Assembly (NCBI GenBank): GCA_050290185.1
Contig: JBNKHE010000012.1
Coordinates: 1 to 47,830, forward strand
Length of the DNA: 47,830 nucleotides
From: Pontiella sp.
GTDB lineage: Bacteria; Verrucomicrobiota; Kiritimatiellia; Kiritimatiellales; Pontiellaceae
Direction: 5' to 3'
Shown here: piece after piece, positions 1 through 47,830 of the stretch
Layout: every line of letters begins with the position of its first letter
Position numbering within the stretch: the stretch's first letter is position 1
Notes under the pieces: generated by a model
What the model was told of the DNA's origin: nothing
Seen by the model: only the letters and a program-made list of their open reading frames with translations
Database searches by the model: none
Made by a program: the position numbers and the translations under genes

Positions 1-120
1 GACATCGAGATCCCCTTCCCCCACCGCACGGTCTACTTCGGGGAAAAGAGCAAGCCCTTCGACCTCCAGATTCTTGAGAAGCTTCAGGCGGAGCGCGAAT
101 CCACCAGCCCGGCGGAATAG
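1..120 (+). CDS. C-terminal fragment of MscS-family mechanosensitive channel (partial, runs off the window start)
   Basis: Frame 1 reads DIEIPFPHRTVYFGEK...PAE-stop (TAG 118-120); IEIPFP.R.V is the typical MscS C-terminal motif. Confidence 0.75.
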   Translation, partial: DIEIPFPHRTVYFGEKSKPFDLQILEKLQAERESTSPAE

Positions 121-182
121 CACCATCAAAAGATTTTCCTTATTCGTGTTTATTCGCGTCCATTCATGGTTAAACTTCCCCC

Positions 183-1523
183 ATGCAAAAGCCGGATAAA
201 AAGGTGGCGGTCATTGGCGCGGGGATTACGGGGCTGACGGCGGCGTTCGAGTTGCAGCAGCGCGGGATCGACTGCGTGGTGTACGAGGCATCGGACCGGA
301 TCGGCGGCTGCATCAAGACGGTGAAGGACGACGGATTCCTGGTGGAGTGCGGCCCCAACTCGCTGCTCGATACCCACCCCGATCTAGGCAAGCTGATTGC
401 CCGCCTCGGTTTGGAAGACAAAAAACTGCCCGCCAGCGGCTCCGCACAGAACCGATTTATTGTCCGCGATGGAAAACCGATCGCGCTTCCAACCTCCCCG
501 CCCGCGTTCTTTACGTCGAAAGCGTTTTCGGCCACGGCCAAACTGCGCCTGCTGCGCGAGCCGTTCATTCGAACCAAATCGAATCCATCGGAAAGTCTGG
601 CCGATTTCGTAAAGCGCCGCCTCGGGCAGGAATTTCTCGACTATGCCATCAATCCGTTTGTCAGCGGCGTCTATGCCGGCGATCCCGCCCAACTCGCCAC
701 CTGCCATGCCTTCCCCAAGCTCTATGAGCTGGAACAAAAATACGGATCGTTCATCAAGGGTGCCATCAAAGGCGCCAAGGAACGCAAGAAACGCGCGGAA
801 GTGGCGTCGAAGGATGCGCGCATGTTTACCTTTGACGACGGCATGGACGTCCTGCCGAATCGGCTGGCCGAAAAGCTCGGAGGCATTATCCGCAAGGAAT
901 ATCCGATTGCCGGCATCGAGCGCTTGGAGAGCGGGCGGTGGGATGTCGGAAGCGAAGCCTACAGCGATGTGGTACTGGCCATTCCCGCGCACGCGATGAC
1001 GACACTGAAAACGCCGTTCGATCTTTCAGTGATGGATGAAATCTATTATCCGCCGGTCGTCAGTGTGTCACTCGGGTTCAACGTCAACCAGTTTACCCAT
1101 CCGCTCAACGGATTCGGCATGCTGATTCCGAAGGTTGAAGAGCGCTATTCGCTTGGCGCCCTTTTCCCCTCGTCCATATTTCCCGGCCGCGCACCCGGCG
1201 GGATGGCGTTGCTAACCGTCTTTGTCGGTGGCTCGCAATCCCCCGAACGGGCACTGCAAGGCGAGGATGAAATATTGGCGAACGTGCTAAAGGATCTGCA
1301 CGATCTGCTCGGTCTCGACGGCGAACCGGAATACCAACGCTTCAGTGTCTGGCCGAAGGCGATTCCGCAGTATGTCGTCGGCTACGAAAAATACCTGAAC
1401 CATATGAAACGGATCGAAGCCGACCATCCCGGCATTCATTTTGCCGGCAATTATCGCGACGGCATCTCCGTTGCCAACTCCGTTCTGGGCGGCATCAAGG
1501 TAGCAGAAAGGATTGCGTCATGA
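183..1523 (+). CDS. hemG: Protoporphyrinogen oxidase (HemY/HemG FAD-dependent type)
   Basis: GAGITGL FAD motif, ECGPNS, GVYAGD, AIPQY; its stop overlaps the ferrochelatase start (ATGA). Confidence 0.93.
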   Translation: MQKPDKKVAVIGAGITGLTAAFELQQRGIDCVVYEASDRIGGCIKTVKDDGFLVECGPNSLLDTHPDLGKLIARLGLEDKKLPASGSAQNRFIVRDGKPIALPTSPPAFFTSKAFSATAKLRLLREPFIRTKSNPSESLADFVKRRLGQEFLDYAINPFVSGVYAGDPAQLATCHAFPKLYELEQKYGSFIKGAIKGAKERKKRAEVASKDARMFTFDDGMDVLPNRLAEKLGGIIRKEYPIAGIERLESGRWDVGSEAYSDVVLAIPAHAMTTLKTPFDLSVMDEIYYPPVVSVSLGFNVNQFTHPLNGFGMLIPKVEERYSLGALFPSSIFPGRAPGGMALLTVFVGGSQSPERALQGEDEILANVLKDLHDLLGLDGEPEYQRFSVWPKAIPQYVVGYEKYLNHMKRIEADHPGIHFAGNYRDGISVANSVLGGIKVAERIAS

Positions 1524-2524
1524 AACGTGGTTTTTTACTGATGAACACCGGATCGCCGGATGCACCGACGGAGGATGCATTGCGGGTCTATCTAAAGGAA
1601 TTCCTGATGGATCCCTTCGTGATCGATATTCCGTTCCCGCTACGCTACGCGATTGTCCATTGGGCGATTCTGCCCAAGCGGCCGGCGCAGTCGGCCGAAG
1701 CGTATGAAGCCATCTGGACCAAGAATGGCTCGCCGCTGATTCATTATTGCCGCCAGCTGACCGACGGGTTGAATGCAAAGCTGGATGCACCGGTGGAGAT
1801 GGTAATGGCATACGGAAATCCTTCCGTGAAACAGGGCGTTGAAAAGCTGCTCGATGCGGGAGTGGAGGAAATCGGTCTCTTGCCCATGTTTCCGCACTAT
1901 GCCATGGCGACGACCGGCGGTTGCGTTGCCGGCGTGAAGACCGCCCTGAAGAATCGTGCAAAACTTCGCGTTGCCCCGCCGTTCTACAATGAACCGACCT
2001 ATATCCAACCCATCGCCGAATCGCTCAAGAACGTTGATGAACATATTCTTTTCAGCTACCACGGTTTGCCGTTGCGACATCTGAAGAAGGTCGATCCGAC
2101 ACATCATCACTGCCTGGCTTCGGCCGACTGCTGCAACACGCCATCCATTGCGCACGATACCTGCTATCGCCATCAATGCCTGGCCACTACCCGCGCCATT
2201 GCCAAAGCATCCGGCCTATCGCCGGAACGATACAGCATTTCCTTCCAATCACGGCTCGGCCGCGCAAAGTGGATGGAACCCTATACCGAAGAAACCCTCC
2301 GCAAGTTGCCGGCCCGCGGCATAAAGAAACTGGCCGTAGTCTGCCCCGCATTCTTCTGCGACTGCCTCGAAACCCTTGAAGAGATCGAGATCCGCGGCCA
2401 GGAAACCTTCCTGGAAGCCGGCGGCGAATCATTCCGCATGATCCCCTGCCTCAATGATACCCCGGCCGCATTGCATTGCCTGGAATCGCTGATAGCTGAC
2501 GCGGCAGACTGGCCGGTTCAATGA
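1520..2524 (+). CDS. hemH: Ferrochelatase
   Basis: LLMNTGSP, FSYHGLP, SFQSRLG..W..P, F.CDCLETLEEI motifs. Confidence 0.96.
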   Translation: MKRGFLLMNTGSPDAPTEDALRVYLKEFLMDPFVIDIPFPLRYAIVHWAILPKRPAQSAEAYEAIWTKNGSPLIHYCRQLTDGLNAKLDAPVEMVMAYGNPSVKQGVEKLLDAGVEEIGLLPMFPHYAMATTGGCVAGVKTALKNRAKLRVAPPFYNEPTYIQPIAESLKNVDEHILFSYHGLPLRHLKKVDPTHHHCLASADCCNTPSIAHDTCYRHQCLATTRAIAKASGLSPERYSISFQSRLGRAKWMEPYTEETLRKLPARGIKKLAVVCPAFFCDCLETLEEIEIRGQETFLEAGGESFRMIPCLNDTPAALHCLESLIADAADWPVQ

Positions 2525-2525
2525 G

Positions 2526-3371
2526 ATGAAGCATTTTGAATTTGAGTGCAAGACCCTCGACGAACTGACGCTGCAAGGTCAGGGATGGCATCCCGATGGA
2601 AAAACCAAGGCGGTGGTCTGTCTCATACATGGTCTGGGTGAACATTCCGGGCGCTACGACCACATGGCCGAAGCCTTCAACACTGGCGGCGTGGCGATGC
2701 TTGCATTCGATCTTCGGGGTCACGGGCGATCCGAAGGGCGGCGCGGGCACGCCCCGAACTACGCGCTGCTGATGTCCGATATCAAGCAGTTGTTGAGCGA
2801 GGCGACCATACGCTATCCAAACGTCCCCTGCTTTCTCTATGGGCATAGTCTTGGCGGCAATCTTGCCATATACCATGTGCTCAAAACCCGGCCTGACCTT
2901 GCAGGAGTGATTGTCTCCGCACCCCTGTTTCGGCTGGCCTACAATCCCTCGCAATGGAAGACGGGCATTCTCCGCGGAATGCGTGCCTTGCGGATTAACC
3001 TCTCCATACGCAGTGGGCTTGACGATTCCGCGCTTTCACACGATGAGAATGTGGTCCGCACCTACCGCAATGACCCGTTGACCCATGACCTGATCTCGGC
3101 CCGTCTCGCCATGGACATGCTCCGCTACGGACAATGGGAACTGAAGCATGCAGCGGAGTTTCCCCATTCACTTTTATTGATGCATGGAGAAAACGACCGC
3201 ATCACCTCCGTTTCAGCATCTGTTGAGTTCGCCGAGCGATTGGGCAAGCAGTGCACCTTGAAAATCTGGGAAGGTCTCGACCATGAACTGCATAACGAGC
3301 CCGAACAAAAAGAGGTGTTCGACTATGTATTGGCATGGATCGAGCGTATCGCTCACGAAGCCCAACGTTAA
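2526..3371 (+). CDS. Lysophospholipase / alpha-beta hydrolase
   Basis: HGLGEHSGRY, DLRGHGRS, nucleophile GHSLGG, HELHNE. Confidence 0.9.
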   Translation: MKHFEFECKTLDELTLQGQGWHPDGKTKAVVCLIHGLGEHSGRYDHMAEAFNTGGVAMLAFDLRGHGRSEGRRGHAPNYALLMSDIKQLLSEATIRYPNVPCFLYGHSLGGNLAIYHVLKTRPDLAGVIVSAPLFRLAYNPSQWKTGILRGMRALRINLSIRSGLDDSALSHDENVVRTYRNDPLTHDLISARLAMDMLRYGQWELKHAAEFPHSLLLMHGENDRITSVSASVEFAERLGKQCTLKIWEGLDHELHNEPEQKEVFDYVLAWIERIAHEAQR

Positions 3372-4648
3372 TATAGTCTGGCTTGAATGCGGTAGAAGTG
3401 ATTGCTAGACGGCGCGGTCACGGTCTTGACAGTTTGTGAATCCGAAGCGGTAAACCAAGATATCTCTGTGCCCCAAACCTCATTGGTATCGCCAAGATCA
3501 AGTCGGCGTTGGATCTCATATTCACGATTCGTCGAACTGGTAAATACCAGACGGGTTGCATTGCTATAGACTCCCATGGAGAAAAACGAGCTTCCGTTGG
3601 TTGGAACCGTATCCGCGATCCATTCCTCGTAGTTCGAAAAATGGTCCCCGTCCAGATCGTTAGTGGCGACCATCGACGTTGCATCGCCGCCATACTGCGT
3701 CTCCCACCAGTCCGGCAGACCGTCTCCATCTGCATCATAATCATCCCCTAGAACGGCCTGGATTTCCGCCAAGTGCGCCGCCACATGGGACGAGTAGAAC
3801 GACGCTGGATGTGACGCAGGGATACTTCCCCCTTGCTGCGCATATTGGCCCACTCCCAAATACAGTTTTTCACTATCAGACACCTTGAATGAATAATCGA
3901 AAACCGCCGCAGTAAAGGTTGGGGTAAAGGTTGCGTTGTAACTAAAGGTATTTGGTGAAACATATGAGTTGATGCCTGCCAGCTTCCAGCGTCCATCCGT
4001 AGAATCCTGTATAAAGACCGCCCCGCCGGAATCTTTGTCGGAAAGCATGCATTCGTTCGTACTCCCCGACGCATCAAAATCAACCTTGATTACCGGCTCG
4101 CTGGATCCATATGCGCCAGTCAAAGTGATTACGTCGGTCACACGATTCTCCCCCCACCGCATCACAAAGTCCTTGGCTCCCCACTGCCACCCTTTCACGT
4201 CTCCATTGACATAGACCGCCACGCCACGCTGAGTACCACGCCCGAAAACAACGAGAGGATCATCGTTGTTGATCGTTTTGGAATAGATCGGCGCATAGTA
4301 GGGAAACGCCCCATCGACTTCCCATATAGTGAGATCGCAGCCGGCCAGGTTGGATTTACTCGTAGTCGTATAGGTGGTGCCATTAAAATAGAAGGGTTCT
4401 CCGACAGCAGGACTGCTGATATGCCGGGCTGTGATAAAGAAGTGTGCAGAAATCGGCGTTCCCAAATACTTGTCATTCGATGTGTTCCGGAAGCGCCCCT
4501 GATACTGCCATCCACTATCTACCAACCCGCCGGTTGGTGCATTTGTATTATAGGACGGATCTCCAGTGGAGTAGAACAGTACCGCATGCGCCATATCGGG
4601 CAAGCAACACAGTCCTGCCAGCAGAAAACATGAATACAACCTACGCAT
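3368..4648 (-). CDS. Secreted trypsin-like serine protease with DGDGLPDWWE acidic repeat and C-terminal beta domain
   Basis: Signal peptide from ATG 4648 (MRRLYSCFLLAG...AHA); ITARHI (His), CDLTI (Asp), KDSGG (Ser); DADGDGLPDWWE / DLDGDHFSNYEEW repeats. The ORF track starts it at 4693. Confidence 0.7.
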   Translation of the reverse strand: MRRLYSCFLLAGLCCLPDMAHAVLFYSTGDPSYNTNAPTGGLVDSGWQYQGRFRNTSNDKYLGTPISAHFFITARHISSPAVGEPFYFNGTTYTTTSKSNLAGCDLTIWEVDGAFPYYAPIYSKTINNDDPLVVFGRGTQRGVAVYVNGDVKGWQWGAKDFVMRWGENRVTDVITLTGAYGSSEPVIKVDFDASGSTNECMLSDKDSGGAVFIQDSTDGRWKLAGINSYVSPNTFSYNATFTPTFTAAVFDYSFKVSDSEKLYLGVGQYAQQGGSIPASHPASFYSSHVAAHLAEIQAVLGDDYDADGDGLPDWWETQYGGDATSMVATNDLDGDHFSNYEEWIADTVPTNGSSFFSMGVYSNATRLVFTSSTNREYEIQRRLDLGDTNEVWGTEISWFTASDSQTVKTVTAPSSNHFYRIQARLY

Positions 4649-5012
4649 TAAACCATCCAATCCCTTCCACCTCGAGTCAGGTATTTTGACCACATCATGA
4701 ACAGAATTCCAAAAAAAAAATAGCAGTACTTTTTGCTATGGTCATGACTTGTGGACAGAGAAACAGGACGCAGATAACGGGCCATATCTGGCAAAAACGC
4801 CCTCACGTAAAAAAGACCGAATCTATTCCACATCGCCAGCTTGAACTTTATGTCCCTGCTTGCCGTCAAATAGAAGCATCCACAGATTGTACGGAGTCTC
4901 ACAGATTTTCCTAATCGGGAATTGGTTCAGCCATGAAATCCGCGACTCGAAACAAAGTGGAGAGAGGCTGTTGACTCCAACAGCAATGAAGTGGCAAATC
5001 TGTGGACTTCCC

Positions 5013-5984
5013 ATGAAAATAGACTACACCGATTTTTACCAATTGCTGAAAGGTACGCCTCTTGAACCGTGGATCGAGCTGTTGCCGGAACGCATCGCCC
5101 ACGACTTGCGCTACGAACGCCACGGCCTGCTTCCCCAATGGGAGGAAGCGCTGGAAAGGCTCCCAAACGTAGAAGCGACGCCCTCGTCGCTTTCCACCCG
5201 CATTGAATTGAAAAACGAGGTGCGCGTTGACGGCCCGAAAATTGAAGGTCTGGACGAGTTGCTTAAGGCCTTCCACCCGTGGCGCAAAGGCCCCTATTTC
5301 GTTCACAGCGTTCACATTGACACCGAATGGCGCTCCGACTGGAAATGGGACCGCGTCCTCCCGCACATCCAGCCGCTCGAAGGCCGCACCATTCTCGATG
5401 TCGGGTGCGGCAATGGTTACCACTGCTGGCGCATGGCGGGAGAAGGCGCGAAGCTCGTAATCGGCGTCGATCCCTCCCCCATGTTTGTCTGTCAGTTTTT
5501 TGCCATGAAAAACTTTATTCGCGATCCCCGTGTCTGGGTGCTCCCCTTCGGCATCGAAGACGTACCGGAAACTCCGGAAGCCTTCGACACCGTTTTTTCA
5601 ATGGGCGTGCTGTATCATCGGAAGGATCCGCTCGAACATATCGAACAACTCAAGTCGTTCCTGCGGCCCGGCGGCGAACTGGTCATCGAGACACTGGTGG
5701 TTGACGGACCGGAAGACTTTTCGCTCATCCCCAAAGGCCGCTACGCCAAGATGCGCAACGTCCACGCCATCCCCTCCGTTCCAATGCTTGAAAAATGGCT
5801 GGGCGATTGCGGTCTGGAAAACATCCGTACCGTCGACGTCGGCACAACCTCCACCGACGAACAGCGAGCTACCGACTGGATGACCTTCGAGTCGCTCCCC
5901 GACTTTCTCGACCCAACCGATCCGACCAAAACCATCGAGGGCCACCCCGCCCCCAAACGCGCAGTCGTCGTTGCAAAGGCATGA
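5013..5984 (+). CDS. cmoB: tRNA 5-methoxyuridine/uridine-5-oxyacetic acid(34) carboxymethyltransferase
   Basis: PWRKGP, IDTEWRSDWKW, LDVGCGNGYH, FSMGVLYHR, RYAKMRNV, TIEGHPAP; start moved to ATG 5013. Confidence 0.95.
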   Translation: MKIDYTDFYQLLKGTPLEPWIELLPERIAHDLRYERHGLLPQWEEALERLPNVEATPSSLSTRIELKNEVRVDGPKIEGLDELLKAFHPWRKGPYFVHSVHIDTEWRSDWKWDRVLPHIQPLEGRTILDVGCGNGYHCWRMAGEGAKLVIGVDPSPMFVCQFFAMKNFIRDPRVWVLPFGIEDVPETPEAFDTVFSMGVLYHRKDPLEHIEQLKSFLRPGGELVIETLVVDGPEDFSLIPKGRYAKMRNVHAIPSVPMLEKWLGDCGLENIRTVDVGTTSTDEQRATDWMTFESLPDFLDPTDPTKTIEGHPAPKRAVVVAKA

Positions 5985-6036
5985 GGTAGGGACGGACCAC
6001 GGAGCCGTCTGCCCGTCGGAACAGCGCACCCGACCT
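5985..6036. repeat. Degenerate GTAG-type REP-like element
   Basis: GGTAGG-GACGG-accacggag-CCGTC hairpin, with a degenerate inverted end (cccgacc) just after the cmoB stop. Confidence 0.4.
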
Positions 6037-6081
6037 TTCTTTTTTCGTGCTCTTCGTGTGCTCCATGGTTAATCTCCGACC

Positions 6082-7332
6082 ATGAACCTCTCGAAGTTTG
6101 GCGAAAAGTTTACCCGCAGGGCGGGGATCACGGAACTGATGGACGACCTCGGCGCGGCCATGGCAAACGGCGATATGCTGATGCTCGGCGGCGGCAACCC
6201 GGCCCATATTCCGGAAGTCCAGAAGCGTTTCCGACAGCGCATGGAGGAGATTCTCGACGAGCCGCAAGGCTTCGAGAGCATGATCGGAAACTATGACGGA
6301 TCCCGCGGCAATGCGGCCTTCATCGAAGCCCTCGCCGAAATGCTGCGGGAAACATTCGGCTGGAATATCGGCCCGAAAAACATCGCCCTGACCAACGGCA
6401 GTCAGAATGCCTTCTTCTGCCTGTTCAACCTGTTTGCCGGCGAGATGCCCGACGGCACGAAAAAGAAAATCCTTTTTCCCCTTACACCCGAGTACATCGG
6501 CTACGCCGATGCAGGTCTCTGCGACAACTTCTTCAAGGCGCAGCGCCCGGCCATTGAAATGCTGGACGACGGGCTGTTTAAATACCATGTGGACTTCAGC
6601 GCGCTTGAGATCGGCGACGACATCGGCGCCATCTGTGTCTCGCGACCCACCAACCCCACCGGCAATGTGCTGACCGACGAAGAAATCCTGCATCTGGATC
6701 TTATGGCGCAGGACAAAGGCATCCCGTTCATCATCGACAATGCCTACGGCACACCGTTCCCGGATATTATCTATACCGAAGCCAAACCACGATGGAATGA
6801 AAACACAATCGTCTGTATGAGCCTCTCGAAGTTTGGCCTGCCGAACCTGCGAACAGGCATTGTCATTGCGCGCGAAGAAATTGCTTCGGCCATCGGCGAT
6901 ATCAACGGTGTGATGCATCTCGCGCCCGGAGGGATCGGGCCGCGACTGGCCACCGAGCTGGTGCGCAGCGGAGAAATCATGCAGATGAGCCGCGAAATCG
7001 TGCAGCCCTTCTACAAGCAGAAGGCACAGCACGCACTCGACCTTTTCCGCGAGGAACTGGATGGCATCCCCTGCCGTATCCACAAACCCGAAGGCGCGAT
7101 CTTCCTATGGCTCTGGTTTCAGGAGCTTCCCTGCACGAGCGCCGTTCTGTACGAACGCCTGAAAGCCCGCAACACGCTGGTCATTCCCGGCCACCATTTT
7201 TTCCCGGGGCTGGACAACGAATACTGGCAGCACAAGCATGAGTGCATCCGCGTGACCTACGCCCAGGATGGCTCGGTCGTAGACCAGGGAATCAAGGTAA
7301 TTGCGGACGAAGTTCGAAAGCTTTACGGGTGA
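6082..7332 (+). CDS. avtA: Valine-pyruvate aminotransferase
   Basis: SKFGEKFT..AGI..LMDDL, MLGGGNPA, NIALTNGSQ, PEYIGY, SRPTNPTGNV, SLSK PLP lysine, KPEGAIFLW. Confidence 0.93.
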   Translation: MNLSKFGEKFTRRAGITELMDDLGAAMANGDMLMLGGGNPAHIPEVQKRFRQRMEEILDEPQGFESMIGNYDGSRGNAAFIEALAEMLRETFGWNIGPKNIALTNGSQNAFFCLFNLFAGEMPDGTKKKILFPLTPEYIGYADAGLCDNFFKAQRPAIEMLDDGLFKYHVDFSALEIGDDIGAICVSRPTNPTGNVLTDEEILHLDLMAQDKGIPFIIDNAYGTPFPDIIYTEAKPRWNENTIVCMSLSKFGLPNLRTGIVIAREEIASAIGDINGVMHLAPGGIGPRLATELVRSGEIMQMSREIVQPFYKQKAQHALDLFREELDGIPCRIHKPEGAIFLWLWFQELPCTSAVLYERLKARNTLVIPGHHFFPGLDNEYWQHKHECIRVTYAQDGSVVDQGIKVIADEVRKLYG

Positions 7333-7388
7333 CACGCTTATTGCGCTCCGTTAAAGTTTATCAACTTTGTACAACGTTTGGATTTTCT

Positions 7389-8324
7389 ATGAAAACATAT
7401 CTATTACTCATGATGGTCGGAGCCGCGGCGACCGTGTCTGCCGAAGAGGTTGTCCTGAAAGGCGGAACCAAGATTCAGGCCCCCATTCTGAAACAATCGG
7501 ACGATGCCACCGTGGTTGATCTGGGCTTCGACGTGCTGCGCATCCCGCAAAGTGAAATCCTCGAAACCTACGAAGACACCCCGGTGGAAGGCACTGTTCC
7601 TGTCGTCAGCAACCGGCTTTATACCATCCAGACGCCCGACCGCATTACGACAGGCGAAGCTGTTAAGCTCTACGCCCCGTCCGTCGTAGTCGTCAAGACC
7701 GCCAGCGGACTCGGATCCGGTTTCTTCATTAACAAAGAAGGCTATCTCATCACCAACTTCCATGTAATCGCCGGCGAAAAGAAGATCTCGGTCACCCAGT
7801 TCCTGCAGGAAGGACAGGTTCTGCGCCGCGTCGTATACAAGGAGGTCGAGATTGTTGCCACGGCCCCCTTCCACGACATAGCCATCCTGCGCCTCAAGGA
7901 TCTCAACACAGAAATCACCCCCGTGGTGTTCGCCCCCGAGGAAAAACTCGATATTGGTGAAACCGTCTTTGCCATCGGCAACCCGCTGGGCCTCGAGCGG
8001 ACCGTCACTGAAGGCGTGCTGAGCCAGACGCATCGTAATTTTGGAGGCATCCTCTACCTGCAGGTTGACGCGCCCGTCAATCCAGGAAATTCAGGCGGCC
8101 CCCTCTTCAATGCGCGCGGGCAGGTGATCGGCATCATCAACATGGGCGTTCCGACCATGGAAGGCCTGAACTTCGCCATACCCGCCCGCCACGCGACCTA
8201 TATTCTCGATCACATCGATGCTTTTGCCTACGACGCCAGCAATCCCGAATCCGGCTATGTTTATCCCGACGCACCGCGGCGGCCCGGCACGTTTTCAACC
8301 GAACAACAGGAGACAGCTCAATGA
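7389..8324 (+). CDS. Exported S1C (HtrA-like, no PDZ) serine protease
   Basis: Signal peptide from ATG 7389; GSGFFI, TNFHV, DIAIL, GNPLGL, NPGNSGGPL; no C-terminal PDZ. Confidence 0.88.
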   Translation: MKTYLLLMMVGAAATVSAEEVVLKGGTKIQAPILKQSDDATVVDLGFDVLRIPQSEILETYEDTPVEGTVPVVSNRLYTIQTPDRITTGEAVKLYAPSVVVVKTASGLGSGFFINKEGYLITNFHVIAGEKKISVTQFLQEGQVLRRVVYKEVEIVATAPFHDIAILRLKDLNTEITPVVFAPEEKLDIGETVFAIGNPLGLERTVTEGVLSQTHRNFGGILYLQVDAPVNPGNSGGPLFNARGQVIGIINMGVPTMEGLNFAIPARHATYILDHIDAFAYDASNPESGYVYPDAPRRPGTFSTEQQETAQ

Positions 8325-9994
8325 TCCGACACCTTAAATCCGCTCTCACCCTGACTCTATTACTGTGCGTTGCACCGTCCGCATTCGCCCTGACCCGCTC
8401 CGGGCTGCTTCCCGCAGACACACAATTTGACCTCCGGATTTCCAATACGGTCTCCTTTTGGGATCAGCTCAAAAAATCCCCGCTCGGCAAGCTGTGGATG
8501 GATCAGCAGTTCCAGGATTTCATTGGCAACCCCGATGAAGAGACCTGGAATGAATTCCTGTTCGAAGGCGAAAAATCCGCCGAAGACGAAATGACCATGG
8601 AACAAGTCAAGATGCTCAAGGGCGAGGTGCTCGTCGCACTCGGGAAAGACCCGGAAGAGCTCTACATCATCGCCGCCATGAGTGCGGAGGATTTCGAACG
8701 AAGCCTCTCGCTCGATGAGCGAATGTCGAAAGTCGCAGAAGAACCCTTTGATATCGTTAAAAGTGACTTCCAAGGCATTGAGGTCATCCAGCACATCACG
8801 CATCCCGGTGCCGAAGAAGACGGCAGTATCTGGCAGGCACACCTGAAAAACACCCTGATCCTGGGGCCGAACCGGACATGGCTGGAAAAATCCATCACCC
8901 GCCTGAAAGAGGAAGCCGTGGAAGAACCCGAAGGCAACCCGGTTCTCGACTTCAACCTGCCGTTGTCCACCCTCATTAAAGAAGCCGTGGCAGAGGCGGA
9001 ATCCGAAGAACAATCCACCCCCGGCGTCAACACGACCGCCCTGTTTGAATCGCTTGGCCTGATGGGCATCGAAAAGTTTTCGATTCACGCGGAACTCAAA
9101 GACAATGAAATGACCGTGGACAACAACCTCGTGGCCACCGGGCTCGACCACGGCATTTTTACGATTCTGAACATGGCGCCCGCCGAACTGCCCACCGTTG
9201 GATTCATCCCGGCAAACATCTCCCTGCTCGAGGTTGGCCGGCTGGATCTGCTTCGGTTCTGGCAGGAGATTCCCACCATACTGATGGCAGCCATGCCCGA
9301 AGCAAAGCCCCAGTTCGACATGGCATTGGGTATGATACGCCAGCAAACCGGAGTCGACCTCGAGCACGATCTGCTCACCTATCTCGGCAACCAGTACCTC
9401 AGCTTTTCCATCATGGAAAACGAAGCGCTCAACACGGTAATCGCACTCGAGCTCCGGGACGGACAGGCTTTCAAGCAGGGACTTGAAACCATCCTGAATG
9501 CACCAACCGTTCAGCCGCAAATCGCCATGGCTCTCGACACCGTCGACTTTCTCGACCACACCCTGTACGTGAGTAAGAATACCCCGCCGGAGGACAGTTT
9601 TGCCTTCGCTGTTAGCGGCCACTACCTGCTGTATGGACAGCCCGATGGAGTGCGGCAGGTGCTCCGCAGCGAATCCAGCGAAACCGCCGTCAATCCCCAG
9701 CTTGAGCAAACCGAGCTTGTACAGGGACTGCGTCGCTATACCCCCCAGAATGCTTTTGGCTACAGTGCGGTCGACTGGAAGAAAAACATGATCTTCCTGA
9801 TTCGTGAACTAACCCGGCCGCAGTATACCCGGATGATCCTCGGGCAATGGGCCACCAGCGGTTCCCCGATTCCCCCGCCGGATATGAACAAACTCCCTTC
9901 CACCGACCATCTCGCATCGTTCTTCAACATGAGCTACCAGTATATTGAAAAGACCGACCGCGGTCTGCACCAGAAGATTACGATTAAATACTAA
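8321..9994 (+). CDS. Exported hypothetical protein (557 aa, acidic)
   Basis: Long ORF with signal peptide (...PSAFA), start overlaps the upstream stop (ATGA). Confidence 0.75.
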   Translation: MIRHLKSALTLTLLLCVAPSAFALTRSGLLPADTQFDLRISNTVSFWDQLKKSPLGKLWMDQQFQDFIGNPDEETWNEFLFEGEKSAEDEMTMEQVKMLKGEVLVALGKDPEELYIIAAMSAEDFERSLSLDERMSKVAEEPFDIVKSDFQGIEVIQHITHPGAEEDGSIWQAHLKNTLILGPNRTWLEKSITRLKEEAVEEPEGNPVLDFNLPLSTLIKEAVAEAESEEQSTPGVNTTALFESLGLMGIEKFSIHAELKDNEMTVDNNLVATGLDHGIFTILNMAPAELPTVGFIPANISLLEVGRLDLLRFWQEIPTILMAAMPEAKPQFDMALGMIRQQTGVDLEHDLLTYLGNQYLSFSIMENEALNTVIALELRDGQAFKQGLETILNAPTVQPQIAMALDTVDFLDHTLYVSKNTPPEDSFAFAVSGHYLLYGQPDGVRQVLRSESSETAVNPQLEQTELVQGLRRYTPQNAFGYSAVDWKKNMIFLIRELTRPQYTRMILGQWATSGSPIPPPDMNKLPSTDHLASFFNMSYQYIEKTDRGLHQKITIKY

Positions 9995-10043
9995 GTACAC
10001 GGGATAACCGTGTGGATCACGAATACCGCATCAGGAACTCAGT

Positions 10044-12227
10044 ATGATAAAATTCAGCCCCCTAATCGTCACCCTCCTGGTTGCCAGCTCGTCGTTGGCC
10101 GAAGACGCCGTGCGCACCATCGGCTTTAAGCCACTTGAAATCTACACCTTCAAGCCCGGCTCTTCCCGACTCCTGGTTGAAGATCTCAACAACGATGGAC
10201 TCGATGACGTGGTCTTTGCCAACAACCATGTTTCGCGGATCGAAATCCTCCTGCGCAAACCCGATCCCGCCGAACCACTGGAAGACCTCCCCGAACTGGA
10301 GGAATGCTTCGAGGACCGGGGCATCATTGTCGACCAAGGCATCAAGACGCTCCGGATTGCGGATCTCAATGGCGACGAACTTAAAGACTTGGTCATCTTT
10401 GGAACCTCCCTCGGACTTCAGATCCTCTACCAGCAGGAAGAAGGAACCTTCGGAGAGCCGGAACGAATTTTTATCCAGGATCTCGCGGAAGTCGCCTCCT
10501 TCCAGGTCGGCGACCTGAATAGCGACGGACTCAAGGACATCCTGATCTGCCGCCGCGATCAGGCCGACCTGCTCTGGAACAGCGCAGACCACTCGTTCCT
10601 GGAAAGAAAGGTTCTGCCCTTCTCCAGCGAAAACTGCTACTATGGCAAGGTCTTAGACGTCAACATGGATGGCACCCCCGATCTGATGTTCCATTTTTCC
10701 ATCGCACGCAACCCGGTAAAAATCCGCTACGGCCAAGGAGACGGGATTTTCGGGATCGAGCAACCGGTCGATCTTCCCCCGCGGCAGTACACGGAAATCA
10801 TCGATGTCGAAGGCGAGGCTCCCCGCCTGGGCATGGTGCTCCAAAACCGCCTGGCGTTCCGCCTATATGGATTCGAGGAAATAGAACAACCCCAGCTGAT
10901 GGCGGTACAGGAAACCGCACCCCGCCGCATCGGCCTCGAAGGGACCAGTAAGAAATCTTCGCCGGCATGGCTGGCCGGCGACTTCAATAACGATCAATAC
11001 GACGACCTGCTCGTAGCGGCCCCCGAACTGAGCCGCATGCATCTATACCTTGGTAATGCCGAAGGCCTGAACCCCGAACCGCAGCGGATCGACACCCTCT
11101 CCGAAGTGGATCAGATGTCGCGCATGGCCAACGGCGATGTTCTGGTCGTCAGCAAGAAGGAAAAGATCGCAGCCGTCCACACGGCAGGCAACCTAGACCA
11201 GTTCCCCCGGATATTACAGACTCCCGGCGATGTCCTGACCGGTTGCGCCATGCAAACCGCCAACGAAGCCTGGCTCGTCTGCAAGAACGAAGACAAAAAA
11301 CTGAAGCTCGTTTGTGTTCCCTCCGATGGCACCGATGGCAATGAATATGACCTCGATATGCGCAACGATCCCTCCAGCCTGCTGGCCTTCCAGCTGCCCG
11401 AAGGTAAAACGGGGATCATCCTTTTCATGGCGTACAACACCCCGAAAATGATGCTGATCGAAAGTGGCGAAATGACGGAACTGACCAGCAGTTCCTTCCG
11501 CGCCCTCACCCAGTCCCTCTCCTACGAAAACATACAGCTCGGCCAGCAGGGGGACGGCACAACGCTCACCGTTTCCCAAGGTGCCATCGCCCGCCGCTTT
11601 GAATGGAAGACCGACCACTATGAAGCGGTCCGCCAGCTCAATCCCGAAAACCCGCAGGGTGACCTGATTGCCTCCTGCGACTACACCCTGCTCGACGGCT
11701 CCAACGGCATTATGATCTACGACCGCAACGCCGGCGATCTCGTCCACTTTTCCGACGGCGAGGAGTGGGGCAAAATCCATATTGACGATGCCGACCAGAC
11801 CATCTTCAACCTCGTCCAGCTCCACAATCCAGAACGAGACATCATCGTACTGCTCGACCGGACTGGAATAAACGAGCTCATGGGCAACGGCACGCGTCTC
11901 GAAGCCGTTGCCGGCGCAGAATATACCTCCCCCTCCGAAGAACCGTTGCTGGCCTACGCCATCGATGTCAGGCTGGGATCCCCGCCGGAACCAATGATTG
12001 CCCTGGTCGACTCCGCCAACCGCGCCATCGAAATCGTAAAGAAAAAGGACGGCGAACTGGTGCGCGAAGTCTCCTTCGAAGTCTTCCTCATCTCCGACTT
12101 TGCCGATGTGCGCTCCTCGCGCAGCACCGAACCCCACGATCTCGACTCCGGAGACCTTAACGGTGATGGTATCGGCGACCTCGTCCTGCTCAGCCAAGAC
12201 AAGCTCCTCATCTATCTCGGGGAATAA
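10044..12227 (+). CDS. Exported FG-GAP/VCBS repeat (beta-propeller) protein
   Basis: Signal peptide; repeated DLNxDGxxD motifs (DLNNDGLDD, DLNGDELKD, DLNSDGLKD, DVNMDGTPD, DFNNDQYDD, DLNGDGIGD). Confidence 0.85.
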   Translation: MIKFSPLIVTLLVASSSLAEDAVRTIGFKPLEIYTFKPGSSRLLVEDLNNDGLDDVVFANNHVSRIEILLRKPDPAEPLEDLPELEECFEDRGIIVDQGIKTLRIADLNGDELKDLVIFGTSLGLQILYQQEEGTFGEPERIFIQDLAEVASFQVGDLNSDGLKDILICRRDQADLLWNSADHSFLERKVLPFSSENCYYGKVLDVNMDGTPDLMFHFSIARNPVKIRYGQGDGIFGIEQPVDLPPRQYTEIIDVEGEAPRLGMVLQNRLAFRLYGFEEIEQPQLMAVQETAPRRIGLEGTSKKSSPAWLAGDFNNDQYDDLLVAAPELSRMHLYLGNAEGLNPEPQRIDTLSEVDQMSRMANGDVLVVSKKEKIAAVHTAGNLDQFPRILQTPGDVLTGCAMQTANEAWLVCKNEDKKLKLVCVPSDGTDGNEYDLDMRNDPSSLLAFQLPEGKTGIILFMAYNTPKMMLIESGEMTELTSSSFRALTQSLSYENIQLGQQGDGTTLTVSQGAIARRFEWKTDHYEAVRQLNPENPQGDLIASCDYTLLDGSNGIMIYDRNAGDLVHFSDGEEWGKIHIDDADQTIFNLVQLHNPERDIIVLLDRTGINELMGNGTRLEAVAGAEYTSPSEEPLLAYAIDVRLGSPPEPMIALVDSANRAIEIVKKKDGELVREVSFEVFLISDFADVRSSRSTEPHDLDSGDLNGDGIGDLVLLSQDKLLIYLGE

Positions 12228-12423
12228 CCAGGTCCATAGAATCCATGCTAAGACATGGATTGGATGTAGACCAATGAGGGAGGAAAATGGACCTTGCTTC
12301 ATGATGCAATGTCGGGCTAGACACCCATTGCCGCTCAACGGGATAGGAAGTGGCCCATAAATCACGCAACGGCAACGCTTCGGCGCGTAAAAAAATACAT
12401 GAAGCTCCTGGGAGGCAGAAAAC

Positions 12424-12765
12424 ATGCATAAGAGCCCATCCAGAAAATCAGAGACTTTTCTAATGGCCGGCCACTGGCATTTGTATGGATTCTATTTCAA
12501 CCGCGAGGATCCGCGAATCATTGTTCCGAAGCGCTGGCGTTCGATGGGCTGGACGATGAACTTTGCGCGCCCCATGGCCATTCCACTTCTACTCGTCATT
12601 GCCACACTTGCTCTGGCGCCGTTCATGGCTCTCGACTATTATGAAGTGGAATTCGGCGGGGCCTACCTTCTGGCCTTTCTTGCCGTGCTGGTTGCGCTGG
12701 TCACCTTTTGCTCGCGGATGTCGGACCTGTCCCGCTTTGAAAAGATGCTCAATGACCCGGAATAA
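12424..12765 (+). CDS. Small membrane protein, DUF5808-like
   Basis: FYFNREDPRIIVPKR...GWTMNFARP motif followed by two hydrophobic helices; true start may be the later Met (MAGHW). Confidence 0.7.
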   Translation: MHKSPSRKSETFLMAGHWHLYGFYFNREDPRIIVPKRWRSMGWTMNFARPMAIPLLLVIATLALAPFMALDYYEVEFGGAYLLAFLAVLVALVTFCSRMSDLSRFEKMLNDPE

Positions 12766-12886
12766 AAAAAGGGCGCTACGCCAATGCAGGAAATACGGCA
12801 GGAAAAACCGTAAAAAAGCAATTGCCATATTGCCCTGACACTGGAAGATAGGGCGCTGTTTAGCAAAATGTGGAAACGGGGCAGAA

Positions 12887-13897
12887 ATGAATTTACAGGA
12901 CTTGATCGATCTTAAGGAAAAAGCGCTGAACGAAGCGCGTTCCGCAGCCGATGCGGCAACGCTCGAAACCGTGCGCATCGAATACCTGGGCCGCAAGGGC
13001 AAGCTACCGGAAATCATGCTGGAATTGCGCAATGTGACCCCCGAAGAGCGTCCGATGTTCGGCAAGACCGCCAATGAGCTGAAGAACGAACTGGCGGACA
13101 TGATCAAAGCCCGTCAGACCGAGTTTGCTGGAAGCGCTTCTTCATCCGCCGGCTTCGATCTCTCCCAGCCGGGCCAGTGGCAGGGACTCGGAACCCGCCA
13201 TCCGATCACACAGATTACCGACCGCATCACGCAGATATTCCAAACTCTCGGCTTCACGGTGGCCGATGGCCCGGACATCGAAACGGTATGGAACAACTTT
13301 GATGCACTTAACACCCCGGCGGACCATCCATCGCGCGACGAGCAGGATACCTTCTACCTTCAGAACGGCGACCTGATGCGCTGCCACACCTCGCCGGTGC
13401 AGGTACGTTACATGATGGAGCACAAGCCGCCGGTTCGGATCATCTCCCCCGGCCGCTGCTACCGCCGCGATACCCCCGACGCCACCCACAGCGCCAACTT
13501 CCATCAGGTGGAAGGGCTCTATGTGGATGAAAACGTATCGCTGGCCGACCTTAAGGGCACGCTTTCCTACTTCGCCCGCGAGCTCATGGGCCCGGATGTA
13601 AAGATCCGATTCCGCCCCCACTTCTTTCCCTTCACCGAACCGAGTGTCGAAGTCGATTTCACCTGCCACGTCTGCCACGGCAAAGGCTGCCGCGTATGCA
13701 AGAACAGCGGATGGATCGAAATCCTCGGCGCGGGCATGGTGGATCCCAACGTATTCAAAGCCGTGGGCTATGACGGAACCAGGCTCTCGGGCTTTGCGTT
13801 CGGCATGGGCATTGAACGCATCACCATGATTCTGTACGGCATTCACGACATCCGGAACTTGTACGAAAACGACGTACGCTTCCTTTCCCAATTCTAG
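12887..13897 (+). CDS. pheS: Phenylalanine-tRNA ligase alpha subunit
   Basis: HPI, NFDALN.P.DHPSR..QDTFY, HTSPVQ, FHQVEGL, FPFTEPS, GFAFGMGIER. Confidence 0.98.
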   Translation: MNLQDLIDLKEKALNEARSAADAATLETVRIEYLGRKGKLPEIMLELRNVTPEERPMFGKTANELKNELADMIKARQTEFAGSASSSAGFDLSQPGQWQGLGTRHPITQITDRITQIFQTLGFTVADGPDIETVWNNFDALNTPADHPSRDEQDTFYLQNGDLMRCHTSPVQVRYMMEHKPPVRIISPGRCYRRDTPDATHSANFHQVEGLYVDENVSLADLKGTLSYFARELMGPDVKIRFRPHFFPFTEPSVEVDFTCHVCHGKGCRVCKNSGWIEILGAGMVDPNVFKAVGYDGTRLSGFAFGMGIERITMILYGIHDIRNLYENDVRFLSQF

Positions 13898-13909
13898 GAG
13901 TTTTCCCCC

Positions 13910-15208
13910 ATGTCAGATCTAAAGATTATCAAGGCCGACGAACTCGGCCCCGCTAAATACCCCTCACCACTCAAGGGCCAGATCAGCCGTTTCTACAACG
14001 GCGAGGCGATCGCCACCGGCGACCGCACCAAGGATTTGGCCAATCTCGAAAGCATCGAGGATATCGAATACTTCGAACTCGCCGGTCCACGCGAAAAGCT
14101 TTTTTTCAATCCCGAGGAAACCACGGTAGGTATCGTAACCTGCGGCGGTCTCTGCCCGGGGCTTAACGATGTCATTCGCGCCCTGACCTTCTGCAGCCTC
14201 AACAGCTACGGCGTTAAACGCGTACTTGGCTTCAAGTTCGGCTATGAAGGTTTGGTCGCCAAGTACTACCACTACCCCATTGAGCTCACGACGGAAAATA
14301 CCGACGAGATTCACGAAAAAGGCGGAACCATTCTTAAATCATCGCGTGGCAGCCAGAATACAGATGAAATTATCAACACGCTCCTCCATTACGGCGTGAA
14401 CATTCTCTTTACCATCGGCGGTGACGGTACGCAGCGCGGCGCACGCGATATCGTCGAGGAGGTCAAGGCCCGCAACCTTCCGATCTCCGTCGTTGGGATA
14501 CCAAAAACCATCGACAACGACATCGATCTTATCCAGCGTTCCTTCGGGTTTGAAACGGCCGTGGAAGCCACTTGGGACAGCATCACCAATGCTCATGCGG
14601 AGGCTAAGGCGTTCCGCAACGGCGTCGGACTGGTTAAGCTGATGGGCCGCGAATCGGGATGGATCGCGGCAAGTGCCACGCTTTCAAATGGCAACGTCAA
14701 CTTCTGCCTTGTGCCGGAAGTGCCGTTCGACCTCCACGGTCCCAATGGGTTCCTCGCGCATCTGAAAACGCGCCTGCAGAACAAGGAGCACGCCGTGGTC
14801 GTGGTCGCGGAAGGTGCAGGTCAGTATCTCTTCGATGAAGCTCTCGGCAAGGACAAATCAGGCAACAAGAAACTACAGGATGTGGGCGACCTTTTGAGCG
14901 ATGAGATCCAGACCTACTTCAAGAGCGAAGGCATGGAAGTAAACGTTAAATACTTCGACCCCAGCTACAACATACGCAGCCGCCGGGCCAATGCCAACGA
15001 CTCGATGTACTGCCTGCGCCTCGGCAACAACGCGGTCCACGCCGCCATGGCCGGAAAGACGAACATGATCGTGGGCCTCCACCACGATAGACTGATCCAT
15101 CTGCCGATCCCGATGATCGGTGCACGAAAGACCATTGATCCGCAAAGCTGGTTCTGGCAGACGGTTGTGCAAGCTACCCACCAGCCGGCCAATATGGTCA
15201 ACCAATAG
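13910..15208 (+). CDS. pfkA: ATP-dependent 6-phosphofructokinase (group X-like)
   Basis: AGPRE, VTCGGLCPGLNDVIR, GGDGT (Gly, ATP-type), PKTIDND, KLMGR. Confidence 0.9.
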   Translation: MSDLKIIKADELGPAKYPSPLKGQISRFYNGEAIATGDRTKDLANLESIEDIEYFELAGPREKLFFNPEETTVGIVTCGGLCPGLNDVIRALTFCSLNSYGVKRVLGFKFGYEGLVAKYYHYPIELTTENTDEIHEKGGTILKSSRGSQNTDEIINTLLHYGVNILFTIGGDGTQRGARDIVEEVKARNLPISVVGIPKTIDNDIDLIQRSFGFETAVEATWDSITNAHAEAKAFRNGVGLVKLMGRESGWIAASATLSNGNVNFCLVPEVPFDLHGPNGFLAHLKTRLQNKEHAVVVVAEGAGQYLFDEALGKDKSGNKKLQDVGDLLSDEIQTYFKSEGMEVNVKYFDPSYNIRSRRANANDSMYCLRLGNNAVHAAMAGKTNMIVGLHHDRLIHLPIPMIGARKTIDPQSWFWQTVVQATHQPANMVNQ

Positions 15209-15288
15209 TCTCCATTTCGCTGACCATTCAGCGTTGAACGCTTTCACCTTCCGTTGTGTCTCAAAACGGACGCACAGGAGGAGGGATC

Positions 15289-15984
15289 ATGATTCGCATC
15301 AGGAAATCAGAAGATCGTGGACACGCCAATCACGGCTGGCTGGACACCCATCATACCTTTTCGTTTGGCTCCTACTTCGATCCTAAACACACCCGCTTGG
15401 GATCTCTCCGCGTAATCAATGAAGACTGGATTCAAGGCGAACAGGGATTCGGCACACATCCCCATGAAAACATGGAGATTATTACCTATATCATTGAGGG
15501 CGAGCTGGAACACCGCGACAGCATGGGAAATGGATCCATCATCCGCCCCGGCGAGTTGCAGCGGATGACGGCCGGCACCGGCGTCACCCATAGCGAATTC
15601 AACCCCACCGGAAAACCCACCCACCTGCTGCAGATCTGGATCATTCCGGAGACTCCCGGATTGCCACCCAGCTACGAGCAGCGTGAGTTCCCCGGTCTTC
15701 ACGAATCCAACACCTTGACCTTGCTGGCATCCCGCAATGGCAGGGATGGAAGCCTGACCGTCCATCAGGATGTCGAAGTTTATGGTGGCCGGCTGGAGGC
15801 TGGCAACGTTCAGGAATATTCTATCCAGCCCGAACGACAGGTCTGGATCCAGATCATAAAAGGCGACCTCGATCTCAACGGTCTTGCCGTGAAGCCCGGC
15901 GACGGCGCCGCCCTCAGTGATGAAGGACCCATCACCCTTTCCGCCAAAACGAACTCCGAATTTATCCTGTTCAATCTGGTTTAA
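15289..15984 (+). CDS. Pirin family protein (YhhW-like)
   Basis: RGHANHGWL..HTFSF, FGTHPH.NMEI, H.DSMGN, MTAGTGVTHSE; RBS GGAGGAGG before ATG 15289. Confidence 0.92.
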   Translation: MIRIRKSEDRGHANHGWLDTHHTFSFGSYFDPKHTRLGSLRVINEDWIQGEQGFGTHPHENMEIITYIIEGELEHRDSMGNGSIIRPGELQRMTAGTGVTHSEFNPTGKPTHLLQIWIIPETPGLPPSYEQREFPGLHESNTLTLLASRNGRDGSLTVHQDVEVYGGRLEAGNVQEYSIQPERQVWIQIIKGDLDLNGLAVKPGDGAALSDEGPITLSAKTNSEFILFNLV

Positions 15985-15987
15985 ACG

Positions 15988-17403
15988 ATGTCCACCCCAA
16001 CCGTCATCCACTGGTTTCGGCAGGACTTGCGGATTGGCGACAACCCCGCCCTCTCCGCGGCGGCGGAATATGGCCGGGTGCTTCCAATCTATATTCTCGA
16101 TGATGTGCATCCCGGAGCACATGCCCTAGGCGGAGCAAGCCGCTGGTGGCTTCACCACTCTCTCAAGGCTCTGGATCATGCACTGGATGGAAAGCTTCTG
16201 TTGTTTTCCGGGGATCCACTGAAAATCATCCCGGCGCTGACACGAAAATACGGAATTACACGCATTTACTGGAATCGTTGTTACGAACCATGGCGCACGA
16301 ACCGGGACAGCCGGCTTAAGGACGTGCTGAAAGCTTCGGATATCAAGATACGCAGCTTTAATGGGTCCTTGCTCTGGGAACCCTGGGATGTGCTGAAACA
16401 GGATGGCACGCCCTATAAAGTCTTCACGCCATACTATCAGAATGGATGCCTGAAATCGGAACGACCGCGCAAACCCTTGTTGCGGCCCGCCAAACTAGAC
16501 ATGGCCACCGACATTGCCGAATCGAAAGCACTGAACGAATTAAAGCTGCGTCCCAAATCACAATGGGATCGAAAGCTGGAGCCGCACTGGGAAACCGGCG
16601 AAACCGCTGCCCATTCCTGCCTGCATAGATTCCTGGAGCATGGCATCTCAGGCTATAAAGAAAAGCGCGACTTCCCCGCCTTGCGAAATGTTTCGCGGCT
16701 ATCGCCGCATCTGCACTGGGGGGAAATATCGCCCCATCAGGTATGGCATGCCGCCGCCTGTCTGGGAAAAAACGAAGATGTGGAGCATTTCCACCGGGAA
16801 CTGTGCTGGCGCGAGTTCTCCCACTATTTGCTGTATCACTTCCCCGACCTGCCCGACAAAAACTTCAACCGCAAGTTCGACCGATTTCCCTGGAAACAGA
16901 ATATGGAGCGGCTTGTCCGCTGGCAAACCGGCCGAACCGGCATACCGATTGTCGACGCAGGCATGCGCGAACTCTGGCAGACCGGCTATATGCATAACCG
17001 TGTCCGCATGATTACGGCATCCTTCCTCTCCAAGAACCTGTTGTTGCACTGGCAGCATGGGCGGGCATGGTTTTCGGACTGCCTGGTGGATGCCAATCTG
17101 GCCAATAACTGCGCCAACTGGCAATGGGTAGCCGGATGCGGCGCCGACGCCGCCCCGTACTTCCGGATCTTCAATCCCGTCACACAAGGCCAAAGGTTTG
17201 ATACGGGCGGGGAATACACCCGTAGTTTTGTACCCGAGCTCGAGCGCGTGCCCGACCGGTTCCTGTTCAATCCCTGGGAGGCTCCGGAAGATATTCTGCA
17301 TGAAGCCGGCGTGGTTCTGGGCGAGACCTATCCCCATCCGGTGGTCGACCTGAAAACATCACGTCTGGAGGCCTTGGAAGCCTACGCGAAAATCAAGAGA
17401 TAG
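15988..17403 (+). CDS. phrB: Deoxyribodipyrimidine (CPD) photolyase
   Basis: WFRQDLR..DNPAL, SRLSPHLHWGEIS, TG.PIVDAGMRELWQTGYMHNRVRM, WQWVAGCGADAAPYFRIFNP. Confidence 0.93.
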   Translation: MSTPTVIHWFRQDLRIGDNPALSAAAEYGRVLPIYILDDVHPGAHALGGASRWWLHHSLKALDHALDGKLLLFSGDPLKIIPALTRKYGITRIYWNRCYEPWRTNRDSRLKDVLKASDIKIRSFNGSLLWEPWDVLKQDGTPYKVFTPYYQNGCLKSERPRKPLLRPAKLDMATDIAESKALNELKLRPKSQWDRKLEPHWETGETAAHSCLHRFLEHGISGYKEKRDFPALRNVSRLSPHLHWGEISPHQVWHAAACLGKNEDVEHFHRELCWREFSHYLLYHFPDLPDKNFNRKFDRFPWKQNMERLVRWQTGRTGIPIVDAGMRELWQTGYMHNRVRMITASFLSKNLLLHWQHGRAWFSDCLVDANLANNCANWQWVAGCGADAAPYFRIFNPVTQGQRFDTGGEYTRSFVPELERVPDRFLFNPWEAPEDILHEAGVVLGETYPHPVVDLKTSRLEALEAYAKIKR

Positions 17404-17447
17404 GATAAGTTTGTAGTTACGCCTTCTGGCAGTTATGCCCCAGGTTC

Positions 17448-18935
17448 TCACCGGCAGGAAATGGCGCGGAACGCTTCGGGGAGCTTCTCGATCAAATCCG
17501 TAGCGATGATTCCTGACTGGGATTTATCGGCCGCCGCCAGATCACCCGCACGGCCATGCAGCCAGACGCCGGAACAGGCCGCCTCAAAGGGATCAATCCC
17601 CTGCCCCGCCAAAGCAGCAATAACACCGGCCAGCACATCCCCGGACCCACCGGATGCCATACCGGGATTCCCGGTCAGGTTGATCGCCAGCCTTTGATCC
17701 GAAGAGGCAACAATGGTACCCGCACCCTTCAAAACTACCGTGGCCCCGAGCCTGGCGGCGGCCATCTTTGCCATGCCAGACCGGTCCTCCTGAACTTCGT
17801 CCACCTTGAGTCCGAACAGCGCGGCAAATTCACCGGGGTGTGGAGTCAGGATGACCGGGCATTGAGCTTTGGAAATCATGTCGAACTGATCGGCCAAAAC
17901 CGTCACGGCATCAGCATCGAGAATCAGCGGGGCGTTTGAGCTCTCCAGTAGATGCAGAATCTGTTCGCGGGTGGTCGCGGTCTGCCCCATGCCCGGTCCG
18001 GCCAGAATGGCGCTCCAATTACCTTCGGGCAAACAGGAATGTACCATTGCCTCGGGCACAACGGGCGCCACCAGCGGATGGATCGATTCGGGCACATGGG
18101 CGGATACCAGTCCGGCGCCGGACCGCAACGTGGCCTTGGAGGCCATGGCGATGGCTCCGCTGAAGCCTTTGGAGCCGCCAATACACAGCACGTGCCCAAA
18201 GACCCCCTTGTGCGCATCGCGAGGACGCCGCGGAAAGAGCGGAACCAGATCGGATGGATGAATCAGCTCGATGCCGGTCTCGCTCTGTACTGCCTCAATG
18301 AACTCCGCGGGGATGCCGATGTCCACCACGTCCAGGTTGCCGACACAATCGATATTGTCGGATTCCACACAATCGATCTTGGGTAGCCCCATGGTCACGG
18401 TCAGATCGGCACGGACCGCCATGGCCGAGGGGACATCAATCGCCACAATCAGTGCCCGGTCAGCCTGGGCATCGACAAATTCGATGGCATCGCCAATGAC
18501 GCCGCGCGGCTCGCCGGACGCTCCCGTTCCCAGCAGTCCATCCACGACGATTTCGGCATCGGTTCCGCAGGTTCGGGCATGTATCCAATCTTCGGACTGT
18601 TCCAGCACGTGTATCGAAACGCCCGCCTTTTTCATCTGTCTGAAATGGGTAAGGGCATCGCCCTTCAGCTTGCTTTCCGGACAGACCAGCCAGCATTCCA
18701 CCGGCCAATCGTCTTCGTGAAGACAACGGGCTGCTACAAATGCATCACCGCCGTTATTACCGGGGCCGGCAACGAACAGGACCGGGGCATCGACCAGATG
18801 ATGGGCATCGGCCAGCTTTTTGATGGCATCGGCCAAGCCTTCTCCGGCAATCAACATCAGTTCTTCGCCGGGGATTCCGGATTCGATGGTCCGGCGGTCG
18901 AGCTCGCGCATTTGACTGGCAGTGACTAGTTTCAT
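17448..18935 (-). CDS. nnr: Bifunctional NAD(P)H-hydrate epimerase/dehydratase
   Basis: GPGNNGGD, DGLLGTG, AIDVPS (epimerase); HKG.FG, GPGMG, LDADA, TPHPGE, GGSGDVLAG (dehydratase). Confidence 0.93.
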   Translation of the reverse strand: MKLVTASQMRELDRRTIESGIPGEELMLIAGEGLADAIKKLADAHHLVDAPVLFVAGPGNNGGDAFVAARCLHEDDWPVECWLVCPESKLKGDALTHFRQMKKAGVSIHVLEQSEDWIHARTCGTDAEIVVDGLLGTGASGEPRGVIGDAIEFVDAQADRALIVAIDVPSAMAVRADLTVTMGLPKIDCVESDNIDCVGNLDVVDIGIPAEFIEAVQSETGIELIHPSDLVPLFPRRPRDAHKGVFGHVLCIGGSKGFSGAIAMASKATLRSGAGLVSAHVPESIHPLVAPVVPEAMVHSCLPEGNWSAILAGPGMGQTATTREQILHLLESSNAPLILDADAVTVLADQFDMISKAQCPVILTPHPGEFAALFGLKVDEVQEDRSGMAKMAAARLGATVVLKGAGTIVASSDQRLAINLTGNPGMASGGSGDVLAGVIAALAGQGIDPFEAACSGVWLHGRAGDLAAADKSQSGIIATDLIEKLPEAFRAISCR

Positions 18936-19005
18936 GACAGAACGTGAAGAGTGACGATTGAAACGCGCATGAGACTGCTCGTTTCACGGTTCACAGATCC
19001 ACTCC

Positions 19006-19728
19006 TCATCCTTCATATTCCTGCATCGCCCCAAGCAGTTCCGAAACCGCTTTCTCCATGCCGTGAAAGACGGAACGGCAGATGATGCTGTGACCGATGT
19101 TAAGCGTATCGAGATGGGGAATGCAGAGGATGCCGCCAAGATTTTCAAGATTGATGCCGTGGCCGGCATTGACCTTCAGCCCCAGCGAGTGGGCATGGTC
19201 TGCTCCCTGGATCAATTGCTGAAGCAACTCGGGTCGGGCATTGATTTCCGCGTCGCAATACGCACCGGTATGTAGTTCCACAACGGGAGCACCGAGCTCT
19301 TTGCAGGCGGAAAGGGTTTCCTCGTGAGCATCGACAAACAGGCTCACCTTGATGCCGGAATCCGAGAGACTTTGGACGGTGGACTTGAGCGAATCATAGT
19401 GGCCGAGCACGTCCAATCCGCCCTCGGTGGTCAATTCCTGTCGCTTTTCAGGAACGAGGCATACCTCGGCCGGCTTGACGTTCAAAGCGATCTCTATGAT
19501 CGACTCCACGTTTGCCATTTCCAGATTAAGAGGCAAAGGCTGAAGCTCTTTCAGGCGGAAAATGTCGTCGTCCTGTATGTGCCGCCGATCCTCGCGCAGG
19601 TGGGCCGTAATACTGTGTGCGCCGGCACGGCCGCATAGAATCGCCGCATCCAGCGGGTCGGGATAGACCGTACCACGCGCCTGCCGCAGGGTCGCGACAT
19701 GATCAACATTGACTCCGAGTTTCATCAT
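19006..19728 (-). CDS. pdxJ: Pyridoxine 5'-phosphate synthase
   Basis: LGVNVDHVATLRQAR, HLREDRRHI, NLEMA, TTEGGL, ELHTG, NAGHG, NIGH. Confidence 0.97.
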   Translation of the reverse strand: MMKLGVNVDHVATLRQARGTVYPDPLDAAILCGRAGAHSITAHLREDRRHIQDDDIFRLKELQPLPLNLEMANVESIIEIALNVKPAEVCLVPEKRQELTTEGGLDVLGHYDSLKSTVQSLSDSGIKVSLFVDAHEETLSACKELGAPVVELHTGAYCDAEINARPELLQQLIQGADHAHSLGLKVNAGHGINLENLGGILCIPHLDTLNIGHSIICRSVFHGMEKAVSELLGAMQEYEG

Positions 19729-19744
19729 ATTCTCCGTAAAACGG

Positions 19745-21004
19745 TCAGGCCTTGACCGACTTGATGTTTTTCATGGGCTTGACCGGAACCTTATCATGAA
19801 TTTCCGGGTCGTAAACGGCATATGCGCGAATATCGTTTGTCCGGTTGTAGTCGAGCACCTTTTGGCCGGCATTGTAGAGATGGTGAAGATTGCGGCCGTG
19901 CTCGGGATAAGTTGCAACGCCAAGCGTTATGGTGGTTTTTAGTTTTTTTTGCCCGCTGGCAAACTGGGACTGCTGAACCAGCGTGCTGATGCGCTTGCCG
20001 ATGCCTTCCGCTTCCTCCAGCGAACACTTGGCCAGCACCAGAAAGGCATATTTCTCATGGCGGCCAATCAGATCGTCCGCGCGGAGATAGTCCTGCAGGA
20101 TTTTACTGACGCCCGCCATGACATCATCGGCAGCGTCTTCCCCGTGGAAGCGGTCGATGTGATCCATGTTGTTGACTCCGACGCAGAAGAGCGCGGCTCT
20201 TTGCTTCTTGTAGCGCAGATCACTCATCATGCGCTGCATGTAGGCCGAAATGACCGACGGTTTAAGAACGCCGGTGATCGGATCGAGAATGGCGTCCTTG
20301 CGGCGGGTCCGCCATCCCTTGCTTTCCTCATCCGGAATCTCTTCTTCGGTTGCATCGGATTCGATTTCTTCCTCTTCAGCAAGGTGCTCTTCATCCTCGG
20401 CATCGACATCGATGATCGCCGGGAGGATAATGGGTTCTTCAACGGTCGTCTGATCCAACCCCTCGAGCGCAATACCAATCAGTTCCTTTCCACTCAAGCC
20501 ATGACCGGGGTACGAGGCCATCCCCACCCGCATGTCTTCCATGGCAATTTCATCGCAGGCCGCTTCAACATTTTGAATGATACGGCCGAGTATCGGTACT
20601 CCATCCTCCGGCTCGGACTCGGCCAAGAGCACAGCTGTTTCATCGTCATACACACAGACAACGTCATCTCTGCGGGCGGCATTCCGAATGGCTTCCATCA
20701 CATGCGAATTCATGGATCCATGAAATCCGGAACGCCCGGTCTTGATCAATGCAACGGAAAAAGAGGTTCCCCGTCGTCCACAACCGGCAAGGTAGCGCGC
20801 GAGCTGGACACGGAGGATTTCCGTAGCGGAGGTGCCCATTTCCTCCGGACTTTTTTCTTCCGCCAGCTCAACGATGTGCTGGAAGCGGTAGTAGCTCGAT
20901 ACCAAGGTAATGATCACAAAGGACACGATGATCGATGCCACGACGCTCACGACGCTGCCAAGCAGGTCGATCTGCGCAATAGTTGTGGAAAAAGGCACCA
21001 GCAT
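19745..21004 (-). CDS. Membrane-anchored protein with two degenerate GGDEF domains
   Basis: N-terminal TM; D.ITG.L, NNMDHIDRFHGEDAADDV, RADDLIGRHEKYAF, ITLGVATYP; earlier domain RRDDVVCVYDDET / VGMASYP; acidic linker. Confidence 0.8.
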   Translation of the reverse strand: MLVPFSTTIAQIDLLGSVVSVVASIIVSFVIITLVSSYYRFQHIVELAEEKSPEEMGTSATEILRVQLARYLAGCGRRGTSFSVALIKTGRSGFHGSMNSHVMEAIRNAARRDDVVCVYDDETAVLLAESEPEDGVPILGRIIQNVEAACDEIAMEDMRVGMASYPGHGLSGKELIGIALEGLDQTTVEEPIILPAIIDVDAEDEEHLAEEEEIESDATEEEIPDEESKGWRTRRKDAILDPITGVLKPSVISAYMQRMMSDLRYKKQRAALFCVGVNNMDHIDRFHGEDAADDVMAGVSKILQDYLRADDLIGRHEKYAFLVLAKCSLEEAEGIGKRISTLVQQSQFASGQKKLKTTITLGVATYPEHGRNLHHLYNAGQKVLDYNRTNDIRAYAVYDPEIHDKVPVKPMKNIKSVKA

Positions 21005-21048
21005 ACGAAAAAGAAGGTGCGGACTTTAGCCGCACCTCGGGAAGGTTG

Positions 21049-21570
21049 CTAGTAGATGGCAAATACGGACCTGCGATTTTTCCGCCAGGCCGCTTCATCG
21101 TGCCCCATATCATCGGGCATCTCCTCCCCGTAGCTCTTGGTCTGGATGATGGCCGGATCAACACCGAGGTTGATCAGATAGTCGCGGACCGCCAGTGCGC
21201 GGCGCTCGCCCAGAGCAAGGTTGTACTCCCGGCTGCCTCGCTCATCGGCGTGGCCCTCGACGATCACTCCCTGCCCCTTTCCTTTCTTCAGGTATGAAGC
21301 GACCTGCTCGCATTTGCCCGCTTCCTCGGGATTGACCGAAGAACTGTCATAGGCAAAGTAGACCGGCGGAAACAGACTGCGGTCACCATCCGCGGGAAGA
21401 CCGAGAGAGCTATCCGGCAAAGGGAATCCGGATTCGATTGAACCGCCGGTTATCCCTGTGTCGCCCCATGGATCCATCCCATTGGCGTTCTTTGACTTAC
21501 AGCCTCCGATAAAAGCCATGGAACCAACCATTGCCGTGACCGTTAAAACCTTGAAAAATACTTTATTCAT
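21049..21570 (-). CDS. pal: Peptidoglycan-associated lipoprotein (OmpA domain)
   Basis: Lipobox FIGGC; VYFAYDS, EGHADERGSREYNLALGERRA, SYGEE, KNRR. Confidence 0.92.
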   Translation of the reverse strand: MNKVFFKVLTVTAMVGSMAFIGGCKSKNANGMDPWGDTGITGGSIESGFPLPDSSLGLPADGDRSLFPPVYFAYDSSSVNPEEAGKCEQVASYLKKGKGQGVIVEGHADERGSREYNLALGERRALAVRDYLINLGVDPAIIQTKSYGEEMPDDMGHDEAAWRKNRRSVFAIY

Positions 21571-21595
21571 AATATGCGCAACCCCCGCTTTCGGT

Positions 21596-22801
21596 TTAAG
21601 GAGAACAGGCCGGGGAATACCAATCGCCCGAGCCTGAAATCAAAGCTACAGGAGAATCTTTTAACGTGTCAAGGAGGTAGATGGCCGAACGGTAGCCCGA
21701 AGTGCGGGAACAGACAATGTGGCGCCCATCCGGCGCCCAGCAGGGATCTTCATAATCGGCCCAATCGGTCTCCAGAAGTCGCGTGGAACGATTGGTTGGG
21801 TTGACCAGGGCAACCTGATAGCGCCCGCCAACCCGCGAGCTGCAGACAATCCAGCCATTCTTTCCCCAATCCGGCGCCACATTTTCGGATCCCGTGGTTG
21901 TAATCCGCTGGGCCCGCCCCCCCTTGCTCGAAATTACATAGATTTGCGGCTTTCCGGTGGTATCGGAAACAAAGGCAATGAGGCTTCCGTCCGGCGACCA
22001 GCAGGGACTGGCCTCGTTTCCGTACCGCGTACCGGTCAGCCGGGTCAGCCGCCCGGTCCGGAGGCTCTTGATGTAGAGTTCGGGATTGCCGTCCCGGGAA
22101 AGAATCAGCGCCATGTTCTTTCCATCCGGCGATATTGCTCCGCTCGCGTTCAGTCCGCCATGACTCGATACAGGGTGCCCGCGCCCCGTGATGTACACGT
22201 TTGGATAGCCCAGTTTGAAGGACGTATAGATCAGGCTTTGGCCATCCGGCGACCAGCGCGGTCCCACCACAATGCTTCGGTCACGCGTAATCTGCCGCAT
22301 GTTATGGCCGTCGATGTCGCACATGTACAGTTCCTTGCGGCCGGTCCGGTTGCTCACCAGGGCAATCCTGGCCGAAGCCATCCCCGGCTTGCCCGTGATG
22401 GCATAAACAATTTCATCCGCCACCTTGTGGGCCAGGCTCCGCGGATCGCCGACCTTGCCATTATACGCACGACCCAGCTTGCGCTGACGGGTGGCGGTTT
22501 CAAAGACCTGGCATTGTGCCTGCATTTGGCTCCCGGAAGTCGCGCAGGTGCCTACCACACTGAGTGCTCCCCCGCTCGAAGTCACCGCAAAATAGCCAGA
22601 ACGGTTCAAGTCGGCCTTCAATACGGAAAGAAAGGTTTTCGATGCCGCATCGCTTCCTGTCCGGTAGCTTCCCAGATTGATGGATATCTTGCCCTCTCCG
22701 CTTTTTACAATATCAATGGTGCGGGCGTACGAAATGATGGCCATGGAACAAGCCGCCATCACAAACATAAATCTTTTCATGGTGCATATCTCCATATTCA
22801 C
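21596..22801 (-). CDS. tolB: Tol-Pal beta-propeller protein TolB
   Basis: Signal peptide, AHKVADEI...TG..G, repeated PD40 WSPDG motifs; lies between tolA and pal. Confidence 0.9.
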   Translation of the reverse strand: MNMEICTMKRFMFVMAACSMAIISYARTIDIVKSGEGKISINLGSYRTGSDAASKTFLSVLKADLNRSGYFAVTSSGGALSVVGTCATSGSQMQAQCQVFETATRQRKLGRAYNGKVGDPRSLAHKVADEIVYAITGKPGMASARIALVSNRTGRKELYMCDIDGHNMRQITRDRSIVVGPRWSPDGQSLIYTSFKLGYPNVYITGRGHPVSSHGGLNASGAISPDGKNMALILSRDGNPELYIKSLRTGRLTRLTGTRYGNEASPCWSPDGSLIAFVSDTTGKPQIYVISSKGGRAQRITTTGSENVAPDWGKNGWIVCSSRVGGRYQVALVNPTNRSTRLLETDWADYEDPCWAPDGRHIVCSRTSGYRSAIYLLDTLKDSPVALISGSGDWYSPACSP

Positions 22802-22806
22802 AGCAT

Positions 22807-23553
22807 TCAGTTAATGCTGAAATTAATGACTATATTGTTTAACGGATACCCGGCCGGCGGTTTTTTCGGAAGAATAGAAATCTTCCGTACCGCACTCTCC
22901 ACCGTAGCATCGTATTCGGGATCTCCCGACGACTGACTCAACCGCCAGGTTTTGATGCGCCCCGTTGCAGTGATTGCAATCGTCACCTTCGCAGAGCGCG
23001 CAGCGGCAACCGCAGGCTGCGCCCAGGCCTTGTAGAAGGCCGAATGGATATGCGCATCATAGGCCGAAATCTCATTCGGATTCCCGGGGGTTGCGGAAGG
23101 TTTAACGATGTCACTCAATTCTTTCCGGATATCCGATTGCGAAATCACCGGCTTCACTGGAGTGACAGGGACTTTCTTGCCAATTTTGATCTGACTTGGA
23201 TCAACCGGTTCCCACTTGGGCTTTTTGGGCTCAACCTTGGGCGGCTGCACTTTCTTGACGGGCTCAACCGTGGGCTTCGTTGGCGTCGGAATGGGATCGG
23301 GAATCTTGACAGGCACCGGGGTTTCAACTTGTTCCTGAGGTGCTGGTGTCGGATGCTCCGGCTCAGGCATCTCCGAAACCTCCTCGATAACCGGGGTTGG
23401 CGCTGGCTCGCCAAACTCGATGAAGGTTACGATTTCCGGCTTGGGCTCCGGCCGAAAGCATCCCTGCAGCGTGGACTGCAGGAATAAAAACAGGATCACC
23501 GCCGCATGAATGGCCAGCACTCGCAAGGTTATTCTGCGCTCAAACCGGTTCAT
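22807..23553 (-). CDS. tolA: TolA/TonB-family energy transducer
   Basis: N-terminal TM with conserved His, Pro/Lys-rich linker, TonB_C-like domain (SSGDPEYD..V..AV); position in the tol cluster. Confidence 0.75.
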   Translation of the reverse strand: MNRFERRITLRVLAIHAAVILFLFLQSTLQGCFRPEPKPEIVTFIEFGEPAPTPVIEEVSEMPEPEHPTPAPQEQVETPVPVKIPDPIPTPTKPTVEPVKKVQPPKVEPKKPKWEPVDPSQIKIGKKVPVTPVKPVISQSDIRKELSDIVKPSATPGNPNEISAYDAHIHSAFYKAWAQPAVAAARSAKVTIAITATGRIKTWRLSQSSGDPEYDATVESAVRKISILPKKPPAGYPLNNIVINFSIN

Positions 23554-23558
23554 GCCTG

Positions 23559-23963
23559 TTACTCCGCCTCCGTAACCAAAGCCATACGGGTAATATCCGC
23601 ATCGTGCAGAATTTTCATGACGTCAACCACGTCGCCATAGGGCAGCGCACGGTCGGCGCGCACGTAGACCGTCGTGTTTGGATCCGTCTCAGACACCTCC
23701 ATCATGGCTGATACGAGTTCGTCGCGGGAAACCGGAACGTTGTCGAGAAAGAGCTTCTTTTCGAGGTTGAGACTGATCGATCGCGTTTGCGGATCCATCA
23801 TGTCCTCGGCCGACCCCTTCGGCAGGTTGATCGCAATCCCCTGTTCTATTAACGGAAAGGTGATGATAAAGGTAATCAGCAGAATAAACGTCAGGTCCAT
23901 CAGCGGCGTCATATTGATATCGCTGATCTGATTAAGGGAAACGAGACTGGTACGACGAGCCAT
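23559..23963 (-). CDS. tolR: TolR/ExbD
   Basis: DINMTPLMDLTFILLITFII, RAD..LPYG.VV.VM. Confidence 0.88.
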   Translation of the reverse strand: MARRTSLVSLNQISDINMTPLMDLTFILLITFIITFPLIEQGIAINLPKGSAEDMMDPQTRSISLNLEKKLFLDNVPVSRDELVSAMMEVSETDPNTTVYVRADRALPYGDVVDVMKILHDADITRMALVTEAE

Positions 23964-23966
23964 CGG

Positions 23967-24731
23967 TTATGCCTCAATAACGTAGGTGTTCTGGATTCCG
24001 GAGATGAATTCCTGCGAAAAGTTATCCATTTGCACGGAAATCTTCCGAATATGAGAGGAAAGCAGGTTGTAGCCCACCATGGACGGCAATGCGACGATCA
24101 GGCCCACAATGGTGGTAAGCAACGCGCCGGAAATACCCGGCGCCACGGCTGACAGTGCGGCCGAACCCGATTCCGCCATGCCGCTGAAGGCGTCCATCAC
24201 GCCCCAAACCGTTCCGAGCAGGCCGAGAAACGGCGCCGCACTCACGGCCGTGGCCAGCATGCCCATCTGTTCTTCGAGTTGCAGGGCCTCATCAGCCACA
24301 TTCCGGTCCACCACCGAACGAAGGGTTTCCAGCTGGTTCAAGGTCAGACGGCGATGTGCTTCGGAAGTCAGATCCCCCATCAGCAGGTCGTCGGGATCGA
24401 TCCCATGCGCCTGCAGCTCGCCGCCCAACGCATGACAGCCCGCCTTGTAGATGGTGTTCAACGGCGACCCGGTGTATTCCTCGCGCCTGGTAAACAAAGC
24501 GGTCGGGTTTCGTTCGGCCCGGAAAGCCTCCAGAAACTCCACCGTGGTACGGCTGGCAAAGCGAAGTTGCACGCCTTTCGTCCACATAATGGTCCAGGCC
24601 AGCGCCGACCCCATGAATAGAACAATAACAATCGCCTTTCCCGGAAGCGTACTATCGGCGAAAGCCCCTGCCATATCGCCAATGGGCAGGGAAAAAAGCA
24701 TCGAATCGAACAACCCCATAATTGTACTCAC
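23967..24731 (-). CDS. tolQ: TolQ/ExbB proton channel
   Basis: APFLGLLGTVWGVM.AF, VAPGISGALLTT.GL.VALP. Confidence 0.88.
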   Translation of the reverse strand: MSTIMGLFDSMLFSLPIGDMAGAFADSTLPGKAIVIVLFMGSALAWTIMWTKGVQLRFASRTTVEFLEAFRAERNPTALFTRREEYTGSPLNTIYKAGCHALGGELQAHGIDPDDLLMGDLTSEAHRRLTLNQLETLRSVVDRNVADEALQLEEQMGMLATAVSAAPFLGLLGTVWGVMDAFSGMAESGSAALSAVAPGISGALLTTIVGLIVALPSMVGYNLLSSHIRKISVQMDNFSQEFISGIQNTYVIEA

Positions 24732-24887
24732 CCTCGTTTTATTCGTGTTGGAAAATTGGTTTCACCAAACATATTTCCCCAAGGTGGAAAAGCAAATGAA
24801 AAAGGGTCCCGCTCCGGAAATTTTACGCCAGGCTCTCGCACGAAACCCATAATGCACATTCTATGTACCCACTTGCCATATAATACA

Positions 24888-24916
24888 TTGACCCCTATGC
24901 ATAAAGAGTTTATAAA
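24888..24916 (+). promoter_or_regulatory. Sigma70-type promoter for ilvC
   Basis: TTGACC (24888-93), 17 nt, TATAAA (24911-16); RBS AGGAG before ATG 24970. Confidence 0.6.
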
Positions 24917-24969
24917 TATACAGTTTCATGCGTAGGGCATGAACAACCATCCCGGGAAGGAGAAACACC

Positions 24970-26070
24970 ATGGCAGTAATCGACTTCGGCGGAGTAAAGG
25001 AAACCGTCATTACCCGTAAAGAGTTCACCTTGGCAAACGCCCGCAAGGTTCTGAAGAAGGAAACCATCGCTATTATCGGCTACGGCGTACAGGGCCCGGC
25101 CCAGGCGCTCAACCTGCGCGACAATGGCTTCAACGTGATTGTCGGCCAGTCCAAAAAGTTCATGAAGGACTGGAACCGGGCTAAGCGGGACGGCTTCAAG
25201 CCCGGCGAAACCCTTTTCGAAATTGAAGAAGCCGTGCAGCACGGCACCATCATTCAGTATCTCTTGTCCGACGCCGCCCAGAAAATCTGCTGGCCGCAGA
25301 TCAAACGAAACCTCAAGGAGGGCGATGCGCTCTACTTCTCGCACGGATTCTCGATCGTCTATAACGACCTGACCAAAGTCATCCCGCCGGAAAACGTCGA
25401 CGTCATCCTCGTGGCCCCAAAAGGCTCCGGCCTCAATGTTCGCCGCAATTTCCTCAGCGGCGCGGGCATCAACTCCAGCTTCGCCGTCCATCAGGATTTC
25501 ACGGGACATGCCAAAGAACGCTGCATGGCGTTGGGCATCGGCATCGGCTCGGGCTACCTCTTTCCGACCACCTTCGAAAAGGAAGTCACCTCCGACCTCG
25601 TCGGCGAACGCGGCATTTTGATGGGTGCGTTGGCTGGTGTAATGGAAGCGCAGTACACCGTACTCCGTAAAAACGGTCACAGCCCGTCGGAAGCCTTCAA
25701 CGAAACCGTCGAGGAACTCACCCAGAGCCTGATCCGGCTCGTCGACGAAAACGGCATGGACTGGATGTTCTCGAACTGCTCGGCTACCGCTCAGCGCGGC
25801 GCCTTGGATTGGGCCCCAAAATTTAAGAAAGCCACCCTGCCCGTCTTCAACGACCTCTACAAAGCCGTCAAAAACAAGGACGAAGCCAAACGCGTGCTGA
25901 AGATCTGCGGCGCGAAGAACTACAAGGAGCGCCTCGACAAGGAACTCGCCGCCATCCACAACTCCGAAATGTGGAAAGCCGGCGAAGCCTCCCGCTCCCT
26001 GCGCCCGAAAGGCAAGCGCAAGGAAATCGCCAGGGGCACCAAGGGAGTCGGCGGCCGCGCCGGCAATTAG
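24970..26070 (+). CDS. ilvC: Ketol-acid reductoisomerase (Bacteroidetes/fungal-like subtype)
   Basis: IDFGG..E.V.TR.EF, IGYGVQG..QALNLRDNG, FSHGF, VAPKGSG, SDL.GERG.LMG, NCS.TAQRGALDW. Confidence 0.96.
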   Translation: MAVIDFGGVKETVITRKEFTLANARKVLKKETIAIIGYGVQGPAQALNLRDNGFNVIVGQSKKFMKDWNRAKRDGFKPGETLFEIEEAVQHGTIIQYLLSDAAQKICWPQIKRNLKEGDALYFSHGFSIVYNDLTKVIPPENVDVILVAPKGSGLNVRRNFLSGAGINSSFAVHQDFTGHAKERCMALGIGIGSGYLFPTTFEKEVTSDLVGERGILMGALAGVMEAQYTVLRKNGHSPSEAFNETVEELTQSLIRLVDENGMDWMFSNCSATAQRGALDWAPKFKKATLPVFNDLYKAVKNKDEAKRVLKICGAKNYKERLDKELAAIHNSEMWKAGEASRSLRPKGKRKEIARGTKGVGGRAGN

Positions 26071-26148
26071 AGATGACAGGGAGGGAATGATCCCGTGGCC
26101 ATCCCTCCGCAGGTGGACGCGAAGTGAGCCCTTCGCTGCCCTCGCGCG

Positions 26149-26176
26149 AACCCCTCCGTAATCCCGGAGGGTTTTT
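26149..26176 (+). terminator. Intrinsic terminator after ilvC
   Basis: CCCTCCG-taatcc-CGGAGGG followed by TTTTT. Confidence 0.7.
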
Positions 26177-26246
26177 GGCGTAAACGCCTTGCCGCCACCC
26201 ATCTCCGCAGATAGTCTTTCTCCAACCTAAAAAGGATGATTGCATC

Positions 26247-27014
26247 ATGAAAAGAACCCTATTGGCCGTTGAACTGGCAAGCATGCTTGCTTTAACGATT
26301 GGAGTCGTGGCCGTGGCCAACGATGCTGTATCGGAAGCCAACGGAAAAATCGATGTGTTTGGCGGTCGCGTCGATGGCAATGACAGTGGAAATCTTTCGG
26401 GAAGCTATACCGTTCCCGTGCAGGAAAACTTCGGGGCGCAGCTCGACGGATTATACGGCCGCCTCGACAATGAAGCCCTCCACGCCCTGGGCGGACACCT
26501 GTTCTGGCGGGATCCCGGCTATGCACTGCTCGGTTTATACGGCTCCTATGGAGAGTGGGATAAGACCGCGCTTTGGCGCGCTGGTGCCGAGGGTGAAATC
26601 TATTTGCCGCAAATCACTTTTGCCGGACAGCTCGGAAACCAATCGGGCGATCTCGGCGATGAAGTTTACGGCAACGTGAACCTGCGGTATTATCTCGCGG
26701 ACGACAACGTGATGCTCGCGATTGGTGGCGGGTACATCGATACCCAGCGTATCTTTTCCACCGACATTGAATACCTGACCGGACTGGACGGAATCAGCCT
26801 CTTTGCAACGGGTGCTGTTGGCTCCGACAACTATGACTATGTACTCGGCGGTATCCGGTATTACTTTGGTTCCGGAAAATCACTCATGCTTCGTCACCGC
26901 AACGATGATCCGTTCAACTATCTGTTCTCATCCTTCAGCAGCACCATTTCCCCCTCTTACAATCCAGCCATCTTTGGAAGGGGATTCGGGGATCGGGATG
27001 CCACACCGGAGTAG
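26247..27014 (+). CDS. Exported hypothetical protein, probable outer-membrane beta-barrel
   Basis: Signal peptide; Gly/aromatic amphipathic strands; ...GIRYYFG.GKSL..RHR.DDP near the C-terminus. Confidence 0.65.
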   Translation: MKRTLLAVELASMLALTIGVVAVANDAVSEANGKIDVFGGRVDGNDSGNLSGSYTVPVQENFGAQLDGLYGRLDNEALHALGGHLFWRDPGYALLGLYGSYGEWDKTALWRAGAEGEIYLPQITFAGQLGNQSGDLGDEVYGNVNLRYYLADDNVMLAIGGGYIDTQRIFSTDIEYLTGLDGISLFATGAVGSDNYDYVLGGIRYYFGSGKSLMLRHRNDDPFNYLFSSFSSTISPSYNPAIFGRGFGDRDATPE

Positions 27015-27035
27015 ACCTTTCCAGACAGATAGCAG

Positions 27036-27064
27036 AAAACCCTCCGGACACCGGAGGGTTTTTT
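27036..27064. terminator. Bidirectional intrinsic terminator
   Basis: AAAACCCTCCGG-aca-CCGGAGGGTTTTTT between the convergent OMP gene and tRNA-Glu pair. Confidence 0.85.
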
Positions 27065-27103
27065 GTGCAACGATCTCGTTGCTGATCTGATGAAAAAAAA
27101 GAG

Positions 27104-27179
27104 TGGCGACCCCTACGGGACTCGAACCCGTGTTGCCAGGATGAAAACCTGGAGTCCTAGGCCACTAGACGAAGGGGTC
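27104..27179 (-). tRNA. tRNA-Glu(TTC)
   Basis: Reverse complement GACCCCTTCGTCTAGTGGCCTAGGAC...CCAGG-TT-TTC-AT-CCTGG...GGTTCGAGTCC...GCCA; 76 nt with CCA. Confidence 0.97.
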
Positions 27180-27199
27180 AGTGGCGTTCCCGGAAAAGA

Positions 27200-27275
27200 T
27201 GGCGACCCCTACGGGACTCGAACCCGTGTTGCCAGGATGAAAACCTGGAGTCCTAGGCCACTAGACGAAGGGGTC
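27200..27275 (-). tRNA. tRNA-Glu(TTC), identical tandem copy
   Basis: Same 76-nt sequence as 27104-27179; 20-nt spacer. Confidence 0.97.
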
Positions 27276-27408
27276 TCTTCCAAAAACGAGCGCGTACATT
27301 AGCAAAACGAAAAAGTGCGGCAACACTAAAAACAAGAATTTTACCATCTCCGCTTTTCCCCCCTTCCCGCTTTACTTCACAGGCCGGTCTTGGCAACCTC
27401 TGCGACAA

Positions 27409-27495
27409 GTCACCCGGGGTGCCTTTCCATAAAGCGGAGAGTGCTGAGATTATACCCGTTGAACCTGATCCGGATCATGCCGGCGCAAGGGAGCG
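27409..27495 (+). ncRNA. TPP (thiamine pyrophosphate) riboswitch aptamer
   Basis: CGGGGTGC...GCTGAGA..ATACCCG..GAACCTGATCCGGATCATGCCGGCGCAAGGGA consensus, directly upstream of thiS. Confidence 0.93.
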
Positions 27496-27507
27496 TTGAA
27501 ACAGTTC

Positions 27508-27538
27508 AAGCGCTTCGATCAGGTCGAGGCGCTTTTTT
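27508..27538 (+). terminator. Riboswitch expression-platform terminator
   Basis: AAGCGCTTCGA-tcagg-TCGAGGCGCTT followed by a T run, between the aptamer and thiS. Confidence 0.75.
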
Positions 27539-27552
27539 ATTGGAGAAATGCC

Positions 27553-27753
27553 ATGAAACTTACCGTGAACGGCGAATCGCATGAACATCAGGGCAATGGA
27601 TCCGTCGATGAACTGCTCGAGGAACTGGGAGCCAATAAGGCCCATACCGCGCTGATGATCAATGGAAACGTCATTCCAGCGGATGACTGGAAAACCGCCA
27701 CGTTAAACGAAAACGACGAAGTAGAGATGCTCGTCTTTGTTGGAGGCGGATAA
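27553..27753 (+). CDS. thiS: Sulfur carrier protein ThiS
   Basis: MKLTVNGE...L.ENDEVE...FVGGG C-terminal GG; ATG 27553 after GGAG. Confidence 0.93.
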   Translation: MKLTVNGESHEHQGNGSVDELLEELGANKAHTALMINGNVIPADDWKTATLNENDEVEMLVFVGGG

Positions 27754-27836
27754 AAGAACAGTGGAACACGCAGAAGAAACTTCAATATCAGTCTCTTTCA
27801 GCGATTTATGCGGTTAGAAACTCGGCAGGATAAATT

Positions 27837-28622
27837 ATGAATAATGATGTTTTGAAAATTGGCGATCAGGAACTGGGCTCGCGCCTGTTTCTCGGAACCG
27901 GAAAGTTTTCCAGTACGCAGGCGATGATCGAGGCCGTTAAGGCATCGGGCTCCGAGCTGGTGACCGTGGCGCTTCGGCGCTTTAACCGCGAACAAGCCGA
28001 AGACGATCTGTACGGTCCGCTTTCCCAGCTTGAAAACGTGCGCCTCATGCCCAACACCTCCGGTGCCATGAACGCCAAGGAAGCCATACGCGCGGCCATA
28101 CTGGGACGCGAACTGAGCAAGAGTCCCTTCGTGAAGCTCGAAATCCACCCCAACCCGCACCACCTGTTGCCCGATCCAATCGAAACCTATGAAGCGGCCA
28201 TCGAACTGGTAAAACAGGATTTCCTCGTGCTGCCCTACATTCCGGCCGACCCGGTTTTGGCCAAGCGACTCGAAGACGTCGGCTGTGCGGCGGTCATGCC
28301 GCTCGGCGCCGCCATCGGCACCGGCAAGGGGCTGTCCACCGCCGAGATGATCAAGATCATCATCCGCGACGCGAATGTTCCGGTTGTCGTCGATGCAGGA
28401 CTCCGCTCCCCGTCCGAAGCGGCCTGCGCGCTGGAAATGGGTTGCGACGCCGTACTCGTCAACAGCGCCATCGCCGCCGCCGAAAACCCCGCCGCCATGG
28501 GCGCCGCCTTCAAGATGGGCGTCGAAGCCGGCCGCGCCGCCCGCCTCGCCGGCCTCATGCCGACTTCCGAAATCGCCGTTGCCAGTTCACCTTTAACCTC
28601 GTTCCTTAGCGGATCCGACTGA
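27837..28622 (+). CDS. thiG: Thiazole synthase
   Basis: SRL.LGTGKF, TVALRR, PNTSG, KLEI, AVMPLG..IG.G.G, VDAG, SSP. Confidence 0.96.
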
Positions 28623-28639
28623 TCCGACCGATCCGTCCA

Positions 28640-29761
28640 ATGAAAAACCTCCCTGAATGGCTAAATCCCGAACCGTGGCTGAACAAACAGCACACGGCCG
28701 CCGATGTTGAACGGGCGCTTTATGCCGACTCGCCGAACGAAGCAACCCTGGCCGCCCTGCTCTCGCCGGCGGCCGCTGAATTCCTGGAACCCATGGCACA
28801 GCGCGCGCAATCGATTACACGCCGCCACTTTGGTCGGACCATGTCGCTCTACACCCCGCTCTATCTTTCCAACTACTGCAACGGCGGCTGCCTCTACTGC
28901 GGGATTGCAGGCGACCGCCGCGCCAAGCGCGCGGTACTCGACGAGCCCCAGCTTCGCCATGAGATGCAGGCCATCAGGAACATGCATCTGGAGGAACTGG
29001 TGCTGCTGACCGGTGAACGCATGCCGGAGGCCGACGTCCCCTATCTTCGCGACTGCATTGCCATCGCATCCGAATATATCCACAATGTCACCATCGAGGT
29101 TTTCCCGATGGCGGAGCATGAATACCGCACACTGGCCGAAGCGGGATGCACGGGCATTTCCCTCTATCAGGAAACCTACGATCCGGTCGTGTACGAAAAG
29201 ATGCACCGCTGGGGAGATAAGCGTGATTTCTTCAACCGGATCGATGCCGCCGACCGCGCCCTACGCGGCGGCCTTCGCACCATTGGAATCGGCGCCCTGC
29301 TCGGCCTGGCCGATCCGCGCTTTGATATGCTTTGCGTCTATCGCCACGCCAAGCACCTGCTGAAAACCTATTGGCAGGCAGGCGTTTCGATCTCCTTCCC
29401 CCGCATCAACCCTCAGCTTGGTGGTTTCCGGGCCGATCATCCGGTCGATGAAAAAATGCTGGCGCAGATCATTTTTGCGATGCGTATCTGTCTGCCGGAA
29501 ATCCCGCTGGTGCTTTCCACCCGCGAACCGGCCCGCGTCCGCGACGGCCTAGCCGGCGTCGGCGTCTCCAAGATGAGCGTCGCCAGCAAGACCACGGTCG
29601 GCGGCTACAGCGACGACTCGGAGGAATCGACCGAACAATTCGAAATCAGCGACGAGCGCGACATCCCCACCTTTTGCGAGATGCTCCGCGCCAAAGGACT
29701 CGAACCGGTCTTCAAAAACTGGGACGCCACCTACCGCGAACCGGCGCATTACGGCCGGTAG
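28640..29761 (+). CDS. thiH: 2-iminoacetate synthase (radical SAM)
   Basis: PLYLSNYCNGGCLYCG (CxxxCxxC), YQETY, G.GALLGL, SISFPR, LSTRE, QFEISDER, KNWD. Confidence 0.94.
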   Translation: MKNLPEWLNPEPWLNKQHTAADVERALYADSPNEATLAALLSPAAAEFLEPMAQRAQSITRRHFGRTMSLYTPLYLSNYCNGGCLYCGIAGDRRAKRAVLDEPQLRHEMQAIRNMHLEELVLLTGERMPEADVPYLRDCIAIASEYIHNVTIEVFPMAEHEYRTLAEAGCTGISLYQETYDPVVYEKMHRWGDKRDFFNRIDAADRALRGGLRTIGIGALLGLADPRFDMLCVYRHAKHLLKTYWQAGVSISFPRINPQLGGFRADHPVDEKMLAQIIFAMRICLPEIPLVLSTREPARVRDGLAGVGVSKMSVASKTTVGGYSDDSEESTEQFEISDERDIPTFCEMLRAKGLEPVFKNWDATYREPAHYGR

Positions 29762-29785
29762 CGTCCCGAATCATCAATACCTCGC

Positions 29786-32560
29786 TCAGCTTGTTACCTT
29801 CGGCCGAAGAAATATTTTACGAACCCCGTCATCAAAAAGTTCCGTCCGCCTGCCGTCGTATTCCACGGATACGGTCTCTGTTCCTCCGGGATGGTTCATT
29901 TCAATCTCGTATAGATCCTTGAGGCCTCGGCTCCCGGCATAGTGGATCTTCATCTGGTAATGATCTCCTTTGACCCGATTGAAAACCGTGAGCCGAGTCA
30001 TGCCCTTGCCCGATGGCATCAGCATGATAGTTCCCGCGGCACCGCCGTCCTCCTTGATGATGCAGAATTCCGTATCGGCAAAAAACCGGCGGCTCGAATC
30101 GTTCCCGGACCCAGCGATCGCTTTTTCCCCTGTAACATAGGGTAGAAGTTCCTCAAGGTTTGCTGACTTATCAAGCACGGTTCCCTTGTCGTTCAACAGA
30201 TAGGCTTCCGGATAGCTTACCTCTCCCATGCCCAACATGTAATTGGTCTCCAGGATATTTTCCACGCTTCCATAGATGAGGGAAACCTTCAAACCGAAAG
30301 CCTTGCCCGGCACCGATATACTGGACGAACTCCTCCATCGGTCAACAAGCTGCACCACCGCGACGTCCTTATCCGGCCCGATCAAGTGCGCCAAGTATTC
30401 CGAGTTAAACATGCCGCACTCATAACCCAGCAGCACAGGCTTGCCTTGATAATCATCCATCGTCTGTTTTGATCCGTCCGAGACGAGCATGAACCGAAGA
30501 TTGGGCATCCGGTCGCCGACCGCCACGCGCTCGGGGCGATTGGTCAAAACCATGATCGTACCCAGATCCATAGCATCGACTCCGGGCCCAACCTGGAATT
30601 CCAGCGAAGCACCGCCCAGCGGCCTGTGCTCATACTTGTCGGCATCACCCGAAACATACGCGAAAACTCCTAGGCGATAGGATCCCGGACGCACGTGATC
30701 CAGCGAAAAATAGCCTTGCTCGTCGCAGGCAACCATCTGGTGGTTCACTTGCCGGTCGACAAAGGCCAGGCCTTCATCCGAGCGCCAAAACCGATCGACT
30801 TGCTCCGGATTTTCATACGGGTCCAAGCGAAGCGCCGGATCTCGGGAAAAGTCCAGAATCTCATCCACAAACACCCGGGACTTCCGGAAAGGAACAGGGA
30901 CAGCGGACCAATCAATCCGGCCCTGCACCTGCCTGCCATTCTGGCTGAGCTCGACCTCCGAGGTAGAGCCAGACAGCACTCCCACGCCCTTTGCCGGCAT
31001 GACGGAAATATCGTACCTGCCATCGGAAGACGTACGGGCACATCGGTAGATTCCAGGAACGATCCGCTCAAGCACAAAACGTCCGTCTAGATCGGTTATC
31101 GCACTATAATGCCACTCCACATCGACATGATCGAACTGGCTGGACCGGAGCATCACCGGGTGCAGACCAACTGGTTCGTTCGCAACAACTTTTCCTCCCA
31201 ACCGCATCCGCCCCTCGACACGGCCCCAAGGCTGGAGAATCAGCTCCCGCCCGGACTCCCACTGCTTGCGGGTCAGGATCAACGTGCCGGCATCATGTAC
31301 AACCACCAGCTTGAAGCGTCCATCCACCTGCGGGATTTCAAACCGTCCGGACTCGTCGGCCTTCGCCTGATGCCTTCCGCGCACCTTCACGTCCCCGTCC
31401 TCGGCATAGACCATTTTCTTGTGCGTGGCCATGTAGACCTGGGCATGCGCCGCGGGCGAACCGTCGGGAAGAAGAACCACCCCCGTGAAGGACTTCCGGG
31501 GAATCAGCGAACAACCCGCAACGGCAAGAACCGCCACCATCGCCAAACTCAAGGACAACGCAATCCATCGGCGGCGCAGCGGAAGTTGCCGCAGCGTTTT
31601 CGGCAAACGCTCCAGCCGATACCGTACGTTGCTCTTCCATACAAAGGCCAAGCCCATGTGGGCAACCGAAGCGTGGGCGTGCAGCGCAATTTCAGCCACG
31701 ACGCCCTGATAGTGCCGGGGACTGTCCATCAGTCGGGCAGAAGTGGAGTCCGCAATCAGCTCGCAGGCATCCACGTGCGCCCGCCGCATGAACCACGCGA
31801 GAGGATGGAACCACAACGCCGTTCCCAATACCCGCAGGTAGCCATTCCAGAACAGATCCCGGGAGCGGACATGGGAAAATTCATGCCCCAGCACGGCGGG
31901 AAGCCGAGCCCGCCCGTCGCACCCGCACAAATATCCAGGCAACAATAGAACGGGCTTCCCGAGCCAAATCAATACAGGTGACTGAACGGCCGAAACCACG
32001 CGAAGACGCACGGCCTTTTTCAGCCCGAGCCCTTCACGGATGCGGCCGGCAGCTTGCACCACGCTGTCCGGCACCGATTGGGAACGTTGCAGAATCCGGC
32101 GCAACTGGACAAATCCAAGCAACATCCGCAGACCTCCAAGACAAACGCCAACCATCCAAACCGATAGCAGCACCGGCCTCCAAGGGAAACGATGTTTTTC
32201 AGGCAGAGCGCGGTGTTCAATGGACATGGAGATCTGCTGAAGATCGGGATTGTCTCCTGCCGTCTCAGATGTTTCAAGAACCGGCTCAACGGCAACCGGG
32301 GCCACAGCCTTGCTCGACGGCTCCACCGACGAGAGGCGGACCGGCACAACGACCTTCGGCACCACATTGGAAAACATCATGACCGCAAGTAACAGACCGG
32401 CTATCCCGGTAAAACGCCAAAGATGAACCCGCCACTGTGGATTGGCCGCATGCAACAACCCGTGAAGTCCCCAGGAAATGAACAAAAGCAGGCTAAGCTT
32501 CACGAGGAACCCTTCCACACCCCCGGCCTGGAGTAGATATTCAAACCCATGCCCAATCAT
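29786..32560 (-). CDS. BlaR1-like M56 metallopeptidase signal transducer with non-PBP extracellular domains
   Basis: N-terminal TMs, HEFSH zinc motif, W.HPL.W, E..AD; then carboxypeptidase-regulatory-like beta domains and a thioredoxin-like segment. Confidence 0.85.
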   Translation of the reverse strand: MIGHGFEYLLQAGGVEGFLVKLSLLLFISWGLHGLLHAANPQWRVHLWRFTGIAGLLLAVMMFSNVVPKVVVPVRLSSVEPSSKAVAPVAVEPVLETSETAGDNPDLQQISMSIEHRALPEKHRFPWRPVLLSVWMVGVCLGGLRMLLGFVQLRRILQRSQSVPDSVVQAAGRIREGLGLKKAVRLRVVSAVQSPVLIWLGKPVLLLPGYLCGCDGRARLPAVLGHEFSHVRSRDLFWNGYLRVLGTALWFHPLAWFMRRAHVDACELIADSTSARLMDSPRHYQGVVAEIALHAHASVAHMGLAFVWKSNVRYRLERLPKTLRQLPLRRRWIALSLSLAMVAVLAVAGCSLIPRKSFTGVVLLPDGSPAAHAQVYMATHKKMVYAEDGDVKVRGRHQAKADESGRFEIPQVDGRFKLVVVHDAGTLILTRKQWESGRELILQPWGRVEGRMRLGGKVVANEPVGLHPVMLRSSQFDHVDVEWHYSAITDLDGRFVLERIVPGIYRCARTSSDGRYDISVMPAKGVGVLSGSTSEVELSQNGRQVQGRIDWSAVPVPFRKSRVFVDEILDFSRDPALRLDPYENPEQVDRFWRSDEGLAFVDRQVNHQMVACDEQGYFSLDHVRPGSYRLGVFAYVSGDADKYEHRPLGGASLEFQVGPGVDAMDLGTIMVLTNRPERVAVGDRMPNLRFMLVSDGSKQTMDDYQGKPVLLGYECGMFNSEYLAHLIGPDKDVAVVQLVDRWRSSSSISVPGKAFGLKVSLIYGSVENILETNYMLGMGEVSYPEAYLLNDKGTVLDKSANLEELLPYVTGEKAIAGSGNDSSRRFFADTEFCIIKEDGGAAGTIMLMPSGKGMTRLTVFNRVKGDHYQMKIHYAGSRGLKDLYEIEMNHPGGTETVSVEYDGRRTELFDDGVRKIFLRPKVTS

Positions 32561-32940
32561 GATTCCCCCCGATCCTGCTGGTCGGCATAGGCCTTCAAAG
32601 CCTCAATATCCTCCGGCGACAGCTTTTCGGTCTTCACCAGATTCAGCACCATTGAAGCAACGGAACCGTTGAAATAGGTTTCCACCAAATCGCCCAGCTG
32701 GCGCTGCCACGCCTTGGTTTGCCGTGTTTTCGCCTTGTAGAAATACGCCTTGCCCACCTTGTGGCGGGACACATGCCCCTTCTCCAACAGAATCGACAAA
32801 TAGGACCGCAACGCCGGATTCTTGATCGGGCGCGAAAAGTATTCCTGAATCTGCGCGGGTTTCAGTTCCCCATGCTCCCAAAGCACTTTCATGACTTCGA
32901 GCTCACCGGCCGTCAGTGTATTGTTTTTCTCGTCTTTCAT
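32557..32940 (-). CDS. BlaI/MecI/CopY-family repressor
   Basis: LT.GELEVMKVLWE.G, L..L.EKG.V.R...GKAY.Y, YFNGS...MV..LV....LS.EDI..L; start moved to ATG 32940. Confidence 0.92.
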   Translation of the reverse strand: MKDEKNNTLTAGELEVMKVLWEHGELKPAQIQEYFSRPIKNPALRSYLSILLEKGHVSRHKVGKAYFYKAKTRQTKAWQRQLGDLVETYFNGSVASMVLNLVKTEKLSPEDIEALKAYADQQDRGES

Positions 32941-33001
32941 ATGTGCAGATATACCTGCATGTTTGAGCAAGGTCAACCTCCATGTGCAGATATTTCTGCA
33001 T
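32941..33001 (-). promoter_or_regulatory. blaI promoter with two palindromic operators
   Basis: ATGTGCAGATATACCTGCAT (32941-60) and ATGTGCAGATATTTCTGCAT (32982-33001), each TGCAG-N6-CTGCA; minus-strand TTGACC-17-TATATC. Confidence 0.75.
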
Positions 33002-33013
33002 ATTAAAATTAAT

Positions 33014-33091
33014 ACCGGCGTTCTCTGCAATGGCGGGATATCCGGATTCGGCATTTCAACGATGAGCGTGGCGAGTAAAACCACCCTCGGC
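33014..33091 (+). pseudogene. Diverged internal fragment of thiH
   Basis: Encodes NGGISGFGISTMSVASKTTLG versus ThiH DGLAGVGVSKMSVASKTTVG (about 29543-29602). Confidence 0.75.
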
Positions 33092-33105
33092 GCACTCCAG
33101 GGAGG

Positions 33106-33324
33106 CTACGCCGCTTTATAGAAAATCATCGTGTCGGCCTGGGTGCATCCACCGGCGCAGCCAGTCTTGCACGGTAGCTCGACCTTGATGATCTTGCCTT
33201 TGCGCACAAGCAGTTCGAGCATTGGATGCAGCGCGCTCGATTCGATATCGAGCGCGAGGCCAATCTCCTGGACGGAGAGGGCACCCCCGCGCTCGTTGAG
33301 TAGTTTGACGATGCTACTTAGCAT
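33106..33324 (-). CDS. feoC: FeoC-like winged-helix protein
   Basis: 72 aa; S..EI...L.I...AL..ML..LVRKGKI, C-terminal CxxxCxxxC; overlaps the feoB end. Confidence 0.8.
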   Translation of the reverse strand: MLSSIVKLLNERGGALSVQEIGLALDIESSALHPMLELLVRKGKIIKVELPCKTGCAGGCTQADTMIFYKAA

Positions 33325-35611
33325 CGATCACACCTCTTTTCCCGGCGATCCGAAGTCCAATGTAGAGCATGAAGAGAATGGCAAAACACAAGACAATCCA
33401 ACCGGCCGAAATATTCGGATGCAAGGCGAACGTGCTGAACTGGAAGTACAGGGTTGCAACCACCCAGGCGAGCATCGTGAGATAGGAAACGGCAAAGACC
33501 ATCCACTTCGCGCCGATCTCGCGCCCGATCGCCGCCATGGCCGCGACGCAAGGCGCATAGATCAGAACAAACAGCAGATAGGCAAAGGCCGCCCGTTCCG
33601 GCGTTTTACCAAAGTGCGCAACCATCGTATCGTATTTGCTTCTATCGTCCGTCTGGATCTCGCCCATGGCGCCTGAAAGGCCCAACGGATCGAGGAGGCT
33701 TTGTCCAAACCCTTCGAATCCGGCGGGAATCGCCGCAAAGGCATCGATGATTCCATTCCAGAAATCAAACGCGACCGGCGCGTTGGCTGCGACATCGGCA
33801 TTCTGTCCTTCCAGCTGCCCATAGATCGAATCCAGCGTACCGACAACGGCCTCCTTGGCGAAGATTCCGGTGAACAAACCAACCGTGGCGGGCCAGTTTT
33901 TGTCCTCGATCCCCATGGGGCGGAACACCGGGGTGACCTTGCGACTCATGGCGCTGAGCACCGATTTACTCGAATCGCTGTTACCGAACGATCCATCGGT
34001 GCCCATCGAATTGAGGAATCCGAGCACCGCCACAATCAGCAGGATCACCTTGCCCGCCTTGATGATGAACGATTTCAGCCGGTGCCAGGTGTGGAACATG
34101 ACGCCGCTTAGAGTCGGCATGTGGTAGGGCGGCAACTCCATCACAAAACTGGAGACTTCGCCGCGCAACAACGTATTCTTAAAAAGCAGGCCGGTCATGA
34201 TGGCCAGCGCGATGCCGATCATGTAGATGCTGAATATGACGACGCCTCCCCGTTGCGGGAAGAAGGCCGCCGCAAACAGGGTGTAGACCGGCAGGCGCGC
34301 GCCGCACGACATGAACGGATTCATCAAAACCGCCAGGATGCGGTCGCGCCGGCTCTCCAGCGTGCGTGTGGCCATGATGCCCGGCACGTTGCAGCCGAAC
34401 CCGACGATCATCGGGATGAACGCCTTGCCGGGCAGCCCGATCGACCGCAGAAAATGGTCCATCACAAAGGCCGCGCGCGACATGTAACCCGAGTCTTCCA
34501 GGAAAGAGAGGCACAGGAAGATGAAGAAGATCGGCGGAATGAAGGTCGAAACCGTCTGGATGCCGCCGCCGATGCCATCGGCGAGGATCGCGACCAGCCA
34601 GGCCGGCGTGCTGAGCGATCCGAGCAGATGCCCGAAACCATCCACAAAGATCGTCCCGCAGAGTCCATCGAAAAAATCGATGAACGGCCCCCCCACATTC
34701 ATGGTGATGGCAAAGACCAGATACATGACGAAAAAGAACACGGGGAACCCAAGCACCTTGTTGAGCACGACTTTATCCACGGCATCGGAAAAGCTTTTGC
34801 GCGCCTTGTCGCTGCCGGCGGTGACATCGCGCGCCAGACCGTGGATGAATCCGTAGCGGCCGTCGGCGATGATCATGTCAGTGTCCTCGCCCACGATGCG
34901 CTCCACCTTCCTAAGCTCATGCTCGAGATCCGGCAGCTGCGCCTTGTCGGTGCCGAGGATTTCCAGGGCCAGTTCATCCTTTTCCAGCAACTTGATGGCC
35001 AGCCAGCGGGCAGACACCTTTTTGGAAAGCGCCACGTCGGCCAGGCTGATTTCCAGCGAATGCAAAACCTCCTCGATGTCCTTCTCGTATTCGACGCGGA
35101 CCCCGGGCCTATGATGCGTTTTGCTGATCTTGCAGATGGCATCGCGCAGGTCGTCGATCCCATTCTTTTTCGATGCGACCACCGGAACAACCGGGCAGCC
35201 GAGGTGCTTCTCCAAATGTTCGACTTCGATGCGGATGCCGCGCTGCTTCGCCATGTCCATCATGTTCAGCGCCACGACCACCGGCACATGCATTTCCAGC
35301 AACTGGGTCGTGAGATAGAGGTTGCGCTCGAGGTTGGAGGCATCGATGACGTTCACCACCACATCGGGCGCATCGAACAGGATGTGCTTGCGGGCCACTT
35401 CCTCGTCCGGCGAGAGCGCCGAAAACGAGTAGATTCCGGGTAGATCGGTCACTTCGATGGTGGCATCGCAGTGGGTGTATTCCCCCATCACGCGCTCAAC
35501 GGTCACGCCCGGCCAGTTGCCGACCTGCTGGCGGGCGCCGGTCAGAGCGTTGAAGACGGTGGTCTTCCCGCAGTTGGGATTGCCGGTCAGGGCAATTTGG
35601 AGATTTTTCAT
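33314..35611 (-). CDS. feoB: Ferrous iron transporter B
   Basis: GNPNCGKTT, VGNWPGVTVE, DLPG.YS, LNMMD; membrane domain EDSGY.SR, GFGCNVP, SCGARLP, Y.PC.A. Confidence 0.98.
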   Translation of the reverse strand: MKNLQIALTGNPNCGKTTVFNALTGARQQVGNWPGVTVERVMGEYTHCDATIEVTDLPGIYSFSALSPDEEVARKHILFDAPDVVVNVIDASNLERNLYLTTQLLEMHVPVVVALNMMDMAKQRGIRIEVEHLEKHLGCPVVPVVASKKNGIDDLRDAICKISKTHHRPGVRVEYEKDIEEVLHSLEISLADVALSKKVSARWLAIKLLEKDELALEILGTDKAQLPDLEHELRKVERIVGEDTDMIIADGRYGFIHGLARDVTAGSDKARKSFSDAVDKVVLNKVLGFPVFFFVMYLVFAITMNVGGPFIDFFDGLCGTIFVDGFGHLLGSLSTPAWLVAILADGIGGGIQTVSTFIPPIFFIFLCLSFLEDSGYMSRAAFVMDHFLRSIGLPGKAFIPMIVGFGCNVPGIMATRTLESRRDRILAVLMNPFMSCGARLPVYTLFAAAFFPQRGGVVIFSIYMIGIALAIMTGLLFKNTLLRGEVSSFVMELPPYHMPTLSGVMFHTWHRLKSFIIKAGKVILLIVAVLGFLNSMGTDGSFGNSDSSKSVLSAMSRKVTPVFRPMGIEDKNWPATVGLFTGIFAKEAVVGTLDSIYGQLEGQNADVAANAPVAFDFWNGIIDAFAAIPAGFEGFGQSLLDPLGLSGAMGEIQTDDRSKYDTMVAHFGKTPERAAFAYLLFVLIYAPCVAAMAAIGREIGAKWMVFAVSYLTMLAWVVATLYFQFSTFALHPNISAGWIVLCFAILFMLYIGLRIAGKRGVIDAK

Positions 35612-35835
35612 TTTTTTTCCACCTCCAGCACATTGGCTTCATCGCTGCGAAGCACCAGCCGCGAGCCCCTGACCTCGATTTCAATCGGACCTCCGAACGG
35701 CGCCTTGCGCACCACCTTGAACACGGCGTTGCGGTTCAGCCCCATGCGCAGCAGTTTCTGGCGGTATGCCGGATCCGATGTGCTAAAACCCGTCACCTCG
35801 GCTTCATTCCCAACCTTCAATTCCTTGAGCTTCAT
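35608..35835 (-). CDS. feoA: Ferrous iron transport protein A
   Basis: KLLRMGL, V.RKAPFGGPIEI.VRG..L.LR..EA. Confidence 0.93.
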   Translation of the reverse strand: MKLKELKVGNEAEVTGFSTSDPAYRQKLLRMGLNRNAVFKVVRKAPFGGPIEIEVRGSRLVLRSDEANVLEVEKK

Positions 35836-36090
35836 CCTTTTTCATCTCCTTAAAAGCATATTCCGGAGCGCAACTGCCCCTCCAAAGCATTATCCACCGA
35901 AGGATCACCGGATGGATTAACGATATACTGCACCCCCGGCTGAATTGAAATCGCCGGTGTGATTATAAATCCATAGAACGCTTCAATCGCCAGCTCATCT
36001 TCTCATTCCTTCAACACGCCCACCCACCCTATGGAACCATCCGGCGCCTTAAATGTTCGTTTTACCACCCCGGGCCCAACCCTACGCCAT

Positions 36091-36290
36091 TTAATTCTTC
36101 AAACAGCGCATGGAGCTTTCAACCACATAGCGATACCGCTTGCCGCAATGGACGAGATCTCTTTCTGGCCCTTCTTCAGGATTTTGAAATCGATGTGCAG
36201 CACACCGTAGCCATCATGCTCGACGAGCATGCTGTACAGCGCGCTGATCCGTTTTTTCACCTCTTTCGTGGCAATCGGCCATAAATCCAT
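36091..36290 (-). pseudogene. Small feo-associated hypothetical gene with a 1-nt frameshift (pseudogene or sequencing error)
   Basis: HDGYG..I.FKILKKGQKEI continues in another frame as LVHCGKRYRYVVESSMRCLKN-stop (36091); adding one C near 36156 joins the frames. Confidence 0.6.
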
Positions 36291-36312
36291 TCCTGCTTAA
36301 AAATTGCGGGAA

Positions 36313-36340
36313 AATTTAGACATTATCTCAACAGGGTCAA
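36313..36340 (-). promoter_or_regulatory. Putative feo-region promoter overlapped by an imperfect palindrome
   Basis: Minus-strand TTGACC-16-TAAATT; GTTGAGA-TAATG-TCTAAAT (36332-36314) lies across the spacer and -10. Confidence 0.45.
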
Positions 36341-36597
36341 ACCTAATCGCCTACTTTTTGCTGCGCCTAACATTTTCACGTACACCAGCAAAACCGGTCA
36401 TTATTCAACGTAACATAAGCAGGAAGGGTTGCCAGAAAACAGCGGGAAGTCCTATTGCCCGACGGTTTAAAAACAGCGGAAACAGGCCTTGGACAAGGAG
36501 GGGTTCTGGCGGCAGGTACGGGATCATCGGGAAAGGCATCCTGCAATGCCTGTTGATTCCGTCGATATAAACAGCGGGCAGAGTGCCCTGAAAAAAA

Positions 36598-36672
36598 TGG
36601 AGCCGGCGGTCAGAGTCGAACTGACGACCAACGGATTACAAATCCGTTGCTCTGCCACTGAGCTACGCCGGC
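36598..36672 (-). tRNA. tRNA-Thr(TGT)
   Basis: Reverse complement GCCGGCGTAGCTCAGTGGCAGAGC-AACGGA-TT-TGT-AA-TCCGTT...GTTCGACT...GGCTCCA; upstream TTGACA-16-CATAAT (36715-36688). Confidence 0.96.
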
Positions 36673-36803
36673 TCAAAGGAACGGCGAATTATGCGAATAC
36701 TCGGAGCAATGTCAATACACCGGATTCGCTATTTCTTTTTCCGAACCATCTGCTTTAATCTCGGAAGTTGCTGCCGCGATATGCGCAGCGCAAGGGGAAA
36801 GAA

Positions 36804-38291
36804 ATGAATAATGCCAAAACATGGCGGTGTGCGGTGTGTGGTCATATCCATTACGGGGACACACCACCCGCTACGTGCCCGGTCTGCGGCGTACCCTCAA
36901 GCGAGTTCGAGGAAATCGATGGAAAGACAGCGGAAGCGGACTCCAAAACATCTGCAGCGATAGCCAAGGCATGGAGATGCACCGTATGCGGGTATATCCA
37001 TTATGGCGACGAGCCCCCGGATGAGTGCCCCGTTTGCGGGGCGGCAGCCAACGAGTTCGAAGCCATCGAGCCGCCTAAGGAAGCTTCGGCCACACCGCCG
37101 TCCTCAGCCAGTAAAATCGTCATTTCCGGTAGCGGCATAGCCGGCCTTTCGGCGGCCGAGGGCGCGAGGGAAGCATCGCCGGACGCCGAGATCGTTCTGC
37201 TCACTTCCGAAAATGAACTCCCCTACTACCGCCTGAACCTTACCCGCTATCTCGCGGGCGAAACCTCCGATGATGAACTGCCGATACACCCGGAAACGTG
37301 GTACGCGGAACAACGAATCCAAATACAGACCGGGGCACAGTTGACCCGGCTCCTTCCCCAGGAGATGGCGATCGAGCTCGCCGATGGAACACACATCGAA
37401 TACGACAAGCTCATCGTAGCAACGGGTGCCCGGCCCTTCATACCCCCAATCCCCGGCAACGACCGCCCCCATGTCCATACGCTCCGCACAGCTCATGATG
37501 CAAAAGCAATTCTTGCCGCAGTAAAGCAAGGAACACAGGTGGTTTGCATCGGCGGCGGGATTCTGGGCCTGGAAACAGCGGGAGCCCTGGCCCGGCAAGG
37601 TGCGGACGTAACGGTACTGGAGGCCTTCGACTATCTGATGCCCCGACAGCTGAATGCCGAAGGGAGCGAGGTGCTTGCCAGGCACCTCTATACCCTCGGG
37701 ATCGATGTCCTGACCCAGACCAAGACGGAAAGAATTGAAACCAAAACCGTCGAACTGGCGGATGGCGGCGCGTTACCGGCCGATCTGGTGGTGATCACGG
37801 TGGGCGTGCGCGCCAATACCGGCGTGCTGGCAGAAGCGGGCCTCCCTGTGCATCAGGGAGTTCTCGTGGACAACTTCATGCGCACCTCGAATCCCAACAT
37901 TCTGGCTGCGGGGGATGTTTGCGAGCATGACGGTGTGATGTATGGCTCCTGGGCGGCGGCGAAGTATCAGGGAAAGATCGCCGGCATGAATGCCGCCGGT
38001 GTGCCGACAGAGTTTGGCGGCATTCCCCGGGCACACACCCTGAAGGTACTGGACAAAAACATGTTCAGCATAGGCGAAATTTCATCGCGCGATGGCAGCT
38101 ACATGAAAATTGATGAACAGCTCGACGAAAACTATCGGATGTTCATGCTGCATGACAATGTTCTGATCGGGGCATTGCTGATTGGGGACCTCTCGCTGAT
38201 GGCCCCATGCCGTAAAGCCATAGAACACGCCACCGCGCTGGGTTCCATGACAACCGCCGAACAAGTGGCCGCAGCCCTCATAGAGAGTTAA
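36804..38291 (+). CDS. FAD-dependent NAD(P)H oxidoreductase with two N-terminal rubredoxin-like domains
   Basis: WRC.VCG.IHYG..PP..CPVCG twice; GSGIAG, YDKL.VATGA, GGGILGLE, AAGD; start moved to ATG 36804. Confidence 0.88.
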   Translation: MNNAKTWRCAVCGHIHYGDTPPATCPVCGVPSSEFEEIDGKTAEADSKTSAAIAKAWRCTVCGYIHYGDEPPDECPVCGAAANEFEAIEPPKEASATPPSSASKIVISGSGIAGLSAAEGAREASPDAEIVLLTSENELPYYRLNLTRYLAGETSDDELPIHPETWYAEQRIQIQTGAQLTRLLPQEMAIELADGTHIEYDKLIVATGARPFIPPIPGNDRPHVHTLRTAHDAKAILAAVKQGTQVVCIGGGILGLETAGALARQGADVTVLEAFDYLMPRQLNAEGSEVLARHLYTLGIDVLTQTKTERIETKTVELADGGALPADLVVITVGVRANTGVLAEAGLPVHQGVLVDNFMRTSNPNILAAGDVCEHDGVMYGSWAAAKYQGKIAGMNAAGVPTEFGGIPRAHTLKVLDKNMFSIGEISSRDGSYMKIDEQLDENYRMFMLHDNVLIGALLIGDLSLMAPCRKAIEHATALGSMTTAEQVAAALIES

Positions 38292-39552
38292 GCAATTCCG
38301 CAAGCCTGCCCTTGGCGACTTCCAGGCGGTCGAGCAACATTTCGTGAACAGCCATACTGACCTCTTCGAAATCGTCCCGGCTATCGATGAGCCGATCTAG
38401 CTCGTTTTGCAGGTGCTCGAAATCGCATTCCTCAACACTGCCCGCAGACACATGCCCAAACGGCGATAGAAAATTATCCACTTTCGAGCCCCGGCTGATG
38501 CCAATGATTGGCACGTGCAGCACCGAGGCGAGAATCAACAGATGCAACCGGCTGCTGATCACCAGATCCAACCGGCCGGCAATCGCAAGAATTTCGCGGG
38601 GTGTGCGTTGACCATGGATGACGACCGTGTGTTCTTTGTTCTGCATTCGATATCGCAAGCGTTCCATGAGCGGAGCATCGGTAGCATGGTTCATGGGCAG
38701 CAACACAATGCGGTAGTCCTGACCTGCCAGTCGATCCAGAAAATCGACCAGCTCCCGTTCGTGCACCAGTTGCCGCTGGGCGGAAATACACAATCCAATT
38801 TTGCGCTGACCCGATTCGAGTATGGTCCGTGCCAGTGGCGACAGCTCCACGTTTTTCCATGGCTCGGGTTTGAGCAGTTCGGCGGAATCGGCTCCGACCA
38901 TGGCGTGCGGCACCTCTCCGCACTCATGCACCGCCGTCAGTGTTTCGGGATCACGCAACACCACCAGATCGGCCTGATTAAGCTGTTCAACGATCTTCTG
39001 CCGCGCCCGGGCCTGATTCGATTCTTCCACCCGCTTGACGAAATCGATTTTTTTAAGGGTCAGTGTCGAGAGCAAGTTGAGCAACCGTCTGCGTTTACCA
39101 GGCAACACGCCATAGATATAGGGATTGAGCTTCCGGTTCATCCCTACGCCCCACACCACAGTACGGGTGCCGGCCTGATGCGCAATTTCGAGCATGGAAA
39201 GGGGAATTTCCGGATAGTCGGAAAGACCGGTTGCTCCCGCCCATACAAACACATCGGCGTCGGAGATGCACTGGATCATTTGCGCCCTGCTATAGGGTGG
39301 CGAAAAGCCGAAGAGCGGGACGGTATCGACGTTCAGCCGCATGGCCGTGTTGTGTGGGTCATCCGTACTCACGGTAATATGAGCGGAGGGACGGATCTCG
39401 CGGATAATTCCGACGATGCATTCCAGAATGGCTTCATCACCGGCATTGTTGCGACCGAAGGGAACACCGCCTAATAAAATTTGTAACGACTGGCTCAAGC
39501 CACCTCCGATTGATCCCCTCTTGCGCAAACCATATCGGAGCGGTAAATCCAT
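38278..39552 (-). CDS. Polysaccharide pyruvyl transferase family protein (CsaB/WcaK-like)
   Basis: FG.NNAGDEAIL, VVLRD, AD.A, ISSRLH.LI.A....VP.IGI...KV; true start may be downstream of 39552. Confidence 0.82.
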   Translation of the reverse strand: MDLPLRYGLRKRGSIGGGLSQSLQILLGGVPFGRNNAGDEAILECIVGIIREIRPSAHITVSTDDPHNTAMRLNVDTVPLFGFSPPYSRAQMIQCISDADVFVWAGATGLSDYPEIPLSMLEIAHQAGTRTVVWGVGMNRKLNPYIYGVLPGKRRRLLNLLSTLTLKKIDFVKRVEESNQARARQKIVEQLNQADLVVLRDPETLTAVHECGEVPHAMVGADSAELLKPEPWKNVELSPLARTILESGQRKIGLCISAQRQLVHERELVDFLDRLAGQDYRIVLLPMNHATDAPLMERLRYRMQNKEHTVVIHGQRTPREILAIAGRLDLVISSRLHLLILASVLHVPIIGISRGSKVDNFLSPFGHVSAGSVEECDFEHLQNELDRLIDSRDDFEEVSMAVHEMLLDRLEVAKGRLAELLNSL

Positions 39553-39604
39553 GTCATCAAAAAGCGGCTTTTAATACCTCGCAGTTCACCCTATAAGTTT
39601 ATTC

Positions 39605-40174
39605 ATGGAACGTTATCCAAATATCGGAAAGCTGGTACTGGCCAGTGCATCGCCCCGGCGCCGCGATCTGCTTGCTTCGCTCGGGGTTGAGTTTACCGTT
39701 CAGGTACCCGAAACCGACGAAACACCAAGGGCAGGGGAACTCCCGCATAGCTTTGCCGAGCGCCTGGCCGGCGAAAAGGCGGCGGCCATTCATGCAACCC
39801 CGGATACCACCGTAATCGCAGCGGACACGATCGTGGTTCAAGGCAGCGCGATTCTCGGCAAACCTTCGGACGAAACCGAGGCGTTTAAAATGCTCTCTGG
39901 CCTTTCCGGGCAATCTCATCAGGTGATCACCGCGATCTGTGTTAAACAGGGAGAACGGCGCCACGTATTTTCGGTTACCACCGAAGTCGTTTTCCGTGCG
40001 CTGGTTCAGTCGGAAATCGAAACCTACATCGCCTCCGGCTGCCCGATGGATAAAGCGGGGGCATACGCCATTCAGGGTGGCGCCGCCCATATGGTGCGTT
40101 CCATCAACGGATCCTACACCAACGTCGTGGGATTACCGCTGTGCGAACTTCATGAAGCCTTGGCGTCTTTTTGA
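39605..40174 (+). CDS. maf: Maf-family nucleoside triphosphate pyrophosphatase
   Basis: LASASPRR, AADTIV, LGKP, DKAGAYAIQG, NVVGLP. Confidence 0.94.
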   Translation: MERYPNIGKLVLASASPRRRDLLASLGVEFTVQVPETDETPRAGELPHSFAERLAGEKAAAIHATPDTTVIAADTIVVQGSAILGKPSDETEAFKMLSGLSGQSHQVITAICVKQGERRHVFSVTTEVVFRALVQSEIETYIASGCPMDKAGAYAIQGGAAHMVRSINGSYTNVVGLPLCELHEALASF

Positions 40175-40231
40175 TTCATTTCACCTAGAAGTAGGTATAT
40201 AATCTGCTACTTGGTATAATCCGGACAACTG

Positions 40232-41743
40232 ATGCTGAAATTCGTACAAATAGCCTTTTGTGAATATATCCCCATGCAAGGGTGCATGGGTACGGCTGGC
40301 TTTCCCGAATGGCTACAGAGGAGCGACGCGTCCGATACTTTCCTTACGGTCATCCTGTCGTTCATCATATTGATGCTGATCGGCATACTCCGGCATATTC
40401 GGCGAATGCGCATTGCATTGACCCGGGAGGCGTTGGCCTTACAGAAAAGTGAAGAGCATATTCGCGCGATGGGTGATAATCTATCGAACGTAACCATTTT
40501 CCAGCTTGTGCACGACCCCCATGCCGGGACCTTCAGCTTCGGCTTTATAAGCAAGGGTGTGGAACACACCTTGGGGGTAGACCGCACGCATATCATGGAT
40601 GACGCCCGAATAGTGCTGGATCTGGTCTTCGAAGAAGACATGGCCAAACTCAATGCGGCCCTCGCTGCGGCAACTGAACATCTTGAACCAACCAACATGG
40701 AAATCCGCATCCTTGATGCGACCGGAACATACAAATGGCTGCACATCAATGCCATGCCCCAATATATTGAACAATCGATTGTCTGGGACGGGTTCATGAT
40801 GGATATCTCGGATAAGAAGGCCATCGAACTGTCCGTGGTTGAGGAAAGCCGCAATTTTCAAAATCTATTTGAAACCATCGATGATTTCCTGCTGGTTTGC
40901 GATATGGACGGAAAGCTCCTGCACTCCAATCCGGCACTGGAGCAACGTCTGGGCTATTCCCATCAGGAACTTGCCGAGATGAGCATCTTTGAGCTCTACC
41001 CCGGAGACGCCCAGCCGGATGTCTACCGGACGATCGCCGAACTGCATTCGGATCCGTCGGCTACCTGCAGAGTACCCCTTCAAATGAGAAGCGGCGCGCA
41101 CATTCTAGTCGAAATGAACCTATTCCAGGGAACCTGGAAGCAGACCAGAGCCATCTTTGGCGTTGCCCGTGACGTTGCCCGCTTCCAGCAAACCGAAATC
41201 GCACTGCGGGAATCCCAGAAAATTCTTCAACTCATCATCGATTCCATTCCCATGTCGATCTTCTGGAAAGACAAGGACTCCGTATATCTCGGATGCAACA
41301 ACGCCTTCATTCAGGAATGTCAACTCAACCATATCGATGACGTTGTCGGGAAAACGCCGTTTGATCTCTTCGACCAGCCCTTGGCAATGAACGTGATTGA
41401 AAGAGATCAAAGTGTACTGAATACCAATGAGTCCCTGATGAACCATTCCGAGTCGCATACCTTGCCCGACGGACGGATCGGGTGGCGTGAGATCAGCCTG
41501 ATTCCCATGAGAAGCGAACTAGGAAGGGCCATCGGCGTGCTGGGTGTCTGGCGCGACGTCACCGAACAAAACAAAGCGGAAGAACGCCTCAAACGCACAC
41601 TGGACGACATGGAACGCTTCAACCAGCTTATGCGTGGCCGCGAGCGACGCACATTGGAACTGAAGGATGAAATTAACGATCTGCTGTTGGAGCTGGAAAG
41701 GCCAAAGAAATACCGCACCACTGCAGAAGACATGACACAATGA
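40232..41743 (+). CDS. Membrane-anchored triple-PAS sensor without output domain, ending in a coiled-coil tail
   Basis: One TM, three PAS/PAC units (..MDISDKK, ..RDVA, FWKD...YLGCN..RDVTEQ), terminal ERFN..GRE.R..LK.EIN; no HisKA, GGDEF or REC. Confidence 0.85.
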   Translation: MLKFVQIAFCEYIPMQGCMGTAGFPEWLQRSDASDTFLTVILSFIILMLIGILRHIRRMRIALTREALALQKSEEHIRAMGDNLSNVTIFQLVHDPHAGTFSFGFISKGVEHTLGVDRTHIMDDARIVLDLVFEEDMAKLNAALAAATEHLEPTNMEIRILDATGTYKWLHINAMPQYIEQSIVWDGFMMDISDKKAIELSVVEESRNFQNLFETIDDFLLVCDMDGKLLHSNPALEQRLGYSHQELAEMSIFELYPGDAQPDVYRTIAELHSDPSATCRVPLQMRSGAHILVEMNLFQGTWKQTRAIFGVARDVARFQQTEIALRESQKILQLIIDSIPMSIFWKDKDSVYLGCNNAFIQECQLNHIDDVVGKTPFDLFDQPLAMNVIERDQSVLNTNESLMNHSESHTLPDGRIGWREISLIPMRSELGRAIGVLGVWRDVTEQNKAEERLKRTLDDMERFNQLMRGRERRTLELKDEINDLLLELERPKKYRTTAEDMTQ

Positions 41744-42227
41744 AAAAAGGTAACATAACGCCTGCCATTAAACATCCGTACCGCTGCTTCGGAGTAGCCG
41801 TCGCAGTCTATATTTCTGGCGTATTCGGCTTTTCGGCATGGTCCTTTGTTACACACCACGCAATGATGGATGCCGCAGAAGGCCCGTTATTGAACTCACA
41901 AATAATAAGTTCACTGAAATTGCCCTGGTCGAGTCTTTAGAGAGTCTTTTCCTACTCATAATGTCCTTTATTCTGATCGGCCTTTATCGACGCGCCAGTA
42001 TCCAGAGCACGCACCACATGGAAGAGCTCAATGCACAGCTTAAACAGGATTTCCAGCGATTGAAAAAACACGAGACGGAACTTGAGGATGCGATTCGGGA
42101 TCTTGAGCGGTTCAACGCCTTGGCCACGGGCCGCGAGCAACGGATTCTTAAACTCAAGACCGAAGTGAACACGCTTCTCCAGACCATGAACCAGCCCAAG
42201 CGCTACGACACCGCACCATCTGAATAG
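41740..42227 (+). CDS. Two-TM membrane protein with the same coiled-coil tail; split by a 1-nt frameshift
   Basis: ORF 41740-41940 (TM1, ATGA overlap with the upstream gene) and ORF 41838-42227 (TM2 plus ERFN..GRE tail) join if one C is added at GGCCC 41881-85. Confidence 0.65.
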
Positions 42228-42246
42228 GCATCGCTGATTCAATACC

Positions 42247-44751
42247 ATGAGCAAGGGAATCAAAATCGAATACAGATTAGGCATCGGATATGCCGTGGGT
42301 GCCGTGGCAAACGTCCTGTTGCTTGCTCTTGCCATCTATGGCCTCTCCTTGGTCACCGATCCCTTTTTCTTCTATTTCGCAGGACTATTCCTCTTGATTG
42401 TGGCCTTCGTCGGCTATCTGGCAGGACGTTTTGTCGGCCGACGCATAGAACAGGAAAATGCGCTGAACAATCAGGAATTAGCGGAACAGCTCGAATCCAT
42501 GCAGGCCTTGGCGAAAGCAAACGAATTTCTCGAGACCGAAGCCGCCGGATTGAAGAAACACCGCAAGGCGCTCTTAAGCATCATGGAAGATGCCGAACGC
42601 TACAACCTGGAGCTGAAGCGGGAAGTGGCCGAACGAAAGAACGCCGAAGCAGAAGCGGCCCACGCCCGCGATAACATGGAACTGATTCTATACGGTGGAG
42701 ATCTGGGATACTGGAACTGGGATATTGCCGAGAACAACTATACGTTCAACGAACGCTTCGCAGCCATTCTTGGGATCCCGTTTGAAAAGATCGATACGTA
42801 TGCGGACTGGAGAAGCCGGCACATTCATGCGGACGATCTCGAACAGGTCAAGCATGAGCTCACACTCCATCTGGAGGGCAAAAGCGATATCTTTACCTGC
42901 GAATACCGTATGCACCGCAATAATGAATGGATATGGATTCTCGACCGCGGCCGCGTTATCGAACGCAACAAGGAGGACAAACCGGTTCGCATGGTTGGAA
43001 CCCTGCTCGATATTACCGACCGTAAAAGATACGAACTCGAAACCAAGGAAGCAAACCGGATGCTGGATAAACGAAGCCGCGAGCTCGAAGAAAACCAGCA
43101 CATTATCATGGGTATGATGGAAGATGCCAACGACGCCCGCGAAAGCCTAGAGCAAGCCAACCGACAGCTGTTGATCGCCCGCGAAAAAGCCGAACAGGCC
43201 ACCCGGGCAAAATCCGACTTTCTTGCCAGCATGAGCCACGAAATCCGTACGCCGATGAACGGCATCATTGGAACGGCCAGTCTCCTGAACGACACGAACC
43301 TCAACCCTGAACAGGAGGAATATCTCCGCATTGTACAGACCTCCGGCGATGCCCTTCTTACTCTGCTCAACGACATTCTGGACTTCTCAAAGATCGAGGC
43401 GGGGAAACTCGATCTGGAGCAGCACTCCTTCGACCTGCGCGAAGTTTGCGAGCACATCACGGAACTGCTCATGCCCACGGCATTGGAAAAGGGCATCGAT
43501 TTGATTCTGCGCTACGCGCCCGGAACCCCCCCGCTGGTCATAGGAGATGCAGGGAGAGTCCGGCAGGTTCTTATGAACCTGATCGGCAATGCGCTTAAAT
43601 TCACGCGGGAAGGCTATGTCTTCATCGATATCGAAGCTGTGGCCGGCACAGACATCGAGACCACGATCCACTTTTCCATCAAAGATACCGGCATCGGTAT
43701 TTCGCGCGAAGAACTCCCCCTGCTCTTTGAAAAATTCTCGCAAGCCGACTCATCCACCACCCGCGAATTCGGAGGAACCGGGCTGGGACTGGCCATCTGC
43801 AAACAACTCATCACACTCATGGGCGGAAAAATCGGTATGGAAAGCGAGCTCGGCAAGGGTTCCAATTTCTGGTTCCGGCTCAACCTTCCCGTATCCTCCC
43901 AACCGCAACAGCGCACAATCGACAGAACCTTCTTCAATGGCGAGGGCGTCGTGACCATCGATGAAAACATAAACATGGGTAAAATCTTAGTGGAGTGGTT
44001 GAATCGCTGGGGCTTGAAGGCCGAGACTGCAGCATCCCTGAAAGATGCGGAACGCACTGTCCGCGAAAACCGTTGCCGGATTGTGTTGATGGAGGAACAT
44101 CTCGCCTACGACACCGAGAATCCATTCCTTAACAATCCCGAATTTGAATATCTCTCCCTGTTCATCGTCTGCTCGGCTGCCAACCGCGATTTCCGCTCAC
44201 TTGATCATGCCGGACAGACCACGAACCTCATAAAACCCATTCGGCTCGGAACCCTGCTTTCAAAAATCTCCCTTGTTCTGGACTATCCCGTCACGCTCGA
44301 CAGCCTCCATACAGAAGGGGTGAAAACCGCCGCCATACCGGTTGTCGAAATGTCCTCCATCGAATTGGTCGGCACCCATCGTATTCTTGTGGTCGAAGAT
44401 AATCTGGTCAATCAAACGGTAGCCAAACGGATCCTTGTCAAGGAGGGGTACGAGGTCGATGTGGCCGAAAATGGCGAACAGGCTGTGCACAAGATTGGCA
44501 ATGGTAGCAAATACGACCTCATCTTCATGGACTGCCAAATGCCGCGCATGGATGGCTACGAAGCATCCCGGAGGATTCGCAGCATGGAGGAAACGGTCCA
44601 TGCCGAACCCCGAATTCCGATCATTGCGCTAACTGCCAATGCGATGCAGGGCGACCGGCAAAAGTGCTTGGATGCGGGGATGGATGACTACATCGCCAAA
44701 CCGGTCAAAAAAGAGGCCATTTTTGAAATGCTGCGACGGCATCTGGACTAG
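42247..44751 (+). CDS. Hybrid sensor histidine kinase (2 TM, PAS, HisKA, HATPase, pseudo-REC, REC)
   Basis: [33 protein letters not shown]...[21 protein letters not shown]; first REC has IVLME. Confidence 0.95.
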
Positions 44752-44756
44752 AGGCA

Positions 44757-45242
44757 TCAGTCCGGCAACCGGCAATCCTGACAACGCTGCTTCTTGCACC
44801 CCACCGCCTTGCAGAAATAGGCCTCTGCACTCTCCTGCCAGCTTGCATTGAAACTGGGGCACTTTTCGGTGTACTCGGCAAACCGGACGAACCGCTGAAG
44901 AATATCGTCCGGAATCGTATGCTCCATCGAACAGGCAAACTCCTCCGCCTCGGCCCGCTCGACTCCCAGCACCTGCGTAAAGAAATGCAGCAAGGCCTCG
45001 TGCTTCACGGCAATGCGGCCGGCAATCTCGCGGCCCTCGTCGGTCAAGGTGACCGATGCATAGGGAGCATAGTTGATCAAGTCCCGGTCCGCCAAGGCCT
45101 TCAATGCCCCCGTAACCGATGCGGCCCGGACCTTCATCCGCTTCGCGATCTCCTTGGGACGCGCCTTCCCCTCTTCTCTGGAAAGAAAGAAGATCGTTTC
45201 CAGATAGTCTTCAAGGCTGGCGCTGAGTTCGGGGCTGTTCAT
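44757..45242 (-). CDS. DtxR/MntR-family metal-dependent repressor with Cys-rich tail
   Basis: SLEDYLE.I, IA....V..ASVT.AL..L, LT..G...A, H..L..FF..VLG, AC.MEH. Confidence 0.9.
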   Translation of the reverse strand: MNSPELSASLEDYLETIFFLSREEGKARPKEIAKRMKVRAASVTGALKALADRDLINYAPYASVTLTDEGREIAGRIAVKHEALLHFFTQVLGVERAEAEEFACSMEHTIPDDILQRFVRFAEYTEKCPSFNASWQESAEAYFCKAVGCKKQRCQDCRLPD

Positions 45243-45268
45243 GAAAACGGGTCATAGCAGACCCGTTG

Positions 45269-45288
45269 AAGTAAGCTCAACCTAACTT
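45269..45288. promoter_or_regulatory. Putative DtxR-type autoregulatory operator
   Basis: AAGTAAG-ctcaac-CTAACTT imperfect palindrome just upstream of the DtxR-family gene. Confidence 0.45.
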
Positions 45289-45377
45289 ATGAATTATTTT
45301 CGCTCCACCCATCCCGCTGCCAGGATTCCGTCTAAATAACTCGCAATCCAGATCTTCATCCATATGATGCCAAAACC

Positions 45378-47144
45378 ATGGATTTTAGCGGACAGATCAA
45401 GACCCTCTTCAAGTCACCGGAACGCCCCCACCCGCCCACTGCCGAACTTTCGGTAAAGGATGGAAAAGGCACTTCGGCCAAGGACTTTAAATGGATGAAA
45501 ATCAATGTTCCCTGCCAGAAGGCCTGCCCTGCAGGAACGGATATTCCGGCCTATTTAACCGCCATCGCCGAGGACAATCCCGATGAAGCCTACCGCATCA
45601 ACCTGCGCGACAATGTCTTTCCCGCCGTGCTCGGCCGGGTTTGTTCCCGTCCGTGCGAGGCGGTCTGCCGCCATGGATACGACGGTCTTGGTGATCCGGT
45701 AGCCATTTGTTTTTCCAAACGCTCCACAGCAGACTTCCAGACAGGCGGTCCGGTCCTGCTTGACCCATGGTTTCCACCTTCCGGAAAGCGGATCGCCGTC
45801 ATCGGCTCCGGGGTTGCCGGATTGACCGTCGCACGCAATCTAACGCTGTTGGGCCATGGCGTCACCGTATATGAAAAACATGCATCCCCGGGCGGCATGC
45901 TTAATCAGGGGATTCCTGAATTTCGACTCCCGAGGGAAATCATCGATCGTGAGATCAGGCAAATCACGGATCTTGGCATTGAAATTATGTGTAACACCGC
46001 CATCGGATCGGATCTCCCGCTTTCCGGCTTGCTGAATGAATTCGATGCCGTGGTCATGGCAGCCGGGACGTCCAAGCCCAACCTGCTCAACCTCCCCGGC
46101 CATGAACTTCCGGGCATCCGCCACGGGCTCGACTTTTTGCTGCAAGTCAATGAAACTGGCACCGCCGATATTGGCCGGCGCGTCATCGTAATCGGCGGGG
46201 GCTTCACCGCCATGGATTGCGCCCGCAGCGCCCAGCGACTGGGTGCCCGTACCGTGCAATGGGATCTGAAAGTGCTCTACCGGAAATCGAAAGAGGCGAT
46301 GCGCGTCACTCCCGGGGAACTGGAAGAACTCGAGAATGAGAAGATCCCGCTTGAATGCCACGCCACCCCGGTTTCATACTTGGCAACAGATGGGAAACTG
46401 ACCGGCATGCGTTTCCGCAACACCGAATCTGAAGAGGAATTCGATGTGCCGGCCGATACGGTGCTGCTCGCCACGGGGCAGTTCCCCGACGATTCATGGA
46501 TCGATGCCCGCGACAACCTCCACCCCCCCGAGCTGAACGAAAAAATTTTTGCGGCCGGCGACTTTGCCCAGGGATCCACTTCGCTGATTGACGCTATTGC
46601 CCATGCCAAGCAGACCGTGGAAAGCATCGACCGCTACCTCATGAACGAAGAACGGATAACCCGATACGTTCAGATCGAAAATGCCACAGAAACAGGCCGC
46701 ACGCCCGAGATGGACCACATTGAACGCCAGTCCATGCCGACCCTGCCTACTCCGGAGCGGGATCTGCCCAGCGAGGTTGAGCTCGGATACCAGAACCACG
46801 CAGCACGCGAAGAATCAAAGCGCTGCTACCGATGCAACTACAAGTTCGAGATTGATCAAGACAAGTGCATCAAGTGCGACTGGTGCCTCAAGGCCAAACC
46901 ACGCCCCGAATGCATCCTCATGCTCAAGGAGCTGAAACATGGAGAGCAGGGCCGCGTTGTTTCGTGGGAGTCGACGGATACGGTCCGCGATATGAATCTG
47001 ATCTGGATCAACCCCGATGAGTGCATCCGGTGCGGCGCCTGCCTCAAGGCCTGCCCGGTCGATGCCATCAACCTGCAGAAGGTTTCGCTTTGCACAGAGC
47101 CCTCAATCACACAAACTGATCCCAACTTGGAGACGCGCATATGA
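45378..47144 (+). CDS. GltD/NfnB-like FAD/Fe-S oxidoreductase with C-terminal 4Fe-4S ferredoxin domain
   Basis: CQKACP, GRVCSRPCE..C, GSGVAG, GIPEFRLP, GGGFTAMD, YRK; RCYRC, CIKCDWC, CIRCGAC..ACP. Confidence 0.85.
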   Translation: MDFSGQIKTLFKSPERPHPPTAELSVKDGKGTSAKDFKWMKINVPCQKACPAGTDIPAYLTAIAEDNPDEAYRINLRDNVFPAVLGRVCSRPCEAVCRHGYDGLGDPVAICFSKRSTADFQTGGPVLLDPWFPPSGKRIAVIGSGVAGLTVARNLTLLGHGVTVYEKHASPGGMLNQGIPEFRLPREIIDREIRQITDLGIEIMCNTAIGSDLPLSGLLNEFDAVVMAAGTSKPNLLNLPGHELPGIRHGLDFLLQVNETGTADIGRRVIVIGGGFTAMDCARSAQRLGARTVQWDLKVLYRKSKEAMRVTPGELEELENEKIPLECHATPVSYLATDGKLTGMRFRNTESEEEFDVPADTVLLATGQFPDDSWIDARDNLHPPELNEKIFAAGDFAQGSTSLIDAIAHAKQTVESIDRYLMNEERITRYVQIENATETGRTPEMDHIERQSMPTLPTPERDLPSEVELGYQNHAAREESKRCYRCNYKFEIDQDKCIKCDWCLKAKPRPECILMLKELKHGEQGRVVSWESTDTVRDMNLIWINPDECIRCGACLKACPVDAINLQKVSLCTEPSITQTDPNLETRI

Positions 47145-47830
47145 AAAAGCCCCCCGTGGTATTCATCGCCGGCGAACGGCAGCACGCCGGAAAGACCGTA
47201 ACCAGTCTCGGCATCATATCGGCACTGACCAACCACATCGATCCGAAGGACATCGGCTACTTCAAACCGGTCGGCCAGGAAATGATCACCCTCCCAAGCG
47301 GCGAAAAGATCGACAAGGACGTCCGCATCGTCAAGGAGTTTACCGGACTGGATATGCCGGATATGGGCCCGCTTTCACCGGTGCGCGTGGTGTCGGGTGT
47401 TACGCGCGAATATATCAAGAGCGATAACTCGCGGGCGATTACCGCCGCGTTCGAGGAATCGATCCATAAGACAATGGATTCACTTTCCGACAAAAAGTTG
47501 ATTATTGCCGAAGGCACCGGACATCCGGGCGTGGGCTCGGTCGTTGGATTGTCCAATGCGCGTGTGGCAAACCTGCTGGATGCAAGAATACTCTATCTGG
47601 TCGGTGGCGGTATTGGTCGCACCCTCGATGAGCTGGAGGTGGATCTGTCCTACTTCTCGCACCACCACAGCCGGGTGGCCGGCGTCCTCTTCAACAAGGT
47701 ACTGCCCAACAAGGTTGAGATGATGGCTGACGTGCTGAATGAAAAAACGCTCGATCGCATCTTCCCCGAATGGGATCCGGCGCTGAAGGTATTTGGTTAT
47801 ATGCCACAGGTCAAATACCTCAACAATCCC
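47141..47830 (+). CDS. BioD-like / phosphotransacetylase N-terminal AAA-family protein (partial, runs off the window end)
   Basis: MKKPPVVFIAGERQHAGKTVTSLG, GYFKPVGQ, IDKD, EGTGHPGVGSVVGLSNA.VA, GGGIG...DE, GVLFNKV; absent from the ORF track because it has no stop in the window. Confidence 0.8.
   Translation, partial: MKKPPVVFIAGERQHAGKTVTSLGIISALTNHIDPKDIGYFKPVGQEMITLPSGEKIDKDVRIVKEFTGLDMPDMGPLSPVRVVSGVTREYIKSDNSRAITAAFEESIHKTMDSLSDKKLIIAEGTGHPGVGSVVGLSNARVANLLDARILYLVGGGIGRTLDELEVDLSYFSHHHSRVAGVLFNKVLPNKVEMMADVLNEKTLDRIFPEWDPALKVFGYMPQVKYLNNP

Follow-up and report, generated by a model that had tools for sequence, protein, structure and literature searches.

A conserved C-terminal tail and a kinase helix as putative partners joining separately encoded sensors to a hybrid histidine kinase in Pontiella sp.

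A three-gene operon with two GRE tails and two MEDA helices

The window, meaning the whole stretch of 47,830 nucleotides analysed here (Pontiella sp., contig JBNKHE010000012.1 of assembly GCA_050290185.1), contains an operon of two sensor genes, ORF1 and ORF2, and a hybrid histidine kinase gene, ORF3 (Table 1). Each sensor gene ends in a motif denoted the GRE tail (T, or 'plug'), and the kinase carries two copies of a helix denoted MEDA (M, or 'socket').

Table 1. Features of the operon, with positions in the window
Feature	Position	Strand	Description
ORF1	40232..41743	+	503 aa; TM segment at the N-terminus, then three PAS domains and a GRE tail at the C-terminus
GRE tail 1 ('plug')	41609..41713	+	C-terminal in ORF1; putative partner MEDA2
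ORF2 5' part	41740..41940	+	Contains TM1; starts at ATG 41740, overlapping the stop of ORF1; not in frame with the 3' part
ORF2 3' part	41838..42227	+	TM2, coiled coil, GRE tail 2
GRE tail 2 ('plug')	42102..42206	+	Near-consensus; putative partner MEDA1
Hybrid histidine kinase (ORF3)	42247..44751	+	834 aa; 2 TM, MEDA1, PAS, MEDA2, HisKA, HATPase_c, receiver
MEDA1 ('socket' 1)	42562..42594	+	Between TM2 and PAS
MEDA2 ('socket' 2)	43096..43128	+	Between PAS and HisKA; divergent subtype
HisKA and HATPase_c of the kinase	43207..43887	+	Pfam, residues 321-386 and 433-547
Receiver domain of the kinase, C-terminal	44383..44733	+	Pfam, residues 713-829

The first-pass annotation of this DNA described a triple-PAS protein that ends in a tail and has no catalytic output, which agrees with what was found for ORF1. 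A hydrophobicity scan detected a single hydrophobic segment, a Pfam search returned no catalytic family, and the Pfam matches of its relatives are all PAS-family (among the 120 relatives listed). Counted from the invariant Arg, its tail has R at both -2 and +2 and T at +4, which marks a subtype.

ORF2 had been described as a 2-TM protein ending in a second tail. The tail is present, but in the window the gene is split between two frames: the one that bears the tail holds one TM segment only, and the first TM segment lies in the other. Both frames match the intact gene of relatives. There ORF2 encodes two TM segments and comes in a short form of about 160 aa and a longer form, in which the region preceding the last TM segment is larger. 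Compared with the closest aligned relative, the window lacks one base in the loop between the TM segments. The frameshifted letters are identical in contigs from four runs of one study, possibly the study from which the window DNA itself came, and three of the four contigs cover the stretch unbroken; no RNA holder is listed among the sequencing runs. The ORF2 arm in this Pontiella strain has probably been broken by a recent frameshift; under the model developed below the break must be recent, because MEDA1 is fully intact.

In the kinase two hydrophobic segments directly succeed one another, which leaves almost no loop outside, as first noted; the two MEDA helices come after them, at the places first assigned to them. 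Its PAS domain belongs to PAS_3 (Pfam), and the H-box His, HATPase_c and an intact receiver Asp identify it as a hybrid histidine kinase. Among the named equivalogs BarA, TorS, ArcB and RcsC it stays below the cut-off (best 443 bits against a cut-off of 890). MEDA2 has Q, I and G where the general MEDA consensus has R, A and N, and its Asp lies 38 residues upstream of the phospho-His. Tail 1 and MEDA2 are both off-consensus at otherwise conserved positions, as would be expected if they formed an orthogonal pair. The initial rationale that basic tails face acidic MEDA helices does not hold as net charge: the charges are mixed (tail 1 +9/-8, tail 2 +7/-3, MEDA1 +2/-2, MEDA2 0/-2), and over 93 tail/MEDA pairs the net charge averages +2.2 in the tails and +0.2 in the MEDA core.

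Linkage of tail and MEDA across genomes

When all 36,566 stop-to-stop frames of the source genome were searched with tail and MEDA profiles, exactly three tails (70-89 bits; next best match 10 bits) and exactly three MEDA helices (44-59 bits; next best 9 bits) were found. As the profiles included the window's own motifs, the gap to the next match is the informative part of these scores. The third tail and the third MEDA form a second pair of tail gene and kinase, on contig C6 of the same genome.

The GRE tail ends output-less sensors in at least 11,349 protein clusters. Tails were C-terminal in 57/57 cases at MEDA-seeded loci, and lay within about 35 residues of the frame end in 88/89 and 57/57 cases in two sets. 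At tail-seeded loci from many phyla, MEDA was found within 5 kb downstream in 37 of 48 and upstream in one of 52; at MEDA-seeded loci, 28 of 29 had a tail within 5 kb on the upstream side and four of 26 had one on the downstream side, and no tail lay on the opposite strand. A cross-validated MEDA profile gave 59 matches at tail-seeded loci, all on the strand of the tail, with none on the opposite strand and none on reversed sequences.

At the level of whole genomes, with a threshold of E<=0.001, MEDA was present in 11/18 tail-positive versus 0/83 tail-negative genomes of a phylum sample around a Geobacter genome, in 33/46 versus 1/205 of a sample around a Cupriavidus genome (Pseudomonadota), and in 33/34 versus 0/5 genomes of the window's family. 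The MEDA profile behind these counts was trained on tail-adjacent proteins and may overlook MEDA-like helices in other settings. Of the genomes in the two phylum samples, about 18% are tail-positive (18/101 and 46/251). In the Pseudomonadota sample 39 of 41 MEDA matches have a tail on the same strand within 4 kb upstream. Co-occurrence and adjacency, proposed at the outset as a test, are far above background in both directions.

The association is not universal. MEDA is absent within 5 kb at 11/48 tail loci, and absent at E<=0.001 in 13/46 (Pseudomonadota) and 7/18 (Geobacter phylum) tail-positive genomes. Some of these cases are, by eye, divergent MEDA variants, and others are unexplained. 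Receiver-tail genes in the window's genus adjoin kinases without MEDA. Covariation at the level of residues (mutual information with APC) over 93 pairs, a shallow set with an effective number of 83, reached at best 0.169, against a mean of 0.160 and a maximum of 0.208 for shuffles.

Neither motif is covered by any Pfam, NCBIfam or PDB family, and a PDB sequence search with both profiles gave nothing below E 0.27. The nearest clusters in the ESM Atlas are short hypothetical proteins with no Pfam family in common, and viral contigs held no exact match to one tail pattern. A literature full-text search that included the literal motif strings found no description of either motif; supplementary alignments could hide one.

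Natural loss of ORF2

Relatives of the operon offer a natural experiment, as ORF2 is present in 27 and missing in five of 32 orthologous operons. Where ORF2 is present, 9-11 of the 11 residues of the MEDA1 core are kept and MEDA is intact in 27/27; where it is missing, 3, 6, 7, 5 and 8 of the 11 are kept and MED is changed in 5/5, a difference whose weight is limited by the number of independent losses, only two or three. On the tree the losses form one well-supported clade of three and two separate tips. MEDA2 is unaffected (9-11 of 11 core residues kept), as are the flanks, and PAS-to-H-box identity (0.70-0.81 versus 0.57-0.83) shows no effect of ORF2 loss. The reciprocal case, loss of ORF1 together with a decayed MEDA2, was not encountered. 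Since MEDA1 is altered and MEDA2 kept, ORF2 can be assigned to MEDA1 and ORF1 to MEDA2. The joint loss of ORF2 and MEDA1 is the strongest evidence that tail and MEDA may pair. Together with co-occurrence and adjacency it favours the original suggestion of two tails docking on two sites, in which pairing and signal transfer are both deduced from genomes.

Fusions, registers and repeats

Among 67 tail proteins the N-terminal architectures include PAS (49), receiver (21) and CheR (13), and kinase, cyclase and phosphodiesterase families are absent (best 25 of 32 Pfam families). HATPase_c is found in 39/45 MEDA proteins, so that the two kinds of protein show a division of labour, and the outputs joined to the motif pair comprise HisKA, HisKA_2/HWE, HisKA_3 and HD-GYP-type. 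The order of motifs in one chain follows a simple grammar: 139 of 149 representatives read T, T-M-T or T-M, and MEDA was not found in the 118 single-tail proteins among these 149. Five T-T proteins with a CHASE-like insert show merely a degenerate MEDA-like stretch. Successions of T-M-T, then M-T, then M-kinase also occur.

Tail and MEDA can thus stand in one chain, across a variable linker. The first proposal of separately encoded sensors acting in trans, with one tail for each site, is not general: in the Pseudomonadota sample 22/41 MEDA matches share an open frame with their tail, and a Geobacter cluster has seven tails next to a single MEDA kinase. Proteins of a Chlorobi family are built as PAS-tail-linker-MEDA-kinase; in them the distance from tail to MEDA varies from 66 to 86 residues, and that from MEDA to His is 45 residues in all 18 measured of 21 members.

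Heptad registers were counted modulo 7 in sets made non-redundant at 70%. The distance between the end of PAS and the tail Arg leaves a remainder of 0 in 48/54, that between the end of PAS and the phospho-His of ordinary kinases a remainder of 6 in 16/21, and that between the MEDA Asp and the His a remainder of 3 in 9/15 and of 0 in 6/15. Spacing from TM segment to motif is free of indels in 12/12 relatives. The tail of ORF2 lies about 49 residues from its TM segment and MEDA1 51-58 residues from its own, and such similar distances from the membrane would fit a side-by-side, parallel contact. In sensorless kinases MEDA is repeated three to eight times with a period of 21 residues, and the repeat stretch is modelled as one helix that continues into the DHp.

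A complex prediction with two MEDA1 and two ORF2-tail chains, made twice with alignments, scored 0.01 each time (mark 0.32) with unfolded controls, and speaks neither for nor against binding. In the AlphaFold2 monomer model of a natural tail-linker-MEDA fusion fragment (pTM 0.29) there are two long helices with a linker of low confidence, and a Foldseek search of this model against the PDB gave nothing at E<=0.001. The possibility that tail and MEDA together make up a split DHp, with MEDA as its second helix, was considered and rejected, as the profile probability is 1% and the membrane geometry favours parallel contact.

Proposed mechanism and alternative explanations

We think it likely that the GRE tail and the MEDA helix are the two halves of a portable coiled-coil junction, which would join sensor chains to the signalling helix of a kinase. 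The sensor, either the TM-3xPAS protein or the 2-TM protein, would send its signal along its own coiled coil into the tail. The tail would occupy the place of the first DHp helix of a kinase, without a phospho-His or a catalytic domain, and would pack on MEDA, an alanine-rich, broadly hydrophobic segment in register within the coiled coil leading to the DHp. A change in the sensor could then shift the helices of the kinase and alter its activity. In the Pontiella operon the ORF2 tail would serve the membrane-proximal MEDA1 and the ORF1 tail the DHp-proximal MEDA2, so that one kinase with almost no outside loop may integrate two external inputs and its own PAS. From the motifs, their linkage, fusions, registers and co-loss, all of which are seen directly in the genomes, we infer direct binding of tail to MEDA, in the geometry of a parallel 2+2 helix bundle, and a contact that transmits a signal instead of just holding the proteins together.

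Other explanations share part of this evidence. The linkage and co-loss results are compatible with binding of any kind, including one in which the tail is a tether or constant brake and the sensors make or break the complex, in the spirit of RetS on GacS, with no conformational relay; many tails per socket would then fit competition or titration. This appears unlikely, as the heptad spacing is preserved on both sides of the joint and the distance from MEDA to His is invariant even though the covalent linker varies, both of which are expected of mechanical coupling. In addition, the fused forms retain both motifs where no tether is needed, and the successions of T-M-T, M-T and M-kinase resemble relays. 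Co-occurrence and co-loss would also look alike if a third component, a protein or a small molecule, bridged tail and MEDA and each bound to it, direct contact being deduced from these same patterns. Such a bridge is the most doubtful of the explanations considered, and highly improbable, as no conserved gene for a third component was seen in the three-gene operon of the 32 relatives or in the two-gene C6 locus.

A different history of the genes would make the tail the remnant of a first DHp helix after gene fission, serving sensor dimerisation only, with MEDA an ordinary linker and the neighbouring genes descended from one long kinase gene. The Gly of GRE does stand in the phospho-His register, with a Phe six residues earlier that is common to DHp; tail proteins have kinase-like N-terminal architectures and fused forms are common. 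However, the invariance of R, E and K in the tail across phyla is far too high for a relic, and hhalign comparison of the tail with 127 local DHp sequences gave probabilities of 0.95-2.4% locally and 0.05% globally, with no likeness past the His position. The relic explanation also leaves unexplained why MEDA hardly occurs outside tail-positive genomes, why only MEDA1 decays once ORF2 is lost, and why MEDA has multiplied in sensorless kinases, and we judge it very unlikely.

The coiled-coil junction could be part of something broader, a plug-and-socket standard by which prokaryotic signalling is wired in general, comparable in scale to a new family of signalling domains, and here we consider the case evenly balanced. 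Any plug-ended sensor, receiver or CheB-CheR module would then drive any socketed kinase or HD-GYP-type enzyme. Sockets would stack (up to eight on a sensorless kinase), chains would daisy-link, receiver-plug proteins would connect two-component systems, and orthogonal subtypes (tail 1/MEDA2 versus tail 2/MEDA1) would give specificity; the model predicts a 2x2 peptide specificity matrix within one operon. If true, this would give a function to thousands of output-less 'PAS domain-containing proteins', account for sensorless kinases, and show how multi-input logic is built without phosphotransfer. The motif pair would also provide a compact module with which synthetic sensors could be connected to kinases.

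Comparison with known systems

Among the closest known systems is helix 1 of the HisKA/DHp domain (PF00512), which carries the H-box. The tail likewise comes after PAS or S-helix linkers and keeps their heptad register as this helix does, and the Phe at -6 is common to both. The tail differs in having Gly (79%) or Asp at the His register, and in having no phospho-His, no second helix and no catalytic domain behind it. Its putative partner MEDA sits upstream of another protein's own intact DHp. No HisKA was found among the 67 tails (best 25 of 32 Pfam families), and by family and profile searches, a check likewise named at the outset for the tail, neither motif is a described family or a detectable HisKA homologue.

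The signalling helix (S-helix) is likewise a conserved module of coiled coil that connects signalling domains and has Arg in a core 'd' position; the main text of its description presents it as dimerising without using the word heterodimer (Anantharaman et al., 2006, PMC1592074). Where S-helix and tail both occur, the tail Arg lies whole heptads from the S-helix Arg (3/3 non-redundant). The two are nevertheless distinct: the tail is terminal and coexists with an S-helix in one chain, and the central ERT signature of the S-helix is absent from both motifs, whose consensus is GRE (tail) and N-L-M-E-D (MEDA).

HAMP domains form a parallel four-helix bundle in which two helices are joined by a connector. 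If our model is right, GRE/MEDA would be HAMP-like in that an input helix ends and an output helix takes over by packing, and the fused forms have a connector; the parallel bundle geometry supposed for GRE/MEDA comes from membrane distances only. HAMP (PF00672) gave no match among the families listed for tail or MEDA members. The GRE/MEDA connector differs in spanning 66-86 residues between anchors and in being variable or absent, and the output helix has an upstream input of its own.

In arrays of chemoreceptors, CheW and CheA, many output-less sensors with a common conserved C-terminal module feed one kinase. Neither an MCP signal domain nor an adaptor is among the Pfam families listed for tail proteins, and GRE/MEDA would be a short helix pair on class I-type kinases rather than an array. 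Textbook sensor kinases couple sensing and catalysis in one chain, and the accessory sensors described so far are, to our knowledge, each a solution for one system.

As a general idea, control of a kinase by a sensor in trans has precedents. In CheA3/CheA4 of Rhodobacter sphaeroides the phospho-acceptor and catalytic domains are described on separate polypeptides (PMC3591291). One signalling unit is likewise spread over two polypeptides here, but the kinase is whole, with both domains in ORF3, and the input alone is split. Separately encoded proteins that control a kinase by contact are described among the accessory proteins of histidine kinases (PMC8534201) and in the RetS-GacS heterocomplex (PMC8498467). 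The contacts given in these two articles are system-specific and lie at TM, periplasmic or DHp surfaces, whereas the portable tail/MEDA module, for which no precedent was found in the literature searched and which is apparently undescribed, would serve many sensor types with one motif pair.

The operon in the window

The operon consists of three same-strand genes flanked by a Maf gene and an opposite-strand gene for a DtxR-type repressor, and no response-regulator gene adjoins it in the window. Named homologues of its genes come from Pontiella and other Kiritimatiellales. Two sensor genes, ORF1 and ORF2, end in a C-terminal motif, the GRE tail (tails 1 and 2), and the kinase ORF3 carries two copies of a helix motif, MEDA1 before PAS and MEDA2 before HisKA; all were found where the first-pass annotation had quoted them.

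The 2-TM protein described there corresponds to a 2-TM-tail gene that is intact in relatives but frameshifted in the window's genome. The break sits in the loop between the two TM segments, with TM1 and TM2-tail in separate frames that each match the relatives' intact gene. Because contigs from four runs of one study (possibly the source of the window's DNA) show identical letters at this point, the frameshift is probably a real, recent break. In relatives the stretch preceding the last TM is variable (proteins of ~160 to >300 aa) and the tail is constant.

By eye, kinase residues ~563-680 (window ~43930-44290), in the gap between HATPase_c and receiver, have the look of a degenerate receiver; Pfam gave no match to this region. 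Also by eye, an ORF at window 36768-38291 appears to encode two rubredoxin-like CxxC pairs followed by a flavoprotein-reductase-like region.

Coordinates of the operon, its flanks and other tail and MEDA arrangements (G000, window's genome; L, P and G:C labels denote loci, proteins and genome:contig)
Feature	Position	Strand	Description
ORF1	40232-41743	+	TM-PAS-PAS-PAS-tail
ORF2	41740-42227	+	2-TM-tail gene, frameshifted in window's genome
ORF3, hybrid kinase	42247-44751	+	2 TM, MEDA1, PAS, MEDA2, HisKA, HATPase_c, receiver
Maf protein and DtxR/MntR-type repressor, operon flanks	39605-40174 and 44757-45242		repressor on opposite strand
Second tail/MEDA locus, unrelated to window operon	G000:C6:112159-119207 (L001:8160-15208)		CHASE-PAS-tail gene overlapping PAS-MEDA-PAS-kinase gene
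Relay of three genes	L244:2713-10775		tail-MEDA-tail, then MEDA-PAS-tail, then MEDA-kinase
Seven-tail cluster	L213/L214 (G032:C48:27000-52000)		seven short-tail-variant sensor genes, one kinase with single MEDA variant
Sensorless multi-MEDA kinases	P0270-P0276, P0279, P0345, P0354, P0368; L215:8154-9284

Tail and MEDA as linked families

An 18-sequence tail profile matched 11,349 clusters at E<=0.001 among 1.84 billion representatives, and the last tail lies within 30 residues of the protein end in 149 of the best 150. A pattern scan of species genomes found at least 604 tail stretches, the best 80 of which gave 77 loci; this set, skewed toward the strongest tail subtype, spans Verrucomicrobiota, Nitrospirota, Geobacteraceae, Pseudomonadota, Bacteroidota, Planctomycetota, Acidobacteriota, Cloacimonadota, Patescibacteria and one archaeon. 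Tail and MEDA alike lack a covering model in Pfam and NCBIfam (best E values no lower than 0.006), and neither motif matches a PDB sequence.

Domains were scanned in 67 tail proteins (92 frames with a tail, 69 of them complete, >=100 aa and MEDA-free, minus two doubtful matches on frames beginning where a tail ends). PAS (49), receiver (21) and GAF (11) domains occur alongside SBP and PocR and single cases of AmtB, ETR1_N, KaiB or CHASE; the 25 families listed, out of 32, include neither a kinase nor a cyclase, and the other seven are single-member. CheR in 13 and CheB in 12 (L014-L089) indicate that some tail proteins own a catalytic input module. HATPase_c is present in 39 of 45 complete tail-free MEDA proteins (from 57 frames with a match), with HisKA in 32, HisKA_3 in four and HWE in one. 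Weaker MEDA variants (13-15 bits) occur in two PAS-GAF-HD (HD-GYP-type) proteins, each directly behind a tail gene (L245:3694-9127), so outputs other than kinases are possible.

At tail-seeded loci, a two-fold cross-validated profile gave 59 MEDA matches and none on the opposite strand or reversed sequence; among loci with enough sequence to be scored, MEDA lay <=5 kb downstream in 37 of 48 and upstream in 1 of 52. MEDA-seeded loci (122 metagenome matches, 80 with flanks, reduced to 73 by removing three without the seed and four duplicates) had a tail <=5 kb upstream in 28/29 and downstream in 4/26. Among genomes drawn evenly, whose kin are not independent, the pattern recurs in three separate groups: a Geobacter-centred phylum sample (at E<=0.001, MEDA in 11/18 tail-positive versus 0/83 tail-negative genomes, and in 10/17 tail-positive once the seed genome is excluded; at E<=0.01, 13/18 versus 4/83), a Cupriavidus-centred sample (33/46 versus 1/205) and the window's family (33/34 versus 0/5). 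For 39 of 41 MEDA matches in the Cupriavidus-centred sample a same-strand tail lies <=4 kb upstream, 22 sharing an open frame by coordinates. No MEDA reaches threshold in between a quarter and two-fifths of the loci or genomes with a tail, tail count often differs from socket count, and tail-MEDA covariation was undetectable at this alignment depth.

The window's whole genome holds three tails and three MEDA helices (profile search, 36,566 frames). MEDA occurs in two of its 16 kinases (simple H-box/G-box pattern), both after a tail gene. The one on contig C6, at the locus that holds the third tail and the third MEDA helix, is a hybrid kinase with several PAS domains and a single MEDA. Conserved receiver-S-helix-tail proteins of ~210-245 aa, each behind a large MEDA-less kinase, were seen in the window's genus (L237-L242); the window's genome itself yielded none. 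Such proteins could connect the MEDA kinase with a second two-component system.

Natural loss of ORF2 and proposed assignment of sites

The best evidence that MEDA1 would exist for ORF2's tail comes from 32 orthologous operons, 27 with ORF2 and five without, because MEDA1 decays where ORF2 is missing and MEDA2 is kept. The 27 carry an ORF2 of variable size, retain 9-11 of 11 MEDA1 core residues, and have MEDA intact in every case. In the other five, ORF1 abuts the kinase and there is no second tail, those genomes' other listed tails being on other contigs; MEDA1 keeps 3, 6, 7, 5 and 8 of 11 core residues with MED altered in all five, and MEDA2 retains 9-11. Their MEDA1 flanks are within the normal range, and PAS-to-H-box conservation equals that of the other operons. 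Three of the five group as one clade (support 97/95) and the other two are separate tips whose placement is poor, which makes two or three loss events. By elimination, MEDA2 would serve ORF1's tail. In agreement with this assignment, spacing from the membrane is similar for ORF2's tail and for MEDA1, without indels in 12/12 relatives, and both tail 1 and MEDA2 deviate from the general consensus at positions that are otherwise conserved.

Fusions and proposed mechanism

Chain order in 149 representatives (T, tail; M, MEDA) was T in 118, T-M-T in 20, T-M in one and T-T in 10, the last comprising four with a MEDA variant by eye, five with nothing more than a degenerate stretch following a TM-CHASE-like-TM insert, and one that is fragment-like. 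Proteins P0146, P0163, P0175, P0176 and P0199, with two tails around such an insert and no more than a degenerate MEDA-like stretch, stand outside the simple grammar. Genes interspersed in the seven-tail cluster resemble, by eye, those for TonB receptors, a corrinoid protein and a methyltransferase/UroD-like protein. Sensorless soluble kinases have 3-8 MEDA repeats with a 21-residue period preceding HisKA or HisKA_2, and AlphaFold2 models residues 18-157 of one of them as a single helix that continues into the DHp.

In a PAS-tail-linker-MEDA-kinase family, including members named Prosthecochloris and Chlorobium, tail-to-MEDA distance varies from 66 to 86 residues and MEDA-to-His is always 45 (18 of 21 members measurable); the covalent link is therefore slack and the helices on each side fixed, as would be predicted for a signal passed on by packing. 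Tail and MEDA each lie within a continuous coiled coil with heptad spacing kept. The tail Gly falls in the register of ordinary kinases' phospho-His, and the tail therefore takes the place of the kinase module where the sensor chain ends; profile comparison detected no tail-DHp homology apart from a common Phe. Small residues with flanking hydrophobics in the MEDA core (R-x-A-A-L-N-L-M-E-D-A) suggest a helix that packs together with two or more others. In the most economical model, the sensor's terminal helices would clamp the kinase's signalling helices in a 2+2 parallel bundle, which would transmit twist or piston changes from sensor to kinase. In this model the binding, its stoichiometry and orientation, and the sign of its regulatory effect are all inferred from sequence.

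Comparison with known systems

The earlier proposal that tails dock on MEDA helices, a hypothesis as regards physical contact, is well supported by genomes, through linkage and ORF2 loss, and is sharpened here to a testable assignment of sites; its argument from charge, pairing basic tails with acidic MEDA, fails. Judged on genomic patterns, tail and MEDA form a real, widespread signalling module, apparently undescribed so far: no description of the motifs was found in the full-text literature searched.

HAMP is one of the nearest concepts, as is the first helix of the DHp, from which the tail/MEDA pair is set apart by tests of membership. Such tests likewise separate it from the S-helix (PMC1592074), accessory kinase regulators (PMC8534201), RetS-GacS (PMC8498467) and CheA3/CheA4 (PMC3591291), which are also close in concept. 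By profile match it falls outside HAMP too, yet it would work like a HAMP-type junction divided between two chains.
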